Shown in pieces: positions 1-64,000 of a stretch of 64,000 nucleotides of DNA. The translations under genes were made by a program, and so were the position numbers. Positions within the stretch are counted from its first letter, which is position 1, and each line of letters opens with the position of its first letter. The stretch covers positions 41,178 through 105,177 of the forward strand of contig JAPLME010000003.1 of NCBI GenBank assembly GCA_026387175.1. Reading direction: 5' to 3'. Below the pieces are notes generated by a model. It worked only from the letters and a program-made list of their open reading frames with translations, was not told the origin of the DNA and did not search any database. Source of the stretch: Candidatus Omnitrophota bacterium (GTDB taxonomy: Bacteria > Omnitrophota > Gorgyraeia > 2-01-FULL-45-10).

Positions 1-693
1 GCCACCCGATCTGAAGACATCCACTCTTAAATCTTCCGGCTTTACCTCGATATCAACTTCCTCCGCCTCCGGCAATACCGCTACCGTAGCGGCAGACGTA
101 TGGATCCGGCCACTCGCTTCGGTCTCCGGCACTCTTTGGACACGATGGGTACCGGACTCAAATTTCATCTTACCGTAAACCCCCGAGCCCGATATGGAGC
201 AGATTACTTCCTTATATCCGCCTTTTTCGCTGAGGCTGGAATCTATAAGCTCCACCTTCCAGCCGTTCTTCGCCGCGTATCTCGAATACATTCTTAGGAG
301 GTCTGCCGCAAAGAGAGCCGCCTCCACGCCACCGGTGCCGGCTCTTATCTCTATAATGATGCCCCTGTTTCCTCCGGAATCCTTCTCCAGCACCATATCT
401 TCCAGGCTGGCCGCGGATTTTTTCAGGGCCTCACTGAGCCTGTGTTTCTCCTCCTCCGCCAGGACCAGGAACTCCTTATCATGGGTCTTGTCGCTGAGCA
501 CCTTCTCCAGGTCTTTAATATCCGCCGTCATCTTCATGTGCTCGTTATACGCGTTGATTATCGGCGTAAGCGAGGATAACTCCTTGGCATACGACTGGTA
601 CTCAGAGCTATTACCAATGACTTTCGGATCGGCCAATAACTCATGCAGACGGTCATACCTCTTTCGGCGCTCTTCAATTATCTTCTCGATCAT
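1..693 (-). CDS. prfA: Peptide chain release factor 1, N-terminal part; the gene runs off the window start
   Basis: Manual minus-strand translation from the ATG at 693-691 gives [33 protein letters not shown]..., typical of a PrfA N-terminus. It has no stop inside the window, so it is absent from the ORF track. The downstream position relative to rho-rpmE is conserved synteny. Confidence 0.75.
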
Positions 694-699
694 ACTTTA

Positions 700-972
700 T
701 TAAGCGGTTTTACCTTCGCCGGGCTTTTCCTCTTTTTTCACTTCGGCCTTTTCAGCCTTCACCTTAGGCTTGGTCTTGCCCGCGTAGCGCTTCGAGAACT
801 TCTCGATGCGGCCGGCGGAGTCGACCAGTTTCTGCGTGCCGGTGAAGAACGGATGGCACTTCGAACAGAGATCGACATGTATACTCGGCTTTGTTGAGCG
901 GGTCTTTATCACCTCGCCGCAAACGCAGACTATCGTAGACTCTTTATATACAGGATGAATTTTATCCTTCAT
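700..972 (-). CDS. rpmE: 50S ribosomal protein L31 (zinc-binding type) with a Lys-rich C-terminal tail
   Basis: MKDKIHPVY...CVCGEV...[10 protein letters not shown] is an L31 signature. The SD AGGAGGGGA lies upstream. Confidence 0.9.
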
Positions 973-985
973 ACTCCCCTCCTAG

Positions 986-1036
986 TTTATTCAGCCTTAT
1001 TGCAGGCTAAGTGCCGATATCTCTGATATCGGCCTT
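986..1036 (-). repeat. 51-nt structured leader element, copy 1 of 2. It contains the 9-bp-arm palindrome GCCGATATC-tct-GATATCGGC (1013-1033) and lies immediately 5' of the rpmE SD.
   Basis: Near-identical copy (2 mismatches) at 23718-23768, upstream of yajC. Confidence 0.7.
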
Positions 1037-1051
1037 ATTTTATTTTTTGCT

Positions 1052-2299
1052 TTACTGGTTCATCGACATTAAAAATTCGGCATTCGTCTTCGTCTTCGAC
1101 AGCTTCTCTATCAATAACTGCATAGCCTCGTCGCTATTAAGCTCGTTCAGCGCCTTCCTCATGAGCCATATGCGCTTCAGCTCATCGGGATGGAGCAGCA
1201 GCTCTTCCTTCCTGGTGTTCGACCGCTTTATATCGATCGCGGGATATATCCTCTTCTGGAAGAGGTTCCTGTCCATCTGGAGTTCCATATTGCCGGTGCC
1301 CTTGAACTCTTCGAATATGACATCGTCCATCCTGGAGCCGGTATCGATGAGGGCCGTCGCTATTATCGTGAGACTTCCCCCCTCCTCGATATTACGCGCG
1401 GCGCCGAAGAACCTCTTCGGCTTCTGCAGAGCGTTCGAATCGACGCCTCCGGATAGTATCTTGCCCGAATGCGGCACGACCGAATTGTATGCGCGCGCGA
1501 GCCGCGTAATCGAGTCAAGCAGTATCACAACGTCTTTCTTGGACTCGACCAGCCTCTTCGCCTTCTCGAGCACTATCTCCGCCACCTGTATGTGCCTCTC
1601 CGCCGGCTCATCGAACGTGGAGCTTATCACCTCGCCCTTCACCGAGCGCTGCATATCCGTGACCTCTTCCGGGCGCTCGTCTATCAGAAGCACTATCAGC
1701 ACGACTTCGGGATAATTTGTAGTTATGGAATTCGCGAACTTCTGCAGGAGCACCGTCTTGCCGCTGTACGGAGGCGCGACTATCAGGCCCCTCTGCCCCT
1801 TTCCGACCGGCGCGAGGAGATCCATTATCCTCATCGATATCTCCTTGGGACTACTCTCCAGTATGAAGCGCTTATTCGGATAGAGCGGGGTAAGATTATC
1901 GAAGAGCGTCTTGTCCTTGGTCTCATCCGGATTTCCTAAATTAACCGCCTCCACCTTGAGCAGCGCGAAGTATCTCTCGCCCTCCTTCGGCGGGCGGATC
2001 TGGCCGCTGACCGTATCGCCGGTACGCAGGTTAAAACGGCGTATCTGGGACGGGGATACGTATATGTCGTCGGGCCCGGGGAGATAATTATAATCGGGAC
2101 TCCTCATGAATCCAAATCCGTCCGGAAGTATCTCCAGCACGCCCTCGCCGAATATAAGGCCCTCCTTTTCGGTCTTGGCCTGCAGGATCTTGAATATGAG
2201 ATCCTGCTTCTTCAGTCCGCTCATGCCGTTGACATTGAGGTCCTTCGCAAGCTTCGTCAATTCGGCGATGCTCATCGCCTTGAGCTCGGCTATCTCCAT
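1052..2299 (-). CDS. rho: Transcription termination factor Rho
   Basis: Aligns end-to-end with E. coli Rho ([17 protein letters not shown].. ~ MNLTELKNTPVSELITL.., Walker A GKT, RNA-binding and ATPase regions). The longest ORF extends to 2461 as a K/E-rich extension that overlaps coaE by 172 bp. A strong SD (GGGAGG) precedes the ATG at 2299, so the 2299 start is preferred. Confidence 0.9.
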
Positions 2300-2880
2300 A
2301 CGATTTCCTCCCATACTTTTCTTACCTGGCTTCTCGTCAGGCTTCTCGTCCTGTCGTTCCGCACGACGAAGTCCGCCATTTTCAGTTTTCTCTTCATTGA
2401 TATCTGGCTCCTTATCCTCTTTAACACTTCTTCCCTCTTTATGTGAAACTTTTTTAAGCATCTCTCGATCTGCCTTTTTTTAGAACTTTTAACAACGACC
2501 AGTTTATCGACTATATTTAAAAGACGCGCCTCGATCAAAAGCGGCGCATCTATAACCACGACGGCGTTTTTACCGGCCGCCTTAATTTTCGCCTTTATCA
2601 CCCGTATGACTTCGGGGTGCACTATTCTGTTCAATTTCTTGACCGACCGTTTACTGCTGAACGCCAGAGCGGCAAGCTTCTTCCTGTCGATCTCGCGGCC
2701 GGGCGCGAGTATACCGGAGCCGAAAGCGCCGATTATCTTTTTATATGCAGGCTTACCCTTCTTAATAACTCCATGAGCGATCGTATCGGCGTCTATGACG
2801 CTGGCTCCGAGGGACTTAAATATCGAGGCCACAAACGTCTTACCCGTGCCAAAAGATCCCGTCAGCCCTATTACCGTCAC
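2290..2880 (-). CDS. coaE: Dephospho-CoA kinase
   Basis: [16 protein letters not shown]-loop and CoaE-like length and layout. Confidence 0.85.
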
Positions 2881-2881
2881 T

Positions 2882-4270
2882 CTATCGCCTCCGGATCTTA
2901 TTATAGAGCCCTATATAATCCTTCGCCGAGACTTTCCATGAGAAGTCGAGCTCCATGACCTTCTTAACGAACTCTCTCCATGCGCTCCTGTGCTGGTGAA
3001 GGCTAAGCGCCTTCTTTATTGCCGCAAGAAGCGCCTCCGGCTTATATTCTTCGAAGGTGAATCCGGTGCCTTCCTTAGTATCAAGCGCGTATTCGCGTAT
3101 GCTGTCCTTTAGTCCCCCTGTCCGGCGCGCGACGGGGATGGTGCCGTATTTGTAACTTATCATCTGGCTCAAGCCGCACGGCTCATATCTGGACGGGATT
3201 AAAAATATATCACAGGCCGCGTAAATCTTCTCCGCGAGGATAGCGTCAAACTTTAAATTTATCGATGTATTCTTCTGGTGCGCCTTCGCCATCTTTTCCA
3301 GGAGCACGTGGTATTTATGATCTCCTACGCCCAATAAAACGAACTGCACCTTCATACTCAAAATATCATTAATTATCTTCGCGAGTATATCCATGCCCTT
3401 CTGGTCTGCCAGGCGCGATATGATACCTATCATCGGAATATCGCAGTCGACCTTCAATCCCAGATCCTTCTGCAGGGCCTCTTTATTGATATACTTGTCG
3501 TCGAGGTTCTCTATCGAATAATTCTTCACCAGTTCGGTATTGGTAGCCGGATTCCAGATATCGTAATCTATGCCGTTCAGGATACCGTAAAGAACATCCT
3601 TCCTGGTCTGTAGTACCCCTTCTAAGCCGCAGCCGTATTCTTTCGTCAATATCTCCCTGGCATATGTCGGGCTCACGGTGCTTACCGCGTCGGCATAGAC
3701 GATACCGGCCTTCATCAAATTGATCTGTCCGTAAAATTCGAAATAGTGTATGTGAAACAATGCCCAATCCAGCCCCATCTTCGGGAAATCATCTTTATGG
3801 AAGAGGCCCTGATAGGCTATATTATGGATCGTAAATAGCGTGCGGGTATTCGCGAAGAACGGGTCGTATTTATAGATGGTATTGAGGTATACCGGAATAA
3901 GCGCCGTATGCCAGTCATTGCAATGTATTATATCGGGCCTGAAGCCTTCCTTTATGCACCTCTCCAGGACCTGTCTCGAGAAGAACGCGAAGCGGTCGAG
4001 GTTATCGGCGTAATCTCCGAACTTATCGCCGTAGAGCTCTTTTCTGTTGAAATAATCATCGTTCTCGACCAGATAGACCTTCACGTTTTTGCCTATCGTC
4101 GTCTCGCTGTCAGCGGTTTTAACGGAGCGGTATTTCGGCATTATGACGCGCACATCCACGCCGAGGGCTTCGAGCGCTATAGGCAGGCTCCCTGCGACAT
4201 CCGCCAGTCCGCCTGTCTTGGCGAACGGCACAACCTCGCTCGACGCGAATAGTACTTTCAATTTTTCCAA
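2882..4270 (-). CDS. glgA: Glycogen/starch synthase (GT5 family)
   Basis: N-terminal KTGGLADV motif; GT-B fold; 462 aa. Confidence 0.85.
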   Translation of the reverse strand: MEKLKVLFASSEVVPFAKTGGLADVAGSLPIALEALGVDVRVIMPKYRSVKTADSETTIGKNVKVYLVENDDYFNRKELYGDKFGDYADNLDRFAFFSRQVLERCIKEGFRPDIIHCNDWHTALIPVYLNTIYKYDPFFANTRTLFTIHNIAYQGLFHKDDFPKMGLDWALFHIHYFEFYGQINLMKAGIVYADAVSTVSPTYAREILTKEYGCGLEGVLQTRKDVLYGILNGIDYDIWNPATNTELVKNYSIENLDDKYINKEALQKDLGLKVDCDIPMIGIISRLADQKGMDILAKIINDILSMKVQFVLLGVGDHKYHVLLEKMAKAHQKNTSINLKFDAILAEKIYAACDIFLIPSRYEPCGLSQMISYKYGTIPVARRTGGLKDSIREYALDTKEGTGFTFEEYKPEALLAAIKKALSLHQHRSAWREFVKKVMELDFSWKVSAKDYIGLYNKIRRR

Positions 4271-4292
4271 TTCAGATCTCCCCTGGCGGCAA

Positions 4293-6959
4293 CTAAGAGC
4301 CGTATTTCTCCTGCTCCAGCCAATTTTTGCCGACCTCTATATGCGCCTCGACCGGCACTTTCAATTTTATGACATTCTCCATGCCGTCTTTCACGATCCG
4401 GTAGCTCTCTTCCAATTCCTTCTTCGGGACGTCGAAGACGAGCTCATCATGGACCTGCAGCGTCATCTTTGTCCCCAATCCCTTCCTGGCAAGTTTTTCG
4501 TTTATGGCTATCATCGCGACCTTTATCACATCGGCCGCGGATCCCTGGATCGGCGCATTTATGGCGGTCCTCTCCGCGAACTGCCTCATCCTCATATCGG
4601 GGCTGTTTATTTCCGGGATATAACGCCGGCGCCCCAGAATGGTTGTAACGTAACCTTTCTCCCTGGCCTCGACCATCAGCGACTCCATATATTGTTTAAC
4701 GTCGGGATATCTCTCGAAGTAAGCGTCGATAAACTCCTTGGCCTTACTCACGTCTATATTCAAGCTCTGAGATAGCCCGTACGGGCTCATCCCGTAGATT
4801 ATGCCGAAGTTGACGGTCTTGGCCATGCCGCGCATCTCAGCCGTAACATCTTTTTCATCCACATTAAAGACCAGGCTCGCCGTGAACGAATGGATGTCTA
4901 GGCCTTCCCTGAACGCCTTCGTGAGGTGTTTGTCGCCGGACATATGCGCCAGTATCCTGAGTTCGATCTGCGAATAGTCCGCCGAAAGGAGCAGCCTTTC
5001 TTTCCCTGAGGGAATGAAAGCTCTTCGTATCTTTCGCCCCTCCTCGGTCCTTATCGGGATATTCTGCAGATTCGGCCCGCTCGATGAAAGCCTGCCCGTC
5101 GCGGTGACCGCCTGATTAAACGAAGTATGTATCTTGTGCGTCTTCGGATTCAGAAGATCCGGAAGAGAATCCACATATGTGGATTTAAGCTTAGAAAGCT
5201 CCCTGTATTCCAAAAGCGTCTGTGGCAATTTATGTAAGGAGGCGAGTTTCGTAAGGACCTCTTCGTCGGTGGAGTTCCCTGTCTTGGTCCTTCTGATCAC
5301 CGGAAGCTTGAGCTTTTCGAACAGTATCTCCGAAAGCTGTTTCGGCGAGTTGATATTGAACTCCGCGCCCGCCATCTCATATATATTCTTCGTAAGCCTG
5401 GCCAGTTTCTTTTCCATCTCGGATGAGAGGTCGGCAAGATATTCTTTATCTATGGAAACGCCCGTTATCTCCATCGAGGCCAGGACCTCTATAAGTGGCA
5501 TCTCCACCTTGTAGAAGAGGTCGTCCAGGCCCTTATCGGAGATCTCTTTCTCCAATATTTTGGCCAGGCGCAGCGTCACATCGCTGTCTTCACAGCAGTA
5601 CGCGCATACTCTGCCGACATCGACAAGATCCATTGTGATCGCTTTTTTGCCTTTACCTATCAGCTCTTCTATAGGCGTAGTCATCTTATGGTTCAGATAT
5701 TCGATCGAGATCTCTTCCAGATTATGGTTCGGCTTCGAAGGATTAAGGAGGTACGAAGCCACCATGGTATCAAAGAACTCACCGGCAAGTTTTATGCCAT
5801 AGTTAGCCAAAATTATATATTCATATTTGATATTCTGGCCGATCTTCCTGACGGACGCGTCTTCAAAGATGGTTTTGAGCTCACCGAGAACGGTATCGCA
5901 ATCAAAGTACTTATTAACTGGCACATAACAAGCACGCCCCACTTTCCATGAAAAAGAGACTCCGACAAGAGAAGCCAGCATCGGATCTTCGGATGTCGTC
6001 TCAAAATCGAATGCGAATTCATCCAGATCCCTTAGTTCTTCTACGAGTTTTTTGAATTTCTTGTCATCATCGATCAGTTCGTATACGGATTTAAGTGCTT
6101 TCTTGGGAGTGAATTCCTTTATGAGCGACTTAAATTCCAGTTCCTTGAAGAGCTCCAAAAGCTTTTCCTGATCGGGCTCTTTAAGAACAAGTGCTTTAAA
6201 GTCGATATCTATCGGCACATTCGTATCGACTACGGCAAGCTCTCTGCTCAAGACAGCGATCTTCTCATTTTCACGCAGCGTCTTTTTTCTTGCTTCGCCT
6301 TTAACCTTATCGACATTCTTCAAGAGATTATCGAGGCTCCCGAATTCACTGATGAGTTCTATGGCGGTCTTTTCACCGATACCCTGAACACCGGGTATAT
6401 TGTCCGAGGTATCACCCATCAACGCCATTATGTCAGGCATCATATCAGGGGTAACGCCGTACCTCTCCTTTACCTTGCCCGCATCATAGATCAGGCCGTC
6501 TTTATTCGTGTTATAGACTTTTATATGGTTATTGACAAGCTGAAGGGCATCTTTATCGCCGGTGGCGATAAAGGTCTCGATATCGTTCTCTTCTGCCTTC
6601 TTCGCTATAGTTGCCAGGACATCGTCAGCCTCATAGCCTTCCAACTGGTATATAGGTATATTGTAGGCTGAGACCACTTTCTTGATATAAGGCATCTGTC
6701 CCACAAGCTCATCGGGCATGGGTTTACGGTGTATCTTATACTCCTCATATCTCTTATGCCTGAAAGTCGGACCCTTCATATCGAAAGCCACCGCCAGCAT
6801 ATCAGGCGCGTTATCTTTGATTATCTTGCCCAGCATGGTCACGAAGCCATATACGGCATTGGTCGGCTGGCCCCTGGAATTGGAAAGCGACCGTATGGCA
6901 TAAAAAGCCCTATAGCAGAATGAATTTCCATCGATCAGAAAGAGTCTCTTTTTGGACAT
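4293..6959 (-). CDS. polA: DNA polymerase I (5'-3' exonuclease, 3'-5' exonuclease and polymerase domains)
   Basis: 888 aa; 5' nuclease N-terminus; pol A family motifs (RRxAKxxNFGxxYG-like, VHDE). Confidence 0.95.
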   Translation of the reverse strand: MSKKRLFLIDGNSFCYRAFYAIRSLSNSRGQPTNAVYGFVTMLGKIIKDNAPDMLAVAFDMKGPTFRHKRYEEYKIHRKPMPDELVGQMPYIKKVVSAYNIPIYQLEGYEADDVLATIAKKAEENDIETFIATGDKDALQLVNNHIKVYNTNKDGLIYDAGKVKERYGVTPDMMPDIMALMGDTSDNIPGVQGIGEKTAIELISEFGSLDNLLKNVDKVKGEARKKTLRENEKIAVLSRELAVVDTNVPIDIDFKALVLKEPDQEKLLELFKELEFKSLIKEFTPKKALKSVYELIDDDKKFKKLVEELRDLDEFAFDFETTSEDPMLASLVGVSFSWKVGRACYVPVNKYFDCDTVLGELKTIFEDASVRKIGQNIKYEYIILANYGIKLAGEFFDTMVASYLLNPSKPNHNLEEISIEYLNHKMTTPIEELIGKGKKAITMDLVDVGRVCAYCCEDSDVTLRLAKILEKEISDKGLDDLFYKVEMPLIEVLASMEITGVSIDKEYLADLSSEMEKKLARLTKNIYEMAGAEFNINSPKQLSEILFEKLKLPVIRRTKTGNSTDEEVLTKLASLHKLPQTLLEYRELSKLKSTYVDSLPDLLNPKTHKIHTSFNQAVTATGRLSSSGPNLQNIPIRTEEGRKIRRAFIPSGKERLLLSADYSQIELRILAHMSGDKHLTKAFREGLDIHSFTASLVFNVDEKDVTAEMRGMAKTVNFGIIYGMSPYGLSQSLNIDVSKAKEFIDAYFERYPDVKQYMESLMVEAREKGYVTTILGRRRYIPEINSPDMRMRQFAERTAINAPIQGSAADVIKVAMIAINEKLARKGLGTKMTLQVHDELVFDVPKKELEESYRIVKDGMENVIKLKVPVEAHIEVGKNWLEQEKYGS

Positions 6960-7091
6960 TACACGGCAAGCCTTATGAGGTATGTTTACAGAGGGATGCT
7001 TTCAACATTTATAATAGATTCTATTTTTTAGGGATTTAATCTCTCGGAAATCAATGCGAAAGAGGACGTCAGAACCACTAAACCTATATTA

Positions 7092-7119
7092 ATTATACGG
7101 ATATATGCGGTTTTGTCAA
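7092..7119 (-). promoter_or_regulatory. Sigma-70-like promoter for polA: TTGACA-N16-TATAAT
   Basis: Minus-strand -35 TTGACA at 7119-7114 and -10 TATAAT at 7097-7092, about 130 nt upstream of the polA ATG. Confidence 0.45.
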
Positions 7120-7144
7120 CAAAAATTATGCTTATTACCTTATT

Positions 7145-7348
7145 TCAATGTTTCGCGTCACTGCCGTCAATGCGGCCCGTGTATTCATTCGAGGCATAGC
7201 CCTGCCCATGGCCGCCCCGATACGGACTGCCGTAAACAGCAGGACTGGCTGGATTTTTCAGATGCTGCCTGTTCAGCAATAGTACCGCTATAACAAGAAA
7301 TATTAACGCCAACAATATTTGACTTATAAACACTACCGGCTTCTTCAT
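7145..7348 (-). CDS. Hypothetical small membrane protein (67 aa, one N-terminal TM helix)
   Basis: ORF with a hydrophobic N-terminus and weak SD; no homology recognised. Confidence 0.3.
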   Translation of the reverse strand: MKKPVVFISQILLALIFLVIAVLLLNRQHLKNPASPAVYGSPYRGGHGQGYASNEYTGRIDGSDAKH

Positions 7349-7387
7349 TTATATGCCCCTTTCTTTCCTGAACCCTGACTTATCCAC

Positions 7388-7419
7388 ATTGTAGCTGACG
7401 TTTAAACGTCAGCTACAAT
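7388..7419. repeat. 32-bp perfect palindrome ATTGTAGCTGACGTTTAAACGTCAGCTACAAT overlapping the RT stop codon; probable terminator or protein-binding hairpin
   Basis: Exact reverse-complement symmetry. A related 32-bp palindrome with the same GTTTAAAC core is at 50631-50662. Confidence 0.8.
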
Positions 7420-8500
7420 CATGGTATCCAGTAATATATCCTTGAGCGAACTCTCGAGCTTTTTATGTACCAGATCCTTAAACAGCCTATGCCGCAAGCC
7501 GCCTGTACTGGCGTGCTTGCTGTGCGCCACCCAACAGCGGACGGAATCGCGGATCTCCTTCTCATTCATTTCGCCGTTTTCAAAGAGATGAGTAAATTTC
7601 CCGAGCCTTTTTCTGAAGCGCCTGACATTATCAGATGTAAGGCGCCTATAATCCTTATATATCCTGAACCCTAAGAACTTGATCCCTTTCTCGGTATTGT
7701 AAATCTGGGATTTTCCTTCATGCATCTGAAGCGCTAATCTCTCCTTTAAAAAATCCCTTATCTTACCTTTAACTTCAATAAGCGCTTTCTTATCATTGCC
7801 AAAGATCAAAAAATCATCCATATATCTTATGTAATGGCGAACCCTTAATTGAAACTTGACAAAATAATCCAACTCATTTAAGTAAAGGTTTGCGAGGAAC
7901 TGGCTAGTCAGGTTGCCTATAGGCAAACCTTTTACCATAGCTTCTGTGTTACCCCCCCCCCCCGGCATTTTCCGCTATCTGCCTCGCTGAATCGATTATC
8001 CCATTGATAAGCCGCAGTAGAGGCTCATCCGTAATTCTTTTGGCGAGCATACTTTTAAGTATACCGCGGTCAATCGAAGGGAAAAATTTCTTCACATCCG
8101 CGTGAAGACAGAACCTGTTCGACTTTAAAAACCTCTGGGCTCTGTCCAGGGCCTTATGCGACCCCTTATCCTTCCTGCAGGCGTATGAATCGTAAATAAA
8201 AGTCCTGTCAATGAACGGCTCGATAACGTCATGCACGGCATGATGGACTACCCTGTCCCTGAAAGGCGCGGCGGCGATCTTGCGCTCCTTCGGGTCGTAT
8301 ACGTTAAAGACACGGTACTTCCCGTGCCTGTAAGTCTTATCCGTCAATTCCCTGTGCAGTTTCTCGATCTCCTCTTCAAGAAGGAAGTTAAAATCCGCTA
8401 CCGAGTCCCTGTATCGCCGGGACCTCGCCGCCATATAGGCGGAACGATAGAGATTTTCTTTGGAAACTATCTGGGAATACAGGCCGGTTAATTTCTTCAT
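7402..8500 (-). CDS. DGR reverse transcriptase, split into two ORFs (7949-8500 and 7402-7968) by a 1-nt frameshift in a G12 homopolymer
   Basis: RT motifs FFPSID (motif 2), LPIGNLTSQ (the DGR-specific [I/L]GxxxSQ motif 4) and YMDDFLIFG (motif 5). Deleting one G from the 12-G run (plus-strand C 7952-7963) fuses both ORFs in frame (...ENAGGGGNTEAMVKGLPIGN...). Confidence 0.85.
7952..7963. repeat. C12/G12 homopolymer tract inside the RT coding sequence, at the frameshift site
   Basis: Counted directly: 12 consecutive C on the plus strand. Confidence 0.9.
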
Positions 8501-8532
8501 ATCCCTTTACTTCATTATAGTTATGGAACAAG

Positions 8533-8656
8533 AGAAGTCTTGGCACAGCGAATGCCGTTATTGTTGTTGCGATTAGCATTCGTGTTCGCCGCGTTGTTAC
8601 GGTCCGATACACGAGCGTTGGAACTGTCGTTGTTCCAATTGCCGCCGCGGTAGCCT
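8533..8656 (-). repeat. DGR template repeat (TR), about 124 bp, in the intergenic region just upstream of the RT start
   Basis: About 85% identical to the 3' end of the target gene (9269-9392). Every mismatch is a plus-strand T here, which is an A in coding sense. The coding sense is AAC/AAT-rich (CGC AAC AAC AAT AAC...). Confidence 0.9.
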
Positions 8657-8862
8657 ACAGCGCACAACAGCACTTACGGCGCCGCACCTGGATAATGCGT
8701 ATTAGCGCCTTACAGAAATATATTTAAATATCTCCATAAGGCGCCGTGGTTAATTTTTTCTTTTGTCATAAAAAACAAAGAAGGAAGGCGAGCGCCTGGA
8801 CTTCCCCTTTCCATATTCCGCTCCTGATATCCGTAAACATCAGGATTCTGGGCCTATACAAT

Positions 8863-9201
8863 TCAAAGAGCGGACGATTTTAACCAGCCGCCGACCATCT
8901 TCCCTACCTCTATGGACGATTGGCAGAAAAAATCATAAGCATGTATATTGACGTATTTCATATCTTTGGCTATACGCATCATAAAACGTAAGGCATCTAA
9001 CTTTAAATTTACTTTTATCAATATCTCTCTTTTATTTTTTGAATAAACAGCTTCGATCAACATCTCCAGTATATCCAGAAGGATCGTTTCGATCCTGTCC
9101 GCCAGTAAAAACCTCTGGTCCTTCGGAAAGTTCGCGATCTTGGGCAGCATCCAGAGGATCAACCGGTAATGCTTCTCGACTACGGGAGTTATTTTCTTCA
9201 T
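8863..9201 (-). CDS. avd: Avd-like accessory variability determinant (four-helix-bundle family, related to 23S rRNA intervening-sequence proteins)
   Basis: 112 aa; KHYRLILWMLPKIANFPKDQRFLLADRIETILLDI...EVGKMVGGWLKS resembles bAvd/TIGR02436. Positioned between the target gene and the TR. Confidence 0.7.
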   Translation of the reverse strand: MKKITPVVEKHYRLILWMLPKIANFPKDQRFLLADRIETILLDILEMLIEAVYSKNKREILIKVNLKLDALRFMMRIAKDMKYVNIHAYDFFCQSSIEVGKMVGGWLKSSAL

Positions 9202-9210
9202 TCAAACCTC

Positions 9211-9232
9211 AAAAAGGGATGTGTCCCCTTTT
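9211..9232. repeat. Hairpin AAAAAGGGATGTGTCCCCTTTT with flanking A/T tracts, between the target-gene stop and the avd start; inverted copy at 10888-10910
   Basis: Stem AAAAGGG/CCCTTTT with loop ATGTGTC. About 27 of 31 nt including flanks are reverse-complementary to the element in the target 5' UTR. Confidence 0.6.
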
Positions 9233-9262
9233 CAAAAATTCAAAAACCCAAAGAGCTACAAA

Positions 9263-10870
9263 CTAAGGGGAAGTCCTGGCACAGCGAATGCCGACATAGT
9301 AGTAGCGACCAGCATCCGTGTACGCCGCGTAGATACGGTCCGATACACGAGCGTAGGAACTGCCGGTGCTCCAACCGCCGCCGCGGTAGCCTGAGCCGGT
9401 CGCGTTAGTTCCCGGCCAGTCGGTATTAGTTGTGCTTAAACTGCCGTCGCCGTGACTTCCGATAAATAACCTGCCGGTACTATTGCCTACGGTAACCGGC
9501 CTCTCCCATAAATTCCCTGAAAGCTCCATTATTCCGTAATAGGAACCGCCGGAGGCATATCGGCTTGAGGAACTGGTCGCGGCAAATCCTGAGCGCATAG
9601 GACCTGATACAGTACCGTTGTAGGAGCAATTAGCGTTGTTAGTAGCAGTTTCATTATTCGCGCCGGGATTTGTGGGCCCGGTAGGACCAGCGGTGGGAGC
9701 GGTTGGCCCCCAGGCGTATTCATTGGCTATCGGGTTCATCAGCCCTATAGACGCCTTTTCAAACTCAAGCTCTGTAAATGGCCGGAGTCCCGCCCAATCA
9801 GCATAAGCACATAAGTCGGGCCAGCTTACGTAGTTACAGGCTATCCATTCGCCGTCAGTGGATTCGTTCGGTGTGCCATTATTGTTGTAATCACAGTAAA
9901 ACGTTATTGGGGTAGTGGCTGGAATAGCGGCATCACATCGTATTCCACTACGATAATTAGAAGCGGAAGCGATATTAGCGGCAACACTGGTATTTGCCAT
10001 AACATATATATTGGTTACGGATGTTGTGCCCGAAGCCAGGGTTGTCCCGTTACCAGCCCTTTGGTTCTGCTGGGCACGGTTTAATGTATTCAGAAAATCC
10101 CGGTATTGGCCCTGGTTAACTTCATATTTCATCATGTAGAAACCGTTATAACCTTTGGGGAAAGCGGCAGGTATTGGGCCAGCCTGATCGCCGCCATAAG
10201 TATTTGAATTCGGATAATAGAGATTCCCGGTTGCTGTGCCCACAATAATAGAGTCTTCAGAGGATATCTTGTAAGGGCTGGTGGTGTTGGGATAGCTATA
10301 GAAAGCGTTTGTCTCAGTACCGCCTGAACCTACATAGAACGAACCCGTCGGCACATAGACCATTTCTATCGCCATAACTTTAACCGAGATAGAAGCCGAA
10401 GGAGAGACTCCATCTGTGGCGTAATCCCAGTATACGACTTGGTTGGTCCCGGGCCTGCAGAAAGCGCCTTTTTGATCGGCGCTTATTCCGGTACCGCTTT
10501 GGGCGTTATAGCTACTTACTGTCCCCCCTGAAATTAATGTGGCATGGCTCCAGGCTGTATCGGTACCGGCATTCGCGGCGTCGAAGTACTTCACGAATAC
10601 CCAGGCCCGGTCGAAGAAAGTCTGGCCGTTATTGTCTACGGAAGTGAAAGAATTGTCCCAGACAACGTCGAACTTTACGCCTATCGTACCGTTCGGCTGG
10701 CCTGCGGCTTTATATAAGGAGACATTACTTACGATTATATTATTAGCGTAAGCCTGGGAGGTGAATATTGAATAATGGAAAGCGGAGAGTGCTACTAATA
10801 AGAAGAGGACGCGAAACTTAGAGAGAGAGAGAGAGAGAGAGGAAAGGCTACGGGCAAAACGTTTCAACAT
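9263..10870 (-). CDS. DGR variable target protein: secreted, with an FGE-sulfatase / C-type-lectin-fold C-terminal domain carrying the VR
   Basis: Signal peptide MLKRFARSLSSLSLSLSKFRVLFLLVALSAFHYSIFTSQAYA. The FGE-like region runs YEVNQGQYRDFLN...WPDLCAYADWAGLRPFTELEFEKA...GNLWE. The C-terminus ...GRYYYVGIRCARTSP is encoded by the VR. Confidence 0.85.
   Translation of the reverse strand: MLKRFARSLSSLSLSLSKFRVLFLLVALSAFHYSIFTSQAYANNIIVSNVSLYKAAGQPNGTIGVKFDVVWDNSFTSVDNNGQTFFDRAWVFVKYFDAANAGTDTAWSHATLISGGTVSSYNAQSGTGISADQKGAFCRPGTNQVVYWDYATDGVSPSASISVKVMAIEMVYVPTGSFYVGSGGTETNAFYSYPNTTSPYKISSEDSIIVGTATGNLYYPNSNTYGGDQAGPIPAAFPKGYNGFYMMKYEVNQGQYRDFLNTLNRAQQNQRAGNGTTLASGTTSVTNIYVMANTSVAANIASASNYRSGIRCDAAIPATTPITFYCDYNNNGTPNESTDGEWIACNYVSWPDLCAYADWAGLRPFTELEFEKASIGLMNPIANEYAWGPTAPTAGPTGPTNPGANNETATNNANCSYNGTVSGPMRSGFAATSSSSRYASGGSYYGIMELSGNLWERPVTVGNSTGRLFIGSHGDGSLSTTNTDWPGTNATGSGYRGGGWSTGSSYARVSDRIYAAYTDAGRYYYVGIRCARTSP
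9269..9392 (-). repeat. DGR variable repeat (VR) at the 3' end of the target gene
   Basis: Aligned to TR 8533-8656. About 18 substitutions are all at TR-adenine positions, falling in codon positions 1 and 2 of TR AAC/AAT codons (e.g. TR CGC AAC AAC AAT AAC versus VR CGC TAC TAC TAT GTC). The 3' ends are identical (IMH-like, GGCATTCGCTGTGCCAGGACT versus ...CCAAGACT). Confidence 0.9.
10820..10841. repeat. (AG)11/(TC)11 dinucleotide microsatellite inside the signal-peptide codons (SLSLSLS) of the DGR target gene
   Basis: Counted directly; 22 nt of perfect AG repeats. Confidence 0.9.
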
Positions 10871-10887
10871 ATTTCCTCCTGTTTTTT

Positions 10888-10910
10888 AAAAATGGGACAC
10901 ATCCCTTTTT
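10888..10910. repeat. Inverted copy of the 9211-9232 hairpin, in the 5' UTR of the target gene between the promoter and the SD
   Basis: In minus sense it reads AAAAAGGGATGTGTCCCATTTTT, followed by AAAAAACAGGAGGAAATATG. Confidence 0.6.
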
Positions 10911-10941
10911 CTAAAGAAAACACGAAAATCCAACTTACCTG

Positions 10942-10971
10942 ATTATACTTCTCTCCCCCGTCTCGCGTCAA
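10942..10971 (-). promoter_or_regulatory. Sigma-70-like promoter of the DGR target gene: TTGACG-N18-TATAAT
   Basis: Minus-strand -35 at 10971-10966 and -10 at 10947-10942, about 70 nt upstream of the ATG. Confidence 0.45.
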
Positions 10972-11036
10972 CTGTTTAATAAAATTGGTATGGGGTCAGG
11001 TCTCCACTCTACACTTTTACCAGATTATTAATTTTA

Positions 11037-11318
11037 TCATGCCTGCTTTAATAGCCTGCGTATTTCATCGTGATTACCATATGCGATGAATTCTATAAGG
11101 CCCTTCTGTTTTTTAATCAAAATACGCCTATTTGAGGCGGCATCTATCTCGAAATAATCATCCTTACCCGCCATCTTTCTTACTCGTAAATCGGCAAATA
11201 TCATATCCTTGTTGTAATAATTGAATAGCTCGCGGATCTTTTCATCGATCCTGGATTTTTCAGAATGAGGAAGCTTCTTGTATACACGTTCAAAAGAAGG
11301 CTTGATAATAATCTTCAT
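11037..11318 (-). CDS. Type II toxin of the RelE/ParE superfamily (mRNA interferase-like)
   Basis: 93 aa; N-terminal KKLPHSEKSRIDEKIRELF and C-terminal IAYGNHDEI patterns of RelE/ParE. Lies downstream of a small DNA-binding partner. Confidence 0.75.
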   Translation of the reverse strand: MKIIIKPSFERVYKKLPHSEKSRIDEKIRELFNYYNKDMIFADLRVRKMAGKDDYFEIDAASNRRILIKKQKGLIEFIAYGNHDEIRRLLKQA

Positions 11319-11322
11319 GCAT

Positions 11323-11610
11323 TTATGATGCCTTATGAAGATGTCTTATAGCCGCATCAGCGCTGTCAAACGCCTTTCCTTTCGCGGAGGCAAGCTTTTC
11401 GATTTTCTTCCATTCCTGCGGTGTATAAGGGTTATCCTCTTTGATTGTTGTGGTCACTCTTAATAACATAAAACCACCTGAAGCCGCTTTAAAGGCTATT
11501 TCGGATCCTTCTTTAAGGCCGAGCAAAGCCCTCACGGCTCTTGGAATGGTAGTCTGACCTTTTGAGGTAATATGCGACATGTAATATCTGCCCTTATTAA
11601 GTGTTTTCAT
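11323..11610 (-). CDS. AbrB/MazE/SpoVT-family antitoxin (swapped-hairpin DNA-binding domain)
   Basis: SKGQTTIPRAVRALLGLKEGSEIAF is an AbrB-type motif. The gene is 4 bp upstream of the toxin gene. Confidence 0.7.
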   Translation of the reverse strand: MKTLNKGRYYMSHITSKGQTTIPRAVRALLGLKEGSEIAFKAASGGFMLLRVTTTIKEDNPYTPQEWKKIEKLASAKGKAFDSADAAIRHLHKAS

Positions 11611-11668
11611 TTTCGCGCCGCTCCTTTCGTATTCATTATTCCTTACTTTCTTACTTCCTTACAATACA

Positions 11669-11696
11669 AATATACCACATTTCGCCGGTTTGTCAA
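11669..11696 (-). promoter_or_regulatory. Sigma-70-like promoter of the TA operon: TTGACA-N16-TATATT
   Basis: Minus-strand -35 at 11696-11691 and -10 at 11674-11669. Confidence 0.4.
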
Positions 11697-11709
11697 TAGG
11701 AATCAGGTT

Positions 11710-13287
11710 CTAACCCTTTTTAATGTGCTCCGAAAGGTAGTTACCCGTAAGATCATCAATGGCTTGCGTCAATTCCTGTATCCTCAGCTCCTTTTCGAAA
11801 CGTAGCCTCATATCTACAGGCGGAGATGTCATGATCTCATACTGCAATCTTTTGCGCTCGAAGTATGCCCTTCTCAGGTCATCGAGAATATCATTCCTTA
11901 ATTGAGTCGTAAGGCGCGAACGGACGTCTATATTGGTCTGGTCATCGGACCAGATCAGGTTCGCCAGGTCCCATGACACCGAAATATCGAAACCTTCATT
12001 GATATCATCCGGGCCCACTACCACGCGATCCCTGTCCGGGACGGTTGCGGCCGCGACTATGTTATAATTGTTGGATGTGCTGTTATCAAATCCCACGCTG
12101 ACCTTCGGCGCCAACGCCCTCATCCGCGCGGCAGTACGCCACTCCTTTATCTTATCGGGGTGGACTTCATTAAACCTCATCGCAGCTTCCTGCAGCTCTT
12201 TAAAAGAAGGCTCGCCGTCAAATATCACCTTCATCGTCTTCAAGTTCTTCTCCACGTCCATATACTGGTTCTCTGTGAAATTTCCTATCTCTAATTTATA
12301 AAGGCCTTTGTCTGTGCCGGCCCAAAGCGTCTTCTCTTCCGCCTCTCCAAATACGATTTTCTTCACGTTCAGGGCTTTGTCCATGCCTTTGTATAGTTCG
12401 CTCCATTTGTTCTCATTCGCGGCGAACTCAAAGACTCCTTTAGTCGTCGCACAATACATTTTATCAGAGCTCTCCGAAACGAGAAGACAGTTTACGGTCC
12501 CGCGCAATCCCGTAGCGCAAAGGTATTTCCAGCTCTTAGCATTATCTTCCGAACATAATATACGTCTGGTGGATGCCGCATAGATCTTCGATCCTTTAAA
12601 CGCAATGCAATTTATACCCGGATCGGCAGCCTTCTCCGGTTCTGCGGAATCGGATGCCTCCTCCGGAGTATCACCGATATCCGACGCGTTAATATAGACA
12701 AATACCCTCTGCCAATCATAGGAATGGTCTCCGGTTGAATATAATCCGTCGTCGGCTCCGGCATATATATGTCCGCCATTAAGCGCAATACATTTAACCC
12801 GATGGTTCTTCAGTATACCGCTTGAGTCGCGCCACCTGGCGCCGCCGTCGTCGCTTATAAACAGCCCCCGCTCGGTGCCGATCATTACCTTATCGGCATT
12901 ACGGCCAGGAATATCAATGACGAGAACGCTCGACTTCTCCGGTATTATCGTCTTGAATACATTTCGCCAGGTCTTGCCAAGATCTTGAGATTTGAAAAGC
13001 CCGCGCCTGGTCCCGACAAATAAATTGCCGGAGTTACCGCTTATGCAGGCTATCTCATTATCGCTCGACGGAATAAAGAATATGGATTCCCATCTCGCCT
13101 TTGGCCCGTTTGAAGCATAAAGCTCGGTCCTGGTGGCCAAATATATCTTCCGGCCATCCACAAAGACGGACCTGGTATCGATATTGCGTATCGAGCCGTC
13201 CTTTGACGTCCACAGTTCCTGAGGATAAATGGTTAACGCGCCCAGCAGCACAAAAGCCAGTACAAAAATAATGCTCTTAATTGACAT
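11710..13287 (-). CDS. Secreted beta-propeller protein (BNR/Ycf48-like repeats) with a C-terminal helical region
   Basis: Signal peptide; repeated G(T/S)xxGLFxSxDxGxxWR motifs (LFKSQDLGKTWRNV, LFISDDGGARWRD, LYSTGDHSYDWQ). Confidence 0.65.
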   Translation of the reverse strand: MSIKSIIFVLAFVLLGALTIYPQELWTSKDGSIRNIDTRSVFVDGRKIYLATRTELYASNGPKARWESIFFIPSSDNEIACISGNSGNLFVGTRRGLFKSQDLGKTWRNVFKTIIPEKSSVLVIDIPGRNADKVMIGTERGLFISDDGGARWRDSSGILKNHRVKCIALNGGHIYAGADDGLYSTGDHSYDWQRVFVYINASDIGDTPEEASDSAEPEKAADPGINCIAFKGSKIYAASTRRILCSEDNAKSWKYLCATGLRGTVNCLLVSESSDKMYCATTKGVFEFAANENKWSELYKGMDKALNVKKIVFGEAEEKTLWAGTDKGLYKLEIGNFTENQYMDVEKNLKTMKVIFDGEPSFKELQEAAMRFNEVHPDKIKEWRTAARMRALAPKVSVGFDNSTSNNYNIVAAATVPDRDRVVVGPDDINEGFDISVSWDLANLIWSDDQTNIDVRSRLTTQLRNDILDDLRRAYFERKRLQYEIMTSPPVDMRLRFEKELRIQELTQAIDDLTGNYLSEHIKKG

Positions 13288-13315
13288 AAAAAATCCTCCA
13301 TATTTTCAGGAGGAG

Positions 13316-13344
13316 ATCATACCACAATATTGACTTTTTGTCAA
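13316..13344 (-). promoter_or_regulatory. Consensus sigma-70 promoter TTGACA-N17-TATGAT (with TGn) for the beta-propeller gene
   Basis: Minus-strand -35 at 13344-13339 and -10 at 13321-13316, followed by SD GGAGGA. It overlaps the TTGAC-N5-GTCAA inverted repeat. Confidence 0.5.
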
Positions 13345-13383
13345 CTTAAATTTGATTTTTAATTAAATTAATAGAGCAGGCTT

Positions 13384-13761
13384 TTATTGAACGTGCTTGT
13401 TGACGAGTTCCAGTAGACCTTCCATGCTCACCGGCTTTATAATATAATCCGCCGCTCCCAGCTTTCCGGCATCGAACGCGTATTCTATATCGCTCTGCGC
13501 CGTGATTATTATAACGGGGATCGTAGATGTCCTGGAATCGGCCTTTAACCGTAAAAGAGCCTCGAAACCGTTGACTTTCGGCATAACGAGGTCCAGCAGT
13601 ATGACTTTGGGCAGATCTTTTTTTGCCTTTTCCACCCCGTCATGGCCGTTATACGCTCCGATGACGTTATATCCATAAGCCTCAAGCCGCATCTTCACCG
13701 CATCGACAAAACCAACCTCGTCATCTATCACAAGTATGGTTTTTTGCGCCATAAGCTTCAC
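13384..13761 (-). CDS. Single-domain response regulator (CheY-like receiver)
   Basis: ILVIDDE...phospho-acceptor D in LLDLVMP...K in IIKP; 125 aa. Confidence 0.85.
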   Translation of the reverse strand: MKLMAQKTILVIDDEVGFVDAVKMRLEAYGYNVIGAYNGHDGVEKAKKDLPKVILLDLVMPKVNGFEALLRLKADSRTSTIPVIIITAQSDIEYAFDAGKLGAADYIIKPVSMEGLLELVNKHVQ

Positions 13762-13798
13762 TCCCCTTCTTTTAATGAGAGTATATCACATAATATAT

Positions 13799-14497
13799 CT
13801 AAGAACAGGCCGAATATATAAATTTTTTATCCACCAGCCTGAGCTTTCCCTCTTTCAGATCCGCCAGGTTTACCCTGCCTATCCTTATGCGTAAAAGATC
13901 CAGCACCTTATACCCGAGAGCCTCAAAGAGCCTGCGCAGATGGCGCTTCTTCCCTTCGCATATGATCACGGTCAGTTGCGTCTTGTTCGGCCATCTTTTA
14001 CTTATCGAAGCGGATTTCACTTTAAGGATCTCTCCGTAATCTTCAACTCCTCTTATCAGCTTCTTGATTATGGACTCTTCGGCATCGCCCTCTATAGTCA
14101 CGATATATTCTTTTTCGATCTCAAACTTCGGATGAGTAAAACGGTGGCAAAGATCCCCGTCATTCGTAAGTATTATCAGCCCCCGCGAATTTTTATCGAG
14201 CCTTCCTACGGGATAAACGCGCCCGAACCGCTTCGGGATCAAATCAGTTATCTTCTCCTCCGCGAATTTGTCCTCACAGGTCGCCGTTACGCCCCTCGGC
14301 TTATTGAATAGGATATAGACCTGCTTTTCGGCGTTTAATAATTTGCCGCACGCCTTGACCGCGTCGTCATCCGATACTTCGAACCACGGTTCAAGCACGG
14401 GTTTGCCGTTTACGGTGACTTTACCGTCTTTGATAAGGAGCGCGGCATTCCTCCTGGAACAATAGCCACATCGAGCTATGTAGAGATTCAGCTTCAT
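13799..14497 (-). CDS. RsuA/RluB-family pseudouridine synthase (S4 plus catalytic domain)
   Basis: S4-like N-terminus; catalytic VGRLDKNSRGLIILTNDGDL motif. Confidence 0.8.
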   Translation of the reverse strand: MKLNLYIARCGYCSRRNAALLIKDGKVTVNGKPVLEPWFEVSDDDAVKACGKLLNAEKQVYILFNKPRGVTATCEDKFAEEKITDLIPKRFGRVYPVGRLDKNSRGLIILTNDGDLCHRFTHPKFEIEKEYIVTIEGDAEESIIKKLIRGVEDYGEILKVKSASISKRWPNKTQLTVIICEGKKRHLRRLFEALGYKVLDLLRIRIGRVNLADLKEGKLRLVDKKFIYSACS

Positions 14498-16785
14498 GAA
14501 AATATTACTCCCGCTATAAGTACGATTAAGGTCTTAAAGCTGAGCGCGGCTATCACAAGGCATGTCTTAGGTAAGCCGAGTATCGGGAGAAGGAATAACC
14601 CGGTTACGAGCGCGCCAATACACGAACCGAACAGGTCCCGGCCGTAATTTATGCCCGCCACATGTCCCCTCTCTTCCTCATTATTCAGGCAGAGCGCTCC
14701 GGCGATCGGAAATATAAAACCTCCCAGGAATCCGGAAAGCAGAGGTAGCATCAAGAATATGACATTGGACCCGAGCCAGCTCACAAACTCGCCGTGTGCG
14801 CATGAAAGGTAGCTGAGCACCGACAATAACAGGAGCGGATACAGCGAAAGGATACTTAAAAGAGTTATAAGCGCGTACTTATTCCTGGATTGATCTAGGC
14901 GCGACAAAACTCTTAGGCCGGACAGGCCTCCGAGGGCTATGCCCGCCATGAAGGCAGTCAGTATAATACCCAGTTTATAGAATATGAAACCGTAGATCAT
15001 CTGGAACGAAAGCAGTATGATGATCTGGAAAGACATCTGGCTGAAACCGTTGACCGACACGGAAAGCATCGTCACGACCTTGCAGATCTTCTTTTTCTTC
15101 ACAAGTATAAAACCCGCCGCAAGGATCGCTATCAGGACCAGTATCACTGCCGACCAGACCACTCTTTCATTGACGGTCTTCAGCGTCTTGGCCAGCGAGG
15201 AGTCTTTAAAGCGGGCGGCCCACGCCGTTATTCTGTAATAATACGATGAGGGCCTGAAATCACGGTTTATCCGTATGTTCCGGTCATCCTTGACTATCTT
15301 ATCCGTATAGGAAATAAGCTCATTGGACATCCTCGAAACGAGGTAATATTCACGTACATACTTCAGTTTCAATCCCCTGGCCTTGGCCCTATCCATCAGG
15401 ATATTGTAATCATAAGTGAGCACACCCTTTTTCGGCGATGCCAGGAAATACGCCGTTTCGCCGGGAATAACTTTGATATCCGGAAAGACCTTCTCCAATG
15501 TCGCGTATATCGACCTTAGGAAATCGGCAAGCTCAGGGCCTATATAACTCTCCGAGGCGCTCAGCCCGAACGACAGGACTCCTCCGTCATTCATTATATT
15601 TCTGACCTCGTTATAAAATTCCAGCGTATAAAACCTGTTCATCTGCGCCGTATACGGATCACCGAGGTTAATTATGACGCAATCATATTTTTCAGAGGTC
15701 CTCTTGATATAGCGCCTTCCGTCTTCGAATATAACGGACACCCCGGGATTTAAGAACTGCGCGCGATTCTCCGCGCTCAGATGTTCTTCGGCCATCTTCA
15801 GTATGAGCGGGTCGAGCTCGACATAATCTATCTTTTCGACCGGATGCCTGGCTATTTCGTCCAGGAGCCCACCCGCGCCTCCGCCTATCAGGAGCACCTT
15901 CTTTGGGGCCGGGTGCTCCAGGAGAGCAAAATGAGCGGCCTCTTCCGCTGTGGGCCTGTCCGGAACCGCATACAGATAAAGGCCGTTATCGAAGAAAGAG
16001 AATTGGTTTCCCTTTTTCGTCACGGCGACATTGCCGTAAATAGAATTTTTTGATGCCAGGAGTTCGCTCCCCCGCCATTCCACCTTCAGGAAATATTCGT
16101 CCAGGGCCTTCCACCCGCTGAAGAGCCATAAGATGATATATAAGGAGAATACCATTACCGCAAGGAACGGTATTATTCTGTTGGATTTTTCTTCTTTGCG
16201 CGACCTGGATAGCGTAACAGCCGAAATCAACATTAGCGAGCCCAGCGCGCCCATTATCTGCATCGAGTTCAAATACCGGATCAGGATAAAACTGGTGATG
16301 ACGCCTCCTATCATCGCGCCGACGGCTTCCATGATATATACTTCGCCTATCCTGGACGCTCCGAGGCTGGGCTCGGGCCTATGGACACGCGATGCCAGCG
16401 AGAACATGAAGCCGAGGATCGTGCAGATAGGCAGCAGAATTATCAGGCTGGCGCAAGCTATCGGGAAGATAGGGACTATCTCTCCGGGGTTGACCCCGAG
16501 AGCCAATCTGACGGATCGGACCGCCATTACAGACAGAGGAAACAGTATGCTTACGGCGACCTGACACGCGATGAAGACCGACATCCTGTTCTTTAGCCTA
16601 TCCGCAAAATGCGCTCCCAGGAAAGCGCTCCCTATCGCGCCCCCTATGAGCCAGCTCGCGAGAATGAAGGCCAGAGAAAGCTCATTTCCGCAGAATACTA
16701 TAAGAAGCTCGCGGATAAGCACTATCTGCGAGGCCATGGCGGTAAAACCGATGAGGGCTATCGAAAAGACGATGGGTTTTTTCAT
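14494..16785 (-). CDS. Polytopic membrane protein fused to a spermidine/spermine synthase-like aminopropyltransferase domain
   Basis: 763 aa; many TM segments on both sides of VLLIGGGAGGLLDEI...YDCVIINLGDP (SpeE fold). Confidence 0.75.
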   Translation of the reverse strand: MKKPIVFSIALIGFTAMASQIVLIRELLIVFCGNELSLAFILASWLIGGAIGSAFLGAHFADRLKNRMSVFIACQVAVSILFPLSVMAVRSVRLALGVNPGEIVPIFPIACASLIILLPICTILGFMFSLASRVHRPEPSLGASRIGEVYIMEAVGAMIGGVITSFILIRYLNSMQIMGALGSLMLISAVTLSRSRKEEKSNRIIPFLAVMVFSLYIILWLFSGWKALDEYFLKVEWRGSELLASKNSIYGNVAVTKKGNQFSFFDNGLYLYAVPDRPTAEEAAHFALLEHPAPKKVLLIGGGAGGLLDEIARHPVEKIDYVELDPLILKMAEEHLSAENRAQFLNPGVSVIFEDGRRYIKRTSEKYDCVIINLGDPYTAQMNRFYTLEFYNEVRNIMNDGGVLSFGLSASESYIGPELADFLRSIYATLEKVFPDIKVIPGETAYFLASPKKGVLTYDYNILMDRAKARGLKLKYVREYYLVSRMSNELISYTDKIVKDDRNIRINRDFRPSSYYYRITAWAARFKDSSLAKTLKTVNERVVWSAVILVLIAILAAGFILVKKKKICKVVTMLSVSVNGFSQMSFQIIILLSFQMIYGFIFYKLGIILTAFMAGIALGGLSGLRVLSRLDQSRNKYALITLLSILSLYPLLLLSVLSYLSCAHGEFVSWLGSNVIFLMLPLLSGFLGGFIFPIAGALCLNNEEERGHVAGINYGRDLFGSCIGALVTGLFLLPILGLPKTCLVIAALSFKTLIVLIAGVIFS

Positions 16786-17456
16786 AGCGCTTTAATTCCC
16801 GCCCGGATAAGGCCGAGGCCGAATAATATTAAAATGGCTGAACAGGATATCCTGAATATGCTATTGGCTGTTTTTGAACGGAATATCTTGCGGGCAAAGC
16901 CCTTAAAGATACCGGTGAGGCTCGCGATAACTATGATTCCGGCAAGAAAAGTGCCGAGGCCGAAAGAGAACGCGTATGACGCGCCCTCAAACGCGCTCCT
17001 CGATATGAGCGCGATCTCGAACAGCAGAGCAGTCAAGGGCCCGCAAGGGCTTATTCCCACTAAAAATCCGAGGGCGAGAAGACTCCCTGAATTGTATACC
17101 TTACCGCTGTATTCATTACACGCGCACAATTTAGTTTCTTTATACATAAATACAAATATTCCCAAAAGGATGCTTATCACGCCGCTGGCTAGATTAAAAT
17201 ACGGCGTAAGGTCCGTTTCGATGAAGCGCCTTAAATAGAAACCCGATAGACCGGCTATCGCCCCCAGTATAATATACGCAAAAAGCCTGCCGGACAGGAA
17301 GACCGTTATATCGGCGGCAGTCTCTCCCCATCCTTTCTGCCGGGCTGTTATATATGTTATCATGACAGGCATGCAGACCAGAAGGCATGGCCCGTAACTT
17401 GCGAAGCTGAAACCTATCCAGAAGACCTGAAGATGCGTGATTAAATTATCGGGCAC
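16782..17456 (-). CDS. ccdA: CcdA/DsbD-type thiol-disulfide transporter membrane protein
   Basis: Six predicted TM helices; Cys pairs YGPCLLVC and ISPCGPL in TM helices. Confidence 0.65.
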   Translation of the reverse strand: MPDNLITHLQVFWIGFSFASYGPCLLVCMPVMITYITARQKGWGETAADITVFLSGRLFAYIILGAIAGLSGFYLRRFIETDLTPYFNLASGVISILLGIFVFMYKETKLCACNEYSGKVYNSGSLLALGFLVGISPCGPLTALLFEIALISRSAFEGASYAFSFGLGTFLAGIIVIASLTGIFKGFARKIFRSKTANSIFRISCSAILILFGLGLIRAGIKAL

Positions 17457-18566
17457 TTATCTCTTCCATATCCCTTCGAGGTTATAACCGCAATAATTAC
17501 ACTTTCCATCTTTGATGCCGTCCGTCCACACCTGATAACCCAGCCTCTTTATGACGAGTTTTCCGCAAGAAGGGCAGTATGTATTTTCATGCTCGTTGCC
17601 GGGGACGTTGCCGATGTAAACATATTTCAGCCCCTCTTCCTTGGCTATCCGGTACGCCTCTTCCAGCTTCTCCACCGGTGTGGGCGGAAGATTCTGTAAT
17701 TTAAACGACGGCATGAACCTGCTGAAATGAAGCGGCACGCTCGAGCCCAGATTATCTTTTATCCACCGGCACATCGCCCTGATCTCTTTCGGGTCATCGT
17801 TCTGGCCGGGTATTATAAGGTTTGTGATCTCGAGCCACACCCCCTCATTCCTGATCGTCTTTAACGTCTCAAGCACCGGAGCCAATTCTGCCATAGCGCC
17901 CATCCTGCGATAAAAATCGGGATTAAACCCTTTCAGGTCGATATTGACGGCATCCATATACTTCAGAAGCTCTTTAAGCGGTTCCTGATTTATATAACCG
18001 CAGGAATGCATTCCATTCTTAAGCCCCCTGGCACGGGCAAGCTTGGCGATATCGAGCATGTACTCATAGAAGACGGTGGGTTCCGTGTAAGTGTAGACGA
18101 TGAGCGGCGAACGCGACTTAATAGCCTCATCCACCACTTTCTCGGGAGGAAGATCGTATGCGGTAACCTCATCGGGTTTTGATTGGGATATCTGCCAGTT
18201 CTGGCAGAACAAGCATCTCATATTGCATCCGGCAACCGCCAGTGAAAAAGCGCTCTCTCCCGGCAGGACATGAAAGAAAGGCTTCTTCTCGATCGGATCG
18301 ACATGCACCGCCACGGGATTGCCGTATCCCAGAGTGTAAAGCGTCCCATCCTTATTTACGCGTACGGTGCAGAAGCCCCTCTGCCCTACGTCGAGAACGC
18401 ATCTGCGCGGGCATAAGGCACATTGGACTATTTTATCCTTAACCTTGTTCCAGTAACTTGCGATGTGAGGTGCGTGACTTGAAAGTTCCTGGGCGGCATA
18501 CGAAATATTTACTGCGGGAATTACGACTAAAGATACGATGAGCGCAACCGGTATCACTCTTCTCAT
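17457..18566 (-). CDS. Radical SAM enzyme (PFL-activase-like / AmmeMemoRadiSam-type) with an N-terminal hydrophobic signal or anchor
   Basis: CNMRCLFCQNW is a CX3CX2C cluster; upstream Cys-rich CALCPRRC...C. N-terminus MRRVIPVALIVSLVVIPAVNISYA-AQ. Confidence 0.75.
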   Translation of the reverse strand: MRRVIPVALIVSLVVIPAVNISYAAQELSSHAPHIASYWNKVKDKIVQCALCPRRCVLDVGQRGFCTVRVNKDGTLYTLGYGNPVAVHVDPIEKKPFFHVLPGESAFSLAVAGCNMRCLFCQNWQISQSKPDEVTAYDLPPEKVVDEAIKSRSPLIVYTYTEPTVFYEYMLDIAKLARARGLKNGMHSCGYINQEPLKELLKYMDAVNIDLKGFNPDFYRRMGAMAELAPVLETLKTIRNEGVWLEITNLIIPGQNDDPKEIRAMCRWIKDNLGSSVPLHFSRFMPSFKLQNLPPTPVEKLEEAYRIAKEEGLKYVYIGNVPGNEHENTYCPSCGKLVIKRLGYQVWTDGIKDGKCNYCGYNLEGIWKR

Positions 18567-18585
18567 GATCGATCTCTCCGACAGG

Positions 18586-20268
18586 TTATTTTATATCGAG
18601 CAGCTCGAGCTGAATGGACTGGACGCCCTGCCAGTCATTGATGGACGGCACATAAGCTAAATCCGCTTTCTGGCCCGCCTCGGGCATATCGAACTTGTCC
18701 TTATTGAAGGTGATGGCTTCGCAGGTGATCTGTCCGTCGGTCACCCAGATCTTAAAACCCTTCTTTCCTATGGGGCGGGGGCCGTCCTTTATGGTGAGCT
18801 TACGGGAGACCAGCACCGGACGGGGGTTCTCTTCTCCGAATGGGGCGAGAGAGTCTATCTCTTTTATAACGCCCTCGTTCAAGCTGCTGAGCGGGAGATC
18901 CATATCCACATCGAGTTTTTCGCTGAATATGGATTCATCGGCGTCCTTTGCCGCCTCGGCATTTATCTTCTCCCTGAAACCGTCGATATTCTCTTTATCT
19001 ATCGTTATCCCGCAAGCCCCCTCGTGCCCGCCGAAGCCCGCCAGGTAATCCTTGCACCTCAATAGGTATTCGAAGAGATGAAAATGCTCTATACTGCGGC
19101 CCGAACCCTTCCCGAGTTTTCCGTCGAGCGATATCACAATGGCCGGGCGATAAAAGAGGTCCGATATGCGCGAAGCCACTATCCCGATTACGCCGGGATG
19201 CCAATTTTCGCCCGCGAGGACTATTATGCGGTGGTCCTTAAAATTAACTTCCCTTTCGACTTTCGCGAGGGCCTCTTCAAGTATTTTCGCTTCTATCTTC
19301 CGGCGGTTCCTGTTCTCCGTCTCCAGCACCTTAGCAAGCTTTACGGCTTCTTCAGCATTATCGCTAAGCAGGAGATCGAGCGCCTTCTGGGGCGAGCCTA
19401 TGCGGCCCATGGCATTGATCCTGGGGCCGAGCACAAATCCGATATGCCCGCTGGAGATATCCTTCGTGCCGAGCCCCGCGACATCCATCAGGGCCTTCAG
19501 GCCCGTGCGGCTGCGTGTGGTCAACTCGACCAGGCCATGTTTAGTGAGCGTCCTGTTCTCGCCCAGGAGCTGGGCAATATCCGCTACGGTGCCAAGCGCC
19601 ACCAGGTCGAGAAAGTCCTCGGCGAAATGCGGTGTCCCCTCATACAGAGCTTTTACTAATTTATACGCGATACCTACACCGGCCAGGTGCTTGAACGGAT
19701 ATTTGCAATCACTCTGAAGGGCGTTTATGACGGCCAGGGCCGCGGGCACACGGTCTTCCAATATCTCATGGTGGTCCGTGATTATAACGTCTATATCCAG
19801 CATCTTGGCATGATCTACCTCTTTAAATGAGGTTATACCGCAATCAACGGTGATTATGAGCGTTACGCCGTTATTATGCGCTCTTTTTATAGCCGCGTTA
19901 TTTAACCCATACCCCTCCTCAACGCGATTCGGGATATATGTATCGATTATAGCGCCGAGATTCTTAAGTGCTGAATAGACTATAGCGACGCTCGTCATTC
20001 CGTCCACGTCGTAATCGCCATAGACGAGGATCTTCTCTTTTTTTGAGATCGCCTTCTTTATGCGCAATACCGCCTTGTCCATATCTTTGAAAAGGAACGG
20101 GTCATGGCAGGACGCGAGCGATGAATTCATAAACTCTGAGGCGCTCTCTATATCATCTATGCCCCGGTTTACCAGTAACTGCGCTGTGACTTTCGATATA
20201 TTGAGGTGCTCTGAAAGGCTATTTTGCAGCGAGGGATGGTGATCTTTTATCCGCCATGTTTTTCGCAT
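18586..20268 (-). CDS. recJ: Single-stranded-DNA-specific exonuclease RecJ (DHH/DHHA1)
   Basis: VYGDYDVDGMTS and DHH motifs; 560 aa. Confidence 0.9.
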   Translation of the reverse strand: MRKTWRIKDHHPSLQNSLSEHLNISKVTAQLLVNRGIDDIESASEFMNSSLASCHDPFLFKDMDKAVLRIKKAISKKEKILVYGDYDVDGMTSVAIVYSALKNLGAIIDTYIPNRVEEGYGLNNAAIKRAHNNGVTLIITVDCGITSFKEVDHAKMLDIDVIITDHHEILEDRVPAALAVINALQSDCKYPFKHLAGVGIAYKLVKALYEGTPHFAEDFLDLVALGTVADIAQLLGENRTLTKHGLVELTTRSRTGLKALMDVAGLGTKDISSGHIGFVLGPRINAMGRIGSPQKALDLLLSDNAEEAVKLAKVLETENRNRRKIEAKILEEALAKVEREVNFKDHRIIVLAGENWHPGVIGIVASRISDLFYRPAIVISLDGKLGKGSGRSIEHFHLFEYLLRCKDYLAGFGGHEGACGITIDKENIDGFREKINAEAAKDADESIFSEKLDVDMDLPLSSLNEGVIKEIDSLAPFGEENPRPVLVSRKLTIKDGPRPIGKKGFKIWVTDGQITCEAITFNKDKFDMPEAGQKADLAYVPSINDWQGVQSIQLELLDIK

Positions 20269-20271
20269 AAA

Positions 20272-21159
20272 CTATTTTGCTTTAGGCTCTATATGCACCA
20301 GCACATCCGTAGTTTCCGGGATATTTTTCTTAAGGGCCGCTTCTACGGCGTAACAGACTTTATGGGCATCTTCGATCTTCATGGCCGCTTCGACCTCCAC
20401 GTGCAGATCTATGCAAATGTCATCCGGCCGTCCGCGCGTCCTTATCTTATGACAAGCCTTGACGCCTTTTACGGCCATCACTATCGACACTATCTTCTCG
20501 GAATCCGCTATCGCTACCGTATCGCATAATATCTTGGAAGCATCTTTAATTATCTCGAATACCGCGTATCCGATAAATATCGCAATGACAAATGTCGCTA
20601 TAGGGTCGATTATCGGGAAGCCCAACTTTATGCCTATCAATGCCACTATAACCGCTAGCGACGTATAGATGTCGGCCCTGGTATGCATTGAATCCGCGAC
20701 AAGCATATCGCTGCGCAGCTCTTTGCCCTGTTTATATTCATATTTCACTACCAGGGTATTTACCGCGATCGTGACAATCATCACTATAAAGCTTATCAGG
20801 TTCACCTGCGGCACTAATGGATGGAAGAAGCGTACGAAGCTCTCCCTTATCAGACTAAAGCATACCAGCATGAGAAGCGCTGCTATGCCCAGAGAGAAGA
20901 ACGTCTCGTATTTTTTGTGGCCGTAAGGATGGTCTTCATCCACAGGCCTGGCGGACAAGGCTATGCCTATAAGGCCTATTATATTAGAGGTACCGTCGGA
21001 CAGAGAATGGAAGCCGTCGGCCGTCATACTCTGACAGCGCGTCAGAAAGCCGATCAGCATCTTCGCCACCGCCACTGCCCAGTTCAATATCAGTACTATT
21101 ATCAGGACCCAGCGGATGCGATTGAAATTATTTTTACCGATTCGTTCTGTTTTTCCCAT
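20272..21159 (-). CDS. Cation diffusion facilitator (CzcD/FieF-like) transporter
   Basis: Six TM helices plus C-terminal cytoplasmic domain; HSLSDG motif. Confidence 0.85.
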   Translation of the reverse strand: MGKTERIGKNNFNRIRWVLIIVLILNWAVAVAKMLIGFLTRCQSMTADGFHSLSDGTSNIIGLIGIALSARPVDEDHPYGHKKYETFFSLGIAALLMLVCFSLIRESFVRFFHPLVPQVNLISFIVMIVTIAVNTLVVKYEYKQGKELRSDMLVADSMHTRADIYTSLAVIVALIGIKLGFPIIDPIATFVIAIFIGYAVFEIIKDASKILCDTVAIADSEKIVSIVMAVKGVKACHKIRTRGRPDDICIDLHVEVEAAMKIEDAHKVCYAVEAALKKNIPETTDVLVHIEPKAK

Positions 21160-21171
21160 GAAGAGTAACCT

Positions 21172-23403
21172 TTACTTCTTTTTTAATATCCTGACATGAT
21201 GCCATGATATTACCATGGGGCTAGCGATGTAAACGGTCGAATAGACTCCCGTAAGGAAGCCGACGAATATGCAGAACGAGAAGTTGTTCAGCACTTCGCC
21301 GCCGAAAACAAGGAGCGCCACCACCGCGAGCATCGTAACGCCGGTAGTGAGCACGGTCCTGCCCAGCATCTGGTTAACACTTAAGTTTACAATGTCGCTA
21401 AAGGTTCCTTTTTTGACAATACGCAAGTTCTCCCTTATCCTGTCATAGATAACGACGGTGTCGTTGATGGAATATCCGGCAATGGTAAGGAGCGCCGCAA
21501 CTATGGTAAGGTCAAATTGTCTGTGCGTAAATGCCATGGCGCCTATCGCGACAAATACGTCATGTATAAGCGCTATTACGCCAGCTATTCCGTATTTTAG
21601 ATCAAACCTGAACATAACATAGATCGCTATGCCGGCAAGCCCCAGGCAAAGACTTATCAGTGCGTTCTGTCTTAAGTTCCTGCCAACAGCCGGACCGACA
21701 CTTTCAACCTTCAACACCTGAAAGGCGTTATCCTTCAGCTCCTCCTTGAACGCATTGTTCATCTTCGTCGAAATATTCTCCTGTGTCCTTATTATGACCT
21801 CCCGCGGATTACCAAATTGCTGTATGGACGCGTCTCCGTGTCCTATGCCTTTCAATACACGCCTGACATCATCCATCTTCACCGGTTTATCGAACATCAA
21901 CTGCTCCAACGTCCCGCCCGAGAAGTCTACACCATAATTTTTATCGCCGCGCATCGCAAAGAGCACGATACCGCCTATGATAAATACTGCCGAAAAGATA
22001 TAGCATATCCTTCTCTTGCCGATAAAGTCTATCTTGGTCTCGGGAAAGAGCTGTAAAAATTTGAGTTTCATCAGATTGAACTGGTCGCACATCACTTCGA
22101 ATATGACCCGCGTGCACGTCACTGCTGTAAAGAGGTTTGCTATGAGGCCTATTGTAAGCGTAACGGCGAAACCTCTTATTGGGCCGGTTCCAAACTTGAA
22201 TATGAGAGCCGCCGCGACTATAGTCGTTAAGTTAGAGTCAACGATCGCGGAGAGCGCCCTGTGGTAGCCGGAGGCTATCGCGGCACGAAGAGTTTTGCCG
22301 AGCTTCAATTCCTCACGTATACGTTCATACACAAGGACGTTAGCGTCAACGGACATACCTATGGTCAATATCAAGCCCGCGATGCCGGGGAGTGTCAATG
22401 TCCCTTTAAATAGCGAAAGCGCCGCCAGTATGATAAGCACGTTCAATACCAGCGCCATATCGGCAACCACTCCCGCCAGGCGATAGTAGAATATCATAAA
22501 ACCCACAACAAGCAGAGTGCCGATGATCGCCGCCTTCATACCGCTCTTTACAGAGTCCGCTCCAAGCAGCGGCCCGACAGTCCTCTCCTCTTCCACCACT
22601 ACAGGCGCCGGCAGAGCGCCGGCCCTCAGGATAACGGAAAGGTCGTTGGCTTCGTTCACGGAGAAATTGCCGCTGATCTGGGCCTGGCCCGAAGGGATCG
22701 CTTCGCGTATAACAGGAGCCGATACCACCTTACCATCGAGAACTATCGCCAGCCTCTTCCCCACATTCGTTGCTGTCACATTCGCGAAGAGCTCCGCGCC
22801 CTTCGAGTTCAATGTGATCGATACGTAAGGCTCGCCAAAACCTCTCGAGCTGAATTCGGTCTTCGCGTTCACCAGAAGATCACCTGTAAGGCTGGCGTCT
22901 TTTGCAATAAGAAGGGGCTCTCTTCCGGCGCGCTCTCCTTCCAGATACTTGAGCTCATACCCTTCAACGGATTCTTTCGCGATAGCCTTCTTAAGGTCCT
23001 CGACATTGTCCGAGACTATCTTAAATTCAAGGTGCGCGGTCTTACCTATGATCTCAAGCGCACGCTCCCTGTCGGTGACTCCGGGGAGCTGAACTATGAG
23101 ATTATCTTTACCCGATCTCTGGATCGCCATCTCTCCCACACCGAACTGGTCTACCCTGTTCCGTATGATCTCCATGGCCCTGTCGATCGCGTCTTTTCTT
23201 GTTTCAAGAGGAAGCTTTGAAGTGTCGACCTTAAGCAGGACATGCATACCACCCTGTAAGTCAAGGCCGAGGTTTATTTTACCTTTTTGAATTAGCTGGC
23301 CGTCTTTATCCTTTATCGCAAAGGGAGGCCATATAAGATATATACATGCCGCGGTGATCGCTATTATTCCCAGCAGTTTCCACTGAAGACCTCTATTCAT
23401 CAC
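21172..23403 (-). CDS. secDF: Fused SecD-SecF protein translocase subunit
   Basis: 743 aa; 12 TM helices; periplasmic P1 domain; SecD and SecF halves. Confidence 0.9.
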   Translation of the reverse strand: MMNRGLQWKLLGIIAITAACIYLIWPPFAIKDKDGQLIQKGKINLGLDLQGGMHVLLKVDTSKLPLETRKDAIDRAMEIIRNRVDQFGVGEMAIQRSGKDNLIVQLPGVTDRERALEIIGKTAHLEFKIVSDNVEDLKKAIAKESVEGYELKYLEGERAGREPLLIAKDASLTGDLLVNAKTEFSSRGFGEPYVSITLNSKGAELFANVTATNVGKRLAIVLDGKVVSAPVIREAIPSGQAQISGNFSVNEANDLSVILRAGALPAPVVVEEERTVGPLLGADSVKSGMKAAIIGTLLVVGFMIFYYRLAGVVADMALVLNVLIILAALSLFKGTLTLPGIAGLILTIGMSVDANVLVYERIREELKLGKTLRAAIASGYHRALSAIVDSNLTTIVAAALIFKFGTGPIRGFAVTLTIGLIANLFTAVTCTRVIFEVMCDQFNLMKLKFLQLFPETKIDFIGKRRICYIFSAVFIIGGIVLFAMRGDKNYGVDFSGGTLEQLMFDKPVKMDDVRRVLKGIGHGDASIQQFGNPREVIIRTQENISTKMNNAFKEELKDNAFQVLKVESVGPAVGRNLRQNALISLCLGLAGIAIYVMFRFDLKYGIAGVIALIHDVFVAIGAMAFTHRQFDLTIVAALLTIAGYSINDTVVIYDRIRENLRIVKKGTFSDIVNLSVNQMLGRTVLTTGVTMLAVVALLVFGGEVLNNFSFCIFVGFLTGVYSTVYIASPMVISWHHVRILKKK

Positions 23404-23428
23404 TATCCTCCTGTATAAGTATAATGTT

Positions 23429-23701
23429 TTATTCCGAAGCTTTGCGCTTTATGGAAGCGACACTCGTTTTCTGGACCTCTACTTTTACATTGTCGTCCAC
23501 TTTCAAGGTAATGGTGGACTCCTTTACATTGGCTATTATGCCATGAATGCCACCGGACGTTATTATCTCATCATTCTTCTTCAGGCTCGCTATCATCTTC
23601 CTATGATCGTCCTGCGCCTTTTTCTGCGGGCGGATCAGAAGAAAGTAGAACACGACAAATATTAGAATGATCGCTATCAACTGCGATTGTACCGGATTCA
23701 T
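23429..23701 (-). CDS. yajC: Preprotein translocase subunit YajC
   Basis: 90 aa; single TM helix; LKKGDEIITSGG motif. Conserved tgt-yajC-secDF synteny. Confidence 0.85.
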   Translation of the reverse strand: MNPVQSQLIAIILIFVVFYFLLIRPQKKAQDDHRKMIASLKKNDEIITSGGIHGIIANVKESTITLKVDDNVKVEVQKTSVASIKRKASE

Positions 23702-23717
23702 CTATGCGCTCTCCTTG

Positions 23718-25893
<2,176 letters not shown>

Positions 25894-25943
25894 TCTTTCC
25901 TCAAAATCTCTCGTTACAGTTAAGGTGTATTCGAATCATAGTC

Positions 25944-26443
25944 TATACCTGACCCGAAGTTATGGTTCGCACTGAAAATATTTCCCCGAACCTTAACTGC
26001 AGGGCCGGCCTTTTGTTCAGCAGAAAAAGGGGAGCCTGCGGAACTCGGCCACCATAGGCGGCCTCAAATCCGCCTACGGTATTACTACTGCGTATTCCGC
26101 TTACAGTATCTATTATGACTAACTCCTCTTATCTATTGCGGACATCCTCGGCTCTTTTTAACCCTTTTTCCGCTTCTCAAAAAACCTAATATTTTCAATG
26201 TACTCACCTATAACTTCGGTTCAGGTATAATCACTGTTCCAATCTCACTCTCTACTATCCACTATAGAGATTTTTCGACTTCATCAGATGGCGGAACCTT
26301 GACAGGGCACCTGAAGCGACTGTCGTGCAAAATGCGATACCTTAAGGCGATATAGGCTTTATCATCGCATTTTCACCACAGCAAATTTCCATGCCTAATG
26401 GAAATTTGCGACAAGCGAAAGGTGCCCTGACAAGGTAACCGCC
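25944..26443. ncRNA. Candidate large structured non-coding RNA in a 580-bp ORF-free gap (two stem-closed domains, 25944-26229 and 26290-26443)
   Basis: Domain B is closed by a ~20-bp helix (GGCGGAACCTTGACAGGGCACC / GGTGCCCTGACAAGGTAACCGCC). It encloses a perfect 12-bp hairpin (GCAAATTTCCAT/ATGGAAATTTGC) and a 13-bp hairpin. Domain A is closed by TATACCTGACCCGAAGTTAT / ATAACTTCGGTTCAGGTATA. The family is not identified. Confidence 0.25.
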
Positions 26444-26473
26444 GGACTGGTGATGAGCCGAAAAATCTCGCCC

Positions 26474-27574
26474 TCAGAAAGTGGAACGTCTCATACCGAC
26501 ATTAAGCAGTAGGCCGACTGCGACAAGGGTCGCGAGAAGGCTCGATCCCCCGTAACTGACAAGCGGAAGAGGAATCCCCACTACAGGCATTAGCCCTATG
26601 GTCATTCCGATATTTATAATGACCTGCAGGCTCAAAAGCACCGCAATACCTGTGGCTATGCACTTCCCGTATCTGTCGCTCGTCAGATTTCCTATATTGA
26701 ATGCCCGATGCACAATAAAGAGATATAATAAAATTAGCGCGAGCGCGCCTAAAAATCCCCACTCTTCGCCTATGACCGAAAATATGAAATCCGTGTGCCT
26801 CTCTGGGATGAAATTGAGCTGATTCTGTGTTCCGTTGAGCCAGCCTTTGCCGATGAGCCCGCCCGAGCCCACCGCTATCTTAGACTGTATTATCGTGTAG
26901 CCCGCGCCCAGCGGATCGACGTTCGGATTTATGAATACGAGGAGCCTCTGCTTCTGGTAATCGCGTAAAAAATGCCAGAATACAGGCATACATGCCAGTC
27001 CAAGCAATATCGCCCATATAAGATATTTGGGCTTCGCCCCTCCGACAAGAAGTATCGCGAAGAATACCGGCACCAGAAGAAGCGCTGTGCCCAGATCCGG
27101 CTGCAATAAAACGAGCACAAACGGCACGGCAAATAGAATGAACGGTATTATTAAGCTTTCAAGCGATTCCATCGCGCCCTTCTTCTGTCCCACATAAGAC
27201 GAAAGCGCCAATATAAAACTTATCTTCATGAATTCAGACGGCTGAAAAGCAAATCCCCCTATCGAAAACCATCTCTGAGCGCCCAGCCTGATGTGGCCCA
27301 TTATAAGAACCAGCACAAGCAGCAAGATGTTGATTATGTATAATACATACGCGATATCCAAAATCTTATGATACGAGACCCTGATCGTTACCGCAAGGAA
27401 CAAGATACCGATACCCAGCCATGTAAGTTGTCTAAAAGCATAGCCTTCGTGTAAGGTAAGATTTTTCGCTTGAGTCGCGCTGTGGATGGCAAGAAGACCT
27501 ATCAGAAATATAACAAATGCCAGCGTAAGAAGGATCGCGTCAAAGTCTTTATATTTTCTTTTATCAATTATCAT
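26474..27574 (-). CDS. rodA: Peptidoglycan glycosyltransferase RodA (SEDS family)
   Basis: 366 aa; 10 TM helices. Follows mrdA in the mre operon. Confidence 0.9.
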   Translation of the reverse strand: MIIDKRKYKDFDAILLTLAFVIFLIGLLAIHSATQAKNLTLHEGYAFRQLTWLGIGILFLAVTIRVSYHKILDIAYVLYIINILLLVLVLIMGHIRLGAQRWFSIGGFAFQPSEFMKISFILALSSYVGQKKGAMESLESLIIPFILFAVPFVLVLLQPDLGTALLLVPVFFAILLVGGAKPKYLIWAILLGLACMPVFWHFLRDYQKQRLLVFINPNVDPLGAGYTIIQSKIAVGSGGLIGKGWLNGTQNQLNFIPERHTDFIFSVIGEEWGFLGALALILLYLFIVHRAFNIGNLTSDRYGKCIATGIAVLLSLQVIINIGMTIGLMPVVGIPLPLVSYGGSSLLATLVAVGLLLNVGMRRSTF

Positions 27575-29292
27575 AGATAGCCCCTCTGCTTAGCCTCCGC
27601 GAATATTCCGCGCGCTATCTCGGCAGGCTCAAGGCCTCCTTTGCCGCCATGTTCCAGGAATACGACCAGGCATACCTTCGGGTCGTTGTAAGGCGCGAAC
27701 CCGCAAAACCACGCATGCGTGCGGCCCTGGGGATTCTGAGCCGTTCCCGTCTTTCCAGCTACTGTCGCCCCCTCAAGTTTGGCGCGCTTCGCGGTACCGG
27801 ACTCATTATTCACAGCCTCAAATAACCCCATCCTCACAACCTGAACCGTTTCGTCTTTCAACCCTATGCTTTTCGGTTTCTGATTTGGCAGGTCGCTCGA
27901 ACCTACGCGTCTTACAAGGCGCGGCCGTACGAGATTCCCATTATTCGCCATGACTGCGGCCATCTCCAACACCTGAATCGGGGTTACCGATAAATAACCC
28001 TGTCCGATAGCATAATTCAGCGTCTCACCTTCATACCATATGCCTCTTTTGTGGAAGAGCTTCCATTCTCTGCCCGGCGCTATCCCGCCGACTTCGTCCG
28101 TCAGGTCAATGCCGGTAGGTTTGCCGTAGCCAAAAAGTTTCGTATATGATTCCAGCCGGTCGACACCGAGGGCCCTTCCCGTGTTATAAAAAAATACGTT
28201 GCAGGAATTCTTTATGCCTTCCACTACATTCTGTGAACCGTGCCCTCCGTCTTTCCAGCAATTGAATTGCGAATGGCCCAGCTTATAAAAACCGGGACAA
28301 AAAAACCTCGTATAGCGCGTTATCTTGTTCTGTTCGAGCGCTGCGCTTGAGGTGACGATCTTAAAGACGGAGCCCGGAGGATAAAGTCCTGAGATCGCCT
28401 TATTCGACATCGGGCGTCCTGTCTTATCGTTTAAAAGCTTCATCCTCTCTTCGGATGTGCCGCGTTCAACGAACACATTCGGATCAAAAGTAGGATGACT
28501 TGCGAGAGCCAGTATATCGCCGTTACGAGGATCCATTACCACTATCGCGCCCTTGCGGTCCCCGAGCAGCTTATCGCACGCGATCTGCATGGAAAAATCT
28601 ATGGTAAGCTGCAGGTCCTGCCCGCTCGCCGGCTCTTTCAGGCCCAGGACCCGCGTCTGATGGCCCCTGCTGTCAACCTCTATTTGTGTCCCGCCGTCCA
28701 CCCCCCTTAAGGCACTCTCGTAATACTTTTCCAGGCCGGCTCTGCCTATAAGGTCCTTCATTCTATAGCCATAATCTTTCAATGTCTCAAGCTCATTATC
28801 GGTAACCTCACTCAGATATCCGAATATATGGCTTCCGAAATGCTTATGAAGATAGTTGCGCCTGGATCTCGTCTCGATAACAATGCCGCTCACATCAAAA
28901 CCGGCTTCCTCGAGAGCAAGCGCCTTCTCTTTGGGGATATCTTCGGCTATAGTCACAGGCTCGTAAGACCTTCCGCTGGCCTTCTCGAACGCATCCATGA
29001 TCTGGGCGCCCGAAAGCCCGAGCTGATCGCTCAAAAGGCTCATCAGCTTCTTGCGGTCCCCTATCTCCTGATAAATTATTGCCGCGTCGAAAGAGAGCCT
29101 GCTCGTGACCAGCGGCTGCCCTGTCCTGTCGAAGATATTGCCGCGCGGCCCCTCTATCGGTATCACCCGTATCGAATTATTTCTTGATAGCTTTGCATAA
29201 TACCCATACATCAGGATCTGATTATAAAAAAGTCCTATGATAATCAGAACAAATAGAAAAGACAGCGCTGATATAAGAAAGCGGTCTCTCAT
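27571..29292 (-). CDS. mrdA: Penicillin-binding protein 2 (elongasome transpeptidase)
   Basis: SxxK, SxN and KTG motifs; N-terminal TM anchor. Confidence 0.9.
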   Translation of the reverse strand: MRDRFLISALSFLFVLIIIGLFYNQILMYGYYAKLSRNNSIRVIPIEGPRGNIFDRTGQPLVTSRLSFDAAIIYQEIGDRKKLMSLLSDQLGLSGAQIMDAFEKASGRSYEPVTIAEDIPKEKALALEEAGFDVSGIVIETRSRRNYLHKHFGSHIFGYLSEVTDNELETLKDYGYRMKDLIGRAGLEKYYESALRGVDGGTQIEVDSRGHQTRVLGLKEPASGQDLQLTIDFSMQIACDKLLGDRKGAIVVMDPRNGDILALASHPTFDPNVFVERGTSEERMKLLNDKTGRPMSNKAISGLYPPGSVFKIVTSSAALEQNKITRYTRFFCPGFYKLGHSQFNCWKDGGHGSQNVVEGIKNSCNVFFYNTGRALGVDRLESYTKLFGYGKPTGIDLTDEVGGIAPGREWKLFHKRGIWYEGETLNYAIGQGYLSVTPIQVLEMAAVMANNGNLVRPRLVRRVGSSDLPNQKPKSIGLKDETVQVVRMGLFEAVNNESGTAKRAKLEGATVAGKTGTAQNPQGRTHAWFCGFAPYNDPKVCLVVFLEHGGKGGLEPAEIARGIFAEAKQRGYL

Positions 29293-29314
29293 TCTGTCAG
29301 GACCTCACCAAAAC

Positions 29315-29827
29315 TCATAGATACTCCTCCGAGCCCCTGACCTTATAAACCTTCATCAGCTTAGAGAATACAGGGATAGAGATGATGGCCGTGTATATGC
29401 ATGTCGGTATAATAGAGCCGGCGAGATATTCGCTGAAGCTAAGGTAGATCCATTTTGAGAATATAGATACGATCATGAAGTGAAGTATCATGGAAAACGC
29501 TGTAAGAAGCACCACCAATAGGATCTGTGTTTTTTTAGACTCTCTTGAGAACCGGGCTCCAGCGAGGCCCGCGAGGTAACCGGTAATGGCAAAGACGAAA
29601 ACGTTGATCCCGAAGAAATCCAGCGCGAATAAGTCTTTAAAGAGACCCGCCGCAAAGCCTGATTCCAATCCGGTCCCCCGCCCCAGAAATAGCCCAAAAA
29701 ATATTACAATAATGAGAAGAAGGTCCGGTTTAACTCCTGATATTTTAATATAGTCCAGGACCGTCAGATGCAGGATAAGGGCCAGCGCCAGAATAAAGCA
29801 TATCTGAAGCCTGCTTATTTTATACAC
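29315..29827 (-). CDS. mreD: Rod shape-determining protein MreD
   Basis: 170 aa polytopic membrane protein immediately after mreC. Confidence 0.7.
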   Translation of the reverse strand: MYKISRLQICFILALALILHLTVLDYIKISGVKPDLLLIIVIFFGLFLGRGTGLESGFAAGLFKDLFALDFFGINVFVFAITGYLAGLAGARFSRESKKTQILLVVLLTAFSMILHFMIVSIFSKWIYLSFSEYLAGSIIPTCIYTAIISIPVFSKLMKVYKVRGSEEYL

Positions 29828-30594
29828 AGGACCTCTTCGAGCTTCGTCATATCCTGCGCGGGACGGATTATCGCATATTTATAAAGGCGCCCCGGCTCTT
29901 TGCCGACGCTCACCACATCGCCTATAAGTATGCCTTTCGGGAATACGCTGCCGAAGCCCGCAGTGATGACCTTGTCGCCCTTCGCTACATCCGAGTCGAG
30001 CGCTATGTAGATCATTTTACATCTTCCGTCCGGCCTGCCCACCAGTATGCCGCCCTGGCGGTTACGCTGTATCACCGTGCCGACTTTTGAATTAGGATCC
30101 GTGATCAGAAGTATCCTGCTCGAATACCTGCCCACCTCGAGGACCCTGCCCACCAACCCCTTCATAGAGATCACGGCCTTGCCCTGCCTTATCCCATGAG
30201 CGGCGCCTTTATCGATTATAAGCGAATTCGACCAATTGGTCGGGTCGCGGCCTATCACTTCGGACGGAATGGCTGCATATGGTATCGTGTTTTTGAAGTC
30301 CAGGATATCTTTGAGGCGCTGGTTCTCCACATAAAGAGATTTCGACTCCTCGAGGCGTCTGTTGAGAAGATCGATCCTGTCGCGCAATAACCTGTTCTCT
30401 TCGCTTAAGGAAGCAAATGGGATCACTTTTCTGGAAGCATCGTAGACAGCGTTAAGGGCCTTTAGCGGCATGGAACTTAAATCCAGGAGCTTAGCTCTTA
30501 TCGGGCTCGATATGGTATTGGAATTTGCTACGAGGAACGCGGTAATCGCGATAATTGCGAGGATCTTTAATAGTAAATTCTTTCTCTCACGCAC
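29815..30594 (-). CDS. mreC: Rod shape-determining protein MreC
   Basis: N-terminal TM helix, coiled coil, beta-rich periplasmic domain. Confidence 0.85.
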   Translation of the reverse strand: MRERKNLLLKILAIIAITAFLVANSNTISSPIRAKLLDLSSMPLKALNAVYDASRKVIPFASLSEENRLLRDRIDLLNRRLEESKSLYVENQRLKDILDFKNTIPYAAIPSEVIGRDPTNWSNSLIIDKGAAHGIRQGKAVISMKGLVGRVLEVGRYSSRILLITDPNSKVGTVIQRNRQGGILVGRPDGRCKMIYIALDSDVAKGDKVITAGFGSVFPKGILIGDVVSVGKEPGRLYKYAIIRPAQDMTKLEEVLCIK

Positions 30595-30596
30595 AC

Positions 30597-31670
30597 CTAA
30601 CGGTCAATCCTTGGGGAAGCGGTAAGCATCTTAAGGTACTTCATCTCGCTCAGAACTTTACCTGTTCCTAGGGCCACCGCGGTCATCGGGTCTTCCGCCA
30701 GATGCACAGGCAGGCCAGTCTCTTCGGAGATAAGCTTGTCGATACCGCGCAGGAGCGATCCGCCGCCTGCCAGCACTATACCTTTATCGATCAGGTCCGA
30801 CGAAATCTCAGGCGGGGTCCTTTCAAGCGTTATCCTGACGGCCTCGAGTATCTGGGCGATCGGCTCCGCCATCGCCTCTCTTATCTCTTCGCTTGTGATC
30901 GAAACTGTCTTCGGCAGGCCCGCGACCAGGTCACGGCCCTTTACATCCATCTTCAGTTCTTCCTCGAGAGGATAGACGGAACCGATCTTAATCTTTATAT
31001 CTTCCGCGGTCCTCTCGCCTATCATGAGATTATAGTTTTTCTTTATATAATTTATAATAGCCTCGTCCAGCTCATCACCGCCGACCCGGACAGACTTAGA
31101 GAATACGACTCCGCCCAGCGATATGACCGCCATCTCCGTAGTACCGCCTCCTACATCTATGATCATATTTCCGGAAGGCTCCTGGGTGGGCAATCCTACT
31201 CCTATGGCGGCTGCCATAGGTTCCTCGATGGTGAAGACTTCTCTAGCGCCCGCGTGCAGCGCGGAATCTTTAACGGCCCGCCTCTCGACCTCGGTTATGC
31301 CCGATGGTATCGCTATAACTATGCGCGGCCTGCCGAGCGGCCTGGATTTATTGACTTTTTTGATGAAGTACCTTAACATTGCCTCGGAGATCTCGAAGTC
31401 AGTGATAACTCCGTGCCTCATCGGCCTTATGGCCACGATATTGCCGGGGGTCCTTCCCAGCATCCGTTTGGCCTCTTCTCCTACGGCCAGGACATTGGAT
31501 GTACCAGCCTGGACAGCGACAACCGACGGTTCGCAGAGAACTATACCCTGGTTCTTCAGGTAAACAAGCGTATTCGCCGTTCCCAGATCTATCCCCATAT
31601 CGTTGGCGAATAGACCCAACGTTTCATCGTAAACCTTAACTATCGCCTTCCATACCGGCTTTACTTTCAT
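30597..31670 (-). CDS. mreB: Rod shape-determining actin homologue MreB
   Basis: Actin-fold phosphate and adenosine motifs (DLGTANT, GGGTT). Confidence 0.95.
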
Positions 31671-31724
31671 GCCATCTCCTTGTCTTGCGATATTAACAAA
31701 AAAAACCGTTCATGTCAAACATAA

Positions 31725-32249
31725 TTAACCGGCGTTTGAACGATCGGCTGTCTTCATAATACAATATCCTGCTATTATGCCGATAAGCGCTCCGGCTATA
31801 ACATCGGACGCATAATGCATACCAACATATATCCTGGAAAACGCGATTAGAAAAGCTATCGTAAACCATAAAGCCCTGTTTTTCTTAAAGAATCCAGACA
31901 TGACGGTTGCGGCCATAAACGCTATCGTGGCGTGGCCTGACGGGAACGAAAATCCCATACTCTTCGGGACGAGAAGCCGCGCATCGGCAAGAGAGATAAA
32001 GGGCCTTGGTATAGCTGCCGCATTCTTTAAATACTCTACGGCAAAATATGTTATTGTAAGGCCCGCCAGTAAAAATATTCCGGTCAGCTTCTTCTCTCTT
32101 TTACAGAATACAGCCAATAGAACGGCAAGCGCGAATATAAACTCTCCGGAACCTGCTCTCGTAAAAAACGGCATCACTATATCAAAGACGGGGTTGGCTA
32201 AAGTTCTGTTTATAAATTGAAATATGGCTATATCCGCGGCGCCTAGCAT
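31725..32249 (-). CDS. PAP2-family lipid phosphatase (undecaprenyl-diphosphatase / PgpB-like)
   Basis: KxxxxxxRP, PSGH and SRxxxxxHxxxD motifs (FPSGHATIAF; SRIYVGMHYASD). Confidence 0.75.
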   Translation of the reverse strand: MLGAADIAIFQFINRTLANPVFDIVMPFFTRAGSGEFIFALAVLLAVFCKREKKLTGIFLLAGLTITYFAVEYLKNAAAIPRPFISLADARLLVPKSMGFSFPSGHATIAFMAATVMSGFFKKNRALWFTIAFLIAFSRIYVGMHYASDVIAGALIGIIAGYCIMKTADRSNAG

Positions 32250-33535
32250 TTTATGATATCCAGTAGTTTAAAAAATCCGGGGAAAGACTTGTTCACGCAT
32301 TCTACATCATCTATCGAACTCTCGCCTTCCGCGGCAAGCGCGGCTATCGCCATCGACATGCATGTCCTATGGTCGCCGTAACTCTTGACCGCGGCACCCC
32401 GGAGTTTCTTCACGCCGTCTATCACGATCTGATCCTTCTCTACCGACACTTTGCCTCCCATCTTCTCGAGATTCTCCTTCATCGAAACTATCCTGTCGGT
32501 CTCCTTAACCCTCAACTCCTCCGCGCCTTTTATCACTGTCCTGCCCTTGGCAAGCGAGGCAAGCACAAATATTATAGGCAGCTCATCAATAATACCGGGG
32601 ATATCATTCTCATTTATCTTAATGCCCTTTAAGGGCCCGGACTCCACTTCGATATCGCCATACGGCTCAAAATTATCGGCCTTATTGAGAACGTTGAGCC
32701 TGGCTCCCATCCGCGACAATATATTCAATATCCCCGCCCTGGTCGGATTTACGCTCACCTTATTTATCCTGATCCTGGAATTATTCAATAGGATAGCGCC
32801 GGCGGCGAAGAAGCTCGCGCTCGAAATGTCTCCGGGGATATTAAATTCTTTACCCGTCATCTCTTTAAGACCATTTACGGAAATTTTCAGGCCGGCAACT
32901 TTTATATCCGCGCCGAAATATCTCATCATGCGCTCGGTATGGTCGCGGGACTTCACATCCTCTTCTACTGTAGTATGTCCGAAGGCGTGCAGCCCCGCGA
33001 AAAGCACCGCGCTCTTTACCTGGGCGCTCGGCACAGGCAGTTTATAGTATATCGGTTTTACGGTCCCGCCTTTTATCTTGAGGGGCGGAAACCCTTCGGG
33101 GGACGCGGTTATATTTACCCCCATCATTTCCAGCGGCTCTATTATGCGCCTCATTGGCCGCTTCGACAGCGCCTCATCCCCTATGAGCGTCGACTCAAAG
33201 GCCTGGCCGGCGAGTATTCCCGCGAGTATCCGCATGCTCGTGCCGGAATTACCCATATCTATAGGTTTAGCGGGCTTCTTCAGGCCATTAAGCCCCACCC
33301 CGTGAATAATTGTGTCGCGGTCATCCCGGTCGAAGCGCACACCCATATTCTTAAAGGCATTTATCGTATAGTTACAATCGTCGCAATCGAGGATATCTAT
33401 GGCCACGGTCTTGCCCTTGGCTATCGCGCCGCACATAATAGCGCGGTGGGAGATCGATTTGTCTCCGGGAAGGGCCACTTCGCCGAGTAATCTTTTTGCC
33501 GGCTTTAAATTTTCTGGTTTCATATATTCACACAA
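32243..33535 (-). CDS. aroA: 3-phosphoshikimate 1-carboxyvinyltransferase (EPSP synthase)
   Basis: LPGDKSISHRA N-terminal motif; 430 aa. Confidence 0.9.
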   Translation of the reverse strand: MCEYMKPENLKPAKRLLGEVALPGDKSISHRAIMCGAIAKGKTVAIDILDCDDCNYTINAFKNMGVRFDRDDRDTIIHGVGLNGLKKPAKPIDMGNSGTSMRILAGILAGQAFESTLIGDEALSKRPMRRIIEPLEMMGVNITASPEGFPPLKIKGGTVKPIYYKLPVPSAQVKSAVLFAGLHAFGHTTVEEDVKSRDHTERMMRYFGADIKVAGLKISVNGLKEMTGKEFNIPGDISSASFFAAGAILLNNSRIRINKVSVNPTRAGILNILSRMGARLNVLNKADNFEPYGDIEVESGPLKGIKINENDIPGIIDELPIIFVLASLAKGRTVIKGAEELRVKETDRIVSMKENLEKMGGKVSVEKDQIVIDGVKKLRGAAVKSYGDHRTCMSMAIAALAAEGESSIDDVECVNKSFPGFFKLLDIIKC

Positions 33536-33541
33536 CAGAGT

Positions 33542-34477
33542 TTATTTAATTATATCACGTTTTTTCGAGGCTATTAATCTTTTCATATCCCTGGGCAGTT
33601 CGCTCGTAAATTCCATAAATTTATTTTTGACAGGGTGAGTAAAACCTATCGTCTTGGCATGCAGCATCGGTCTGGCAAGACCTCCGAACCTTGTGCCATA
33701 CTTCACGTCGCCCAGAACCGGATGGCCGATGTGCGCCATATGGACCCTCACCTGATGGGTACGGCCCGTGCCGAGAGTGAGCTCGATCATCGTGGCGTCC
33801 TTAAAACGCTTTATCACCTTATAGCTTGTGCTGGCTTCTCTGGCTCTCTCCGATTCAAAATCGACCGTCATCTTCATCCGGTCATGTTTATCACGGCCTA
33901 TAGGGGCATTTATAATACCGTTATCGAATTGGACCACGCCTCTGACGATAGCGACATAAACTCTTTTAGCGGTCTTATCCTTGAATTGCTTCGCCAGGAA
34001 ACGATGGGCCTTATCCGTCTTTGCTACGACCAGAAGTCCGGAGGTGCCTTTATCGAGCCTGTGCACTATACCGGGTTTTGCCACTCCTCCTATTCCGGAC
34101 AAATTCTTACAATGCCCGAGAAGCGCGTTCACAAGCGTTCCGCTGTAGTTGCCGGGCGCCGGATGGACCACCATATCGGAGGTCTTATTTACCACCAGAA
34201 GCTCTTTATCCTCATAGACGATATTGAACGGTATCTTCTCTGCGGCGATATCGCACTTTTTGGGAGGGGGCATGTTTATCTCCACGTATTCGCCGGGGGT
34301 GATATCGTAATGACTCTTTCTCGGCCGCTCGTCCACAAGGATGTGCCCGTCCATTATAAGAGACTGCAAAAATGAGCGTGAATACTTGCCGCCTAACTTC
34401 TCGGTAACGAATTTATCGAGCCGCTTGCCTTTATCCTCTTCGGCTACTTCGAACCTGATAATCTCTTTTTTTCCCAC
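33542..34477 (-). CDS. rluD: RluA-family 23S rRNA pseudouridine synthase (RluD-like, with S4 domain)
   Basis: HRLDKGTSGLLVVAK catalytic motif; lspA-rluD synteny. Confidence 0.8.
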   Translation of the reverse strand: MGKKEIIRFEVAEEDKGKRLDKFVTEKLGGKYSRSFLQSLIMDGHILVDERPRKSHYDITPGEYVEINMPPPKKCDIAAEKIPFNIVYEDKELLVVNKTSDMVVHPAPGNYSGTLVNALLGHCKNLSGIGGVAKPGIVHRLDKGTSGLLVVAKTDKAHRFLAKQFKDKTAKRVYVAIVRGVVQFDNGIINAPIGRDKHDRMKMTVDFESERAREASTSYKVIKRFKDATMIELTLGTGRTHQVRVHMAHIGHPVLGDVKYGTRFGGLARPMLHAKTIGFTHPVKNKFMEFTSELPRDMKRLIASKKRDIIK

Positions 34478-35187
34478 TCATCCGCCTTTACCTTAAATAC
34501 GATTAGGACCGTTAAAAATACCGCCGCGCTTATCAATTGCGACATCGTCAACCCTGAAAATATTCTGGGATTATCGCCGCGCAAAAATTCGATGAAGAAC
34601 CTTTTGCAGGAATAGAGCGCGCAGTAGTCGAGAAAGATCTCGCCTTTAAACCGTCTTCTGTCCTGCCACCTGACCAGCACGATAAATATTATTAACAGCA
34701 GAATAGAGGAATATATCTGTGTCGGCTGACGTTCGCCGAAAATAAAATTACATGGCGCTATTATCCCATAGCAGCAGCCGTTCAGATAACAGCCTACCCT
34801 GCCGAATGCCTGTCCGAGCGCTATATACGGGGCTATAAGATCCGCAACCGGCCAGAAATCAAGTTTCTTTATTTTTAAAAACCAGATCGACGCCAAAAGG
34901 GCCGCGATGAATCCGCCGTACCATACCAGCCCGCCTCCCGACAGGTTCAATATCTCCATAGGATCGGCCATATAGTACCCGAGGTTCAACAGCACATACA
35001 GCGCCCTCGCCCCGACGACACCGGAGATCAGGAGGAGGATAAGATAGTCTATCATCTTATCCCTATCCATGCCAAATTTCGGCGCGCGTCTGTATACGAG
35101 AAAAGCCGCCAGGCTGAATCCCACAGCGACCATAACACCGTAGGAATAAATGGTAAGGGGGCCTAATTTCAGGAGGATTGGATGCAT
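34444..35187 (-). CDS. lgt: Prolipoprotein diacylglyceryl transferase
   Basis: Polytopic membrane protein; Lgt signature region GRVGCYLNGCCYG. Confidence 0.85.
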   Translation of the reverse strand: MHPILLKLGPLTIYSYGVMVAVGFSLAAFLVYRRAPKFGMDRDKMIDYLILLLISGVVGARALYVLLNLGYYMADPMEILNLSGGGLVWYGGFIAALLASIWFLKIKKLDFWPVADLIAPYIALGQAFGRVGCYLNGCCYGIIAPCNFIFGERQPTQIYSSILLLIIFIVLVRWQDRRRFKGEIFLDYCALYSCKRFFIEFLRGDNPRIFSGLTMSQLISAAVFLTVLIVFKVKADEWEKKRLSGSK

Positions 35188-35190
35188 GCT

Positions 35191-35679
35191 TTACCCGGAT
35201 TTTTTAAAAATAAAGCTGAATGCGATGAGCGCTATGCCGATCGATATGCAGGAATCCGCGATATTGAATACCGGCCATATTCGGAAGTCCAAAAAATCGA
35301 TAACATAACCGAACTTCAGGCGATCCACAAGGTTCCCCGCGGCCCCGCCCAGAATTAGGGCAAGCGATACGGCAAGGAGCGTATCCAGCTGATGAGCCTT
35401 ATAGATGATTAAAAGCATAAGCGCGATCGCCGCGAATGAGAAGATGATAAAAAAGAGGGCACAGTTCTGTAAGACCCCGAAAGCCGCCCCATTATTAAAC
35501 ACCAGCGTTATATGAAATACATCGGGGATGACCTTTATCGATTGCCCCGGGGTAATGCTCTTTATGATGAAATACTTCGTGAGCCTGTCCGCGACAAAGA
35601 CAAGGCCTGCGGCAAGGAATATGCGGCTCTTAAACCAAAGCGTCATCAATTCTCTTTTTTCTTCTGGCACTCTATGCAA
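35191..35679 (-). CDS. lspA: Lipoprotein signal peptidase II
   Basis: Four TM helices; VFNIADS and FNNGAAFG motifs. Confidence 0.85.
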   Translation of the reverse strand: MHRVPEEKRELMTLWFKSRIFLAAGLVFVADRLTKYFIIKSITPGQSIKVIPDVFHITLVFNNGAAFGVLQNCALFFIIFSFAAIALMLLIIYKAHQLDTLLAVSLALILGGAAGNLVDRLKFGYVIDFLDFRIWPVFNIADSCISIGIALIAFSFIFKKSG

Positions 35680-36143
35680 AGCTCGCTATACGGCAAAGCC
35701 ACCAGCCGCCGCTTCGCTATCTGTTTTCCACAGGAAAGACAATTCCCGTAAGTGCCGTCATCTATGCGCTTCATGGCCTCATCGATAAAGTAAAGGATCT
35801 TCTGCTCCGCGGTGGCCCTCTCCAGGGAAAAATCCCTTTCGTAGTCATCGCTCGCCTGGTCGGCCATATGATAAGAATAACCGGAGAGGTCTCCGGAGGC
35901 GTCTCTGGCGGATTTATTCAAAGTATTCTGGGCTATGTGCGAGAGATCCCCGCCGACCTGTCCTCTAAGCCTTATTAACAGCAACTTATATTTCTTAAGC
36001 TCTTCCTTGGGCAGCTTATGAAGCTTAATCTTGATCTTGGATATTTTAGCTATTTTAAGTTTCATCGCCTTCTTCGCTTTTGCCTTCGGTTTAGCCTTCG
36101 CTCTTACTTTTCGTTTCGATTTTGCCATTTTATTCCCTTTCAT
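35646..36143 (-). CDS. DksA/TraR-family C4 zinc-finger protein with a Lys-rich N-terminus
   Basis: CLSCGKQIAKRRLVALPYSELCIECQ. The true start may be the internal MAKSKRK. Confidence 0.6.
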   Translation of the reverse strand: MKGNKMAKSKRKVRAKAKPKAKAKKAMKLKIAKISKIKIKLHKLPKEELKKYKLLLIRLRGQVGGDLSHIAQNTLNKSARDASGDLSGYSYHMADQASDDYERDFSLERATAEQKILYFIDEAMKRIDDGTYGNCLSCGKQIAKRRLVALPYSELCIECQKKKEN

Positions 36144-38920
36144 TATGCTCTTATAGCCTTCTCACATCTTTCGCAAAGAGCCGGATGGTCCTTGTTCGAG
36201 CCGACCAGCTCACTGTAGTTCCAGCACCTCTGACACTTTTCGCCCTTCGCTTTTTCGATGTAGATAGCTGCAGGAATTGCAGCCTCCAGATCCGATTCGC
36301 TTACGGGAGCATTCTTAAGCTCAACTTTAGATACTATGAAAAGATATCTCAGAATCGCTTCATTGTCAACCAGCAACTTTTTATAATCCTGGTCCTTAAC
36401 GGCAAGGGCCACACTGGCCTCCAGACCTGAGCCTATCTGGCCCGCTTCCCTCTTCTCCTCCAGCTTCTTCAGCACCGCTTCCCTCAAGGCTATCAGCTTG
36501 CCCCATTTCTGGTCAAGAGATTCGTTGCGCCATTTCGTATAATTATCATCGGGCCATTTTTCAAGATGCACCGATTCGGACTTGCCGCTAAAGTTAAGGC
36601 AGCCCCAGGCTTCATCAGAAGTCATAGCGAGTATCGGCGCCAGAATCTTTAATAAAGAGGAGAGTATCTCGAACATCGCGGTCTGGCCGCTTCTTCTCTC
36701 CGGTGAATCGGCCCTGAAAGTATACATTCTGTCTTTCAATATGTCCAGATATACCGATGAAACCTCGTAAACACAAAAACCGTATATATCCCTGTATACC
36801 TTATGAAAAGCGTAAGTTTCATAGTGGCCTTCCGCGGTCTTTATTATCGCTGATAGCCTTGAGAGTATCCACTTATCGATCTCGAGCATCTTATCATAAG
36901 GGACCGAATTCACCGCAGGGTCGAAATCGTACAAATTGCTCAGAAGATATTTATATGTATTTCTGATCTTGCGATACGCGTCCGCAAGCCTCCTCAATAT
37001 CTCATCCGAAAGTCTGATGTCCTCGGAATAATCGCTAGACGAAACCCATAGCCTGAGAATGTCTGCACCGTACTTCTTCATGACCTGTTCCGGCGTTATG
37101 ACATTGCCCAGAGACTTTGACATCTTCTTGCCTTCGCCGTCTACGACGAATCCATGGGTCAGGACGCTCTTATATGGCGGTTTGCCGTCCAGGCCCATTC
37201 CCGTTATGAGCGCGGCCTGGAACCACCCCCTATGCTGGTCGGATCCCTCAAGGTAAAGCTCGCAAGGATAATCCATGTCCTTATTGTCTTTAAGAACTAT
37301 CTGATGACTGACGCCCGAATCGAACCAGACGTCGAGTATATCGGTCTCTTTCCTGAACTCGGACGAGCCGCACTTCGGGCACTTCATCCCTTTCGGCAAA
37401 AGCTCCGTTTCCTTCTTCTGGAACCATACCTCGGCGCCCTCTTTCTCGACCAGTGAAGCGACATATTTTATCGTCTCCGGATCCAGGAGGACACTGCCGC
37501 AACCCTTACAATAGAACGCGATTATCGGCACTCCCCAGTATCTCTGGCGCGAAAGGCACCAGTCGGGCCTCGTCTTCAACATCGCCGAAATGCGCGACAA
37601 GCCCATCTCGGGTATCCACTTCACCCCTGAAGAGATGGTTTCGAGCATCTTCGTCCTCAATTCGTCATGGTCTATCTTAATGAAGTATTGCTCTGTAGCG
37701 CGGAATATTATCGGTTTCTTACAGCGCCAGCAGTGCGGGTAAGAATGCGTGATCTCACCCTGCTTTACGAGCTTGCCTAAAAGAGCGAGCCTCTCGATGA
37801 TCGGCTTATTGGCATCATGCACCTTCATGCCGCTGAATTCAGCCGCCGTCTTATCGAATTTGCCCCTGCCGTCCACGGGCATTATTATCGGAAGCTTGTA
37901 ACGTCTGCCCGTATGATAGTCGTCCTGTCCGTGTCCCGGAGCGGTGTGAACGCATCCCGTGCCGTCCTCCATCGTAACGTAAGGAGCGAGCACCACTTTA
38001 ACATTCCTGTCGATAAACGGATGACGCGCGTCACGGCCCTCAAGTTCTCTGCCTTTGAACGTCTTCAACACCTTATATTCTTTTACCCCCGTAGCTTCCA
38101 TCACCTTAGGGAGAAGATCCTTTGCCAGCATGAACTTTTCGCCCTTGAATTCCCCGTCCAGCATTTCGGCAAGCACGTAATCGAAATCCGGGTGTACGGC
38201 GATCGCTACGTTTGCGACCAGCGTCCACGGTGTCGTCGTCCAGATAAGGAAATGTCCGGGAAGGTCGCTATGGACCGATTCGAACTTGACGTATATCGAG
38301 GGAGACTTCTTATCCTCATATTCCACTTCGGCTTCGGCGAGCGCCGTCTCACAGGTGGTGCACCAATTGACCGGCTTCAGATCTTTATATATATATCCCT
38401 TCTCGACGAGCTTCCCGAATGACCTGACGATGCCGGCTTCGTAATCTTTCGACATGGTTATGTACGGCTTATCCCAGTGGCCCATGATACCGAGCTTCTG
38501 GAACTCTCTTCGCTGGATGTCGACATACTTCATCGCGTAGTCATGAGCCTTCTTCCTGAACTCGACCTGGTCGATATCGTACTTAGTCATCTTCAGCTCT
38601 TTGAATAGCTGATGCTCGACGGGCAATCCATGGCAGTCCCAGCCCGGCACATACGGCGAATCGAAGCCACGCATCGTCTTATATCTTATGACGATATCCT
38701 TCAATATCTTATTGAGCGCATGGCCCATATGAATCGAGCCGTTGGCGTAAGGCGGGCCGTCGTGCAGGATGAACTTAGGCTTATCCTTATATTTCGCCCG
38801 GATCTTCTCGTGCAGTTTCTTATCTTCCCAATTCTTCAGGAATACGGGCTCGCGATTAGGCAGGTCCGCCTTCATCGGAAAATCCGTCTTCGGTAAATTC
38901 AGCGTGTTCTTGTATTCCAT
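36143..38920 (-). CDS. ileS: Isoleucine--tRNA ligase
   Basis: 925 aa; HMGH and KMSKS motifs; C-terminal Zn ribbons. Confidence 0.95.
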
Positions 38921-38921
38921 C

Positions 38922-39785
38922 TTATTTAATATATTTCCCTATTATCAAATTAAGTTTCTTTTTGGTTGCAGGCGGTATCACTTTCGGATCTGTAATAATA
39001 GCGTCTTTCAGCGCGGATGCGCAGGCGCAATTTCTGTGTCCTGAGAGCTTGGGCAGCGCTTCAGATATAATGCTCTTCGCTCGTTCTATATTCTTCAATA
39101 GGTTCTGGATGATCATCTCGATCGAAACCTCTTCCTCCGACTGGTGCCAGCAGTCATAATCCGTTATACAGGCGAGCGTCGCATAGCAGATCTCCGCTTC
39201 TCTGGCCAGTCTCGCCTCCGCGATATTGGTCATTCCTATAACGTCCATCCCCCATGAGCGATACAGATTGGACTCGGCTCTGGTCGAGAACTGAGGGCCT
39301 TCCATATTTAGGTAGGTCCCGCCCATATGCATGTTAACGCCCGTCTTCTTTCCCGCGTTATAAAGCGCCTTGGCCAGATCCGGACAGATGGGGTCGGCGA
39401 ATTGTATATGCGCGACTATGCCCTCGCGGAAGAAAGTCATGATCCGCGTCTGGTTCGTCCTGTCTACAAACTGGTCCGGTATGACTATATCGAGAGGTTT
39501 CAATTCTTCCTTAAGGCTTCCGCACGCGGAGACCGATATTATCCTATCGACGCCGAGCTTCTTCATTCCGTAAATATTGGCACGGTAGTTAACCTCACTC
39601 GGAGAGAACCTGTGGCCCTTCCCGTGCCTGGTCAGAAATACCACTTCCGTGCCGCCCATCGAGCCGATCACATAATCATCGGACGGGTCGCCGAAAGGCG
39701 TCTTGACCTTAACGGTCTTCGCCTTCGTTATCTTCTCCATGTTATAGAGCCCGCTGCCGCCTATGATACCTATTTTACCTTTCAT
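38922..39785 (-). CDS. mtnP: S-methyl-5'-thioadenosine phosphorylase (PNP family 2)
   Basis: [14 protein letters not shown]...VSACGSL motifs. Confidence 0.85.
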
Positions 39786-39813
39786 AATATCTCCCGAATT
39801 TTATCAGTTAAAT

Positions 39814-40113
39814 TTATCCGATTCTTGCGGCGATGCCGAAGAGCGTCCTGACCAGGAAGAGCTTCGTAAACCATACGGCTATAAGCGCGAATATCGGCGA
39901 AAAATCTATCCCGATGGAATATGCCGGAATTATACGCCTGAACGGCGCAAGGAGCGGCTCCGTAGTAATATTTATAAACCGAACGATAGCATTATACGGA
40001 TCGGGGTTCACCCAGCTAAGAAGCGCGCGGATTATTATCATCCAATTTATTATCGTGAGCAGATAGTCAAGTATTGTGGCAAGGGCGTATACTAAGTTAC
40101 CCAATACGAACAT
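39814..40113 (-). CDS. yggT: YggT-family membrane protein
   Basis: 99 aa; two TM helices; YggT/YlmG-like; adjacent to proC-yggS. Confidence 0.7.
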   Translation of the reverse strand: MFVLGNLVYALATILDYLLTIINWMIIIRALLSWVNPDPYNAIVRFINITTEPLLAPFRRIIPAYSIGIDFSPIFALIAVWFTKLFLVRTLFGIAARIG

Positions 40114-40115
40114 AT

Positions 40116-40928
40116 TTATCCCTTCGACAGTTCTTTAGAGCGCTTACAGGCCTCCGCCGTGGCGGCCTGGACGATCTCTTTAAATTTCTTCTTGTTGAAT
40201 ACTTTGAGGGCCGCTTCTGTAGTGCCGCCTTTTGAAGTCACCTTATGTCTTAAGTACGCAGGCTCCTCTTTCAGCGCGTCAAGCAGCTTCACACTTCCGA
40301 GCGCGGTCTTCATTACCAGCATTTCGGCGGTCTTACGGTCTAATTTCAATTTTTTAGCAGCATCTATCAGGGTTTCGATAAAATAGAAGAAGTAAGCCGG
40401 GCCGCTGCCGCTTATCGCGGTGACCGCGTCGACCATCTTCTCATCGACTTCCACCACCTCGCCTATCATCGAAAATATCTCGCGCGCGGAGTCCATATGC
40501 TCTCTGGTGGCCGAGGTGCCGGCGCTTATAGAGGATACGGCCTCTCCTATTATCGCGGGCATGTTCGGCATAACCCGTATGACGGGGACATCCTTACCGA
40601 TCACCTTCTCTATATGTTTTGTAGTTATGCCGGCGGCTATCGATATCAAAAGTTTATCCGGGGACACTCCGCAGCAGACTTCTTGAGTTAATACGCTTTC
40701 AATATCCTTGGGCTTTACGGCAAGTATTATGATATCGGAGTATTTGACAACGTAATTATTGTCGATCTCGACTATTATCCTGTGCTTCGCCGCTATTGTC
40801 TCGCGCCTGGCGGCATCCATCTCGCTTACCATCAGAGATGTACTCTTCTCCATCACTTGTGCTAAACGGCTAAAGATAGCCTCGCCCATATTGCCGCAGC
40901 CAATTATACCTATCTTCTTATTTATCAT
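40116..40928 (-). CDS. proC: Pyrroline-5-carboxylate reductase
   Basis: IGIIGCGNMGEAI Rossmann N-terminus; P5CR C-terminal domain. Confidence 0.9.
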   Translation of the reverse strand: MINKKIGIIGCGNMGEAIFSRLAQVMEKSTSLMVSEMDAARRETIAAKHRIIVEIDNNYVVKYSDIIILAVKPKDIESVLTQEVCCGVSPDKLLISIAAGITTKHIEKVIGKDVPVIRVMPNMPAIIGEAVSSISAGTSATREHMDSAREIFSMIGEVVEVDEKMVDAVTAISGSGPAYFFYFIETLIDAAKKLKLDRKTAEMLVMKTALGSVKLLDALKEEPAYLRHKVTSKGGTTEAALKVFNKKKFKEIVQAATAEACKRSKELSKG

Positions 40929-41619
40929 TTTTGAATATCGCCCTCCCTATCCTTACCATATTAGAACCCTCTTCGATGGCTATTTCAAAATCGTTCGTCA
41001 TCCCCATCGAGAGCGTTGAATACTCAGTCTCATCAGAGCGGCTCTTTATAATAGGGCTTGTCTTATTAAGAAGCTCTCTCAAGGCCCTGAAGTACGGCCT
41101 TACAGTCTCAGTGGCACTGACTTCGGGGGCTATCGTCATGAGTCCCCTTATATTTATATTAGGATATAACGATGCTTCTTTTAAAAAACCTATCGTTTCT
41201 TCGGGCGAGATCCCGAATTTCGATCCTTCGCCTGATGTATTTACCTGGATTAGGATATTCTGTCGCTTTCCAATCCTGGCAGCCTCTTTATCGATAGTTT
41301 GCGCCAGCTTAAGACTGTCCACTGAGTGTATAAGCGAGAATATCCTTACAGCATCCTTAACTTTATTGGTCTGTAAATGCCCTATCAGATGCCATTCGAC
41401 TCCATTGCCTATAACTCTATGCTTAATAAGGGCGTCCTGCACTCTGTTCTCGCCAAAGCTGGAAACCCCTGCCTCAACAGCCTCATTCATCTGGCTAATA
41501 GAAGCTTCTTTGGTCACCGCTATAAGCTTAACGCTATCCAGAGGCCTGCCGGCTTTCTCACAACATTTTGCTATTCTTTTGGTTACAAATTTAAGATTGT
41601 CGGCTATCATTTCGGGCAT
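40918..41619 (-). CDS. yggS: YggS-family PLP homeostasis protein
   Basis: 233 aa; TIM-barrel alanine-racemase-N-like; LIAVTKEASISQ motif. Confidence 0.85.
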   Translation of the reverse strand: MPEMIADNLKFVTKRIAKCCEKAGRPLDSVKLIAVTKEASISQMNEAVEAGVSSFGENRVQDALIKHRVIGNGVEWHLIGHLQTNKVKDAVRIFSLIHSVDSLKLAQTIDKEAARIGKRQNILIQVNTSGEGSKFGISPEETIGFLKEASLYPNINIRGLMTIAPEVSATETVRPYFRALRELLNKTSPIIKSRSDETEYSTLSMGMTNDFEIAIEEGSNMVRIGRAIFKNDK

Positions 41620-41685
41620 AAAATAACATAATCACATCTAAAAGTCAATGCAAAAGGGACGTCACGTGTGAAGGAATTTAAGGTT

Positions 41686-44592
41686 TTATGCGGCCTGCGC
41701 GAACTTCCGTGCCGCTTCGTGCAGGAGTTCAAGTCTCTCGCGTTCCACTATACCAGAGACTTTGCCAAGGGCGCCTATTATCTTCTTCACTATATCCGTT
41801 ATATCGAAAGTGGTAACGTCTCGCAAATCCGTATCAGGATCTCCGTTAACTTTAAAATAATAGCATCTTGCCGAATTAACCTTTGCCCTTATATCGATGA
41901 TTGTGTCGGCATAGATTATTCTCTCATTCTCAGGCCTACCCTGATTTAACTCATCTATCAATGCCCTTTGCCTATCATTGGTAGCTATTACCGCTACTTT
42001 CATGCCGGATTTAGCTAGTTTAGGCAGAAATACCCCTAAACCATTATCAAAGGTAACCTTTTCTGAAAAGATGAAGGTTGATTTGCCCGGGTTAAGGATG
42101 TTCTCTATTGATAAAGACTCTGCCAGCCCTCTGGTAAAGTCAGTGGCTCTTGGCTCACTTCTATACCACTCTTGCGGAAGCGCTAACTGGGCTTCTTTCT
42201 CCGCAGGCGGAGTTCTACATATCACATCTTGCTTTATAAATTCGGAAATATCGACTTTTTCAAATACCCCATCATCAATTTTGTTAAATTTGCCTGTTTC
42301 GACAAAATCCTTTCTTAATATCTCATCAACTCTTATCCTTTGTGCCGGATGCGCTTTATAGGCGGAATTATCTGTATAAAATCTTCCTCCGGGGGTTAAG
42401 GAAGCCCAGACATTTTCAATGCTTTGCCTAATATCACCTCTTTTGGCTACGCTCTGTCCTAGCGCCGCGTTGATTACCACGATATCCAGTCCTTTGCTAA
42501 AAGAACCCGGCTCTCTCATATCACCCTGTCTTAATGTAATCAGTTTTCTATATTCGTCTTTTAAGGCAACAACGTCCTTAGTTTTATAGATAAAATATTT
42601 ATTTATGGCTCCTCTTAAGTATTTTGGAATTCTTTTTACATAAACCCAATTTAGTTCCTGCGGATTGGGTTCAATAAAATCTGTCCCGACTATTTCAAAA
42701 ACACGATTAGGGTAAAAATGCTTAAGCATAATGGCTATAGCGTAGGCATCTTCTCCTTGCCAGACGGCATGGACAAGGATCTTCACGGATTTATATTTTG
42801 GTAAAGTATCCACATATTCCTTTATGCTCTTTAATTGATCTTTATATCTAAACCATATGCTCCAAAGCGGCAGGATACCAAATTCCTTGAGGGAAGGAAC
42901 CACAATTGAGTCATACAATTCTGGCAGATCCTCTCCGAGCCTAAGATACCTAAGATAATCATCAGGAGATTTGCCTTGAGCCAACTTTTTTAAACTAGCA
43001 ATATTAAGAGGTTTGGGAGCAACTGACTCCACTATGTTGCCATCAATAGGTATAACGCGCGGTAGCGGCCATCCAAGCTCTGCAAGTAGAGCTCTAAAAT
43101 GATCAAGCACTTCGGCTTCATCTTCCCAGTTCAATTGCTCAATCGGCCTTATTTTATTCTCCCGCTGCTCCCTCGGAGGTACTGACTGGGCTTCTTTCTC
43201 TGGAGCTTTCAGCACTGGTAATACTTTAAGAAGCATTATGCGCTGTACTGTATCGTCATGATGAACAAAATCCAGAGCTAGATCTTGATCAAAACCTTGC
43301 CTACGGTAAAAGTTAAATACTGATGCACCTGTTAAGCATTTCCCGAATACTGAAACTACAGGCGCGCCGCATTTTCGAAGATAAGGCTCTATGTGATTTT
43401 GGTACCATGCCGGCGCCAAACCTTTCCGTCTTAAGCGGTCCATAAATATAAAATTTCGTATCTCTACCCGCTTTTTAAGATTATGATACACCCTGGTTTC
43501 AACCGTTCCCTGCCATGGCCGCGATGTCTTTGTAACAGTATAATACATGTCATCTGTAGCCAATACGTTAGTTTTGGGCAATAAATCTCCTGAGAGGCCT
43601 TCTATTTCAAGCTCATTAGATGGAATAACCATAGTCAATGCGGCAAGCACTTCGCTTCCGTTAAAAAGCCTTAATTGTATCGTTTCGGCGGTCATCTCTT
43701 TTACTTCAACTTTTAAATCAATAGGTACAGATTGTCTGGCTAATTCAGCTTTGATCCGGTCTATCGGAAACAATGATTCCGGCTTAACGCTTGGATCAAA
43801 GGAAATTTCTTTTGAGATCCGTGCCACATTACCCTGCTTCTTCGACATCGCATAATCCCTATTAATAACATCGGGATGTACGGCAAATGTAAGGTTTGCG
43901 AATTCAAGACGTAGGGAGTTGTTCTCAATGCGTCCACCCTGCCCTACTTCGCGCTCTATTCGGAGATTATCGTTTTCAAACCTTTTCCGCGTTGATATTA
44001 TAAAAGCGCTTATTTCTTCCGATGTAGTCGGATTCTTATCTTTGAATTCCTCGTCAAACAGCTCCTTCGCTTTAGTCGACCTTGCCCTTATCTCATGGAA
44101 TAGCCTCGCTATTATCTTCCTTCTTCCCTCTTTTGAATCTTTCTCATTATCTAGAGCGAATACCGTAACATAGGTACCGGAGTGCCCCCATACCTTCTTT
44201 CCAGAGAATATAGGCAGTTCATCCTCACTCTTCACGAATATAACCTGAATCCTACATTCTGAGGAAGAGAGAGTCACCTTTAGGCGATTAAGCATATTAT
44301 CCGCTCCACAGGCAGTGATACATGCTTTAAAATCTTCTTCAAGATATGGAATGGATGATAAGCTCTTGGTTAGATTGGCATGGTCTTTTATGAATTCATC
44401 AATAGGATCTTGATGCGCGATAAGGCGCTCCTCCATCATATTGCGCATCTTTTGGTAAACTATTGGATTGCCAACTAGAGGGGCAAGCGTATCCGGGTTA
44501 GCTATAATGACGGTATCGGTGCAAAATAGGCAGATTAGAGCTATAGATATGGCTCTAGATATTATGCTATATTTGAAATTATGTGTAAACAT
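41686..44592 (-). CDS. Large (968 aa) N-terminally anchored multidomain protein with a central CheR-like SAM-methyltransferase domain; function unknown
   Basis: N-terminal hydrophobic segment. The central region VKILVHAVWQGEDAYAIAIML...EIVGTDF...DIVVINAALGQ...LTPGGRFY matches CheR-type methyltransferase motifs. The flanking N- and C-domains have no recognised homology. Lower GC than surrounding genes. Confidence 0.65.
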   Translation of the reverse strand: MFTHNFKYSIISRAISIALICLFCTDTVIIANPDTLAPLVGNPIVYQKMRNMMEERLIAHQDPIDEFIKDHANLTKSLSSIPYLEEDFKACITACGADNMLNRLKVTLSSSECRIQVIFVKSEDELPIFSGKKVWGHSGTYVTVFALDNEKDSKEGRRKIIARLFHEIRARSTKAKELFDEEFKDKNPTTSEEISAFIISTRKRFENDNLRIEREVGQGGRIENNSLRLEFANLTFAVHPDVINRDYAMSKKQGNVARISKEISFDPSVKPESLFPIDRIKAELARQSVPIDLKVEVKEMTAETIQLRLFNGSEVLAALTMVIPSNELEIEGLSGDLLPKTNVLATDDMYYTVTKTSRPWQGTVETRVYHNLKKRVEIRNFIFMDRLRRKGLAPAWYQNHIEPYLRKCGAPVVSVFGKCLTGASVFNFYRRQGFDQDLALDFVHHDDTVQRIMLLKVLPVLKAPEKEAQSVPPREQRENKIRPIEQLNWEDEAEVLDHFRALLAELGWPLPRVIPIDGNIVESVAPKPLNIASLKKLAQGKSPDDYLRYLRLGEDLPELYDSIVVPSLKEFGILPLWSIWFRYKDQLKSIKEYVDTLPKYKSVKILVHAVWQGEDAYAIAIMLKHFYPNRVFEIVGTDFIEPNPQELNWVYVKRIPKYLRGAINKYFIYKTKDVVALKDEYRKLITLRQGDMREPGSFSKGLDIVVINAALGQSVAKRGDIRQSIENVWASLTPGGRFYTDNSAYKAHPAQRIRVDEILRKDFVETGKFNKIDDGVFEKVDISEFIKQDVICRTPPAEKEAQLALPQEWYRSEPRATDFTRGLAESLSIENILNPGKSTFIFSEKVTFDNGLGVFLPKLAKSGMKVAVIATNDRQRALIDELNQGRPENERIIYADTIIDIRAKVNSARCYYFKVNGDPDTDLRDVTTFDITDIVKKIIGALGKVSGIVERERLELLHEAARKFAQAA

Positions 44593-44601
44593 ATAACATA
44601 C

Positions 44602-44629
44602 ATTATACCATATGAATCTGTTAAGGCAA
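44602..44629 (-). promoter_or_regulatory. Sigma-70-like promoter TTGCCT-N16-TGgTATAAT only ~10 nt upstream of the 968-aa ORF's ATG (leaderless-like)
   Basis: Minus-strand -10 at 44607-44602 and -35 at 44629-44624. There is no SD between the -10 and the ATG at 44592. Confidence 0.35.
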
Positions 44630-44694
44630 TAGAAAGATATCTACCTTTTTTCGCTTTAACTTTTTTGATCTGTGTATGGAAATTTGAGGAACTT

Positions 44695-45801
44695 CTATTT
44701 GCGGTCTTTTATCAGGAAATCGCTTAAGGCAGGATTTTCAAGCAAGCTTCCGTAGTGAAAAACTACGAAACCACCGGCGCCTGATTTCTGGCAGATCCGG
44801 AACTCTTGCTTGAATGTATCGGGCCAGAGCACTAACTTATAGGCTCCGAGTCCGATATTAACTTTCTTAAAATCTGCGGTCTTCAATTTAGCTTTCACGA
44901 TCCATTGCTCAAATTCATCCGGATGCGGTGAATAATTCATCACCGTAACATAATCCACAAGCCCGCGATCGATCCAGGACGGCCAGTTTTGAAAGGCTTC
45001 AAGATAGGCGCGTGAATACGGCATGCAGCCTGTAGCGGATATTTTAATACTTGGCCGCGCCTTACGCGCTCTATCTACAAGCAATCGGAGAACCTCTGTC
45101 ACTTGATCGCGTTTCCAGTCTTTCCAAACCTTGCTCGACTCATCGATCGTTTTATTACCGGTCGCTTTTTTAAAACGCTCAATGTTCATCGGTGTATAAC
45201 CATATACCGGATCTTTATCCGGATAGCGGATGTAATCGAACAGAACGCCGTCTAAGCCGGGATAGGCGCTAAGCACTTCGCCGAGCACACCCAAGAGCTC
45301 CTCCCTGACCCGCAGGTCTCCCGGTTCCAGAAAAAACTGATTATCTATCTTATAATCTCTAAGAGCTCTCTTCTTTTTCAGATTTCTCGTAAGGATATCA
45401 GGGCCGTATTTTTTAAGAAACACAGCGTCTTTATTAGCGCCCAGGCTCAGCATGTTCATCCAGGCGTACACTTCTATCCCGTTTGCGTGAGCTTCCTTAA
45501 TAAGAAGAGCCAGCGGATCTTCTGAAAGGTTCTTTAGACATTCCTGATACGGTGAGGAATCCGCGATTTTGGAGGGAAACCACGCTTTATTGGCATAGTA
45601 GATCTGCACAGAAAGGGTTTTGATCCGGGCGCTTCTGGCGAAGACGATGAGTTTGCCGATATCCCGGCGGCTGGAAAGGACAGGAGGATCCTGTATAACC
45701 GAAACAAAAAGGCCGCGGCGAAAATCATCTTCACATTCAGCTAAGGAAGAAAAGGTAAAGAGCGCGCATAAAATACAGAATACGATTCTTTTTTTCAACA
45801 T
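44695..45801 (-). CDS. Glycoside-hydrolase-like GHL10 (DUF187) family secreted protein
   Basis: Signal peptide; LFDYIRYPD motif typical of PF02638. Confidence 0.7.
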   Translation of the reverse strand: MLKKRIVFCILCALFTFSSLAECEDDFRRGLFVSVIQDPPVLSSRRDIGKLIVFARSARIKTLSVQIYYANKAWFPSKIADSSPYQECLKNLSEDPLALLIKEAHANGIEVYAWMNMLSLGANKDAVFLKKYGPDILTRNLKKKRALRDYKIDNQFFLEPGDLRVREELLGVLGEVLSAYPGLDGVLFDYIRYPDKDPVYGYTPMNIERFKKATGNKTIDESSKVWKDWKRDQVTEVLRLLVDRARKARPSIKISATGCMPYSRAYLEAFQNWPSWIDRGLVDYVTVMNYSPHPDEFEQWIVKAKLKTADFKKVNIGLGAYKLVLWPDTFKQEFRICQKSGAGGFVVFHYGSLLENPALSDFLIKDRK

Positions 45802-45956
45802 CAGATAAGAGGTGTACCCTCATTAGAAACCGGCGCCGAAGGTTCTTCGTCCTGCGCTTTTTTCTTATTCAGTTTACGCAGCATCTTCTCTTCTTTCTTC
45901 TTCTTCTTCGCTAATTCTCTCTGATATTTTTGATATGAGTAATTATCTCTTGCCAA
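45801..45956 (-). CDS. Possible small Lys-rich protein (51 aa, TTG start), translationally coupled to the GHL10 gene
   Basis: GGAGGAG SD 5 nt before TTG; its TGA stop overlaps the GHL10 ATG. Absent from the ATG-based ORF track. Confidence 0.25.
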   Translation of the reverse strand: MARDNYSYQKYQRELAKKKKKEEKMLRKLNKKKAQDEEPSAPVSNEGTPLI

Positions 45957-46071
45957 TGTCTCCTCCTTCTATCTGGAGCTTTTTGCACCGAAAAAAATGC
46001 CCTCTCCTACAGAAGAGGGCATTTGAATAACAGTCCTACAGGAACTAGAGAGTATTACAAGTCTCTCTTTC

Positions 46072-46233
46072 TTAACGGCCTGCGTCCTTGCGCTTAGAAA
46101 AACAATCCTTGCAATAGACAGGACGGTCTTCTCTGGGCTTAAACGGTACTTCGCATTCTTTCTTACACTCGGCGCACGTCGCCTTGTGCATCTCTCTCGG
46201 CGCTCCGCCGAACCCGCCACCTTGATATGCCAT
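46072..46233 (-). CDS. Small CxxC-x17-CxxC zinc-ribbon protein (53 aa)
   Basis: TCAECKKECEVPFKPREDRPVYCKDCF. Strong SD AAAGGGAGG before the ATG at 46233. The track ORF extends to 46281 but lacks an SD there. Confidence 0.5.
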   Translation of the reverse strand: MAYQGGGFGGAPREMHKATCAECKKECEVPFKPREDRPVYCKDCFSKRKDAGR

Positions 46234-46352
46234 GTTACCTCCCTTTTTAGCACCGATAAAAGCCCTACACTTACAGCCCATAGGGCCTTTATACGGAAAT
46301 AGTGTATCACAATCTCTGTAAAAAAGTAAATAATTATATTATATTTTACATG

Positions 46353-46361
46353 TGCTATAAT
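46353..46361 (+). promoter_or_regulatory. Extended -10 element TGcTATAAT for the plus-strand hydrolase and acyl-CoA ligase genes
   Basis: About 45 nt upstream of the ATG at 46407, in an AT-rich intergenic region. Confidence 0.35.
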
Positions 46362-46406
46362 ATTGTAAAGTTTATTATGCGGTTTTAACAAATAACCGGA
46401 GACACT

Positions 46407-47216
46407 ATGAAACGATGCGAAAAGAGGGATATTCTTTACAGGCAGTGGGGATCTACCTCTCCGAGGGCCGTGGTATTAATGGTGCATGGCCTGGGCGGCC
46501 ACAGCAATAACTGGGAGTTCGTAGCGAAGTTTCTTATCGAACACGGCATCGCATCTTATTCGATTGAGCTCAAAGGTTTCGGCAATACAGAAGGAGTGAA
46601 AGGGCATATAGATTCTTTGAATACATATATTAAGGATGTCCGCCGCCTTTACAGTATAATAAAGAGAGAGCATAGAAGGCTCCCCGTCTTTATCGCAGGC
46701 GAAAGCATGGGCGGCCTTATAGGGTTTCTCACGGTTATTAAAAAACCGAGGCTCTTCAGGGGGCTCGTATGCATGTCACCCGGGTTTGCCAGCAGCCTGA
46801 AGTTCTCCCTGGTCGAATACATCAAAATGATCTCGGCACGTTTCTATAACTCGAAGAAACAATTTCTGATGCCCTTTACCAATGAAATGTGCACCCGTGA
46901 CCCGGAATGCAAAAAGATCATGGATAACGACAAGCTCGAACATAAGTTTGCTACGCCCCGCCTTCTTCATAGCATACTCATGGGGCAACTCTCCAGCAGG
47001 CTCTTCAAGCACAAGGTGAGGACCGACACCCTGTTCCTGCTTGCCGGCGCCGACACATTTGTAAGCTCTGACGCGAGCAAAGAGATATTCAAAGGGATAA
47101 GATTCGAACATAAAGAGATGATCGAATACCCGGAGATGCGCCATAGCCTTACGATGGAACTCGGAAGAGAAAAAGTTTTTGTCGATCTTCTCCGATGGCT
47201 GAACAAGCGGATATAG
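46407..47216 (+). CDS. Alpha/beta hydrolase (lysophospholipase / monoacylglycerol lipase-like)
   Basis: HGLGGHS oxyanion region; GESMGG nucleophile elbow; paralogue of 56612-57370. Confidence 0.85.
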   Translation: MKRCEKRDILYRQWGSTSPRAVVLMVHGLGGHSNNWEFVAKFLIEHGIASYSIELKGFGNTEGVKGHIDSLNTYIKDVRRLYSIIKREHRRLPVFIAGESMGGLIGFLTVIKKPRLFRGLVCMSPGFASSLKFSLVEYIKMISARFYNSKKQFLMPFTNEMCTRDPECKKIMDNDKLEHKFATPRLLHSILMGQLSSRLFKHKVRTDTLFLLAGADTFVSSDASKEIFKGIRFEHKEMIEYPEMRHSLTMELGREKVFVDLLRWLNKRI

Positions 47217-47240
47217 GCTATCGCTATCGAGGTCTAGCAT

Positions 47241-48968
47241 ATGATCAATTCAATGGTAAAGACCCTTCTCAAGAATATCACCATAAAAGACATCTTAGAG
47301 ACGATCAATAAGAGGTACGGCAATAAAACGGCCCTCCGGATAAAAAATGAAGATGGTTCTTTCAGGGAGATCTCTTACACAAAACTGGGGCGGCGTGTCG
47401 TCAGCATCTCTTCCGTCCTTATCAACCTGGGCATAAAGAAAGGTGACAGGATAGCGATATTCTCCGAGAACAGGCCCGAATGGGCGGCCGCATACTTTGG
47501 AATTATAGGCTGCGGCGGCATCATCCTCCCATTGGACGTGAAATTGACCGACCCGGAAGTCCGGTTCATCCTGAATGATAGCCAGGCAAAATGCATATTC
47601 GTAAGCGGCAAATATATTGAAACGATAGACCGTTTAAGAGAATCCCTGACGCATCTTAAGAATATAATACTTTTCGACAAGAGCCCGCGTACCGACATAA
47701 TACAGCTAAATAAATTGAGGCCTCACAGGGGAAAAGAACGAGATAGGCCGATATATCCCGAAGACACCGCGATCATAGTCTATACATCCGGCACTATGGG
47801 CCTTGCCAAAGGCGTTGAGTTAAGTTACAAGAATCTGCTCTTCCAGGTGCTCGAGTTCAGCGAGATCATACGCGCGACCCCTAAAGAAAAGCTCCTTTCC
47901 GTCCTGCCGCTAAATCATATGCTGGAGATAACCGGCGGCCTTATAGCGCCGTTATACGCGGGTTCATGCGTCACCTATTGCGACACTCTGAAGACCGGTA
48001 CGCTCTTGCCATTAATGAGGGAAACAGGAACCACGGCGATCATCTCTGTTCCCCTCGTTCTTAAGTTGATCCATTCGGGGATAATGAAGAAAGTCGCAAA
48101 ATTATCTCCTTTCAGGCAAAAAGTCTTTAAAACACTGTTGTCCACATCGGCTTTTTTACTCAAATTCAAAATAAGGGCAGGAAGGCTATTCTTCCGCTCA
48201 TTGCATAAAGAGTTCGGAGGCAGATTGCATACTTTCATCAGTGGAGGCGCGCCTCTCGACACGGATATCGAAATCGATATGAATGCTCTCGGCTTCAGGA
48301 TCCTGCAGGGATATGGCCTTACTGAAACGGCGCCTGTCATATCTGTCAATACCTTTAAGGATAATCGATTTGGCTCTGTCGGTAAACCGTTGCCCGGCGT
48401 AGAGGTTATGATACTGAAAGAGAAAAATACCGATACCGAGGGAGAGATCCTGACCCGCGGGCCCCATGTAATGAAAGGTTATTTCAGAAATCCTGAAAAG
48501 ACCGCGGAGACGATCAGGCGCGGGTGGTTTCATACCGGAGACTTGGGCTACCTGGACAAAGACGGGTTTTTGTACATATCAGGCAGGATAAAGAACATGA
48601 TAATATTGGGCGGCGGTAAAAAGGTATTCCCGGAAGAAGTCGAGAGCGTTATGGGCCATAGCCCATATATAAAAGAGATATGCGTATCGGCCAGAACGGC
48701 CGGCCGCGGCCTTCGCAAAGGGCATGAAGAAGTTTACGCTATTATAGTACCTAACCTTGAACTTTTCGGGCAGGAAAATATGGTTTCGAAAGAAGAGATA
48801 ACCGGTAAGATATCATCTGAGATCGCCCGTTTAAGTAAAAATTTGGCAGCATATAAAAGGATAATGAGTTTCGATGTATCTTATGAGGAACTGCCCAAAA
48901 CTGTTACGAAGAAAATAAGGAGAGATCTTATTCTTGTTTCGCCCCTCTTAAGATCGGATATTTCTTAA
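47241..48968 (+). CDS. AMP-dependent synthetase/ligase (long-chain acyl-CoA synthetase-like)
   Basis: YTSGTMGLAKGV AMP-binding motif; TGDLGYLD...GRIKNMI; 575 aa. Confidence 0.85.
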   Translation: MINSMVKTLLKNITIKDILETINKRYGNKTALRIKNEDGSFREISYTKLGRRVVSISSVLINLGIKKGDRIAIFSENRPEWAAAYFGIIGCGGIILPLDVKLTDPEVRFILNDSQAKCIFVSGKYIETIDRLRESLTHLKNIILFDKSPRTDIIQLNKLRPHRGKERDRPIYPEDTAIIVYTSGTMGLAKGVELSYKNLLFQVLEFSEIIRATPKEKLLSVLPLNHMLEITGGLIAPLYAGSCVTYCDTLKTGTLLPLMRETGTTAIISVPLVLKLIHSGIMKKVAKLSPFRQKVFKTLLSTSAFLLKFKIRAGRLFFRSLHKEFGGRLHTFISGGAPLDTDIEIDMNALGFRILQGYGLTETAPVISVNTFKDNRFGSVGKPLPGVEVMILKEKNTDTEGEILTRGPHVMKGYFRNPEKTAETIRRGWFHTGDLGYLDKDGFLYISGRIKNMIILGGGKKVFPEEVESVMGHSPYIKEICVSARTAGRGLRKGHEEVYAIIVPNLELFGQENMVSKEEITGKISSEIARLSKNLAAYKRIMSFDVSYEELPKTVTKKIRRDLILVSPLLRSDIS

Positions 48969-49422
48969 GAGTCTCAAAATTACCGAATAATGATTCCAAT
49001 ATCGCGCTCCACACGATCTGATGTCTCCTGTCAAAATAGATGGAATCGATAACAGTCCTGTCATTCACCGTGACAACCTGGATGCCCGTGTAAAACATGT
49101 CATATTCCTTACTGGGCCCGGGACATTTTTCAGACCAGCGGACCTGACCCTCCATCTTAACCGGATTCTTCATTATCGGATCATAGACCTCAAGCATAAG
49201 AAGATCGTCTCTTATCAGATGCTTTTTAGAAACGACGAGCAGGCCTTCAACACTGACATTGTTGCACAGTCCGAAATATTTAGACGGCACATTGCTATCA
49301 TGATGGCTCTCAATAACATGAAATTCGACTCTAATATTGATATCGTATCTGACTTTAAAATAGACCTCCATCTCAGTATCATACCTGGGATATTTTCTTC
49401 TATTAATATCAATATTTTCCAT
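48928..49422 (-). CDS. PilZ-domain (c-di-GMP-binding) protein
   Basis: RRKYPR (RxxxR) and NVSVEG ((D/N)xSxxG) motifs. Confidence 0.7.
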   Translation of the reverse strand: MENIDINRRKYPRYDTEMEVYFKVRYDINIRVEFHVIESHHDSNVPSKYFGLCNNVSVEGLLVVSKKHLIRDDLLMLEVYDPIMKNPVKMEGQVRWSEKCPGPSKEYDMFYTGIQVVTVNDRTVIDSIYFDRRHQIVWSAILESLFGNFETLKKYPILRGAKQE

Positions 49423-49523
49423 GATGCCCCCTCTTATACTGTATATAATTATAGCATATTTACCCTAATGTATGAATAATTTAAACCATATGCCATAATT
49501 TAACATGATTTTTTCTCCGCTAT

Positions 49524-50054
49524 TTGAATTTTAAAGAAAGTATGATATACTTTCCTGCAATGGTACATTATAAGCGTTTTCTATTCTGTCTGGCCATCAT
49601 GGGACTGCTATCTCTTTCATATGTAAGCCACGCCTTCTGCCAGGAACACATACGAAAGCTTGATGCTGTCAGAGCTTCGATGGCTAAAATGGGAAGCGCG
49701 CTTCCGGAACTTACCCGAAAAGCTCAACCTCGCGATATCAGAACTATGGAGAGGGTGTTCGAAATAAATAACTACTCCCTCGTCACCATAGAATCATACT
49801 TTAAGATGATAAAGATAGCGCTCTCATCCGGCACGGGGCTGAACAAAGATGTCTTAAGCATACTGAGCGGATGGCTGAAATTCGTATCGAACTACTGCGA
49901 ATATGATATCAAATATATAGATGAGGCGCTCGCTCAAACAAATGACGCCGCGATCATCGAAATACTGAAATCCGAGAAAAACAACATTTCATCCCTGCGG
50001 GATGCTTCACAGTCCGGCATAAATGAGAATACCGCAACATCCAATAAGCTATAG
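49524..50054 (+). CDS. Hypothetical secreted helical protein
   Basis: Signal-peptide-like N-terminus; no recognised homology; start codon uncertain. Confidence 0.45.
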   Translation: MNFKESMIYFPAMVHYKRFLFCLAIMGLLSLSYVSHAFCQEHIRKLDAVRASMAKMGSALPELTRKAQPRDIRTMERVFEINNYSLVTIESYFKMIKIALSSGTGLNKDVLSILSGWLKFVSNYCEYDIKYIDEALAQTNDAAIIEILKSEKNNISSLRDASQSGINENTATSNKL

Positions 50055-50060
50055 ACCGGC

Positions 50061-50459
50061 CTAATTGCGAGTTTTATCCCTATCCTGAGAAAAACGGTCT
50101 CTTCCACTTTCAGGGGAAAGAGTGCCGTTCATGCCAACAAGCGCCACATTGATCTTCTCTGTCGGGGGCATGATCCGCGCCAAGTCAATGTTCTCAACTT
50201 TCAAACAACTCGTCTTTTCCTTTTCTACCGTATTGACCTTATTGATATTTTCCTGCAACCCATTTTCCGTATCGCGGGTATCTTCCCTGATCGATTCCAG
50301 CAGCATCTGTTTTTGCTCCAAGTCCGCTGTATACTGACAGGAGTAGGATGTCGCAGTCTCGGCAAGGGTTCCGAACACAAAAAAGTCCATCACTAATGTG
50401 AGCACTATGGCCATTCTTGCAAAACGAGTTAATGTCGACATCTTTACCACCGCCTTCAA
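50061..50459 (-). CDS. Hypothetical signal-anchored small protein
   Basis: ORF with an N-terminal hydrophobic segment. Confidence 0.4.
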   Translation of the reverse strand: MKAVVKMSTLTRFARMAIVLTLVMDFFVFGTLAETATSYSCQYTADLEQKQMLLESIREDTRDTENGLQENINKVNTVEKEKTSCLKVENIDLARIMPPTEKINVALVGMNGTLSPESGRDRFSQDRDKTRN

Positions 50460-50630
50460 TTACTTTATACACTTTATAAAAATTTTTATCATGAAATCAA
50501 AAAAAATCCCCTCACCATTTATAGTATATCATTATAGCTCAGGTTTTTCAAGTCTAACAACCTTACTTTTTTATATTCTAACTTTATTAGATTATTGTGA
50601 AAAATTAGCTTAAAGAAGTATCTCAATAAG

Positions 50631-50662
50631 GTCGTAGGACAGGTTTAAACCTGTCCTACGAC
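50631..50662. repeat. 32-bp perfect palindrome GTCGTAGGACAGGTTTAAACCTGTCCTACGAC downstream of the CpxP-like gene
   Basis: Exact symmetry. Shares the GTTTAAAC core and the GTAG...CTAC arms with the palindrome at 7388-7419. Confidence 0.8.
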
Positions 50663-50702
50663 ATGAGTTATTCTCCAGACTAAACCGTACGCTTTAAGGA
50701 TA

Positions 50703-51197
50703 CTAAATCGTGCAGGCTGGATCGCTCTTATCACCGTGCTTCTCATGCTTATTCTGTTTATGCTCCTTCATGGAAGCCTTCATCTTATTAAACTGCTCAG
50801 GGGTCAGGATCTGTTTCATAGCCATGACCTTATCCACCCTGTTCTGTATCTGCTGGCCGACCATATTCTTGATCTCGGCTACCAGGCCATCCACTTTAGC
50901 CTTATCAGGCGCCGGCTTCTCAAGTTCTGTCTTCAGGCCCGTACGAGCCGCCTGGATCTTTTCCCTGAGATCCTTTGACCTTGAGCCAAATTCTTCCTTT
51001 TCTTTGGCAAGCTGCTCTTTCTGCTGAGGCGTAAGCTGGAGCTCCTCAGACATTTTATTGAAATGGGCCTCCTTCTTCGCCGTATTCTGCGCGGCATTCC
51101 CGGCTTCCTCGGCATATACACCGGATTGCAAAAGAACCACTGCCGCGATCACTGCCACTGCCAAACTTCCACAGATCTTTCTACTCATGTTAATCAC
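50703..51197 (-). CDS. Periplasmic Spy/CpxP/ZraP-family protein (LTxxQ motifs)
   Basis: Signal peptide; LQLTPQQKEQL and ILTPEQFNKM motifs. Confidence 0.7.
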   Translation of the reverse strand: MINMSRKICGSLAVAVIAAVVLLQSGVYAEEAGNAAQNTAKKEAHFNKMSEELQLTPQQKEQLAKEKEEFGSRSKDLREKIQAARTGLKTELEKPAPDKAKVDGLVAEIKNMVGQQIQNRVDKVMAMKQILTPEQFNKMKASMKEHKQNKHEKHGDKSDPACTI

Positions 51198-51242
51198 CCC
51201 CCTTTATTATTTTAGACAACTGCATATACAGGAAAGTTCCTG

Positions 51243-51755
51243 TTATAGGATATTTTCCATACCTGTAGCGATATCTGTATCGAACATACTGGTTCCGTTG
51301 GCCTGGCCGGCATCAAGTCTCGCCAGAAAAGAGGCTTGCTCATTCAAATACTCGTCCAGAGCACGGCTCTGGGACCCAGAAACGGCCGCCAATATGGCGA
51401 TAAGGATCATAGCGCCTGCGGCGAACGCCGCAATCGGCTTTGGTATCCTTAATATGGATGAGAATATCTGTCGTATAACCTCCACCACATTTGCGAATAT
51501 TCCCGCCCTGGCGCCGGCTTCCGATAATGCGATCTTTTCCTTTATGCCTTCCCATATATACGCCGGAGGTTTTTCTTTTCCTGCAAGAGCAAAAGGCCTG
51601 GCGGCATCTTCACGCGCAAGTTTCTCGAAATTGCCGCACTCCGTGCATACTCGCAGATGCTCCCTCATCTCACGCTGGCCCTTGGCGTTCAATTCCCCGT
51701 CCATATGATCGGTCAGCATCAATTCCCGTGCTCTTTCGCATTTCATGGCCGTCAC
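51243..51755 (-). CDS. Anti-sigma factor (zf-HC2 type), membrane-spanning
   Basis: N-terminal CERARELMLTDHMDGEL...HLRVCTEC zinc finger, then a TM segment; stop overlaps the sigma gene. Confidence 0.7.
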   Translation of the reverse strand: MTAMKCERARELMLTDHMDGELNAKGQREMREHLRVCTECGNFEKLAREDAARPFALAGKEKPPAYIWEGIKEKIALSEAGARAGIFANVVEVIRQIFSSILRIPKPIAAFAAGAMILIAILAAVSGSQSRALDEYLNEQASFLARLDAGQANGTSMFDTDIATGMENIL

Positions 51756-52303
51756 CCCTTTCTACCCGCCTCCATAAGCTTTTCACGCGCTCTCTTCAGC
51801 CTGGAACGGACCGTGTTTATGTTTATATGCAGCGTATCCGCTATCGACTGATAATCGAACCCTTCTATTTCCCTCAAGACGATGCAGGCCCGCTGGTCCG
51901 GGTCGAGCAAATCCAGAAGAGAACTTATTCTCTTTTCGGAGTCGGCCCTGTCGAGCTCCGATCTCACGTCGCCCTGAATCTGCACATCATGCACTACCGG
52001 ATCGTACTCCACTTTGCCGCGCTCATACTTTGCCTTACTCTTTGAATAGTTGATCGCGGTATTGGCGGTAATGCGGTAGATCCAGGTCTTGAACGATGAG
52101 CGGAACCCGAAATTCCTGAGGTTATCATAAACTTTGACAAATACATCCTGCGTGACCTCATCCGCATTATCCCGATTATTGGTTATGCGAAATGCAACAT
52201 TATATACGAAGGTAGACATGGCCTTATATATCTCTTCAAAAGCAGCCACGTCACCCTGAGACGCCTTCATAACAAGTTCATTAGATATATCCGGCATAGG
52301 CAC
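51752..52303 (-). CDS. ECF (group IV) RNA polymerase sigma factor
   Basis: Region 2 FEEIYKAM...DVFVKVY; region 4 LREIEGFDYQSIADTLHININTVRSRL. Confidence 0.85.
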   Translation of the reverse strand: MPMPDISNELVMKASQGDVAAFEEIYKAMSTFVYNVAFRITNNRDNADEVTQDVFVKVYDNLRNFGFRSSFKTWIYRITANTAINYSKSKAKYERGKVEYDPVVHDVQIQGDVRSELDRADSEKRISSLLDLLDPDQRACIVLREIEGFDYQSIADTLHININTVRSRLKRAREKLMEAGRKG

Positions 52304-52314
52304 CTTGTACTATT

Positions 52315-52343
52315 TTAGACATTAGCGCGGCCCTGAAAGTTCC
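52315..52343 (-). promoter_or_regulatory. ECF-type autoregulatory promoter GGAACTT-N16-GTCTAA directly upstream of the sigma gene
   Basis: Minus-strand -35 at 52343-52337 and -10 at 52320-52315. The transcript would be nearly leaderless. Confidence 0.5.
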
Positions 52344-52357
52344 CGTTTATTGAAAAT

Positions 52358-52714
52358 TTAAACTGCTTCCCTGGTAGCTATTAAGCTGACACCGGATACG
52401 AGGAAATTCTCGATGATGGTATCGCCCGCCTTGGTGGGTTTTATTATCTTTACCTTCCTCACCTCTTCCATAGCTCTATATAGATCTTTTTTAGAAATGG
52501 GCTTGTTCGTTCTTACAGGAACGAGCTTCAGGGAAAGCCCCTCCGCAAGCACAGTAGTGGTGAATATTCTCGTAGGATTCTCGATCTCTGAGGCCGCATA
52601 TAAAATGCCCTTAGGGCATCTCGCGCCCCGCACTTTTACGATCTTCTTATCCTCAATATCCACAGACAGGCTGCAGCCTTTCGGGCACTCTATGCAGATC
52701 ATATTCTTTGTCAT
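52358..52714 (-). CDS. DUF1667-family protein (partner of the anaerobic glycerol-3-phosphate oxidoreductase complex)
   Basis: MICIECPKGCSL...ARCPKG Cys motifs; conserved operon context. Confidence 0.7.
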   Translation of the reverse strand: MTKNMICIECPKGCSLSVDIEDKKIVKVRGARCPKGILYAASEIENPTRIFTTTVLAEGLSLKLVPVRTNKPISKKDLYRAMEEVRKVKIIKPTKAGDTIIENFLVSGVSLIATREAV

Positions 52715-53688
52715 ATGCGGCCCCTTATATATCCGGCAGCCAGCTTTCCTGCCAATTCGCTGTCGGCCGTTACGGAATCCACGTAGTCATATACCTTGAA
52801 GGCATTGCCGCAGACGAATATGCCGGGCATCGATGTCTCATTTACCGTCTTTGAGACCGGAGAATTAGTTCTCTTGTCTATTGCGACGCCTGCCATCTCT
52901 ATAAGCTCATTTTCAGGTATAAGCCCAACCGATAACAGGATGGTATCGCACTCTATCGTGAACTCCTTTCCGGGGATCACGTCCATCTTATCATCGACTT
53001 TCGCCGCAATAATACTTTCCACTCTGTCCCTGCCGAATATCTTTAACACTTTATGGTTAAAGTACATGGGAATATCAAAATCTTCCACGCACTGGACCAC
53101 ATTCCGGGCCAGTCCGCTGGTCCTCGGCTGTATCTCCAATATCGCTTTTACCTTCGCGCCTTCCATCGTAAACCGTCGAGCCATTATGAGGCCAATATCT
53201 CCGGAACCTATTATGACAACTGATTTGCCCGGCAGGAACCCTTCGATATTTATCAATTTCTGAGCGAGCCCCGCGGAAAATATGCCTGCGGGCCTTGTGC
53301 CCGGGATATGTATCATCTCGCGTGTCCTTTCGCGGCAGCCGGTGGCCATTATCAGGGCTTTAGGCCGTACGGTGAAAAGGCCTCCCGGTTTAAGATATGT
53401 AAGGGTCTTGTCCGGCCGAAGGCGCACGACGAATGACCGCAAGCTTATCTCTATGCCGGGTATCTTTCTTATCTTCTGTATGAAACGATCGGCATATTCC
53501 GGCCCGGTCAATATCTCTTTAAAGTAGTCGAGCCCGAAACCGGTATGTACGCACTGGTTCAACAGCCCGCCCAGATACTGGTCGCGTTCTATGAGAAGGA
53601 TATCCTTTATTCCGCTCTCACGCGCCGCGATGGCCGCCGCCATGCCCGCCGGCCCGCCGCCGACTATGACAAGATCTTTATTTATCAC
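52711..53688 (-). CDS. NAD(P)/FAD-dependent pyridine-nucleotide-disulfide-type oxidoreductase
   Basis: VIVGGGPAGMAAA and IIGSGDIGL dinucleotide motifs. Confidence 0.8.
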   Translation of the reverse strand: MINKDLVIVGGGPAGMAAAIAARESGIKDILLIERDQYLGGLLNQCVHTGFGLDYFKEILTGPEYADRFIQKIRKIPGIEISLRSFVVRLRPDKTLTYLKPGGLFTVRPKALIMATGCRERTREMIHIPGTRPAGIFSAGLAQKLINIEGFLPGKSVVIIGSGDIGLIMARRFTMEGAKVKAILEIQPRTSGLARNVVQCVEDFDIPMYFNHKVLKIFGRDRVESIIAAKVDDKMDVIPGKEFTIECDTILLSVGLIPENELIEMAGVAIDKRTNSPVSKTVNETSMPGIFVCGNAFKVYDYVDSVTADSELAGKLAAGYIRGRI

Positions 53689-55117
53689 CTGATCTGTCTT
53701 CCTTTACAATCTCTGAGCCCTTTCCCCTCTTCGTCACGCTAGAGGGCGGGATCTTCATTTGGCCGGAGAGTATCTTCATAAGCCGCGTCGTGCAAAAACT
53801 GCCATGGCATCTGCCTGCCTGGGCCCTGGTCCTGAACTTTATCCCGTCGAGCGTTCTTGCCCCTCGAGCTATTGCCCTGCGCACCTCTGCGGCGGATACC
53901 ATCTCGCATCTGCACACAATATCACCATATTCAGGATCTTCTTTAATAAGGCGCCCAGCCTTTTTAAGCAGGCGATCCGAAAAAAGATGGGCCTCTTCTT
54001 TGCGATATTTATTAAAAATTCTCTTCTTCTTCATTCCAAGGCCGTGCTTCTTCAATATGCCGGTCACCATTAACGCTATAGCAGGCGCGGCCGTGAGCCC
54101 CGGAGACTGTATGCCGGCTACATTAATAAAACCCGGCACTTTATCTTCATGCCGAATGATGAAATCGTCTCCTGCTGCAGGCCTTAAGCCCGCAAAATAG
54201 GCTATTATGTCATTTTCATTTATCGAGGGTACCAGCCTCTTCGCATTGGCAAGCACCTTTTTTAATCCCGCGGCGGTGGTCGAAAGATCCTCTTTGTCTT
54301 CAACGTCTTCCGATGTCGGGCCTATCATAGGATTACCATCGGAAGTCCTGATAACGAGTATACCTTTGGATGCCTTGGAAGGCAGAGGAAATATGAGATG
54401 TTTGGTTAGATGCTCTCTCTTTTTATCGAGAAGAAACTCTTCGCCCTTACGGGGTCTTATCTTAAAATCATCCACTCCTACCATACCCGATATATCGTCC
54501 GCATAGAGTCCGCCCGCATTTATTACAAATCTCGCGCTAAATGTTTTCCCTGAGGTCCTTATCTTAAAACCGGGCTTCTCGGGCGTAATCTCCGTGACCT
54601 TAGTTTCGGTATATATCTCGACGCCGTTCATCACAGCATTCTCGGCGAAGTTATAGACCCACCTGTAAGGACTTATCACGCAGGCGCTCGGAGAATAAAG
54701 CGCCGCTATTACATCATGCGACAGATTCGGCTCATGCTTCCTTAGCCAGGCTTTATTTACGATCTTAAGCCCCGGGACTCCCAGCGCCTTGCCGTCCTCT
54801 TTTAACTGCGAAAGCCGCGAGGTCTCCTCTTTATTGAAAGCGACGATCAGCTCTCCCACTTCTTTTAAATCGATCGAAAGCTCCCTGGCCAATTTCCTCG
54901 CCAGGAGATTGCCCTGGACACATAATTTGCCCTTAAGAGAGTTTGGAGGGTTCTGAGTGCCGGGATGGATAATGCCGCTATTAGATTTCGATACGCCGAA
55001 GGCAAGCTCTGCCTCTTTCTCGAGGAGAGCGATCTTTATATCATAGCGTGAAAGCTCACGTGCTATCGCGGTGCCTGTTATGCCTCCGCCCACTATGCAG
55101 ACATCGTAGTATCTCAT
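53678..55117 (-). CDS. FAD-dependent glycerol-3-phosphate dehydrogenase-like oxidoreductase with a BFD-like [2Fe-2S] domain
   Basis: DVCIVGGGITG FAD motif; C-terminal CRCE...C...C cluster. Confidence 0.8.
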   Translation of the reverse strand: MRYYDVCIVGGGITGTAIARELSRYDIKIALLEKEAELAFGVSKSNSGIIHPGTQNPPNSLKGKLCVQGNLLARKLARELSIDLKEVGELIVAFNKEETSRLSQLKEDGKALGVPGLKIVNKAWLRKHEPNLSHDVIAALYSPSACVISPYRWVYNFAENAVMNGVEIYTETKVTEITPEKPGFKIRTSGKTFSARFVINAGGLYADDISGMVGVDDFKIRPRKGEEFLLDKKREHLTKHLIFPLPSKASKGILVIRTSDGNPMIGPTSEDVEDKEDLSTTAAGLKKVLANAKRLVPSINENDIIAYFAGLRPAAGDDFIIRHEDKVPGFINVAGIQSPGLTAAPAIALMVTGILKKHGLGMKKKRIFNKYRKEEAHLFSDRLLKKAGRLIKEDPEYGDIVCRCEMVSAAEVRRAIARGARTLDGIKFRTRAQAGRCHGSFCTTRLMKILSGQMKIPPSSVTKRGKGSEIVKEDRSGDK

Positions 55118-56598
55118 ACCGTGAGCGTCCTCTTCACGGCCTCTAGCCAGCCGGCATAGAGCGAGGACGCGGTCTTCTTCGCCATCTTTGGAACAAATAC
55201 TCTATCGGCCTGCCAGCACCTCTTTATCTCGCGAGTATCCTTCCAGTAACCGACAGCGAGGCCCGCAAGATACGCCGCGCCAAGCGAGGTGATCTCTATC
55301 ACCTTTGGCCTTACGACATCAATACCGAGTATATCCGCCTGGAACTGGCACAACAGGTCATTCACTACCGCGCCGCCGTCGACCTTCAGGCTCCTTATCT
55401 TAAGCTTCGAATCTTTCTGCATGGCATCGACCACATCTTTCGTCTGGTAGCATATGGCTTCGAGAGCGGCGCGCACAAAATGGCTCGCATGTGTGCCCCT
55501 CGTGATACCGAATATGGCGCCGCGCGCTTTCTGATCCCAGTAGGGCGCGCCTAACCCGACGAGCGCGGGAACGAAATAGACTCCCGCGTTATTTGCGACC
55601 GAGGCAGCCATCGCCCCAGACTCCGAAGCATGCTTCAAAATCTTTAGCCCGTCTCTCAGCCATTGTATGGCCGCGCCGGCAGTAAATATGGAACCCTCCA
55701 GGACATAGACGGGTTCGGCATTGGCGCCGCAACCGATCGTCGTAATAAGCCCGTGTTTCGAGACGGGCCTCTTCTTTCCCGTATTCATAAGGACAAAAGA
55801 TCCCGTGCCGTAAGTGCTCTTCATCGTGCCGGGTTCGAAGCATGTCTGGGCGAAGAGCGCTGCCTGCTGATCTCCGGCAAGCGCGCATATGGGTATGCCT
55901 TCCTGGAGGCGCCCTATGCGCACCGTGCGGCCGAACATACCTGACGATTTTTTAACTTCGGGAAGGATCTGCCGCGGGATCCTGAATTTCTTAAGTATCT
56001 CCTCGTCCCATTTGAACTCGCCGATATTGAAACACATTGTACGGGAGGCATTCGTATAATCGGTCGCATGCGCTTTACCGCCCGTCAGCTTCCACAATAT
56101 CCACGAATCGGCCGTGCCGAAACATATCTCGCCCCTCTTAGCCCTGGCGCGCAGGCCCGGCACATTATTCAGCATCCACTCGATCTTAGTTGCGGAGAAA
56201 TACGCGTCGATGGGCAGCCCCGTCTTCTTCCTGAAGAACTCCGTCATCCGGGGCCTCTTCTTAAGCCCTTCACAGCGGTCCTGGGTCCTTCTGCACTGCC
56301 ACACTATCGCATTATGGGCCGGCTTCCCGGTCTTCCTGTCCCACATTATCGTGGTCTCACGCTGATTGGTAATGCCTATCGCGGATATAGAAGCATGGGG
56401 TGCTTTGGCAAGCGCTCTCTGTATTGAATCATTGACGCTGTTCCACAGGTCGTGAGGATCGTGTTCCACCCAGCCGGGACGTGGAAAATGCTGGGGAAAT
56501 TCCTGATAAGCACTGGAGACCTTACGCCCTTTCTTGTTGTAGATTATGGCGCGGCTTCCCGTGGTACCCTGGTCTATCGCTAAAATGTATTTTGCCAT
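55114..56598 (-). CDS. glpK: Glycerol kinase
   Basis: ILAIDQGTTGSR N-terminus; FGGY family; 494 aa. Confidence 0.95.
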   Translation of the reverse strand: MAKYILAIDQGTTGSRAIIYNKKGRKVSSAYQEFPQHFPRPGWVEHDPHDLWNSVNDSIQRALAKAPHASISAIGITNQRETTIMWDRKTGKPAHNAIVWQCRRTQDRCEGLKKRPRMTEFFRKKTGLPIDAYFSATKIEWMLNNVPGLRARAKRGEICFGTADSWILWKLTGGKAHATDYTNASRTMCFNIGEFKWDEEILKKFRIPRQILPEVKKSSGMFGRTVRIGRLQEGIPICALAGDQQAALFAQTCFEPGTMKSTYGTGSFVLMNTGKKRPVSKHGLITTIGCGANAEPVYVLEGSIFTAGAAIQWLRDGLKILKHASESGAMAASVANNAGVYFVPALVGLGAPYWDQKARGAIFGITRGTHASHFVRAALEAICYQTKDVVDAMQKDSKLKIRSLKVDGGAVVNDLLCQFQADILGIDVVRPKVIEITSLGAAYLAGLAVGYWKDTREIKRCWQADRVFVPKMAKKTASSLYAGWLEAVKRTLTV

Positions 56599-56611
56599 CT
56601 ATCCCCTTCGA

Positions 56612-57370
56612 TTATATCCTTTTTTCCGTCCACTTCAACAGATCCTCAAAAACCTTCTCCTTGCCCAAATCTATCGAAAGCGCATGATACATACCAGGAT
56701 ATTCTATTAATGTCTTGTCCTTGGCCGTAAGACGTTTAAATATTCCGACGCTGACGCGGGAGTCGACTATCTTATCGTCCCCTGCAACGAGAAAAAATAC
56801 GGGATCTTTCAGCTTCTTGGCTAAAATCCATGAAGCCATTTGCATAAATAATATCTTAACGATCGAATGTGATGAAGCCAGGCGATGCTCGCGCTCATCG
56901 GAATCCATCTTCTTTCTATATTCTTCATCGCGAGTGCACATCGACGAATCAAACGGCAGCTTGAATTCTTTTCCCGGATTATAGAGAAGGGATGCGGAGA
57001 TCTTCAGGTAATTCAGCATCGACATCTTCAGTCTACTCCCGAAGGCGGGCGAAAAACAGACAAGGCCGTCGAAGAGGCCGCTTCGCCTCACGACGAGCGT
57101 AAATGATATAAGCCCACCCAGGCTCTCGCCTATCAGGAATATCTTTTTTCCGGGATTATTCTTTACGATTATTTCGCGAAGGCTGAAGATGCCGTCATTA
57201 TAATCTTCGGGATTCGGGCATTCGATAGCGTAAGACGAGATATCATTCTTGATGAAGAAGTCGGCCAGCGCTTCCCATCTTCCGGTGTGGGCTCCGATCC
57301 CGTGCACCAATAAAAAAACGGCTCTGGCTCGAGGGGAGATCCATTGCCTGTAGCCGTTCTCTTCGCTCAT
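56612..57370 (-). CDS. Alpha/beta hydrolase (lysophospholipase-like), paralogue of 46407-47216
   Basis: HGIGAHTG; GESLGG nucleophile elbow; about 40% identical to the other copy along the full length. Confidence 0.8.
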   Translation of the reverse strand: MSEENGYRQWISPRARAVFLLVHGIGAHTGRWEALADFFIKNDISSYAIECPNPEDYNDGIFSLREIIVKNNPGKKIFLIGESLGGLISFTLVVRRSGLFDGLVCFSPAFGSRLKMSMLNYLKISASLLYNPGKEFKLPFDSSMCTRDEEYRKKMDSDEREHRLASSHSIVKILFMQMASWILAKKLKDPVFFLVAGDDKIVDSRVSVGIFKRLTAKDKTLIEYPGMYHALSIDLGKEKVFEDLLKWTEKRI

Positions 57371-57396
57371 CCGGACAAGACCTCTGATGTAGGCAT

Positions 57397-58458
57397 TTAA
57401 AAGTAGTTATTAAATATTTCGACTACTTTGGCATGAATACGTTTAGCCGGGCTTGAAGTAAGGGCTAGCTTCTTTTCATAGGCATATCCGCAAAGTCCTA
57501 TCGCTGTCGCAAGGCGCACGCCGTCGAGTCCGGAGATATCGCCCTGCGTCCCCCGAAGCGTGCCCATTTTGACGGGGTGAGAAAGCTTTTCTTCCAGAAA
57601 TTCTATTACGCCATCGGTAAGCGCATAGCCTCCCGTAAGGATTATCGATTGAGGCCCTACGCTTCTCTTTGAAAGATCCTGGAGGCTCGCGGATATCGCA
57701 GATATGAGTTTGTTAAATAAGGCGCTGGAGCGAAAATCACTCCCCGCATCTCGGCCCCCGAGGCTTATTATGTCAAAGCTGTCAAGAACACCTCCAAGAA
57801 ATATGGAAATTTCTGTAAGAGAATTACCTATATCTACCAGTACGGCGCCGGATTCCTTCGTCTCTTTATCAAGAAGGCTCACTCCGCTCGCTATCCCCGT
57901 AAACGCGATATCTTTCACATCATAGCCGGCGTCATTCACGCATTTATGGATACTCTGAATGTGATTCATGTTTGCCGTGACGACATATGTCTCACAGGCA
58001 AGACGCGACGCATACAACCCAAGCGGATTCTTTATCCATGGCTGGTCATCTATCGAAAAAGAATGGACCACTCTATGTATTATCTCTCTATCGAACGGAA
58101 GATGGATCGTGCTCGCGGCATTGACGCTGTTCTCGATATCGGGGGCCGCTATCTCTCTGCCTCTAAGCGATATGGGGACCATCCCTACGGACTTTGCCCC
58201 CCTGACATCCTCCCCGCTTATGTTCACATATATCTCACCGGTTACTCTTGAGGCCTTACCTTTGAGTTTCGTCAATACCCTGGAGACGGAATCTATCGAA
58301 TCATTAAGATCCACAAGCATGCCCCTGTCGATCCCTCCGGCCTCGCCGGTCGCAAAACCCGCGATATCTAATCGGCCATCCCTATCTATGCGCGCGATGA
58401 CGGCCGCTATCTTCGACGATCCTATATCCAGGCCTGTTACCGTTATTGACTTATTCAC
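57397..58458 (-). CDS. ftsA: Cell division protein FtsA (short form, 353 aa)
   Basis: Actin/Hsp70 fold with N-terminal VTGLDIGSSKIAAV; follows ftsQ. Confidence 0.8.
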   Translation of the reverse strand: MNKSITVTGLDIGSSKIAAVIARIDRDGRLDIAGFATGEAGGIDRGMLVDLNDSIDSVSRVLTKLKGKASRVTGEIYVNISGEDVRGAKSVGMVPISLRGREIAAPDIENSVNAASTIHLPFDREIIHRVVHSFSIDDQPWIKNPLGLYASRLACETYVVTANMNHIQSIHKCVNDAGYDVKDIAFTGIASGVSLLDKETKESGAVLVDIGNSLTEISIFLGGVLDSFDIISLGGRDAGSDFRSSALFNKLISAISASLQDLSKRSVGPQSIILTGGYALTDGVIEFLEEKLSHPVKMGTLRGTQGDISGLDGVRLATAIGLCGYAYEKKLALTSSPAKRIHAKVVEIFNNYF

Positions 58459-58486
58459 TGACGCTCTTCCTCCGATTTTTATATTA

Positions 58487-59281
58487 TTATTTGGGACCTA
58501 CTACAATATCCTTAAACCGCACGTCTATATATCTTATATTATCCAGAGCCAGCCTCGGATCTCTGAGAGCCTTACTGAGCAGATTGAGCCTTTCTCTAAA
58601 ATTTTCCTGTCCTATCCTGATCTCGACGCCGTTCTTCAGGCAGAACGACATATTTCTGGGATCGTACACACTTATCGAGGAGACCCCAAAGGACGATAGC
58701 GAGCGAGCCCGGCGTATCTCTCCCAATAGCTCCAGGGTAAGGTTTAAGTTTTTGCCTGTCAGTCCCGAATTTATCGTCCTGATGTCGAGCCCGTTGATCA
58801 CAGGCAGATCGTTAAGCGCCTCCACCCGACTTCCGCCCGGAAGGATCACGCCATCCTCATCCACAGGATAAAATTTTCCGCTTTTAATCAACGCTACCGG
58901 ACGGCGCAGTTTGAGGCTTATCACCAATTTATCGGGAAGCGAGATGCTGGCTACGACGTCCCTCACATCCCCGTAACTACTCTGTATGCTTTGCGCTATA
59001 TACTTTAAATTTATGTTAAAAACGTTTTTGGACCTATAGGCGTTAAATACCCGGCTGCTTATGGATGATGCCGCGCGCGGATCCAGGAACGAGGCTTTAA
59101 TATCCACCGCGCGCAGTTTAAAGTAATCCGACTGGCGAAGGAATGCCTTTACCAGCATGGCCGCGAATATAAGAAAAAGAAACACTACAAGAACTGTCAT
59201 AGTTTTCGATATGATCACATCCTTGGTCTTGCCGTTTATTTCAGGCGCTTTAAATTTCTTTATTTTTTTAAGCTTTCCCAT
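58487..59281 (-). CDS. ftsQ: Cell division protein FtsQ/DivIB (TM helix plus POTRA domain)
   Basis: N-terminal TM anchor; position between ddl and ftsA. Confidence 0.7.
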   Translation of the reverse strand: MGKLKKIKKFKAPEINGKTKDVIISKTMTVLVVFLFLIFAAMLVKAFLRQSDYFKLRAVDIKASFLDPRAASSISSRVFNAYRSKNVFNINLKYIAQSIQSSYGDVRDVVASISLPDKLVISLKLRRPVALIKSGKFYPVDEDGVILPGGSRVEALNDLPVINGLDIRTINSGLTGKNLNLTLELLGEIRRARSLSSFGVSSISVYDPRNMSFCLKNGVEIRIGQENFRERLNLLSKALRDPRLALDNIRYIDVRFKDIVVGPK

Positions 59282-59290
59282 ATCATCCGC

Positions 59291-60208
59291 CTATGCAATC
59301 AAAGCATTCTCGACCAGTCTAATACATAAATCGTCAAAACTCAAGCCAATTGCCTGCGCTGCCTTCGGCAGCAGGCTCCTTTCCGTCATGCCGGGAATGG
59401 TATTGGCTTCAAGCACAAAGAACCTGGATGAAGAGTCCATGATCATATCGATGCGTGAAAAACATCTGCATCCGAGAGCCAGATGAGAGCTCTTTCCAAG
59501 CGCCTGCGCCCGCTTGGCCGTCTCCTCATCCAGCGGAGCTGGCACAAGGTACTTCGTTTCCAGGTCGGCATACTTTGCCTTATAATCGTAAATATTATCT
59601 TTCGTAACGATCTCTATCACAGGAAGAGGTTCGTCGTCCAATATACCTACGGTAAGTTCCCGTCCCGCGACATACTCTTCGATGAGCGCCAGCTCGCCAT
59701 ATTCAAAAGCTTTATCTATCGCCGCAACAAGGGCATTCTTATCGTTGACGACTGAAAGACCTATGCTCGAACCTTCAAGATGGGGCTTCACCACCATCGG
59801 AAAGCCCAGATGGTAGCAGTCCTCCGGATTGAAATCATCTTTTTCAAATATTATATAGCGCGGCGATGGTATCTCTGAGCGCTCGAAGACGGATTTCGTC
59901 AGGACTTTGTCTAATGCGGTCTTCGAAGCCTCAGGGCGGGATCCTGTATAAGGTATCTTCATATCTTCTAATATCCTCTGGACCGTGCCGTCCTCACCAA
60001 ACCTTCCATGGAGCGCGATAAAGGCTATATCGATCTTATTCTCTTCGATCACGCTCTTAATATCATTCCGCACATCAAGAAGCACGGCGTCAAGGCCTTT
60101 ACGAACAAGGCTCGCGTGCACAGCCCGGCCGCTTCTCAGGCTTATCTCGCGCTCATTCGAAGGCCCTCCCGCCAGCACCCCTACCCTCCCTATCCTCGTA
60201 AGGCTCAT
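59291..60208 (-). CDS. ddl: D-alanine--D-alanine ligase
   Basis: ATP-grasp; VGVLAGGPSNEREISL N-terminus. Confidence 0.9.
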   Translation of the reverse strand: MSLTRIGRVGVLAGGPSNEREISLRSGRAVHASLVRKGLDAVLLDVRNDIKSVIEENKIDIAFIALHGRFGEDGTVQRILEDMKIPYTGSRPEASKTALDKVLTKSVFERSEIPSPRYIIFEKDDFNPEDCYHLGFPMVVKPHLEGSSIGLSVVNDKNALVAAIDKAFEYGELALIEEYVAGRELTVGILDDEPLPVIEIVTKDNIYDYKAKYADLETKYLVPAPLDEETAKRAQALGKSSHLALGCRCFSRIDMIMDSSSRFFVLEANTIPGMTERSLLPKAAQAIGLSFDDLCIRLVENALIA

Positions 60209-62514
60209 ATCAGTTTCACTTCCAATTCAAGATCTATCCCGTAATTTTCTTTTACTTTGCCTTTTATAAAGTCGACTAGCTCAAGCACGTCTTTACAGCT
60301 GGCGTTGCCGCGGTTTATTATGAAGTTCGCATGCTTACAGGAAACCTCGGCGCCGCCTATTCTCTTGCCTTTAAGCTTAAGCATGTCTATCATCTGAGCG
60401 CATGTGAACTGGGAATTATCCGGATTTTTGAATATGCATCCCGCGCTCGGGTAATCGAGCGCCTGTTTATCTTTTTTCATCTTCAGAAACCTGCCGCAGC
60501 TTGAGATCAGAGCGGACCTTTCGGACCTATCAAGCTTAAGTTGGGCCTCCAGCACTATATACCGATCAAGGTTTGAAGATCTATAACCAAAAACAAGATC
60601 TTTCTTCTTTAGCGTCTTTATCCTTCCTCTGTAGTCCATAACTTTTAATGACGTAATGAGCTCGCCGATATTCCTGTAGGCCGGATTTTTATGACCGCCG
60701 GCGTTCATATATATGGCTCCGCCTGTCGTGCCGGGTATTCCGACGAGTGACTCCATCCCCCCAAGACCGTTTTCACAAACCATCCGCACAAGTTTCGGCA
60801 AACTGAAGCCGGCCCCTACAGTAACTTTGGCACCGGTTATCTTAATCTTCCTGAAAGCTTCCGCGCCGAGATGAACCAGTATGCCGTTAAAACCGCTATC
60901 TGATGCCAGGACGTTGGACCCGTTGCCTATGATGAACATCAGTATCTTATATTTGGCTATAAAGATGAGGACTTTGCGCAGGTCCTTAACATCTGCGGGC
61001 TCGATCCATATTTCCGATCGTCCGCCTATCCTGAAGGATGTGCGGCGTGAAAGTTTTTCGCCGGTTACTATTCTGCCCTTCGTTTTTCTTTTTAAGTCCG
61101 CTATCAATTTTTTGTTCAGCGAATAGTTTACCGGAGCGCTCACCTCTCTATTGAGCATATCGGACAACCTGTCCGCGACATTCTTTATATCGCCGGCACC
61201 AAGCACAAGGATCATATCGCCGGATTTCTTTATTCGCATCACATGTTCCGGAATAGCTTCTTTTTTTAAGACCGTGACATCGGAGATGCCGTTCTCCTTC
61301 GCTTTATCATACACATTCATTATCGAAACACCCCTTATAGCCTTCTCGCTTGCGGCATAGATATCGGTAAGTATCAGCTTATCGACGCCTTTGAAACATC
61401 TGCCAAACTCATCCACAAGAAATTTAGTGCGTGAGAATCTGTGCGGTTGAAATATCGCGACGACCCTCTTTGGCTTCCAATTACGACATGCATCCAGGAC
61501 CGCCCTTATCTCGGTCGGATGGTGGGCGTAATCGTCTATCAGCATTACTCCGTCGACATCGGCCCTGAGCTGGAAACGGCGTTTTGCGCCGTCAAAATTT
61601 TTTATCGAGCGCGTTATTTCCTTGAAAGCGATCCCGAGTTTTAATCCGACGAGTATGGCAGCCATCGCATTCAATATATTATGCCTGCCGGGGATGCTTA
61701 AATTTACACTGCCCAGCACTTTATTCTTATAGACGCACCTGAAAGACGTATTAAACCCATCCATCTTTATGCCGATCGGATACATATCGGCGTTCCTGGA
61801 GAAACCGAATCCTTCGCTATGCTTGCGGAAGCCTTTCATAGCTATCCGTGTATTCATATCCTCGGCATTATAAAAGACCGCGCCGCCGTTTTTTATGTTA
61901 TCAATGAACGCCCTGTAAGACGCGTGAATATGTTCAAGGGATTTGAAGTGGTCGAGATGCTCCATCTCCATATTAGTAATTACAGCATAGAGGGGTTTGA
62001 GATGAATGAAAGAACCGTCGCTCTCATCAGCTTCAGCGACAGCGTAAGGCCCGGCGCCCAGTTTAGCATTGCCGTTAAATTGGCTGACCTCGCCGCCTAT
62101 TATCGCAGTCGGCCCGAGCCTGGCATTCTCGAGCATTATCGATATAAGCGAGGTAGTAGTGGTCTTGCCATGAGTGCCGCTAACCGCGATGCCTTTCTTG
62201 CTATTGAATATCTCACCGAGCATACGGGCGCGATGCACTATGCCGGCTTTTCGCCTCAAACCCTCTTTCATCTCAGGGTTATCCTTCGTTATGGATGAAG
62301 AATAAACAAGGATATCGAGACTTCCGGGAAGATTTGAGGCCCTGTGCCCGGCGAACATCCTGCCGCCCATGGCTTCCAGCCGCTCCGTTATATGGCTCTT
62401 TTCGATATCTGAACCCGATATGTTATGGCCCATCTCCAGCAGGATCTGGGCGATGCCGCTCATCCCTATCCCGCCAACCCCCACAAAATGTATATTCTTT
62501 TTTTTGCTGAGCAT
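60205..62514 (-). CDS. murC: Bifunctional MurC-MurB fusion (UDP-N-acetylmuramate--L-alanine ligase plus UDP-N-acetylenolpyruvoylglucosamine reductase)
   Basis: N-terminal ~460 aa: IHFVGVGGIGMSGIA and Mur ligase motifs. C-terminal ~300 aa: FAD-binding MurB (RIGGRSEIW...GNGSNVL). Confidence 0.9.
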   Translation of the reverse strand: MLSKKKNIHFVGVGGIGMSGIAQILLEMGHNISGSDIEKSHITERLEAMGGRMFAGHRASNLPGSLDILVYSSSITKDNPEMKEGLRRKAGIVHRARMLGEIFNSKKGIAVSGTHGKTTTTSLISIMLENARLGPTAIIGGEVSQFNGNAKLGAGPYAVAEADESDGSFIHLKPLYAVITNMEMEHLDHFKSLEHIHASYRAFIDNIKNGGAVFYNAEDMNTRIAMKGFRKHSEGFGFSRNADMYPIGIKMDGFNTSFRCVYKNKVLGSVNLSIPGRHNILNAMAAILVGLKLGIAFKEITRSIKNFDGAKRRFQLRADVDGVMLIDDYAHHPTEIRAVLDACRNWKPKRVVAIFQPHRFSRTKFLVDEFGRCFKGVDKLILTDIYAASEKAIRGVSIMNVYDKAKENGISDVTVLKKEAIPEHVMRIKKSGDMILVLGAGDIKNVADRLSDMLNREVSAPVNYSLNKKLIADLKRKTKGRIVTGEKLSRRTSFRIGGRSEIWIEPADVKDLRKVLIFIAKYKILMFIIGNGSNVLASDSGFNGILVHLGAEAFRKIKITGAKVTVGAGFSLPKLVRMVCENGLGGMESLVGIPGTTGGAIYMNAGGHKNPAYRNIGELITSLKVMDYRGRIKTLKKKDLVFGYRSSNLDRYIVLEAQLKLDRSERSALISSCGRFLKMKKDKQALDYPSAGCIFKNPDNSQFTCAQMIDMLKLKGKRIGGAEVSCKHANFIINRGNASCKDVLELVDFIKGKVKENYGIDLELEVKLI

Positions 62515-62515
62515 T

Positions 62516-63619
62516 TTATCTTCTCTCTAAAGCGATCACTTCTCTCGCCAGGTTGTCTGAGGCTTGCCCAACGGAGAGCCGGTGGGCCGCCTCGCCCAAA
62601 CTTCTCATCTTATCGCCGTCTTTGATCAGGCCGAGAATTAAATTCGAGAAGATACCAGCACTCAGGTCCTTCTCCTCTACCAGTATGGCCGCGCCGTCTT
62701 GCTGGAAGACACGCGCATTATCAAGCTGATGGCTCATAGCGTACGGATACGGTATAAGTATCATCGGCTTTTTTAAAAAGGCGAGTTCGAATATAGCCGA
62801 AGCGCCGGACCTGGTCACCACAAGATCCGCGGAAGCGTAAGCCTCCTCTATCCTGTCGAGGAACGAATGGACCCTGTAATCTATCCCGAGCTCTTCATAA
62901 GCCTTAAGCGCCCATTCATAATCTTTAACGCCCGTTATGTGGATAACCTGCACAGAGCACCTCTGCCCGGGATCCATTATCGAAAGGGCGTCAATGAATG
63001 TCCTGTTAAGGAAAGCCGCGCCCTGACTGCCGCCTATAACGAGTATCGTTAACTTATTCCCGTCCAGGCCAAAACGTTTCATGCCGTAAGCGCGATCGCC
63101 CTTCGAGATCTCACTGCGTATAGGGTTGCCGGTCAATACGCATTTTTCCGAGTATCTGCCGATCGCATCTTTAGTCTCTTCAAAGCTGACAGCTATTTTA
63201 CTCACAAACTTAAAGAGCAGCTTATTAGCTCTACCGGGCACCACGTTCTGCTCATGCGCTATTGTAGGTATGCCGACCAGCCCGGCGGCAAATATTACGG
63301 GGAAAGATACATAGCCCCCGAAACCCACCACGACATCCGGTTTGTATGAAAGAATCATAGATAAGGCTTTAAATATATCGGCCAGCAGCCTGAAACATAC
63401 GATGACCATGCCCGGTGAAAATTTATACGCAAGCTTGTTCGCTGAAAGGGTACTGAAGGGCACACCCTCCTTCTCGAACATTCTCCTGTCGAGGGCCTTA
63501 TCGCTTCCAATATACATTATAGCGGCGTCTTTATCCAGCGCCGAAATCGAGCGGCCCAGGGCTATCGCCGGAAATATATGGCCGCCTGAACCACCCGCGG
63601 CTATTATGATCTTCTTCAC
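62516..63619 (-). CDS. murG: Lipid II synthase MurG (UDP-GlcNAc transferase)
   Basis: KIIIAAGGSGGHIFPAIAL N-terminus; GT28. Confidence 0.9.
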   Translation of the reverse strand: MKKIIIAAGGSGGHIFPAIALGRSISALDKDAAIMYIGSDKALDRRMFEKEGVPFSTLSANKLAYKFSPGMVIVCFRLLADIFKALSMILSYKPDVVVGFGGYVSFPVIFAAGLVGIPTIAHEQNVVPGRANKLLFKFVSKIAVSFEETKDAIGRYSEKCVLTGNPIRSEISKGDRAYGMKRFGLDGNKLTILVIGGSQGAAFLNRTFIDALSIMDPGQRCSVQVIHITGVKDYEWALKAYEELGIDYRVHSFLDRIEEAYASADLVVTRSGASAIFELAFLKKPMILIPYPYAMSHQLDNARVFQQDGAAILVEEKDLSAGIFSNLILGLIKDGDKMRSLGEAAHRLSVGQASDNLAREVIALERR

Positions 63620-64000
63620 CTTACCGCCTCGCAGCTCTTTGCCGCATTCAGCAATAGGCCGACCGCCACCAGATGAAACATCAGCCCGCTTCCGCCATAG
63701 CTTATGAAAGGCAGCGGCAGCCCCTTCGTTGGAAGAGCGCCCGCGGTCACGCCTATATTTATTATCGCCTCGAGGGCTATCATCGACACCACGCCGAAAC
63801 TGAGCATCTTTTCGAAAATCCCCGAGGTCCTCATCACCACTTTCATTCCTTCCCAGACAAATAGAATAAACAATACCACAACCGACGCCGTACCTATGAA
63901 ACCGAGCTCCTCTCCTATTATCGAGAATATGAAATCGGTATGTGAGGCAGGGAGATAGAATAATTTCTGTCTCGACTGCCCGAGACCGACGCCCAATAAC
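63616..64000 (-). CDS. ftsW: FtsW (SEDS), C-terminal part; the gene continues beyond the window end
   Basis: SEDS C-terminal motifs (LPxKGxxLPFISYGGSS); stop overlaps murG. Confidence 0.8.
   Translation of the reverse strand, partial: LLGVGLGQSRQKLFYLPASHTDFIFSIIGEELGFIGTASVVVLFILFVWEGMKVVMRTSGIFEKMLSFGVVSMIALEAIINIGVTAGALPTKGLPLPFISYGGSGLMFHLVAVGLLLNAAKSCEAVR

Follow-up and report, generated by a model that had tools for sequence, protein, structure and literature searches.

The 64-kb stretch of DNA analysed here (the window) stems from a MAG of Candidatus Omnitrophota and contains a genuine chromosomal diversity-generating retroelement (DGR). The element as such is ordinary and had been annotated before: NCBI lists a 'diversity-generating retroelement protein Avd' in the same MAG. 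Its best viral relative is just 42% identical. A target gene with its VR, Avd, a spacer, a TR, the RT motifs and a promoter-like site all lie on the minus strand, as described in the initial annotation. The accompanying claim of a complete, self-contained cassette does not hold for the DNA as assembled, in which the RT is broken by a frameshift at a run of twelve guanines (G12) that the MAG shares with two independent Logan assemblies. The initial annotation had missed the hypermutable repeats of the RT and target genes, and the novelty of the locus appears to be the gating of a DGR by these repeats rather than the identity of the DGR.

The target gene (9263..10870, minus strand) encodes a protein of 535 aa, in which a signal peptide is followed by an N-terminal domain rich in beta structure and by a C-terminal FGE/C-type-lectin domain with the VR. 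Its start codon (ATG at 10870) is preceded by the ribosome binding site AGGAGG (10880..10875) and, further upstream, by the promoter-like site TTGACG-18 nt-TATAAT (10942..10971, minus strand). The previously proposed promoter is thus recovered as a match to consensus only, with agreement at 11 of 12 positions; identical -35 and -10 hexamers precede the orthologous target in a relative (L177). The assignment of the C-terminus agrees with a match to the Pfam family FGE-sulfatase (PF03781, 1.2e-15, residues 242-532) and with the predicted fold, since formylglycine-generating enzymes are the top PDB folds for the AlphaFold model (pLDDT 89.8, pTM 0.89). The protein belongs to a large Omnitrophota family in which the mature N-terminus, ANN(I/L)xVSNVSL, is conserved. 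The coding sequence is flanked by a 28-nt inverted repeat, the arms of which are 93% complementary and occur in just these two copies in 64 kb. The upstream arm (10883..10910) is a small hairpin in the 5' UTR of the target and is not conserved in L177; the downstream arm (9211..9238) is a hairpin between VR and avd and is absent at the equivalent position in L170, L174 and L171.

The VR (9270..9392, minus strand) comprises the last 41 codons of the target, in line with the roughly 40 codons expected, and ends 7 nt before the stop codon. The TR is found at 8534..8656 (minus strand) and has no other VR partner within the window; it is 123 nt long instead of the 124 bp given before and contains 37 adenines. 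The two repeats differ at 18 positions, every one of them a TR adenine and every one at codon position 1 or 2, while no mismatch occurs over the 86 non-A positions. Outside the VR, seven Logan contigs match the window without mismatch over the 966-1873 nt compared, and all seven have the identical TR. Two of them (L003 and L007) have VRs with 12 and 16 differences from that of the window, all 28 of which fall on TR adenines. VR diversity with an invariant TR, which the initial annotation had put forward as a test of the element, is therefore seen in public contigs. The VR turns over between samples on an otherwise mismatch-free background, and the DGR has recently been active.

Between target and spacer lies avd (8863..9201, minus strand, 112 aa; MCX5677657.1). 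Its proposed identity is confirmed by the Pfam family bAvd (PF22296, 1.8e-19) and by the NCBIfam equivalog model NF033474 (103.3 bits, cutoff 80). The spacer, estimated before at about 200 nt, measures 206 nt (8657..8862, minus strand) and forms part of the DGR RNA. The 3' ends of VR and TR are both complementary to one of its segments (8809..8794, AAGGGGAAGTCCAGGC). The 10-bp helix between spacer and TR 3' end is 94% paired in 10 relatives, compared to 51-64% in slid controls, and four of its pairs are changed on both sides among these relatives. At the other end of the cassette a perfect 32-nt palindrome (7388..7419; 16 + 16 nt, 100% complementary) spans the RT stop codon and folds with -16.4 kcal/mol (z = -9.3). 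It is followed by a small ORF of 67 aa (7145..7348, minus strand) with a signal or TM segment and a YRGGxGxGYA..EYxGRID motif. Profile searches returned no family match for this ORF, which is conserved directly downstream of the RT in the DGR clade of the window (L008, L170, L171 and L175, as well as the run-on C-terminus of P0002). For the adjoining AbrB-RelE/ParE toxin-antitoxin pair, the antitoxin is supported as AbrB-family (TIGR01439, 31.7 bits, cutoff 28.3); the putative toxin gave only a sub-threshold ParE-like match (E 0.0024).

The RT is of the DGR type as claimed: among solved structures its best relative is Brt of Bordetella phage BPP-1 (8ub7_A, E 9.4e-48, versus 1.8e-23 for group II intron RTs). 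It is distributed over two overlapping ORFs in different reading frames. The N-terminal ORF (7949..8500, minus strand, 183 aa; MCX5677656.1) holds motifs 1-3, covers RVT_1 profile positions 8-106 and ends with AENAGGGG, a TAA following immediately after the G tract. The expected IGNLTSQ motif 4 and YMDD are present, but they reside together with the thumb in a separate ORF in the +1 frame (7402..7968, minus strand, 188 aa), which covers RVT_1 profile positions 116-205 (1.7e-13). The frameshift site is the G12 homopolymer (7952..7963, minus strand; C12 on the plus strand) in a variable loop just upstream of motif 4. With G11 or G14 instead of G12 an RT of 365 or 366 aa would result. The loop is variable among homologues and, compared to BPP-1 Brt, an insertion; it tolerates length changes.

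A second repeat, (CT)11 (10820..10841, minus strand), occupies codons 10-17 of the target within the n-region of the signal peptide and is currently in frame. Eight, eleven or fourteen units give the full protein, any other number a product of 16-25 aa. G12 is the sole homopolymer of at least 9 bases and (CT)11 the sole dinucleotide repeat of at least 6 units in 64 kb, and both lie inside the 3.6-kb cassette. G/C runs of at least 7 bases are otherwise depleted in the window (1 observed versus 5.5 in shuffles). GGG makes up only 16.8% of the glycine codons, and where Gly-Gly-Gly is encoded elsewhere in the window (five runs) the codons are mixed.

Both tracts are conserved at equivalent sites with different lengths among relatives, and the RT tract is found in both frame states. 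In related Omnitrophota DGRs the G tract of the equivalent RT loop has lengths of 9-14. It is in frame as G9 in L090/L009 and L010 and out of frame as G13 in L175 and L176 and as A9G14 in L171. L170 carries G5AG7, which is out of frame, no longer a pure repeat and looks like a locked or decaying copy. Of the contigs in the P0001 cluster (about 98-99% aa identity), three carry an uninterrupted RT (...QLSGGGNLETMAKGLPIGN...), whereas in another, 4619 nt long, a 179-aa ORF ending in QLSGGG is accompanied by a 182-aa ORF starting with MAKGLPIGN. We infer that this lineage holds both intact and split RTs, the OFF allele being read from protein ends and not from DNA. For the window's own strain no length variation was seen among the three assemblies that cover the tract, the MAG and the Logan contigs of two other runs (L001 and L002) all having G12. 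At the position of the (CT)n repeat the target orthologues have (CT)19 in L090 and (CT)16 in L177, and an out-of-frame TAA follows the repeat in these two as in the window. A DGR that is 44% identical (L016) has a homologous target with (AG)15 at the equivalent position. All (CT)n alleles known as DNA are in frame, a consequence of ascertainment bias, as they were found via protein homology; P0203 is the single candidate for an OFF allele of this repeat. Among other DGR targets, L024 has a 5' G10 tract in frame and the archaeal L099 a 5' G9 tract out of frame, for which G8 or G11 would restore a protein of 388/389 aa. Over 141 non-redundant DGR loci, nine long repeats were located in the cassette zone, which holds 29% of the bases, and three outside (p = 0.0014), a test that comprises 12 repeats in all, some from one locus.

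The relatives that have kept the G tract show high synonymous divergence (pS 0.45-0.88; NG86 dS from 0.7 up to saturation). The RT half downstream of the tract shows pN/pS values of 0.12-0.21 for every pair, with ORFs intact over 152-193 codons. The range of the OFF-OFF pairs (0.12-0.20) includes the value of the ON-ON pair (0.15). The downstream half is thus under purifying selection even between out-of-frame copies.

With moderate confidence we favour the explanation that the window contains a working DGR whose RT, and probably also its target, is gated by slipped-strand phase variation. By analogy to established DGR biology, the avd-spacer-TR RNA would be reverse-transcribed by an RT-Avd complex with adenine-specific errors, and the cDNA would take the place of the VR in the 3' end of the target gene, which codes for a secreted ligand-binding protein of the FGE/C-type-lectin type. 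Slipped-strand mispairing during replication would alter the length of the poly-G tract, which lies in an RT surface loop before motif 4 that is tolerant of length changes. In the window lineage G11 and G14 would be ON and give a full-length RT, G12 would be OFF due to the stop right after the tract, and G10 and G13 would be OFF as well. Mutagenic retrohoming would then be limited to a stochastic, heritable subpopulation, while OFF cells would hold their VR fixed, which amounts to an explore/lock control. The (CT)n repeat in the signal-peptide codons could in the same manner toggle the target protein, on at n = 8, 11 and 14 and otherwise off. Leaky expression from OFF alleles through slippage of RNA polymerase or ribosomes on the G run may contribute. 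High-frequency, reversible changes of tract length within a clone that are selected as regulation are what we infer from these sequence comparisons.

An alternative is that DNA length is not the switch and that the out-of-frame RT gene provides a constant low level of RT by RNA polymerase slippage or ribosomal frameshifting, in which case the tract would set the RT dosage instead of an on/off state. With its SD-like G run ahead of a stop codon, GGG GGG GGG GGG TAA C is reminiscent of the +1 site of prfB; the 0-frame TAA abuts the tract, and slipping by +1, from GGG to GGU, yields exactly the full-length protein. Such recoding would also accommodate that the downstream RT half is under purifying selection in out-of-frame copies and that the VR diversifies although 3/3 assemblies covering the tract have G12. 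In L171 the G14 tract adjoins an A9 run, and transcriptional slippage classically occurs on A/T runs. However, the shift that is needed varies, being +1 in the window and L175 and -1 or +2 in L170, L171 and L176, which does not fit a single programmed ribosomal shift, and L175 has no stop immediately after the tract. Moreover, in-frame G9 alleles exist and ON and OFF forms coexist within the P0001 lineage, so that the DNA length itself varies. We therefore regard recoding as the main route to RT as unlikely. A trivial origin of the frameshift would be an error of sequencing or assembly, the true tract being G11 or G14 and the RT intact in an ordinary complete DGR. Long G homopolymers are error-prone on Illumina instruments and break assemblies; in L002 and L172/L173, indeed, contigs stop at the tract or close to it, and L174 shows an implausible G24 at 2.3x coverage. 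All tracts of at least 12 bases with readable RT sequence on both sides are out of frame, in contrast to the two G9 tracts, a pattern that could also arise if short-read assemblers miscall the length of long G runs. Against an artefact, the NCBI MAG agrees with two independent Logan assemblies on G12, L170 is out of frame with short, reliably sequenced runs, and the G9 versus G10-type difference in the P0001 lineage is within the reliable short-read range. The other large ORFs of the window, furthermore, form a dense, mostly contiguous minus-strand array (judged from the ORF list alone). A mere artefact is accordingly highly doubtful.

The same frameshift could also reflect a recent non-adaptive inactivation, with the G run merely encoding a Gly-rich loop, acting as an accidental mutational hotspot and leaving the DGR on its way to decay. 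This would agree with an out-of-frame RT in 3/3 assemblies of the window strain, with the interrupted and still out-of-frame tract of L170, and with large surveys in which a fraction of DGRs is inactive (PMC8144416). Decay is difficult to reconcile with the low pN/pS of the downstream half, which is as low between OFF copies as between ON copies and comes without internal stops, and with VR turnover on a background that otherwise shows no mismatch to the window. Selection for stable expression should break up G tracts, and their persistence as pure runs across lineages near synonymous saturation, although GGG is a minor glycine codon, counts against decay. A second repeat in the target and similar repeats in unrelated DGR targets point in the same direction. 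We consider inactivation decidedly unlikely.

A point against the favoured explanation is that phase variation through repeats has been described mostly for pathogens adapted to a host. Our literature search found no paper tying DGRs to such phase variation; the regulation of retrohoming is stated there as an open question, and an on/off switch of a hypermutation system by slippage has, according to this search, not been described for DGRs before. Compared to the archetypal BPP-1 DGR (mtd-avd-TR-brt), the window has the same components in the same order (target with 3' VR, avd, spacer, TR, RT), TR/VR differences at adenines only, an RT motif 4 of the form I/VGxxxSQ, and in Brt the best solved homologue of its RT. 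Its spacer pairs with the TR 3' end, which fits the Sp-TR interplay that Handa et al. reportedly found in the BPP-1 DGR RNA. In contrast to the phage-borne BPP-1 element, the DGR of the window is cellular and chromosomal, and its target has a signal peptide and an FGE-type fold and is not a tail fibre. Its RT has an extra poly-G-encoded loop before motif 4 in which the tract breaks the frame, its target contains a (CT)n repeat, and a conserved small ORF follows the RT. With cellular DGRs that have FGE-type targets (Treponema denticola TvpA, Legionella LdtA, those of CPR/DPANN (Paul et al. 2017) and of the PVC group (Roux et al. 2021, PMC8144416)) it shares a target that is secreted or at the surface and has its VR in a C-terminal FGE/CLec domain, an uncultivated, small-celled host lineage and VR diversity that is detectable in metagenomes. 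Repeat tracts interrupting RT or target were not found for these systems in the literature search, an absence that is no proof.

The tracts themselves resemble SSR contingency loci, such as Neisseria opa (CTCTT in signal-peptide codons) and pilC (poly-G) and the poly-G loci of Campylobacter jejuni and Haemophilus. Common to both are a long poly-G or pyrimidine-rich short repeat early in the ORF or in signal-peptide codons, ON and OFF frames among close relatives with an intact downstream ORF, and a genome otherwise poor in such tracts. At the window, however, one of the gated genes codes for a mutator enzyme, the DGR RT, whereas contingency loci control surface structures or modification enzymes. 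Its host is an Omnitrophota bacterium from the environment, and high-frequency, reversible switching is predicted. Reversible mutator switches are known from mutL and mutS, where tandem-repeat indels toggle the mutator phenotype. As there, a hypermutable repeat would toggle mutagenesis such that a subpopulation explores while the remainder stays stable, but at the window the toggled mutagenesis would be confined to the 123-nt VR of one gene instead of acting genome-wide.

The cassette has the classical order of a diversity-generating retroelement (DGR) and lies on the minus strand from about 10971 to 7388. A sigma-70-like site (TTGACG-18-TATAAT, 10971..10942) agrees with the consensus at 11 of 12 positions and is followed by an AGGAGG ribosome binding site and the ATG at 10870 with which the target gene starts (535 aa, 10870..9263). 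The final 41 codons of the target constitute the variable region (VR, 9392..9270). Further downstream on the same strand are avd (9201..8863), a spacer of 206 nt that separates avd from the template repeat (TR), the TR itself (8656..8534) and the reverse transcriptase (RT) gene (8500..7402), which is split at a G12 tract. A comparison of TR and VR shows 18 mismatches. Each of these affects a TR adenine and lies in codon position 1 or 2, while none of the 86 non-A positions differs.

The individual parts were identified by independent comparisons. Avd exceeded the cutoff of the equivalog NF033474 (103.3 bits vs 80) and matched PF22296 (bAvd, 1.8e-19). The RT carries IGNLTSQ, of the motif 4 class [IVL]GxxxSQ, and YMDD, of the class YxDD. 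Its closest PDB relative was 8ub7_A (E 9.4e-48), a chain that we verified to be Brt from Bordetella phage BPP-1; for group II intron RTs, the best value was an E of 1.8e-23 in the PDB comparison, and the group II maturase model scored 154 bits, far under its cutoff of 300. For the target, a Pfam search assigned residues 242-532 to PF03781 (FGE-sulfatase). Since a PDB sequence search with the target returned no match, the fold was tested via a predicted structure: an AlphaFold model built from 57 homologues (pLDDT 89.8, pTM 0.89) had formylglycine-generating enzymes as its top PDB folds. A search of the window revealed no second VR or second RT. When 6900-11700 was scanned against Rfam at E <= 1, the sole match was to a flavivirus 5' UTR and is spurious. 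Two other assignments were considered and are unsupported. A defence-RT system lacks support from PADLOC, which returned only generic RT and DRT-model matches for the RT and none for Avd or the target; a phage origin of this DGR group lacks support from a scan of viral contigs, in which the best viral RT was 42% identical. The tested defining features of a DGR are present except an uninterrupted RT frame, with the directional marker at the 3' end of the repeats being a candidate. The initial annotation had the parts list essentially right. The TR measures 123 nt rather than 124, and the description of the element as complete does not hold: a tract that had been overlooked interrupts the RT, which in this assembly is not a single open reading frame (ORF). 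There is nothing unusual about the DGR as such, and it has been annotated before: NCBI (locus tags NTY76_009xx) names Avd as a DGR protein and lists the N-terminal half of the RT as a separate protein.

At their 3' ends the repeats diverge at non-A positions, with GACTTCCCCTT in the VR and GACTTCTCTTG in the TR as candidate IMH and IMH*. A spacer segment, AAGGGGAAGTCCAGGC (8809..8794), is complementary to the VR 3' end (9265-9280), with 15 of 16 bases matching and 12 nt in an unbroken run, and also to the TR 3' end (near 8534) when G-U pairs are allowed. In several lineages the spacer complement is a closer match to the VR end than to that of the TR. Spacer and repeat end covary among relatives, where GGGGAAGTC occurs with GACTTCyCy and GGAGAGGTT with AACCTCTCC. 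Over 10 pairs of this helix, 94% of the cells were paired, with 4 pairs changed on both sides, compared with 51-64% for slid controls; these values were scored on the sequences from which the helix was derived, which comprise about two major types only. The covarying helix supports a putatively functional DGR RNA.

Several further elements surround the cassette. Directly after the RT lies a 67-aa ORF (7145-7348, minus strand) with a signal/TM segment and a YRGGxGxGYA..EYxGRID motif, for which no family match was obtained. Homologous small ORFs were found 3' of the RT in L008/L010, L170 (with an internal stop), L171 and L175 (with the motif twice), which are loci from relatives, and as a run-on C-terminus of the homologous protein P0002. 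The association with the RT holds although the genomic neighbours differ. The ORF looks like a conserved, putative fifth gene of this DGR group. The surroundings of the cassette as a whole vary among relatives: in L090 it lies near an IMPDH-like gene and dnaE, in L171 near PilZ and a response regulator, and in L172 near ileS...aroA. A 28-nt inverted repeat of 93% complementarity (9211-9238 and 10883-10910) brackets the target coding sequence exactly; its core motif has just these two exact copies in 64 kb, and each arm forms a small hairpin. An invertible-segment switch was considered for these two copies and set aside, the repeat being absent at the same positions in L170, L174 and L177. The repeat could allow pairing of the 5' UTR of the target mRNA with its 3' end, or could be a small palindromic insertion. 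The RT stop codon is located within a perfect 32-nt palindrome (7388-7419, ATTGTAGCTGACGTTT/AAACGTCAGCTACAAT), which as DNA folds with -16.4 kcal/mol (z = -9.3) and at which the Logan contig L001 ends exactly. A classical terminator was dismissed, as a T-run is missing. Palindromic REP-like elements (CATTGCGAGG...GAAGCAATC and similar) occur in L090 (1650-1770 and 3500-3950), L176 (560-760) and L171 (1560-1640). In related cassettes such insertions are intergenic, being found in the VR-avd gap, within the spacer and 3' of the RT, and in L090 they take the place of the small downstream ORF. Finally, the toxin-antitoxin pair that was initially proposed next to the cassette (11037-11610, minus strand) is supported for one partner: the AbrB/MazE-family antitoxin passes TIGR01439 (31.7 bits vs 28.3), while the 93-aa partner had a ParE-like match below threshold (18.2 bits vs 28) and no NCBIfam match, such that the pair remains putative.

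The interruption of the RT is caused by a run of 12 G (C12 on the plus strand, 7952-7963). It ends the first RT ORF of 183 aa, which reads ...AENAGGGG followed by TAA. The half with IGNLTSQ and YMDD lies in the +1 frame as an ORF of 188 aa. A tract of G11 or G14 would give an RT of 365 or 366 aa that is colinear with its homologues; the fused RT at 100% identity was absent from a collection of 5.8 billion proteins. As judged from the ORF list only, the remaining large ORFs of the window lie densely and mostly contiguously on the minus strand. In the protein, the tract corresponds to part of a loop that immediately precedes motif 4; homologues differ in the length of this loop, and relative to Brt it constitutes an insertion. 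The G12 run is the only homopolymer of at least 9 bases in the 64-kb window, in which G/C runs of at least 7 are depleted (1 observed, the RT tract, vs 5.5 in shuffles). GGG is a minor codon, accounting for 16.8% of the 1039 glycine codons in 27 window ORFs, and the five other Gly-Gly-Gly runs in the window use mixed codons.

Relatives were gathered via protein searches, look-ups of the encoding contigs and scans of metagenome and GTDB contigs. Within a group of Omnitrophota DGR RTs of 70-91% amino acid identity, a G tract is present at exactly the same site. The RT is in frame with G9 in L090/L009 (JAFGRN010000057.1) and in L010; it is out of frame with G13 in L175 and L176, with A9G14 in L171 and with G5AG7 in L170. 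The more distant RTs (L011-L013 and 150 others) are without a tract, and among 176 DGR loci (1.86 Mb) G/C runs of at least 9 inside the RT are confined to this group. A lineage of RTs that are about 98-99% identical (P0001 cluster) includes an intact RT (...QLSGGGNLETMAKGLPIGN...) on three contigs and, on a fourth contig of 4619 nt, a 179-aa ORF ending in ...QLSGGG together with a 182-aa ORF starting with MAKGLPIGN. This contrast is the pattern that would be expected for G9 vs G10. Three further contigs were excluded because their poly-G probably marks an assembly break or a chimera: L174 has G24 at 2.3x coverage and non-RT sequence past the tract, and L172 and L173 have G11 and end 45-70 nt later with no RT sequence beyond. 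In a rough neighbour-joining tree of the N-terminal RT halves, the tract-bearing RTs fell into 2-3 groups interleaved with tract-less ones, which would fit an ancestral tract with losses as well as repeated gains.

Evidence for mutagenesis in nature comes from seven Logan contigs of several sequencing runs, which agree with the window without any mismatch in the 966-1873 nt compared from avd, spacer, TR and RT. VR diversity at adenine sites combined with an invariant TR had been set beforehand as the test of the element, and this was observed: in the two contigs that reach well into the VR, L003 and L007, 12 and 16 differences to the VR of the window were found, all 28 of them at TR-adenine sites, and the TR was identical in all seven contigs. 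Of the other contigs, L004-L006 start just downstream of the VR and L001 and L002 inside it, a pattern that VR heterogeneity produces in de Bruijn assemblies. VR turnover next to an invariant TR implies that the population recently had RT activity available, even with the RT out of frame in its assemblies.

A second repeat is found in the target gene. (CT)11 at 10841..10820 (minus strand) provides target codons 10-17, in frame, within the charged n-region of the signal peptide. The full target would be obtained only with n = 8, 11 or 14, and any other n leads to a stop after 16-25 aa. This is the only dinucleotide repeat of at least 6 units in the 64-kb window. At this position the orthologous cassette of L090 carries (CT)19, likewise in frame (MRNKFVRTLSLSLSLSLSLSN...), and L177 has (CT)16 with promoter hexamers and ribosome binding site as in the window; in the window, L090 and L177 alike, a TAA in an alternative frame follows the repeat. 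Two further target homologues show SLSLSL runs at the repeat site. (AG)15 occupies the equivalent place in a homologous target (mature N-terminus ANNVSISNV) whose DGR has an RT that is only 44% identical. The alleles verified on DNA, (CT)11, (CT)16 and (CT)19, all keep the gene in frame (ON), which reflects ascertainment bias because they were found by protein homology. A frameshifted (OFF) allele may be represented by P0203, a target of 87% identity that is annotated to start within the signal peptide.

Repeats are also seen at other DGR loci. Across 141 non-redundant loci, long repeats were enriched in the cassette zone, with 9 inside and 3 outside at 29% of bases inside (binomial p = 0.0014), where the numbers are small and not fully independent. 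The target of L024 contains G10 at about codon 14, in frame. One DGR cassette contains two copies of a motif of about 30 nt, AACCCACCCTTCAAATC-G(9-10)-CGAAGCA (L024 1004 and 2775; L025 664), one inside target codon ~14 and the other just upstream of avd. In an archaeal metagenome-assembled genome (MAG), L099 (CAZEVB010000019.1, 540-673) has G12 upstream of a DGR target and G9 at codon 8 of this target. This G9 puts the N-terminal ORF out of frame, making it the only target OFF allele seen, though of a different DGR target; G8 or G11 would give a protein of 388 or 389 aa with a proper signal/TM segment. At 7219 of L144, from a Christensenella MAG, G11 lies between TTGACA and the TATAAT-like TATCATATAAT, and a 546-aa gene that neighbours a DGR follows about 120 nt downstream; by analogy, this placement is the geometry of promoter-spacer phase variation. 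The C-termini of the RT homologues P0007, P0012, P0016, P0022 and P0025 run on into ERERERER, which implies, at the level of the protein sequences, (GA)n repeats directly 3' of the RT in those loci.

These observations can be combined into a model. As inferred from established DGR biology, RT-Avd would copy the avd-spacer-TR transcript, misincorporating opposite adenines, and the VR would then be replaced by the cDNA. The RT would be switched by slipped-strand events at the G tract and the target by the (CT)n tract, such that some subpopulations would mutate while others would keep their variant. We lean slightly towards this model. A broader view is that simple-sequence repeats are an unrecognised control layer of DGRs: poly-G would stochastically toggle the RT between exploring and locking in a group of Omnitrophota DGRs, and 5' repeats would independently toggle the targets, by (CT)n or (AG)n here and by G tracts in archaeal and other loci. 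One locus would then combine two different mechanisms of hypermutation. We offer this generalization tentatively, as a possibility that may well turn out not to hold.

Other explanations of the split RT were weighed against slipped-strand switching. A miscalled homopolymer length is very unlikely: the identical G12 recurs in L001 and L002, which are Logan assemblies from two other runs, and with the MAG this makes three out of three assemblies, i.e. no length variation was seen within the strain of the window. If the tract length were nevertheless an assembly error, an ordinary, already annotated Omnitrophota DGR would remain. The gene might instead be read as one protein by slippage of the RNA polymerase or the ribosome on the G run, and the GGG...GGG TAA C of the window indeed resembles the +1 site of prfB. 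The shift that restores the frame, however, is +1 for the window and L175, -1 or +2 for L170, L171 and L176, and none for L090 and L010. Such a direction that differs between lineages argues against a single programmed ribosomal frameshift, which we reject as the general mechanism, and we consider recoding unlikely.

Recent non-adaptive inactivation would account for an interrupted frame, yet the RT half downstream of the tract appears to be under purifying selection also in the OFF copies. Over 140 codons downstream of the tract, pN/pS was 0.12-0.21 in every pairwise comparison, with values for OFF-OFF pairs comparable to that of the ON-ON pair (0.15), at a pS of 0.47-0.88, i.e. near saturation. 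The downstream ORFs are open for 152-193 codons with no internal stops. Judged from these comparisons, the RT in OFF copies is not a decaying pseudogene, which makes inactivation decidedly unlikely. That a pure G tract is kept across near-saturated divergence, and this with a minor codon, points to a repeat that is maintained or continually regenerated.

To our knowledge, DGRs are the only natural system of targeted protein hypermutation in prokaryotes. How mutagenesis is balanced with the fixation of adaptive variants was stated as unknown in a recent study of a Bacteroides DGR. A slippage-prone tract in the RT, if true, would be a simple, heritable and reversible limit, with most cells locked and few mutating. 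Elements of this kind will be overlooked or counted as inactive in DGR surveys that accept an RT only with an intact ORF, and assemblies will break at loci that bear such tracts. If the gating holds, the tract would provide a ready-made stochastic switch for engineered DGR mutagenesis.

A full-text literature search found no paper that links DGR RTs or targets to homopolymeric or repeat-based phase variation. What is new, the DGR itself being known, would be the gating of RT and target by repeats, which is supported by comparative evidence. With contingency loci the cassette shares an exceptional repeat within an ORF, ON/OFF polymorphism among close relatives, seen for the RT tract, and a conserved downstream ORF. 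Reversible high-frequency switching in a clone, the experimental hallmark of contingency loci, would be predicted for this cassette.

Follow-up and report, generated by a model that had tools for sequence, protein, structure and literature searches.

Long coding runs of G or C that set the reading frame are best known from homopolymeric contingency loci, among them the poly-G/C tracts of Campylobacter jejuni, Neisseria, and Haemophilus and the reversible glpK frameshifts of Mycobacterium tuberculosis. Bacterial G or C tracts of 9-14 bases are subject to slipped-strand mispairing, with ON/OFF phase variation as the established outcome. In such loci the run is far longer than base composition predicts, its length varies among related lineages, and the open reading frames on both sides are intact; variation in length within a strain is their defining property. 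The genes known to be organized in this manner are mostly those for surface structures, restriction-modification, and metabolism. The locus described here has the same arrangement in the engine of targeted hypermutation, the reverse transcriptase (RT) gene of a diversity-generating retroelement (DGR) from an uncultivated Omnitrophota host, but differs from the established cases in that within-strain length variation was not observed in assemblies.

DGRs themselves have been described in detail from Bordetella phage BPP-1, the prototype (bRT-Avd-TR-VR). How DGR activity is controlled is an open question, and a hypermutable homopolymer in the RT gene would be one mechanism. A 2026 theory preprint models the activation and deactivation of DGRs and mentions silencing via RT-impairing mutations, but gives no reversible mechanism, and among the papers reached by our full-text searches on DGRs together with phase variation, homopolymers, frameshifts, contingency loci, or Omnitrophota, none described a built-in reversible switch in a DGR RT. 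The closest conceptual parallel comes from mismatch-repair-deficient cancer, in which the homopolymer switches of MSH6 and MSH3 place a frameshift-prone run in a mutation-rate gene and mutability toggles stochastically (PMC11250277). In that case repair is lost and mutation is genome-wide, whereas here the switch would gate a site-specific diversifier. Two further systems share part of this arrangement. In the G-string mutants of the herpes simplex virus (HSV) thymidine kinase a gene is likewise out of frame on a G run, and slippage still yields a little full-length protein; in the +1 frameshift of prfB there is likewise a stop right after the slippery codon and a G-rich stretch upstream. Unlike these, the locus described here has relatives in which neither direction, stop, nor stimulatory structure is conserved, and it is known from its sequence alone.

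The window, by which we mean the whole 64-kb stretch of DNA that was analysed, comes from a 125,773-nt contig of an NCBI Candidatus Omnitrophota MAG and contains a complete chromosomal DGR on the minus strand, comprising a target gene with its VR, a bAvd-like protein, a TR, and an RT (Table 1). The element shows every DGR feature for which we tested. Like the BPP-1 prototype, it is a full cassette with a lectin-fold VR target, a bAvd, an RT of the I/LGxxxSQ and YMDD type, and adenine-only mismatches, with none between TR and VR at any other position. The FGE-sulfatase domain spans residues 242-532 of the target, at the C-terminal end expected of a ligand-binding fold. The RT is strongly similar in sequence to bRT (8ub7) and differs from it by a frameshift at a conserved homopolymer, which leaves both motif 4 (LPIGNLTSQ) and RYMDD in the C-terminal of two open reading frames. 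The neighbouring genes that we examined are housekeeping genes, all of them intact (rho, glgA, polA, secDF, recJ, ileS, a PBP gene, and mur genes). A tblastn search of the 64-kb window revealed no second RT that could act in trans, and there were no further VRs matching the TR within the window. Among the ten largest window ORFs scanned there are no mismatch-repair genes, a result that is uninformative for the genome as a whole; recJ and polA are present.

Table 1. Components of the Omnitrophota DGR and their positions in the window.
Feature	Position	Strand	Remarks
G12 homopolymer	7952..7963	-	C12 on the + strand; one base over frame; in frame if G11 or G14; also in Logan contigs L003, L004, L005
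RT N-terminal ORF, 183 aa, NCBI MCX5677656.1	7949..8500	-	Enzyme part upstream of motif 4
RT C-terminal ORF, 188 aa, +1 frame	7402..7968	-	LPIGNLTSQ (DGR signature motif), catalytic YMDD, C-terminal region
Template repeat (TR), 123 nt	8534..8656	-	37 adenines
Accessory variability determinant, bAvd-like four-helix bundle, 112 aa	8863..9201	-	Pfam PF22296, 70.6 bits
Variable repeat (VR), 3' end of target gene	9270..9392	-	18 mismatches to TR, all at TR adenines; two further haplotypes in other samples
DGR target gene, 535 aa, MCX5677658.1	9263..10870	-	C-terminal FGE-sulfatase/C-type-lectin-like domain carrying VR; Pfam PF03781

Within the RT coding sequence, the N-terminal ORF closes with ENAGGGG and a TAA stop inside the tract region, while the C-terminal ORF opens with ATG-CCG-GGG, its ATG lying 3 nt upstream of the tract. 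The two overlap by 20 nt, and the G12 lies in the overlap. Removing one G produces a 365-aa RT that reads ...ENAGGGGNTEAMVKGLPIGN... across the junction, and adding two produces one of 366 aa. In the repaired protein, residues 71-280, a stretch that spans the junction, match Pfam RVT_1 (83 bits), and the protein also matches the structure of the Bordetella DGR RT, 8ub7, with E = 9e-48. A preliminary description of this DNA had reported an RT split into ORFs at 7949-8500 and 7402-7968 that overlap at 12 G, and had proposed that deletion of one G fuses them into a protein of about 365 aa; its coordinates and sequence statements were correct throughout, and the fused protein is as it proposed. 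The second-longest G or C run in the 64-kb window is 6 bases, and run counts drop about 4-5 fold with each added base; thus a 12-mer lies beyond chance and exceeds what composition predicts for a coding tract.

The tract falls in a loop that follows the conserved IIDSA helix and precedes motif 4 (GLPIGNLTSQ); compared with bRT 8ub7, this loop is an insertion. In a set of 120 homologs, the segment may be missing altogether or exceed 150 aa. The in-frame ortholog P0001 was modelled with AlphaFold2 (mean pLDDT 89.6); its Gly run, at residues 177-179, forms part of a coil that joins two helices and falls in the internal stretch modelled with least confidence (blocks 171-190, pLDDT 68-72). Gain or loss of glycines in the loop should be tolerated.

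Using only the N-terminal half of the RT as query, we recovered many relatives about 180-225 aa long that break off within a poly-Gly stretch or directly behind it and continue in wrong-frame sequence, such as "GGGGVTQKLWQKVCL". We fetched the DNA of relatives and scored the reading frame from the distance, modulo 3, between the anchors I/V-D-S-A and G-L-P-I-G (Table 2). The tract occupies the same loop position across the clade and varies in length. At precisely this position, both of the closest full-length relatives have an in-frame G9; one is represented by L001/L006, from a JGI metagenome, and the other by L002 and L086, from another Omnitrophota MAG. No full-length RT more than 82% identical to the repaired RT was found, the best full-length homologs being 76-82% identical. 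Of the seven lineages that could be scored, two are in frame and five are not; the latter, shifted by +1 in two cases and by +2 in three, are the five lineages with at least 12 tract bases. In- and out-of-frame alleles of different length therefore coexist among lineages in a gene that is otherwise intact. Five of seven is close to the two-thirds expected under neutral length drift and thus gives no indication that the ON state is selected for. In a neighbour-joining tree the tract-bearing RTs form one clade, in which L007 is placed as a loss, with L008 and L009 as tract-less outgroups; on this comparison, the tract is ancestral to a clade of Omnitrophota DGR RTs. Two other candidates were set aside: L066 had seemed to be a relative frameshifted at the tract site and is a truncated RT remnant unrelated to the tract, and P0123, an 87% target homolog, does not come from the L172 lineage.

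Table 2. Tract composition and reading frame in the window and in related DGR RT genes.
Lineage	Tract	Frame	Remarks
Window	G12	Out (+1)	
L172	GGGGG-A-GGGGGGG	Out (+2)	RT about 90% identical
L177	G13	Out (+1)	
L178	G13	Out (+2)	
L174	A9 then G14	Out (+2)	Given less weight: possibly long-read-style contig name
L001	G9	In frame	
L002/L086	G9	In frame	
L175/L176	G11	Not scored	Contigs end 45-69 nt past tract
L173	G24, then unrelated sequence		Artefact; 2.3x coverage
L007, L008, L009	No tract	In frame	

Both halves of the interrupted genes are under strong purifying selection. Nei-Gojobori dN/dS was calculated on each side of the loop. Where both members of a pair are frameshifted, it came to 0.04-0.17 in the N-terminal and C-terminal parts, indistinguishable from the 0.08-0.19 of intact pairs. 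The N-terminal ORF of the window gave 0.07-0.12 against its relatives and the C-terminal ORF 0.08-0.13, and in the comparison of the window with L172, omega was 0.08 upstream and 0.12 downstream at dS of 0.58 and 0.78, respectively. No second lesion was found in the out-of-frame RT genes. Across lineages dS ranges from about 0.6 to more than 2, with most pairs near or beyond synonymous saturation, and elsewhere in the tract-bearing genes and in the window GGG makes up only 17-27% of Gly codons; that an all-G tract was nevertheless kept points to maintenance at the nucleotide level. The TR/VR mismatches of related cassettes also fall entirely at TR adenines (15/15 in L172, 18/18 in L174, and 19/19 in L175, whose frame was not scored). 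These patterns of substitution argue that the interrupted RT genes are not old pseudogenes.

The DGR of the window strain has also been active recently. The exact bAvd sequence is carried by nine Logan contigs, two of which extend into the VR: L166 (SRR20698639), with 12 differences from the window, and L170 (ERR15302169), with 16. Every one of these differences lies at a TR adenine inside the VR, and there are none over the remaining 1,192 and 973 nt, respectively. Otherwise identical DNA thus carries three VR haplotypes, a pattern characteristic of mutagenic retrohoming over a very short time. The tract, however, is 1.3-1.4 kb from the VR, and the contigs bearing the other two haplotypes stop short of it, so that they do not place G12 and a new VR on one molecule. 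In the contigs of the seven other runs, assembly breaks off at the VR or within it: four begin at 9302, immediately 3' of a variable adenine, and three begin at 9262. Such breaks fit heterogeneity of the VR within samples, which leaves the 9262 boundary unexplained. The proposal in the preliminary description that a uniform run of 12 C would indicate a dead RT was therefore too strong, as the VR is still diversifying.

Assemblies of the window strain reproducibly give G12 as the consensus. The 183-aa N-terminal product arises from G12 alone, since G9 and G15 would give 182 and 184 aa, respectively, and other lengths would give different tails or the fused protein. Besides the NCBI MAG, five Logan contigs encode this exact product, each assembled from a different run (ERR15302175, ERR15302182, ERR15302198, and two more); the three we retrieved read G12 and show 100% identity to the window across 985-1913 nt. 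Tract lengths of G8-G11 and G13-G16 would yield eight other products, and all eight are absent from a collection of some 15 billion proteins. Every one of the six assemblies of this strain has G12, and none has ever shown another length. Lineages with two assemblies each (L175/L176 and L002/L086) likewise show one tract length apiece. Because assemblies give a single length per strain, switching, if it occurs, leaves the population consensus unshifted. We had also considered contig ends near the tract as a sign of length heterogeneity, with L004 ending 6 nt after the tract and L167 ending 7 nt before it. These positions do not match the k=31 graph branch points that a length polymorphism would create and are uninformative, low coverage being the likelier cause.

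The preliminary description had offered either a phase-variable switch or a homopolymer error as an explanation for the split gene. An error would mean that the true tract is in frame, as G11 or G14, and was miscalled as G12, which we judge to be highly improbable. Long G runs are prone to error, several contigs terminate within a few bases of the tract, the name of the L174 contig is long-read-style, and the chimeric G24 of L173, which we rejected as a genuine allele, is a clear poly-G artefact at the same site. However, exactly G12 was recovered in six assemblies from separate runs and two pipelines, errors of +1 in some lineages and -1 in others would be required, and L172 is out of frame with runs of just 5 and 7 G, which are not error-prone. 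Other large genes examined in the window, including those for an 888-aa PolA, a 925-aa IleRS, and a 968-aa protein, are also intact, and the window has no A/T run longer than 8. With six concordant assemblies and relatives out of frame in both directions, the error half of that proposal becomes unlikely. The switch half gains strong comparative support from a conserved tract of variable length, purifying selection on both halves of the gene, and a diversifying VR, with a single tract length assembled for this strain. If the frameshift is genuine, it might instead mark a recent, effectively irreversible inactivation, with the tract a mutational hotspot that has no regulatory role, the RTs of the window and of several relatives having died independently, and the VR diversity predating the frameshift. 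The agreement of the out-of-frame count with random length drift is what this account predicts, and it is in keeping with the G12-only state of the window strain, with the L172 tract, which is interrupted by an A while out of frame and looks like a locked, decaying copy, with the apparent disruption of L175/L176 just past the tract, and with the L066 remnant, which demonstrates that decay occurs in the family. We nonetheless consider it unlikely, as it requires five independent events too recent for any second lesion, dN/dS still at 0.04-0.17 in an untranslated half, and a tract kept through synonymous saturation though one synonymous change would stabilise it. It is also at odds with the lack of any non-adenine TR/VR mismatch in three checkable out-of-frame cassettes, with VR haplotypes that differ between samples with 100% identical flanks, and with the interruption of contigs within the VR in runs from which G12 was also assembled.

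A working enzyme might alternatively be made from the interrupted gene as it stands. That the RT is naturally split, its halves translated separately and assembled non-covalently with the break in a permissive loop, is scarcely credible to us. The loop does tolerate insertions of more than 150 aa, and in the window an ATG lies 13 codons and another 3 codons ahead of motif 4 in the C frame. In L174, L177, and L178, however, this frame lacks any ATG, GTG, or TTG from its nearest upstream stop to the essential motif 4, which rules out separate initiation of the catalytic half, and two lineages encode a single chain; we therefore rejected a two-polypeptide RT as a general mechanism. Recoding without any change in the DNA, which the preliminary description did not consider, fits the data about as well as a switch, and as an account of the locus in its own right we hold it to be a live but less likely rival. 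In this case G12 would be permanent, with RNA polymerase stutter on the C12 template giving G11 or G14 mRNAs, or a ribosomal slip of +1 at GGG-UAA-C, or both, sustaining a low constitutive DGR activity. Such recoding would account for a strain whose assemblies are all G12 while its VR diversifies, for purifying selection on both RT halves, and for the out-of-frame state of all five lineages with at least 12 tract bases, as expected if out of frame is the working configuration. The window also has a stop codon right after the last GGG codon and a G-rich, Shine-Dalgarno-like stretch before it, an arrangement that we take to resemble the prfB +1 site. Low-level compensatory frameshifting on a G run has a precedent in the herpes simplex thymidine kinase (PMC5009743). 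Against recoding, the correction needed differs among lineages, being +1 in the window and L177 and -1 in L172, L174, and L178, and the tract-adjacent stop is not conserved, the zero frame of L177 continuing for about 40 codons. A conserved prfB-like site, and with it any conserved programmed ribosomal frameshift of fixed direction, is thus rejected. When 45 nt upstream and 70 nt downstream of the tract were folded in 7 lineages, the RNA structures were neither shared nor exceptionally stable (z between -2.1 and +0.9), leaving no common stimulatory element on either side, and two lineages are plainly in frame with G9. Furthermore, bacterial RNA polymerase slippage is documented mainly on A/T runs. 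One study of such slippage tested A/T runs only (PMC6260861).

Since a split RT and a fixed programmed frameshift both fail, frame restoration by slippage on the homopolymer remains. Heritable phase variation by slipped-strand mispairing is the most likely route, with a probability of roughly one half; its reversibility, the extent of restoration, and any adaptive value are inferred. On this reading the G12, a real and heritable run prone to slippage, lies in a surface loop that tolerates changes in length, immediately before motif 4. At its present length the catalytic half is out of frame, so that full-length RT could be made only after slippage of the tract restores the frame. Slipped-strand mispairing at DNA replication would leave a few cells carrying G11 or G14; in these the DGR would be ON and the VR diversified, and the tract could later return to OFF, making the tract a contingency switch on a targeted mutator. 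RNA polymerase or ribosome slippage on the tract may contribute a low constitutive level of RT, and the two kinds of slippage are not mutually exclusive. Phase variation at this one locus is a narrower claim than the more tentative possibility, which we would not yet call probable, that the RT gene carries a clade-wide conserved, selected contingency tract by which hypermutation is stochastically turned ON and OFF, with most cells OFF and a small ON fraction supplying receptor variants. Judged by its tract length, its allelic variation among lineages, and its intact flanking frames, the locus appears to work like a contingency locus; we do not file it as a proven member of that class, as the assemblies contain one length per strain.

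DGRs and contingency tracts are each already known, and what is new is a DGR whose RT appears to be gated by a conserved homopolymer. A G tract of polymorphic length also lies upstream of avd in L020-L022, an unrelated DGR lineage, a hint that DGRs may be under homopolymer control more widely. There are also consequences for how DGRs are catalogued, as surveys that demand an intact RT ORF will drop this clade or call it inactive. PGAP annotated just half of the RT gene in the window, and active DGRs may thus be under-counted. If the switch is real, a targeted diversifier would be a new gene class among contingency loci, and these bacteria would have a means of DGR control that is cheap, heritable, reversible, and sensor-free.

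Poly-G runs also occur near diversity-generating retroelements (DGRs) other than that of the window. Three JGI metagenome contigs from separate samples (L020, L021 and L022 from Ga0172366, Ga0172363 and Ga0172365, respectively) carry a DGR lineage unrelated to the window's, with 42% RT identity. Each of them has, about 48 nt upstream of an avd-like ORF, an element of 30 nt with the sequence CCCACCCTTCAAATC-G(n)-CGAAGCA, where n = 9, 10 and 8 across the three samples. A second copy (G10, at 500-509 of L020) is found at the 5' end of a 414-aa ORF lying upstream. In this other DGR operon, the poly-G run is length-polymorphic and probably belongs to the promoter or 5' UTR. An archaeal MAG (L095) and a Christensenella MAG (L140) also have long G runs, situated a few kilobases upstream of their DGR RTs.

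Features of the window and of retrieved contigs, by position
Feature	Sequence	Positions
Poly-G elements	L020	2271-2279; 500-509
Poly-G element	L021	664-673
Poly-G element	L022	692-699
Long G runs (G12; G9)	L095	540-551; 665-673
Long G run (G11)	L140	219-229
G11 tract and the sequence after it	L175	4534-4613
G11 tract and the sequence after it	L176	1118-1173
ATT in place of ATG	L086	2481-2490
Truncated RT remnant	L066	1-350
Palindrome	window	7386-7417
Two-gene pair adjoining the DGR	window	11037-11610
Target gene	window	9263-10870
Target gene	L172	1-1206

Among relatives of the window RT, those from MAG GCA_041643055.1 (L175) and from SRR23936502 (L176) have G11 at the tract position, followed by sequence without RT similarity, and both contigs stop 45-69 nt later; this sequence could represent a long insert in the loop, or else an insertion or repeat that directly follows the tract. 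An ortholog with an in-frame G9 (L086) has ATT where its relatives have an ATG start codon, and gene callers set its protein start 73 codons downstream; its RT may use a rare start or a nearby TTG. In the truncated remnant, RT homology begins only past motif 4 and is preceded by AT-rich repetitive sequence; one metagenome is common to this remnant and an intact, tract-less relative (L008).

The final codons and stop codon of the window RT are covered by a perfect 32-nt palindrome (ATTGTAGCTGACGTTT/AAACGTCAGCTACAAT), with no T-run after it. A Logan contig of the window strain (L003) terminates within this palindrome. Three other Logan contigs of the strain, from three separate runs, start at window position 9262, the first base past the target-gene stop codon. 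Because this position lies about 30 nt past the last VR site found to vary between samples (9294), VR polymorphism alone does not explain the break point.

The small gene pair adjoining the DGR probably represents a toxin-antitoxin module: one gene encodes a 95-aa protein with Pfam matches to the MazE/PrlF antitoxin domains, of which only MazE is above its cutoff (28.6 bits versus 24.7), and its 93-aa partner has no Pfam match. Finally, in the relative with an interrupted tract (L172), the RT is approximately 90% identical to that of the window, whereas the two target proteins share only about 55% identity. It seems that a different target gene has come to be paired with the avd-TR-RT cassette.

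Follow-up and report, generated by a model that had tools for sequence, protein, structure and literature searches.

A chromosomal DGR of an Omnitrophota bacterium with a reverse transcriptase gene divided at a poly-G tract

By what process has the 3' end of an Omnitrophota gene come to differ from a nearby repeat at adenines exclusively, and how could that process run when the reverse transcriptase (RT) gene next to it does not read through? In the window, i.e., the whole 64-kb stretch of DNA that was analysed, we recognized with high confidence a chromosomal DGR whose parts follow one another in the canonical way (target-VR, then avd, leader, TR and RT), all on the minus strand; its retrohoming is assigned by homology, and we infer that its RT is supplied through slippage. 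The DGR itself is an ordinary member of the known family, except that its RT is broken at a slippery run of twelve guanines (G12). Its neighbors in the window are polA, glgA and a toxin-antitoxin pair, while Rfam families (gathering thresholds) and tRNAs were found nowhere in the window.

The repeat pair and the target gene

The elements that the argument starts from are the following (loci of relatives are denoted below by L numbers):

8534-8656, minus strand: template repeat (TR), with 37 adenines and 13 AAY codons; its IMH*-like 3' end lies at 8534-8556
9270-9392, minus strand: variable repeat (VR), the last ~41 target codons; diversified sites span 9294-9376
9263-10870, minus strand: DGR target gene, MCX5677658.1, 535 aa, with a signal-peptide-like N-terminus and a C-terminal FGE-sulfatase/CLec-type domain
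10820-10841, minus strand: (TC)10-11 dinucleotide repeat in the target signal-peptide region, encoding SLSLSLS

The TR and VR align without gaps over 123 nt at an offset of 736, with 18 mismatches. The original prediction had set the limits of the pair at 8536-8656 and 9272-9392; the pair stands, but the repeat extends two bases further, to 8534 and 9270. It had also confined some 18 substitutions to TR adenines, and the exact alignment bears this out, as 18 of the 18 mismatches fall on an adenine (T on the plus strand of the TR, corresponding to A in the minus coding sense; hypergeometric P = 1.0e-11, with 37 A among the 123 TR positions) and a count of mismatches at any other TR base gave 0/18. 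The changes comprise nine A>G, eight A>T and one A>C, and are distributed over codon positions 1 (ten) and 2 (eight), with none at position 3. The proposed placement in the first two positions of AAC/AAT codons is accordingly right as to position, but as to codon it covers 16 of the 18 cases, the remaining two lying in GAC and AAG; each of the 13 AAY codons of the TR is altered in the VR. The codons given in illustration, TR CGC AAC AAC AAT AAC against VR CGC TAC TAC TAT GTC, were read exactly and yield ...GRYYYVGIRC. Further TR copies or VRs were not found in the 64-kb window, even with any base allowed at the A positions.

An ordinary diverged duplication, a gene conversion tract or the footprint of a base-editing deaminase could account for such a pair with no retroelement at all, and the existence of the repeat, though nothing beyond it, speaks for this. 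The restriction of all differences to one base type in one copy, the change of A to G, T and C instead of a single product base, the exclusive use of codon positions 1 and 2, the adjoining RT and Avd genes and the recurrence of the same pattern in many relatives reduce this explanation to a negligible probability. Adenine-specific mutagenic retrohoming, the process originally proposed, is in turn supported by the A-only mismatches, the presence of Avd, the Brt-like RT, the FGE/C-type-lectin target and the existence of several VR alleles.

As in DGRs, the VR ends the predicted C-terminal CLec/FGE-type domain of the target. The Pfam family PF03781 (FGE-sulfatase) matches residues 242-532 of 535, reaching the VR, with E=1.2e-15, and a profile of the C-terminal domain matches formylglycine-generating-enzyme structures (E about 5e-7); the profile was required, as a phmmer search of the PDB sequences with the whole target gave no match. 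Treponema TvpA is an example of a target with the FGE/C-type-lectin fold from a chromosomal DGR. The (TC)n tract in the signal-peptide region is the sole dinucleotide repeat of at least six units in the window. Its length is unchanged in 8/8 assemblies (the window and seven others), and the target ortholog of L001 carries (TC)18.

Leader RNA, 3' boundary and VR alleles

Between the target and the RT gene, and around the repeat ends, we distinguished:

8863-9201, minus strand: Avd accessory protein, MCX5677657.1, 112 aa
8657-8855, minus strand: structured leader in the DGR RNA, separating avd from TR
8822-8846, minus strand: leader hairpin P1
8791-8818, minus strand: conserved leader block GAATATGGAAAGGGGAAGTCCAGGCGCT
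within 8673-8688, minus strand: AGCGCC, partner of the leader block
8520-8544, minus strand: TR 3' end and TR-specific flank GCCAAGACTTCTCTTGTTCCATAAC, predicted to pair with the leader block and so close the TR into a loop
9270-9292, minus strand: IMH-like VR 3' end GGCATTCGCTGTGCCAGGACTTC, undiversified and the same in three VR alleles; G at 9276 fixed
9211-9238, no strand assigned: hairpin AAAAGGG-loop-CCCTTTT, 32-59 nt 3' of the VR, with an inverted copy at 10883-10910

The Avd protein matches Pfam bAvd (1.8e-19) and, with 103 bits against an equivalog cutoff of 80, passes the NCBIfam model NF033474 DivGenRetAVD. The leader is conserved across relatives, where RNAalifold finds helices with compensatory changes, and the TR is highly conserved as well, every AAY adenine being invariant. 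We found that the leader block and the TR 3' end with its flank co-vary across lineages: a permutation test of self versus cross-locus pairing returned 0/20000, and RNAalifold predicts this helix unaided, with three compensatory pairs. The covariation argues for an RNA duplex flanking the TR, of the cPRT-Stop type, which may have the same function; in the bRT-Avd-RNA complex, RNA duplexes flank the template (10.1101/2023.10.23.563531). The leader block is also perfectly complementary to the target IMH and the VR-specific flank in 8/8 lineages and thus could help to direct the cDNA towards the VR rather than the TR. This is the weaker lead, and in the lineage comparisons the pairing of the block to the TR end and its pairing to the VR end could not be told apart.

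As for the 3' boundary, some 20 nt identical but for one position had been described as IMH/IMH*-like. We found 23 nt with a single difference, TR AAG versus VR AGG (window positions 8540/9276). Being fixed in all alleles, it is not among the diversified sites, and since the TR-A/VR-G difference also recurs in three related species (L001, L090 and L092), it behaves as IMH versus IMH*. The undiversified 23-nt segment marks the 3' limit of mutagenesis, in keeping with the definition of DGRs by an IMH at the VR 3' end and a non-identical IMH* in the TR (PMC5758913). A GC-rich cruciform directly after the IMH was not found in the window, the nearest hairpin being 32 nt away; a GC-rich inverted repeat just downstream of the IMH is not universal and occurs in 34% of DGRs (PMC5758913). 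The nearest hairpin (9211-9238) is weak (z = -0.6 for the region) and absent in the sister lineage L181, in comparison with which it resembles a ~23-nt insertion flanked by TTTTTGA; its inverted copy sits upstream of the target start codon. We considered the two copies as the ends of an invertible or mobile target cassette, and the hairpin as a BPP-1-type cruciform; as L181 lacks the hairpin and L172, L170 and L095 lack such a bracket, it is not counted as a core part of the DGR and is probably a terminator or a small repeat element. Among relatives, L090 and L092 have a hairpin across the VR end and L001 a long palindrome.

The three VR alleles (window, SRR20698639 and ERR15302169) differ pairwise at 12-16 sites, every one of them a TR adenine. 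Pooled over these natural alleles, 49/49 differences from the TR are at A sites, 17 TR/VR sites being diversified and one fixed. The contigs with the other alleles end short of the RT G tract; over the avd, TR and RT-5' sequence that they cover (about 0.9-1.2 kb) the flanks of the SRR20698639 and ERR15302169 alleles show 0 mismatches, as does the upstream DNA, up to 3.6 kb, in 6/7 further contigs. Judged from alleles that vary at TR adenines while the flanking DNA is identical, the Omnitrophota DGR is recently active. The same gene order and A-only TR/VR mismatches characterize the relatives L001 (15/15), L092 (12/12), L095 (12/12), L181 (15/15), L182 (19/19) and L184 (18/18).

A reverse transcriptase gene divided at a G tract

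The RT gene lies downstream of the TR and consists of:

7949-8500, minus strand: RT N-terminal part, MCX5677656.1, 183 aa, with RVT_1 positions 8-106; TAA directly after the G run
7952-7963, minus strand: G12 homopolymer (C12 on the plus strand) in a length-variable linker before the IGNLTSQ motif
7402-7968, minus strand: RT C-terminal part, 188 aa, with RVT_1 positions 116-205, shifted to frame +1 with respect to the N-terminal part

Because of the G12 run, the RT reads as two ORFs of 183 and 188 aa, which 11 or 14 G would join into one of 365 or 366 aa; this frameshift had escaped the original prediction. IGxxxSQ is a signature motif of DGR RTs. The C-terminal part contains LPIGNLTSQ and YMDD, i.e., motif 4 of the IGxxxSQ type and YxDD, and places the enzyme in the DGR clade together with its closest solved relative, Brt: the best structure match of the repaired RT is 8ub7_A (E=9e-48, versus 1e-23 for group II intron RTs), which is 100% identical to BPP-1 brt. 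NCBIfam has no DGR-specific RT model. A second RT was not found in the 64-kb window. The RT is followed by a 67-aa ORF common to L172 and L173 only and with no family match, and for these reasons it is not counted among the accessory genes.

The G12 run is the only homopolymer of at least 9 bases in the 64 kb, and it was recovered in 4/4 assemblies of the strain (the window and Logan contigs L081, L082 and L088). No in-frame RT allele of the strain was found among 15 billion proteins, and in exact look-ups the products of G8, G10, G11, G13 and G14 alleles were all absent from the protein collection. In other lineages, tracts at the same linker are out of frame in L181 (G5AG7, 13 nt), L186 (G13) and L184 (A9G14), and in frame in L001 (G9), L169 (G9) and L160 (G10). 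Most of 162 related RT loci are without a long G run, and in 159 of them both RT halves share one frame, the three exceptions being the window element and its copies.

Short-read data are prone to errors at long G runs, so that the frameshift might be a homopolymer miscall of a tract that is truly in frame (e.g., G11) in an intact DGR. Several contigs do end near the tract (L082 6 nt after it, L084 7 nt before it, L182 and L183 about 25 nt after their G11), and the G24 of L185, on a contig with 2.3x coverage, is evidently artefactual and was discarded. Yet, the NCBI MAG and three runs that were assembled separately all show the same G12, out-of-frame tracts of differing length occur in four lineages from separate projects, while the G9-G10 tracts are in frame, and the error would need to be the consensus in every case. 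We therefore regard a miscall as unlikely.

The RT being out of frame in all assemblies of the strain is also what would be seen in a dying relic, in which a slip inactivated the enzyme for good and the TR/VR differences are left from past activity. We consider this improbable, as VR alleles differ between samples with zero substitutions in the flanking DNA, the repeats bear no non-adenine mismatches, and the RT contains no stops or frameshifts besides G12. Moreover, its half downstream of the tract is under purifying selection (dN/dS about 0.1 versus relatives), which holds also between two out-of-frame lineages at pS about 0.5. Since a one-base change is enough to restore the 365-aa ORF and purifying selection acts on the downstream half, the failure of the RT is at the level of the DNA reading frame only.

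In our estimation the chances are about even that the tract extends the DGR explanation by acting as a built-in switch or throttle on hypermutation, through slippage of DNA, RNA polymerase or ribosome. The pure G run occurs at the same linker in several lineages in both out-of-frame and in-frame lengths, whereas related RTs nearly always keep one frame, and a single tract-length change turns each out-of-frame gene into one intact ORF of 360-382 aa. The downstream half shows a dN/dS of 0.08-0.17 in OFF-OFF pairs, equal to that of intact relatives. Clean A-only VRs are present in the OFF-state elements whose contigs include the VR (window, L181 and L184), and likewise in L182. Furthermore, GGG makes up only 17% of the Gly codons in the genes of the window, the linker corresponds to a loop absent from Brt, and the target genes of the window and L001 contain a second simple repeat, (TC)n. 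Against a switch, tract length is invariant between assemblies of the strain (G12 in 4/4 and (TC)n in 8/8), an in-frame long-tract allele was found nowhere, and the evidence is all comparative. The locus thus shares with contingency loci a homopolymer of slip-prone length that occurs in both ON and OFF lengths when close relatives are compared, but not length polymorphism within the strain. Among the viral contigs scanned, none contained the G-run context.

The frame offsets vary by lineage (+1, +2, +1, +2), which no single programmed ribosomal frameshift would explain throughout, and a prfB-like +1 frameshift at GGG-TAA was rejected as a general explanation on the same ground. A conserved offset with a slippery motif, as in programmed frameshifting or transcriptional slippage, was not found, and the relatives with G9 do not require any shift; in principle, 12-14-nt homopolymers are slippery, as is the in-frame A_AAA_AAG of L184. 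We hold it possible, though somewhat short of an even chance, that in this Omnitrophota DGR clade the RT is gated by a hypermutable poly-G tract, being out of frame in most cells, made only via slippage and causing hypermutation stochastically in a subpopulation.

Proposed working, significance and known systems

In the working that we propose, the transcript of leader and TR can fold by pairing of the conserved leader block with the TR 3' end and flank. As G12 is out of frame in every assembly of the strain, we infer that full-length RT must come from slippage, either in minority cells or transcripts whose tract has changed to 11 or 14 G, or on the ribosome. By homology to BPP-1, RT-Avd would reverse-transcribe the TR RNA with misincorporation opposite adenines, and the mutagenised cDNA would then replace the VR, recoding the 13 AAY codons. 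This could yield about 15^13 possible peptides and never a stop codon; diversification ends upstream of the IMH-like segment that bears the fixed A/G difference from the TR. The recoded residues would be located at the ligand-binding face of a protein of the FGE/C-type-lectin fold, secreted or at the cell surface, which probably mediates attachment.

The locus provides a clean and demonstrably active DGR from the Omnitrophota, a little-studied phylum whose members are very small and possibly depend on hosts. What would be new is slippage-gated RT expression, which is plausible but unproven. An RT that is recurrently out of frame yet selected, next to a target that is still diversifying, offers a testable regulatory mechanism; if true, a mutator would have its throttle encoded in its own gene, and the question of how DGRs are kept in check would find a concrete answer, at a time when mechanisms controlling mutagenic retrohoming "await discovery" according to a Bacteroides DGR study (10.1101/2024.11.15.621889). 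Surveys and annotation pipelines that demand an intact RT will throw out such DGRs. In turn, the covariation-supported leader-TR helices serve as a starting model for DGR RNAs that are structured upstream, not downstream, of the template.

The prototype DGR, that of Bordetella phage BPP-1 (mtd-avd-TR-brt), has the same gene order (a target ending in the VR, then avd, TR and RT), the same Avd family and, in Brt, the closest solved relative of the window RT. It shares the A-only TR-to-VR differences and the IMH/IMH*-type 3' boundary, and template-flanking RNA duplexes occur in both (10.1101/2023.10.23.563531). However, BPP-1 is a phage and its target is Mtd, whereas the window element is chromosomal and bacterial with a target of the FGE-sulfatase type. 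The window element has a ~200-nt structured RNA upstream of the TR and ~33 nt from TR to RT start, in contrast to the 140-nt spacer after the TR in BPP-1, and, unlike in BPP-1, a GC-rich cruciform was not found directly after the IMH. The poly-G interruption of the window RT falls in the loop that Brt lacks.

Also comparable are the chromosomal DGRs with FGE/CLec targets (Wu et al., 2018, PMC5758913; Roux et al., 2021, PMC8144416), which likewise have a single C-terminal VR, a secreted or surface target, Avd, a readily predicted IMH and a chromosomal location. The window lineage differs from those catalogued there in being Omnitrophota, a phylum named by Roux et al. (2021) only within the pooled PVC group. 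In the same two surveys we found no mention of RT genes interrupted at homopolymers.

For the G tract itself, we found no report in the searchable literature of a phase-variable tract gating a mutator enzyme. The nearest counterparts are the poly-G/C contingency loci of Campylobacter, Neisseria, Helicobacter and Mycobacterium (e.g., PMC8355987, PMC2831843), in which a G run of 9-14 nt likewise occupies a constant position within the gene and similarly differs in length between close lineages, in or out of frame, with the rest of the gene intact and constrained. Reversible switching and within-population length variation are properties of those loci, while the window strain has G12 in all assemblies. 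Unlike in the contingency loci compared, the gene that would be gated in the window encodes the mutator enzyme itself.

Cassette organization and adenine-confined substitutions

The locus is a canonical diversity-generating retroelement (DGR) that belongs to a known family and has been active recently. Its components all lie on the minus strand, in the order target, Avd, spacer, template repeat (TR) and reverse transcriptase (RT):

9263..10870, minus strand: target, 535 aa, N-terminus resembling a signal peptide, Pfam FGE-sulfatase domain reaching the variable repeat (VR)
8863-9201, minus strand: accessory protein Avd, 112 aa, above the NCBIfam DGR-Avd equivalog cutoff and already named DGR Avd by NCBI
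avd-TR interval, minus strand: spacer, about 200 nt, non-coding
7402-8500, minus strand: RT gene, starting 33 nt after the TR

A profile of the target domain, built from six relatives, matches formylglycine-generating-enzyme structures. The frame-repaired RT contains the motifs LPIGNLTSQ and YMDD, and its best match among solved structures is 8ub7_A (E=9e-48; group II intron RTs, 1e-23), which is Brt, the RT of Bordetella phage BPP-1 (100% identity). The window is part of a Candidatus Omnitrophica MAG deposited at NCBI, and the nearest RT relatives are from Omnitrophota. With polA, glgA, a toxin-antitoxin pair and a response regulator as flanking genes, the genomic neighbourhood is chromosomal, not phage-like.

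Directly upstream of the target, a two-gene module (11037-11610, minus strand) resembles a ParE-like toxin and a PrlF/MazE-like antitoxin, with sub-threshold Pfam matches. A 67-aa ORF with a hydrophobic N-terminal segment and a Gly-rich tail (7145-7348, minus strand; no Pfam match) directly follows the RT and is 69% identical to the same-position ORF of one other DGR lineage (L172 4540-4743; L173 1933-2136). The target is flanked by two inverted copies of a 28-nt hairpin element (9211-9238 and 10883-10910), the only ones in the 64 kb; the downstream copy, which the sister lineage L181 lacks, resembles a ~23-nt insertion with a duplicated TTTTTGA at its flanks. Directly 3' of the target stop codon, the motif TTTGTAG..CTTTGG..TTTTG (9241-9262) is kept in five related loci (L001, L090, L092, L095 and L181) despite variable surrounding sequence.

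A repeat search of the window returned one direct repeat of 123 nt with 85% identity, comprising the TR (8534-8656) and the VR (9270-9392); no additional TR copy was found within the window, even with adenines masked. Exact ungapped comparison at an offset of 736 gave 18 mismatches and bore out the original prediction that these are confined to TR adenines, as at all 18 the lower copy has T on the plus strand, i.e., A in the minus coding sense (P = 1.0e-11, with 37 A among the 123 nt of the TR). Codon positions 1 and 2 are affected, as proposed: read in frame with ORF 9263..10870 (minus strand), ten mismatches fall at position 1, eight at position 2 and none at position 3. Of the 18 sites, 16 lie in AAC/AAT codons and the other two in GAC and AAG. 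A is replaced by G nine times, by T eight times and by C once, and none of the 13 AAY codons in the TR is left unchanged in the VR. The codon example put forward earlier (TR CGC AAC AAC AAT AAC, VR CGC TAC TAC TAT GTC) is exact, and so is the identity of the 3' ~20 nt bar one position.

Among relatives from genomes and metagenomes, the target-avd-TR-RT order is common and mismatches are confined to, or dominated by, TR adenines: 15/15 in both L001 and L181, 12/12 in both L092 and L095, 19/19 in L182, 18/18 in L184 and 17/19 in L090. The TR is strongly conserved among them, and its AAY adenines are all invariant. One related DGR (L170/L171, 1-2619) has two tandem FGE-type target genes, and in L001 a stretch of 64 nt is tandemly duplicated just 3' of the RT (3503-3636).

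Natural alleles of the variable repeat

Exact-protein look-ups located the same cassette on short contigs, independently assembled from several public runs. Where contigs could be anchored, the DNA of avd, spacer, TR and RT 5' region had no mismatch to the window, and six of seven further contigs were identical over as much as 3.6 kb, running from upstream of the target into the gene itself. By contrast, the two same-strain contigs that reach the VR, L083 and L087, carry alleles differing from the window (by 12 and 16 positions, respectively) and from each other (16), at TR adenines only. The VR is thus the sole part seen to vary among the populations examined, as recent mutagenic retrohoming predicts. 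The 3' A-to-G difference (AAG to AGG, Lys to Arg) is constant across all alleles and is shared, at the same position, by L001, L090 and L092, which marks an IMH/IMH*-type boundary (PMC5758913) outside the diversified zone; the remaining 17 diversified sites span 9294-9376. With mismatches on A only and allele differences in the VR only, the original reading of adenine-specific mutagenic retrohoming with an IMH/IMH*-like end was right.

Contigs L174, L176 and L178, which are independent of one another and span the upstream region and the target N-terminus, all stop at window position 10184, close to the start of the FGE-type domain, perhaps because this domain is paralogous or polymorphic in the communities concerned. 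In the signal-peptide region of the target, a (TC)10-11 repeat (10820-10841), the sole long dinucleotide repeat of the window, encodes SLSLSLS; the ortholog in L001 (27-63) has (TC)18.

A G tract in the reverse transcriptase

The RT is split into two ORFs of 183 and 188 aa, overlapping at AATGCC-G12-TAACAC (G12 at 7952-7963, minus strand); with 11 or 14 G it would be a single ORF of 365 or 366 aa. G12 is the only homopolymer of at least 9 bases in the 64 kb, and in the long ORFs of the window only 17% of glycine codons are GGG. The tract occupies a length-variable loop before the motif IGxxxSQ, a loop absent from Brt. Judged from the related loci compared, it is a feature of the lineage and not confined to the window strain:

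Tract state in related RT genes (RT identity to the window; tract; in-frame lengths; state)
Window: 100%; G12; 11/14; out of frame
L181: 91%; G5AG7 (13 nt); 11/14; out of frame
L001: 81%; G9; 9/12; in frame
L169: 76%; G9; 9/12; in frame
L186: 74%; G13; 12/15; out of frame
L184: 73%; A9G14; 12/15; out of frame
L160: 47%; G10; in frame

At this site, tracts of 9-10 nt are in frame and those of 12-14 nt out of frame. Protein searches added P0130, and perhaps P0128 and P0131, as truncated products in which a Gly run is followed by an out-of-frame tail. Across 162 related RT loci, most of which are without a long G run, both RT halves share one frame in 159, the three exceptions being the window element and its copies. 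In L184 (2416-2438), A9 precedes G14 and creates an in-frame A_AAA_AAG heptamer, where a -1 slip would restore the RT frame.

Homopolymer miscalls could arise on single low-coverage contigs, and the G24 of L185 is clearly unreliable, yet this explanation seems improbable, being hard to square with four lineages all out of frame and with a G12 found again in three separately assembled runs (4/4 assemblies including the window). The out-of-frame genes are each otherwise intact. Downstream of the tract, dN/dS is 0.08-0.17 in pairs of out-of-frame genes (window and L181: pS 0.49, omega 0.12), matching the values for intact relatives and for the upstream half, so these genes are not decaying. By this measure, full-length RT must have been produced for the greater part of their history. 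Very recent independent inactivations would also account for the frames, but given the mutability of the tract this reading shades into that of a slippage-dependent switch.

Such a switch or throttle on the RT, through DNA phase variation, transcriptional slippage or ribosomal slippage, has in our view about an even chance of being correct. It fits the recurrence of the tract, the constraint on the RT and the active VRs; against it, assemblies show no length heterogeneity, either in G12 or in the (TC)n repeat (identical in 8/8, the window and seven other assemblies of the strain), and other tract-length alleles of the window strain were absent from the protein collection. A single programmed ribosomal frameshift does not agree with the differing offsets among lineages (+1, +2, +1, +2). 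In the literature searched, we found no paper in which slippage or a homopolymer switch is tied to a DGR RT; large DGR surveys (PMC5758913, PMC8144416) do not mention interrupted RTs, and the mechanisms regulating retrohoming are described as unknown in a recent study (10.1101/2024.11.15.621889). The poly-G-interrupted yet constrained RT is a credible new feature, and the odds that it is functional are even at best.

Leader-template RNA architecture

The conserved avd-TR spacer contains three structured elements:

8822-8846: 5' hairpin with compensatory changes
Helix: GGCGCU of a conserved block (8791-8818) with AGCGCC about 20 nt upstream of the TR
Long-range helix: remainder of the block 8791-8818 with the TR 3' end and TR-specific flank (8520-8544), the flank being the partner of the block's upstream part

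The two sides of the long-range helix co-vary (TATGGAA:TTCCATA in the window, ATACAAC:GTTGTAT in L090, CGCAACC:GGTTGCG in L091, AGAACTA:TAGTTCT in L093), and in a test of self against cross-locus pairing none of 20000 permutations matched the observed value. RNAalifold, run on nine lineages, predicted this helix unaided, with three compensatory pairs. The leader block 8791-8818 is also perfectly Watson-Crick complementary over 10-12 nt to the VR end and flank (9263-9281) in 8/8 lineages, taking in the VR-specific G and 2-6 nt past the homology boundary. As a lead, the block may have a role in target recognition, or else pair with the TR in a G-U-tolerant manner. Together with the interrupted RT and the second simple repeat, in the target gene, this covariation-supported leader-TR architecture is worth follow-up.

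Template-flanking duplexes occur in the BPP-1 RNP, and upstream-downstream "cPRT Stop" duplexes have been predicted for 207 DGRs (10.1101/2023.10.23.563531). The leader-TR duplex described here resembles both; unlike in BPP-1, the structured RNA of this element lies mostly upstream of the TR.

Follow-up and report, generated by a model that had tools for sequence, protein, structure and literature searches.

A DGR cassette with a target protein predicted to be exported

The window, by which we mean the entire 64-kb stretch of DNA that was analysed, carries on its minus strand a cassette in the standard DGR order, in which a target gene with a C-terminal variable repeat (VR) is followed by the accessory gene bAvd, the template repeat (TR), and the reverse transcriptase (RT). 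The target gene (9263-10870) was found as an open reading frame for a variable protein of 535 aa, and Pfam assigns its C-terminus to an FGE-sulfatase/C-type-lectin-like fold (PF03781, residues 242-532, E=1.2e-15). The protein is 100% identical to MCX5677658.1 from a Candidatus Omnitrophota MAG and has 2733 homologues at E<=1e-10, with PF03781 present in almost all of the best 120 of these 2733. The VR (9266-9392) lies at the 3' end of the gene and aligns over 127 nt to the TR (8530-8656) with 20 mismatches, 18 of which fall at TR adenines, giving the adenine-specific differences of DGRs. Downstream of the target are bAvd (8863-9201; 112 aa; PF22296, E=1.8e-19) and the RT (7402-8500), which is split by a run of 12 G residues into two open reading frames (7949-8500 and 7402-7968) that both match RVT_1 and which is 76% identical to intact DGR RTs. 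In its VR/TR relationship, its neighbouring RT and accessory genes, and its fold, the gene is a genuine DGR target.

The first 42 codons of the target (10745-10870, minus strand) were recognized as a signal-peptide coding region by inspection of the sequence rather than with a predictor. The Sec-type features include a basic n-region that contains the SL tract described below, an h-region (VLFLLVALSAFHYSIF) with a hydrophobic core of 16 residues, and a c-region, SQAYA↓NN. The encoded N-terminus thus reads MLKRFARSL-S-SLSLSLS-KFR, followed by the hydrophobic stretch VLFLLVALSAF and the AYA↓NN cleavage-type motif, and the A-x-A-N-N junction is kept in homologues despite otherwise different N-termini. 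These features predict that the product is exported or surface-exposed, presenting a DGR-diversified ligand-binding C-terminus. A Shine-Dalgarno (SD) sequence, AGGAGG (10875-10880), precedes the start codon (ATG at 10870) by 4 nt on the same strand, and further upstream is a sigma-70-like promoter, TTGACG-18-TATAAT (10942-10971, minus strand; 11/12 matches), the best in the interval 7300-11400. The same arrangement of SD and ATG and analogous TTGAYN-18-TATAAT promoters were found in three related loci (L001, L002, and L009).

The target is also bracketed by a 28-nt inverted repeat with 93% complementary arms, one in the 5' UTR between promoter and SD (10883-10910) and the other between the target stop codon and bAvd (9211-9238). 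Inversion of the target between these arms was considered and seems unlikely: the genes around the cassette (PolA, glycogen synthase, CoaE, Rho, a toxin-antitoxin pair, and a response regulator) include no recombinase, the bracketed segment was nowhere seen in the opposite orientation, and the homologous loci lack the repeat.

A non-random dinucleotide tract in the signal-peptide codons

Within the signal-peptide region, nucleotides 30-51 of the 1608-nt coding sequence form a perfect, uninterrupted dinucleotide repeat of 22 bases (10820-10841; 11.0 copies). The plus strand reads AGAGAGAGAGAGAGAGAGAGAG, or (AG)11, and the coding minus strand (CT)11, which supplies codons 10-17 (SSLSLSLS). The initial annotation had placed a perfect 22-nt repeat in the signal-peptide codons of a DGR target, and this description is correct in every part; its TC register differs from ours in phase only.

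A non-triplet simple repeat of this length within the 5' coding sequence is far above chance expectation. Under a first-order model, about 5e-8 occurrences of (CT)11 and 1e-9 of (AG)11 are expected per 64 kb, the longest dinucleotide run in 200 simulated windows was 7 units, and the second-longest run actually present in the window has 5 units. Codon usage is equally informative. TCT accounts for 11% of Ser codons and CTC for 21% of Leu codons in the window, and the probability that all seven tract codons would be TCT or CTC is about 1.5e-6. Since a rare Ser codon is used throughout, the tract is not required by the peptide, and it is conserved at the DNA level rather than the peptide level. 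Moreover, homologues without the tract carry ordinary short signal peptides, and the tract is therefore dispensable for export. Both the anatomy of the tract and its non-randomness are established by these observations.

An alternative is that the tract acts in the RNA, as a CU-rich regulatory element whose length tunes translation with no switching of frame, whether as an anti-Shine-Dalgarno masking AGGAGG, as a pyrimidine-tract binding site, or as a translation enhancer. In minimum free energy folds of three of the four loci examined (the window, L001, and L002), the SD does pair with the tract at its CCUCU edge, over 8 bp in the window (GGAGGAAA with UUUCCUCU); however, the pairing is missing from L009, the 5' folds are no stabler than those of shuffled sequences (z = +0.1 to +1.1), and a purine-rich SD is expected to pair with any nearby pyrimidine run. 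No Rfam family was matched in the window, and a regulatory partner of this kind would not need to be a perfect dinucleotide repeat of variable length. We consider an RNA-level role improbable.

Consequences of tract length for the reading frame

A gain or loss of one repeat unit destroys the full-length product, as the initial annotation had anticipated in stating that such a change shifts the frame. In silico, tracts of 9, 10, 12, or 13 units yield peptides of 16-25 aa. No downstream in-frame start is usable before residue ~92, where the next plausible one lacks a signal peptide, and with 10 units the only alternative start is a TTG 17 nt from the SD. These frame consequences follow directly from the sequence and leave no rescuing start.

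We consider it probable, judging from these sequence features, that the CT tract is a slipped-strand contingency locus, currently in the ON state, through which translation of the DGR variable protein can be switched at random. As the DNA is replicated, the 22-bp repeat would slip by whole CT units. With 8, 11, 14, or 17 units, the ATG at 10870 would be read in phase with both the signal-peptide core and the mature protein (ON), and this is the predicted state of the assembled sequence with its 11 units. With 9, 12, or 15 units, a peptide of 23-27 aa would be made with no usable downstream start (OFF), while with 10, 13, or 16 units a stop directly after the tract would leave only the poorly placed TTG as an in-frame start (OFF or very low expression). 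As the tract lies upstream of everything functional in the gene, a slip would create a clean and reversible null. A selective benefit might lie in hiding a receptor or adhesin from phage or from prey defences, or in a saving of cost. We infer that the slippage rate in the organism is high, that OFF cells exist, and that the switch is maintained by selection.

Tracts in related loci

We compared the window with 28 related loci, amounting to 324,665 nt in all. Dinucleotide runs of at least 6 units occur only seven times in this DNA, always as CT and always at the 5' end of a DGR target. Besides the (CT)11 of the window, these are (CT)13 in L001, (CT)16 in L002 and L008, (CT)11 in L009 and L010, and (CT)14 in L012. 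The source records of these loci are SRR13007708 (L001), ERZ27248937 (L002), Ga0268276 (L008), ERZ27248911 (L009), ERZ27248961 (L010), and GCA_054635775.1 (L012). Four homologue lineages other than that of the window share the architecture, with proteins 49-76% identical, and in each the promoter, SD, and ATG precede a short basic segment, which is followed by a (CT)n without interruptions, by K(F/L)R or V, and by a hydrophobic core. The 5' end of one further locus, L011, is unrelated to that of L008.

Tract length differs among these relatives (11, 13, 14, and 16 units), including between L009 and L012, which carry 11 and 14 units within flanks of ~94% nucleotide identity and differ by an in-frame step. 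The repeat number is thus not invariant among homologous targets, and the occurrence of the tract in diverged homologues and its length differences between relatives are both established. By contrast, two pairs of loci at least 99% identical, each from different samples, show no change: L002 and L008 (99% identity across 1.9 kb) both have 16 units, and L009 and L010 (99.8% identity across 10.5 kb) both have 11. The VRs of L009 and L010 differ at 19 positions, and the tract consequently changes more slowly than DGR mutagenesis at the consensus level. All seven copies, in five lineages, are in frame with the ATG and none is OFF, in a sample that is small and partly biased toward ON, because most tract loci were recognized through an in-frame (SL)n in a called protein; frame played no part in the sampling of just three copies, those of the window, L008, and L012.

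The suggestion of the initial annotation that the variable protein may be phase-variable therefore holds in part. Length variation among homologues speaks for it, while the seven in-frame copies and the two unchanged near-identical pairs do not, and we therefore regard phase variation as inferred with good support. Two candidates for an OFF allele were rejected as evidence. P0122, the protein encoded by L012, follows a (CT)14 that is in frame, and the downstream start of P0122 is therefore merely an annotation choice; P0002 (MCX5677845.1), an 87% paralogue of the window protein from the same MAG with an N-terminally truncated annotation, was likewise set aside as evidence for an OFF allele.

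The same observations bear on an alternative in which the tract mutates readily but is simply tolerated as an insertion and serves no adaptive switch. Signal peptides accept almost any short polar insert in their n-region, and a CT run born by slippage would there undergo harmless in-frame changes while frameshifted variants were purged. This agrees with the in-frame state of all seven copies, with the in-frame nature of the sole polymorphism between close relatives (11 versus 14 units), with the constant length in the two near-identical pairs, and with the fact that tract-less homologues work with ordinary signal peptides. Yet if frameshifts were purely harmful, point interruptions that stabilise the repeat should be favoured, and the tract is instead long (11-16 units) and free of interruptions in each of five lineages with a protein divergence of 24-51%. 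In 325 kb of related DNA, such tracts are restricted to this one position in the gene, which, together with a second extreme repeat in the RT of the same cassettes, also argues against mere tolerance. We regard this alternative as rather unlikely.

A role at the level of DNA structure or recombination was weighed as well. (CT)n.(AG)n mirror repeats are able to form triplexes, as has been proposed for the CTCTT repeats of Neisseria opa, and the polypurine-polypyrimidine tract could form H-DNA or serve as a hotspot for exchange of 5' modules between paralogues. In L008, a module of promoter, SD, (CT)16, and h-region is indeed joined to a body 97.8% identical to that of L011, but the breakpoint falls at the signal-peptidase site, ~65 nt downstream of the tract, and a DNA-structure element would in any case be compatible with slippage. 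We judge this reading very improbable. Simple repeats are, moreover, error-prone in short-read assemblies, the RT G12 in particular, and the CT tract could for this reason be thought an assembly or sequencing artefact. Against this, CT tracts at the same gene position were recovered from independent NCBI, ENA, JGI, and Logan assemblies, with identical lengths in independent samples; an artefactual origin of the CT tract has a negligible probability and is effectively refuted.

Broader searches were also carried out for the tract and its context. In JGI metagenomes, a search with a degenerate nucleotide motif based on the signal-peptide core returned a single locus, L008, the sibling of L002 with (CT)16. 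A genome-contig collection without close relatives, searched with the target protein, gave only relatives 32-42% identical, none with a CT tract, and a protein-database search with a profile of three SL-bearing N-termini gave one irrelevant fragment, as low-complexity SL words swamped the candidates. Neither relatives of the target nor a GAAAATGCC-G9 element turned up in viral contigs. An SD and ATG followed within 36 nt by at least ten CT units occurred only five times among 2.9 million of these contigs, in no case resembling a gene for a secreted protein.

A second repeat in the reverse transcriptase

The presence of a second simple repeat in the same cassette, a homopolymer in the RT, had also been noted in the initial annotation and is confirmed here as a G12 run (7952-7963, minus strand; C12 on the plus strand) that breaks the RT. 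It lies in the loop between IIDSARQ and KGLPIGNLTSQ, and no other G/C run in the window exceeds 6 nt. In silico, a run of G11 or G14 restores an unbroken RT, of 365 or 366 aa. At the identical site, the closest RT homologue (L013, 76% identity) carries a G9 that is in frame and is followed by the same TAAC; runs of G9, G10, and G13 are present in related RTs, and all three reading frames are used 3' of the run among homologues. These varying lengths and frames therefore indicate that simple repeats in this DGR lineage change length. The G12 of the window itself could be a true OFF state or a one-base miscount, the latter being possible in a short-read assembly.

It is possible, and we propose this tentatively, that one clade of Omnitrophota DGRs is gated twice, with (CT)n switching display of the protein and the RT poly-G switching mutagenesis. 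The model is supported by the co-occurrence of the two tract types and by their variation in length or frame among relatives: the window has CT11 and G12, L009 and L010 have CT11 and G10, and L011 and L014-L021 have neither. Under such gating, a lineage could conceal or display its variable receptor and, as a separate matter, hold the sequence of that receptor constant or release it for change, so that bet-hedging would be layered onto targeted hypermutation; in the window, the protein would be ON and diversification OFF.

To our knowledge, simple-repeat contingency loci come almost entirely from host-adapted pathogens, and DGRs are treated as stand-alone diversifiers. If our reading is true, phase variation operates in environmental nanobacteria as well, and the production of a hypervariable binding protein is itself under stochastic cellular control. 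Together with the poly-G runs in the RT, this would provide a testable model for why many metagenomic DGRs look 'inactive' and for how the need to fix useful variants might be served. The Omnitrophota are an uncultured phylum, possibly predatory or epibiotic.

Comparison with known systems

Our best reading of the locus, by analogy, is a contingency locus of the oipA/hopZ type of H. pylori, placed in a new phylum and in a DGR target. In oipA, CT repeats in the signal-peptide region switch the gene on and off by slipped-strand mispairing, with reported tracts of 5-11 CT units (PMC10564699), and simple repeats enriched at the N-terminus are a recognised signature of phase variation (PMC3315296). 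The Hop-family genes of H. pylori (oipA/hopH) and the window share the CT unit and its position in the 5' signal-peptide codons, upstream of the hydrophobic and cleavage parts. In both oipA and the window, a change of unit shifts the frame and brings an early stop codon, the product is exported or surface-located (by prediction in the window), and the tract lengths overlap. CT repeats in the signal-peptide region are also found in hopZ, sabA, sabB, and babB of H. pylori. The two systems differ in that the window comes from an uncultured environmental member of the Omnitrophota rather than a host-restricted pathogen, that the protein families are unrelated, that the putative switch gene here is a DGR target, and that ON and OFF alleles and their switching are documented in H. 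pylori but predicted in the present case.

Among DGRs, the cassette is comparable to that of Bordetella phage BPP-1 (mtd/avd/TR/brt) and to cellular DGRs whose targets have a C-type-lectin or FGE fold; most cellular DGR targets carry an N-terminal signal peptide, as the window target does (PMC8144416). In the literature that we searched on DGRs, phase variation, simple repeats, homopolymers, and Omnitrophota, we found no prior description of the present arrangement, be it a DGR target whose 5' codons contain a simple repeat that can shift the frame or a DGR RT with a long homopolymer.

Each of the two repeats nonetheless has a counterpart elsewhere. In Neisseria opa, CTCTT pentanucleotide repeats in the leader-peptide codons switch translation of a surface adhesin through slippage. 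These genes resemble the window target in having a pyrimidine-rich repeat in signal-peptide codons that specify a hydrophobic or Ser/Leu-rich leader, but differ in having a unit of 5 nt rather than 2, in forming a multigene family of a pathogen, and in having no link to a retroelement. Similarly, the poly-G tracts of Campylobacter jejuni and Neisseria and the G12 of the RT are all long G/C homopolymers in coding regions, in which a change of 1 nt toggles the frame, whereas the G12 is located in a reverse transcriptase rather than in a gene for surface structures.

The target gene and its cassette

The gene at 9263-10870 on the minus strand (535 aa) is a genuine target of a diversity-generating retroelement (DGR) and carries every mark of one. 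Its variable repeat (VR, 9266-9392, -) aligns over 127 nt with the template repeat (TR, 8530-8656, -) between bAvd and the reverse transcriptase (RT) gene, and 18 of the 20 mismatches fall at TR adenines. The accessory gene bAvd (PF22296; 8863-9201) lies 3' of the target on the same minus strand, and the C-terminal part of the target, a protein 100% identical to MCX5677658.1 of a Candidatus Omnitrophota MAG, matches the FGE-sulfatase family (PF03781, E=1.2e-15). Housekeeping genes (polA, glycogen synthase, coaE, rho) flank the cassette on one side; the opposite flank encodes a MazE/ParE-like pair, a BNR-repeat protein, a response regulator and a pseudouridine synthase. This toxin-antitoxin-like pair (11037-11318 and 11323-11610, -) is directly upstream of the target promoter; the ParE-like match of the toxin does not reach the curated cutoff; that of the antitoxin is of MazE/PrlF type.

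The best promoter-like site of the region, TTGACG-18-TATAAT (10971-10942, -; 11/12 matches), is followed by a 5' UTR, an AGGAGG Shine-Dalgarno sequence (SD, 10880-10875, -) and, 4 nt on, the ATG at 10870 (-). The coding strand then reads ATG TTG AAA CGT TTT GCC CGT AGC CTT TC-(CT)11-AAG TTT CGC. The resulting N-terminus, MLKRFARSLSSLSLSLSKFR-VLFLLVALSAFHYSIF-TSQAYA/NN (the slash marking the cleavage-type junction), has a basic n-region with a Ser-Leu (SL) stretch, a hydrophobic core and an A-x-A motif, and by inspection appears to be a Sec-type signal peptide.

Several further elements surround the gene. A 29-nt block (…GTAGAGTGGAGACCTGACCC…), a possible regulatory site or boundary of the cassette, occurs at 10993-11021 and, 96.6% identical, at 235-263 of the related locus L001, in both cases at the end of the upstream small ORF and immediately upstream of the target promoter. 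An inverted repeat with 28-nt arms (9211-9238 and 10883-10910; 93% complementary; core GGGACACATCCC), each arm forming a small hairpin of its own with A/T runs, encloses the SD and the whole target ORF and leaves the promoter outside. Its possible roles include a 5'/3' RNA processing stem, a terminator pair and an invertible segment; no recombinase lies near it, and it is absent from the homologous loci. A palindrome with a 13-bp stem (GGGGACGGTTCTC…GAGAACCGTCCCC) is absent from the window and recurs intergenically around DGR components of several related genomes (5 sites in L009/L010, 4 in L012, 8-10 each in L025-L028).

A non-random dinucleotide tract in the signal-peptide codons

The plus strand at 10820-10841 reads AGAGAGAGAGAGAGAGAGAGAG, which is (CT)11 on the minus strand. 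The perfect 22-nt AG/TC repeat described in the initial annotation was recovered by Tandem Repeats Finder (period 2, 11.0 copies, 100% matches), and its placement within N-terminal signal-peptide codons also holds, as it spans nt 30-51 of the target CDS and encodes the SL stretch of the n-region. Its length is far beyond chance: a first-order composition model predicts ~5e-8 occurrences of (CT)11 and ~1e-9 of (AG)11 per 64 kb, the longest dinucleotide run in 200 simulated windows was 7 units, and, after the tract itself, the longest dinucleotide run of the window has 5 units. Moreover, TCT accounts for 11% of Ser codons and CTC for 21% of Leu codons in 37 long window ORFs, and the probability that all four Ser and three Leu codons of the stretch would be TCT or CTC by chance is ~1.5e-6. 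The tract is thus a DNA-level repeat with no peptide requirement. Homologues without it retain ordinary signal peptides of 22-30 aa and the same A-x-A-N-N junction, which indicates that the SL stretch is an n-region insertion dispensable for export.

The tract might alternatively act as an RNA element: when four loci were folded to minimum free energy, three showed base pairing of the SD to the CCUCU edge of the tract. L009, however, does not form this pairing, shuffled sequences fold at least as stably (z = +0.1 to +1.1) and there is no Rfam match, and we regard an RNA-level function as improbable.

Related loci and tract length

We inspected the 120 best homologues for an N-terminal (SL)n, found it in four (P0001, P0003, P0010 and P0117), and fetched the DNA of the matches and their cluster mates. 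Comparison with homologous targets revealed the same tract in six further loci, with lengths that differ: (CT)13 in L001 (Logan SRR13007708, 447-472), whose target is 76% identical to the window protein; (CT)16 in L002 (ENA ERZ27248937, 1111-1142; 57% identical) and in its sibling L008 (JGI Ga0268276, 7355-7386), which was found via a DNA pattern for the signal-peptide core; (CT)11 in L009 (ENA ERZ27248911, 6018-6039; 49% identical) and in its sibling L010 (ENA ERZ27248961, 6018-6039); and (CT)14 in L012 (NCBI GCA_054635775.1, 4743-4770), of the same 90% cluster as L009. All tracts are uninterrupted and in frame with their own ATG. Each separates the short basic N-terminus from the hydrophobic core, and upstream of each lie a TTGAYN-18-TATAAT promoter and an SD of the AGGAGG type. 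Because the tracts recur in assemblies made independently from four data sources, an artefact is excluded. In 324,665 nt (the window and 28 loci), these seven CT tracts are the only dinucleotide runs of at least 6 units.

An SD and ATG followed within at most 36 nt by (CT) of at least 10 units occurs five times in 2.9 million viral contigs, in no case in a secreted-protein-like gene. The viral contig L033 (IMG/VR UViG_3300015607_001342, 4151-4197) has an SD, an ATG, (CT)10 and then a 210-aa frame out of register with the ATG, which may be an OFF-phase phage gene or a coincidence. In another Omnitrophota DGR, L025, the signal-peptide codons (…FTIHYSLFTT…) consist of a perfect heptanucleotide array, (CTATTCA)x4.4; inverted copies of 36 nt (AATAGTG arrays) lie 244 nt upstream of the gene and just downstream (arrays and copies at 4314-4344, 4034-4069, 5861-5896 and 1980-2026). 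The array is a frameshifting repeat of another kind in the place within the gene that (CT)n occupies elsewhere, and its geometry is inverton-like.

Length polymorphism is observed. Unit counts across lineages are 11, 13, 14 and 16, and L009 and L012 differ (11 versus 14 units) in flanking DNA that is ~94% identical; the invariant repeat number across related genomes that would speak against the initial annotation is therefore not what these loci display. Closer pairs agree, with 16 units in both L002 and L008 (99% identical over 1.9 kb) and 11 in both L009 and L010 (99.8% over 10.5 kb). The latter two come from different samples, and 19 of their 20 differences lie inside the target VR (7534-7616), which shows directly that this related DGR is currently active; the tract is unchanged at the consensus level despite that activity.

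The target genes of L008 (7453-9064) and L011 (6103-7714) are 97.8% identical from the signal-peptidase site on and unrelated upstream. The L008 5' end has the promoter, SD, (CT)16 and hydrophobic core, among genomic neighbours unrelated to those of L011; L011, which is linked to bAvd and RT, begins with an ordinary signal peptide that lacks the repeat. The 5' module with the repeat thus acts as an exchangeable cassette. Such swapping would suit a tract that serves as H-DNA or a recombination element, but the breakpoint lies ~65 nt away from the tract.

Target copy number also differs between samples, as contigs with an identical RT (P0128) carry one or two tandem copies of a 520-aa target with identical 5' ends (1882-3444 and 3557-5119 in L014, L015 and L017; 3557-5119 only in L016). 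A second target paralogue, P0002 (MCX5677845.1; 87% identical), lies outside the window on a 61.6-kb contig and, judging by neighbouring accession numbers, comes from the same MAG as P0001 (MCX5677658.1). Its VR is compatible with the window TR, and its annotation, 33 aa shorter at the N-terminus, was considered as a possible OFF allele. P0122, also annotated short at the N-terminus, was rejected as one, its encoding locus L012 being in frame.

Consequences for the reading frame

When tract lengths were substituted in silico and the products translated, 8, 11, 14 or 17 units gave the full-length protein, 10, 13 or 16 a stop right behind the tract (TAA from CT+AAG; 16-20 aa), and 9, 12 or 15 a product of 23-27 aa, bearing out the earlier claim that a one-unit change shifts the frame. 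Downstream in-frame starts would not rescue expression: from the tract to residue ~92 the mature-protein frame contains no ATG, GTG or TTG, and at 10 units a TTG 13 nt past the ATG enters the frame, yet lies 17 nt from the SD. A one-unit slip would therefore be a clean null, with at most very weak expression, and the assembled allele is ON.

That every copy is in frame, and that the change from 11 to 14 is an in-frame step, would also be expected of a hypermutable insert that is tolerated and has no adaptive role. The purity and recurrence of the tract are harder to reconcile with such an insert: long pure tracts have been kept in five lineages with 24-51% protein divergence, stabilising interruptions should build up if frameshifts were purely harmful, and the tracts are confined to this one gene position. 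We consider mere tolerance unlikely and selective maintenance the more plausible course.

A second repeat in the reverse transcriptase

The initial annotation also mentioned an RT homopolymer in the same cassette, and there is one. A G12 run in the RT (7952-7963, -; C12 on the plus strand), 2.9 kb from the CT tract, is the only other extreme simple repeat of the window and the only G/C run longer than 6 in the 64 kb. It splits the RT (7402-8500) into ORFs at 7949-8500 and 7402-7968, whereas with G11 or G14 the frame would be whole again, giving an RT of 365 or 366 aa. G12 may represent a genuine OFF state, or else a homopolymer miscounted by one base. The closest RT homologue, in L013 (76% identical), has an in-frame G9 (1134-1142) in the corresponding loop, and TAAC follows the run in both.

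Other G runs (G10 in L009 and L010, G13 in L022-L024) lie in a 3' extension past the conserved RT end, and in L009 the 13-bp-stem palindrome is also found immediately upstream of this run. The sequence behind the 3' run is read in all three frames among homologues ('...GGGIMTNLLWD...', '...GGGDNDKSFVGSP...' or an immediate stop), which implies that G-run length changes over evolutionary time and that the extension may be conserved as a nucleic-acid element and not as coding sequence. The window RT-loop run (7960-7972, -) and the L009/L010 G10 (9687-9705) share a 9-nt 5' flank, GAAAATGCC-Gn, at different places in the gene, and L022 (2816-2828), L023 (2523-2535) and L024 (1764-1776) carry GAAAAGGCT-G13.

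A long G run is present in the CT-tract cassettes with a readable RT (the window, L009 and L010) and missing from cassettes without a CT tract (L011 and L014-L021), a co-occurrence that at n = 4 is suggestive only. Two-level gating of the DGR by simple repeats is conceivable, though we hold it doubtful.

A candidate contingency locus and known systems

The best-supported reading is that the tract is probably a contingency locus subject to slipped-strand mispairing. It has the tract type and position, the frame consequence, the polymorphism among relatives and, from the signal peptide as inspected, the exported product of such loci. Slippage by CT units would switch translation of the exported variable protein at random and reversibly, with the present assembly as the ON state; we infer a high slippage rate and OFF subpopulations. 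The earlier suggestion that the target is phase-variable stands in part: frame logic and length polymorphism among relatives favour it, while OFF alleles number none among the seven assembled copies, a sample biased toward ON: most loci were recognised because their called protein shows an in-frame SL repeat, and the window, L008 and L012 are the only ones whose sampling did not depend on frame.

Slipped-strand mispairing at CT repeats in its signal-peptide region turns the Helicobacter pylori gene oipA on or off (PMC10564699). Simple repeats enriched at the N-terminus are a recognised signature of phase variation (PMC3315296), and cellular DGR targets usually have a signal peptide or transmembrane segment (large DGR survey, PMC8144416). 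In the library that we searched, no paper linked DGRs to simple-repeat phase variation or RT homopolymers. The observation is real, non-random and conserved, and is most likely a CT-repeat contingency switch of a kind already known, in an unusual setting: the gene is a DGR target, its bearer belongs to an environmental candidate phylum, and the RT holds a second repeat. The tract most resembles the oipA/hopZ-type repeats of Helicobacter pylori, in which hopZ, sabA, sabB and babB, as with oipA, have CT repeats in their signal-peptide codons, and is similar to the CTCTT leader repeats of Neisseria opa genes.
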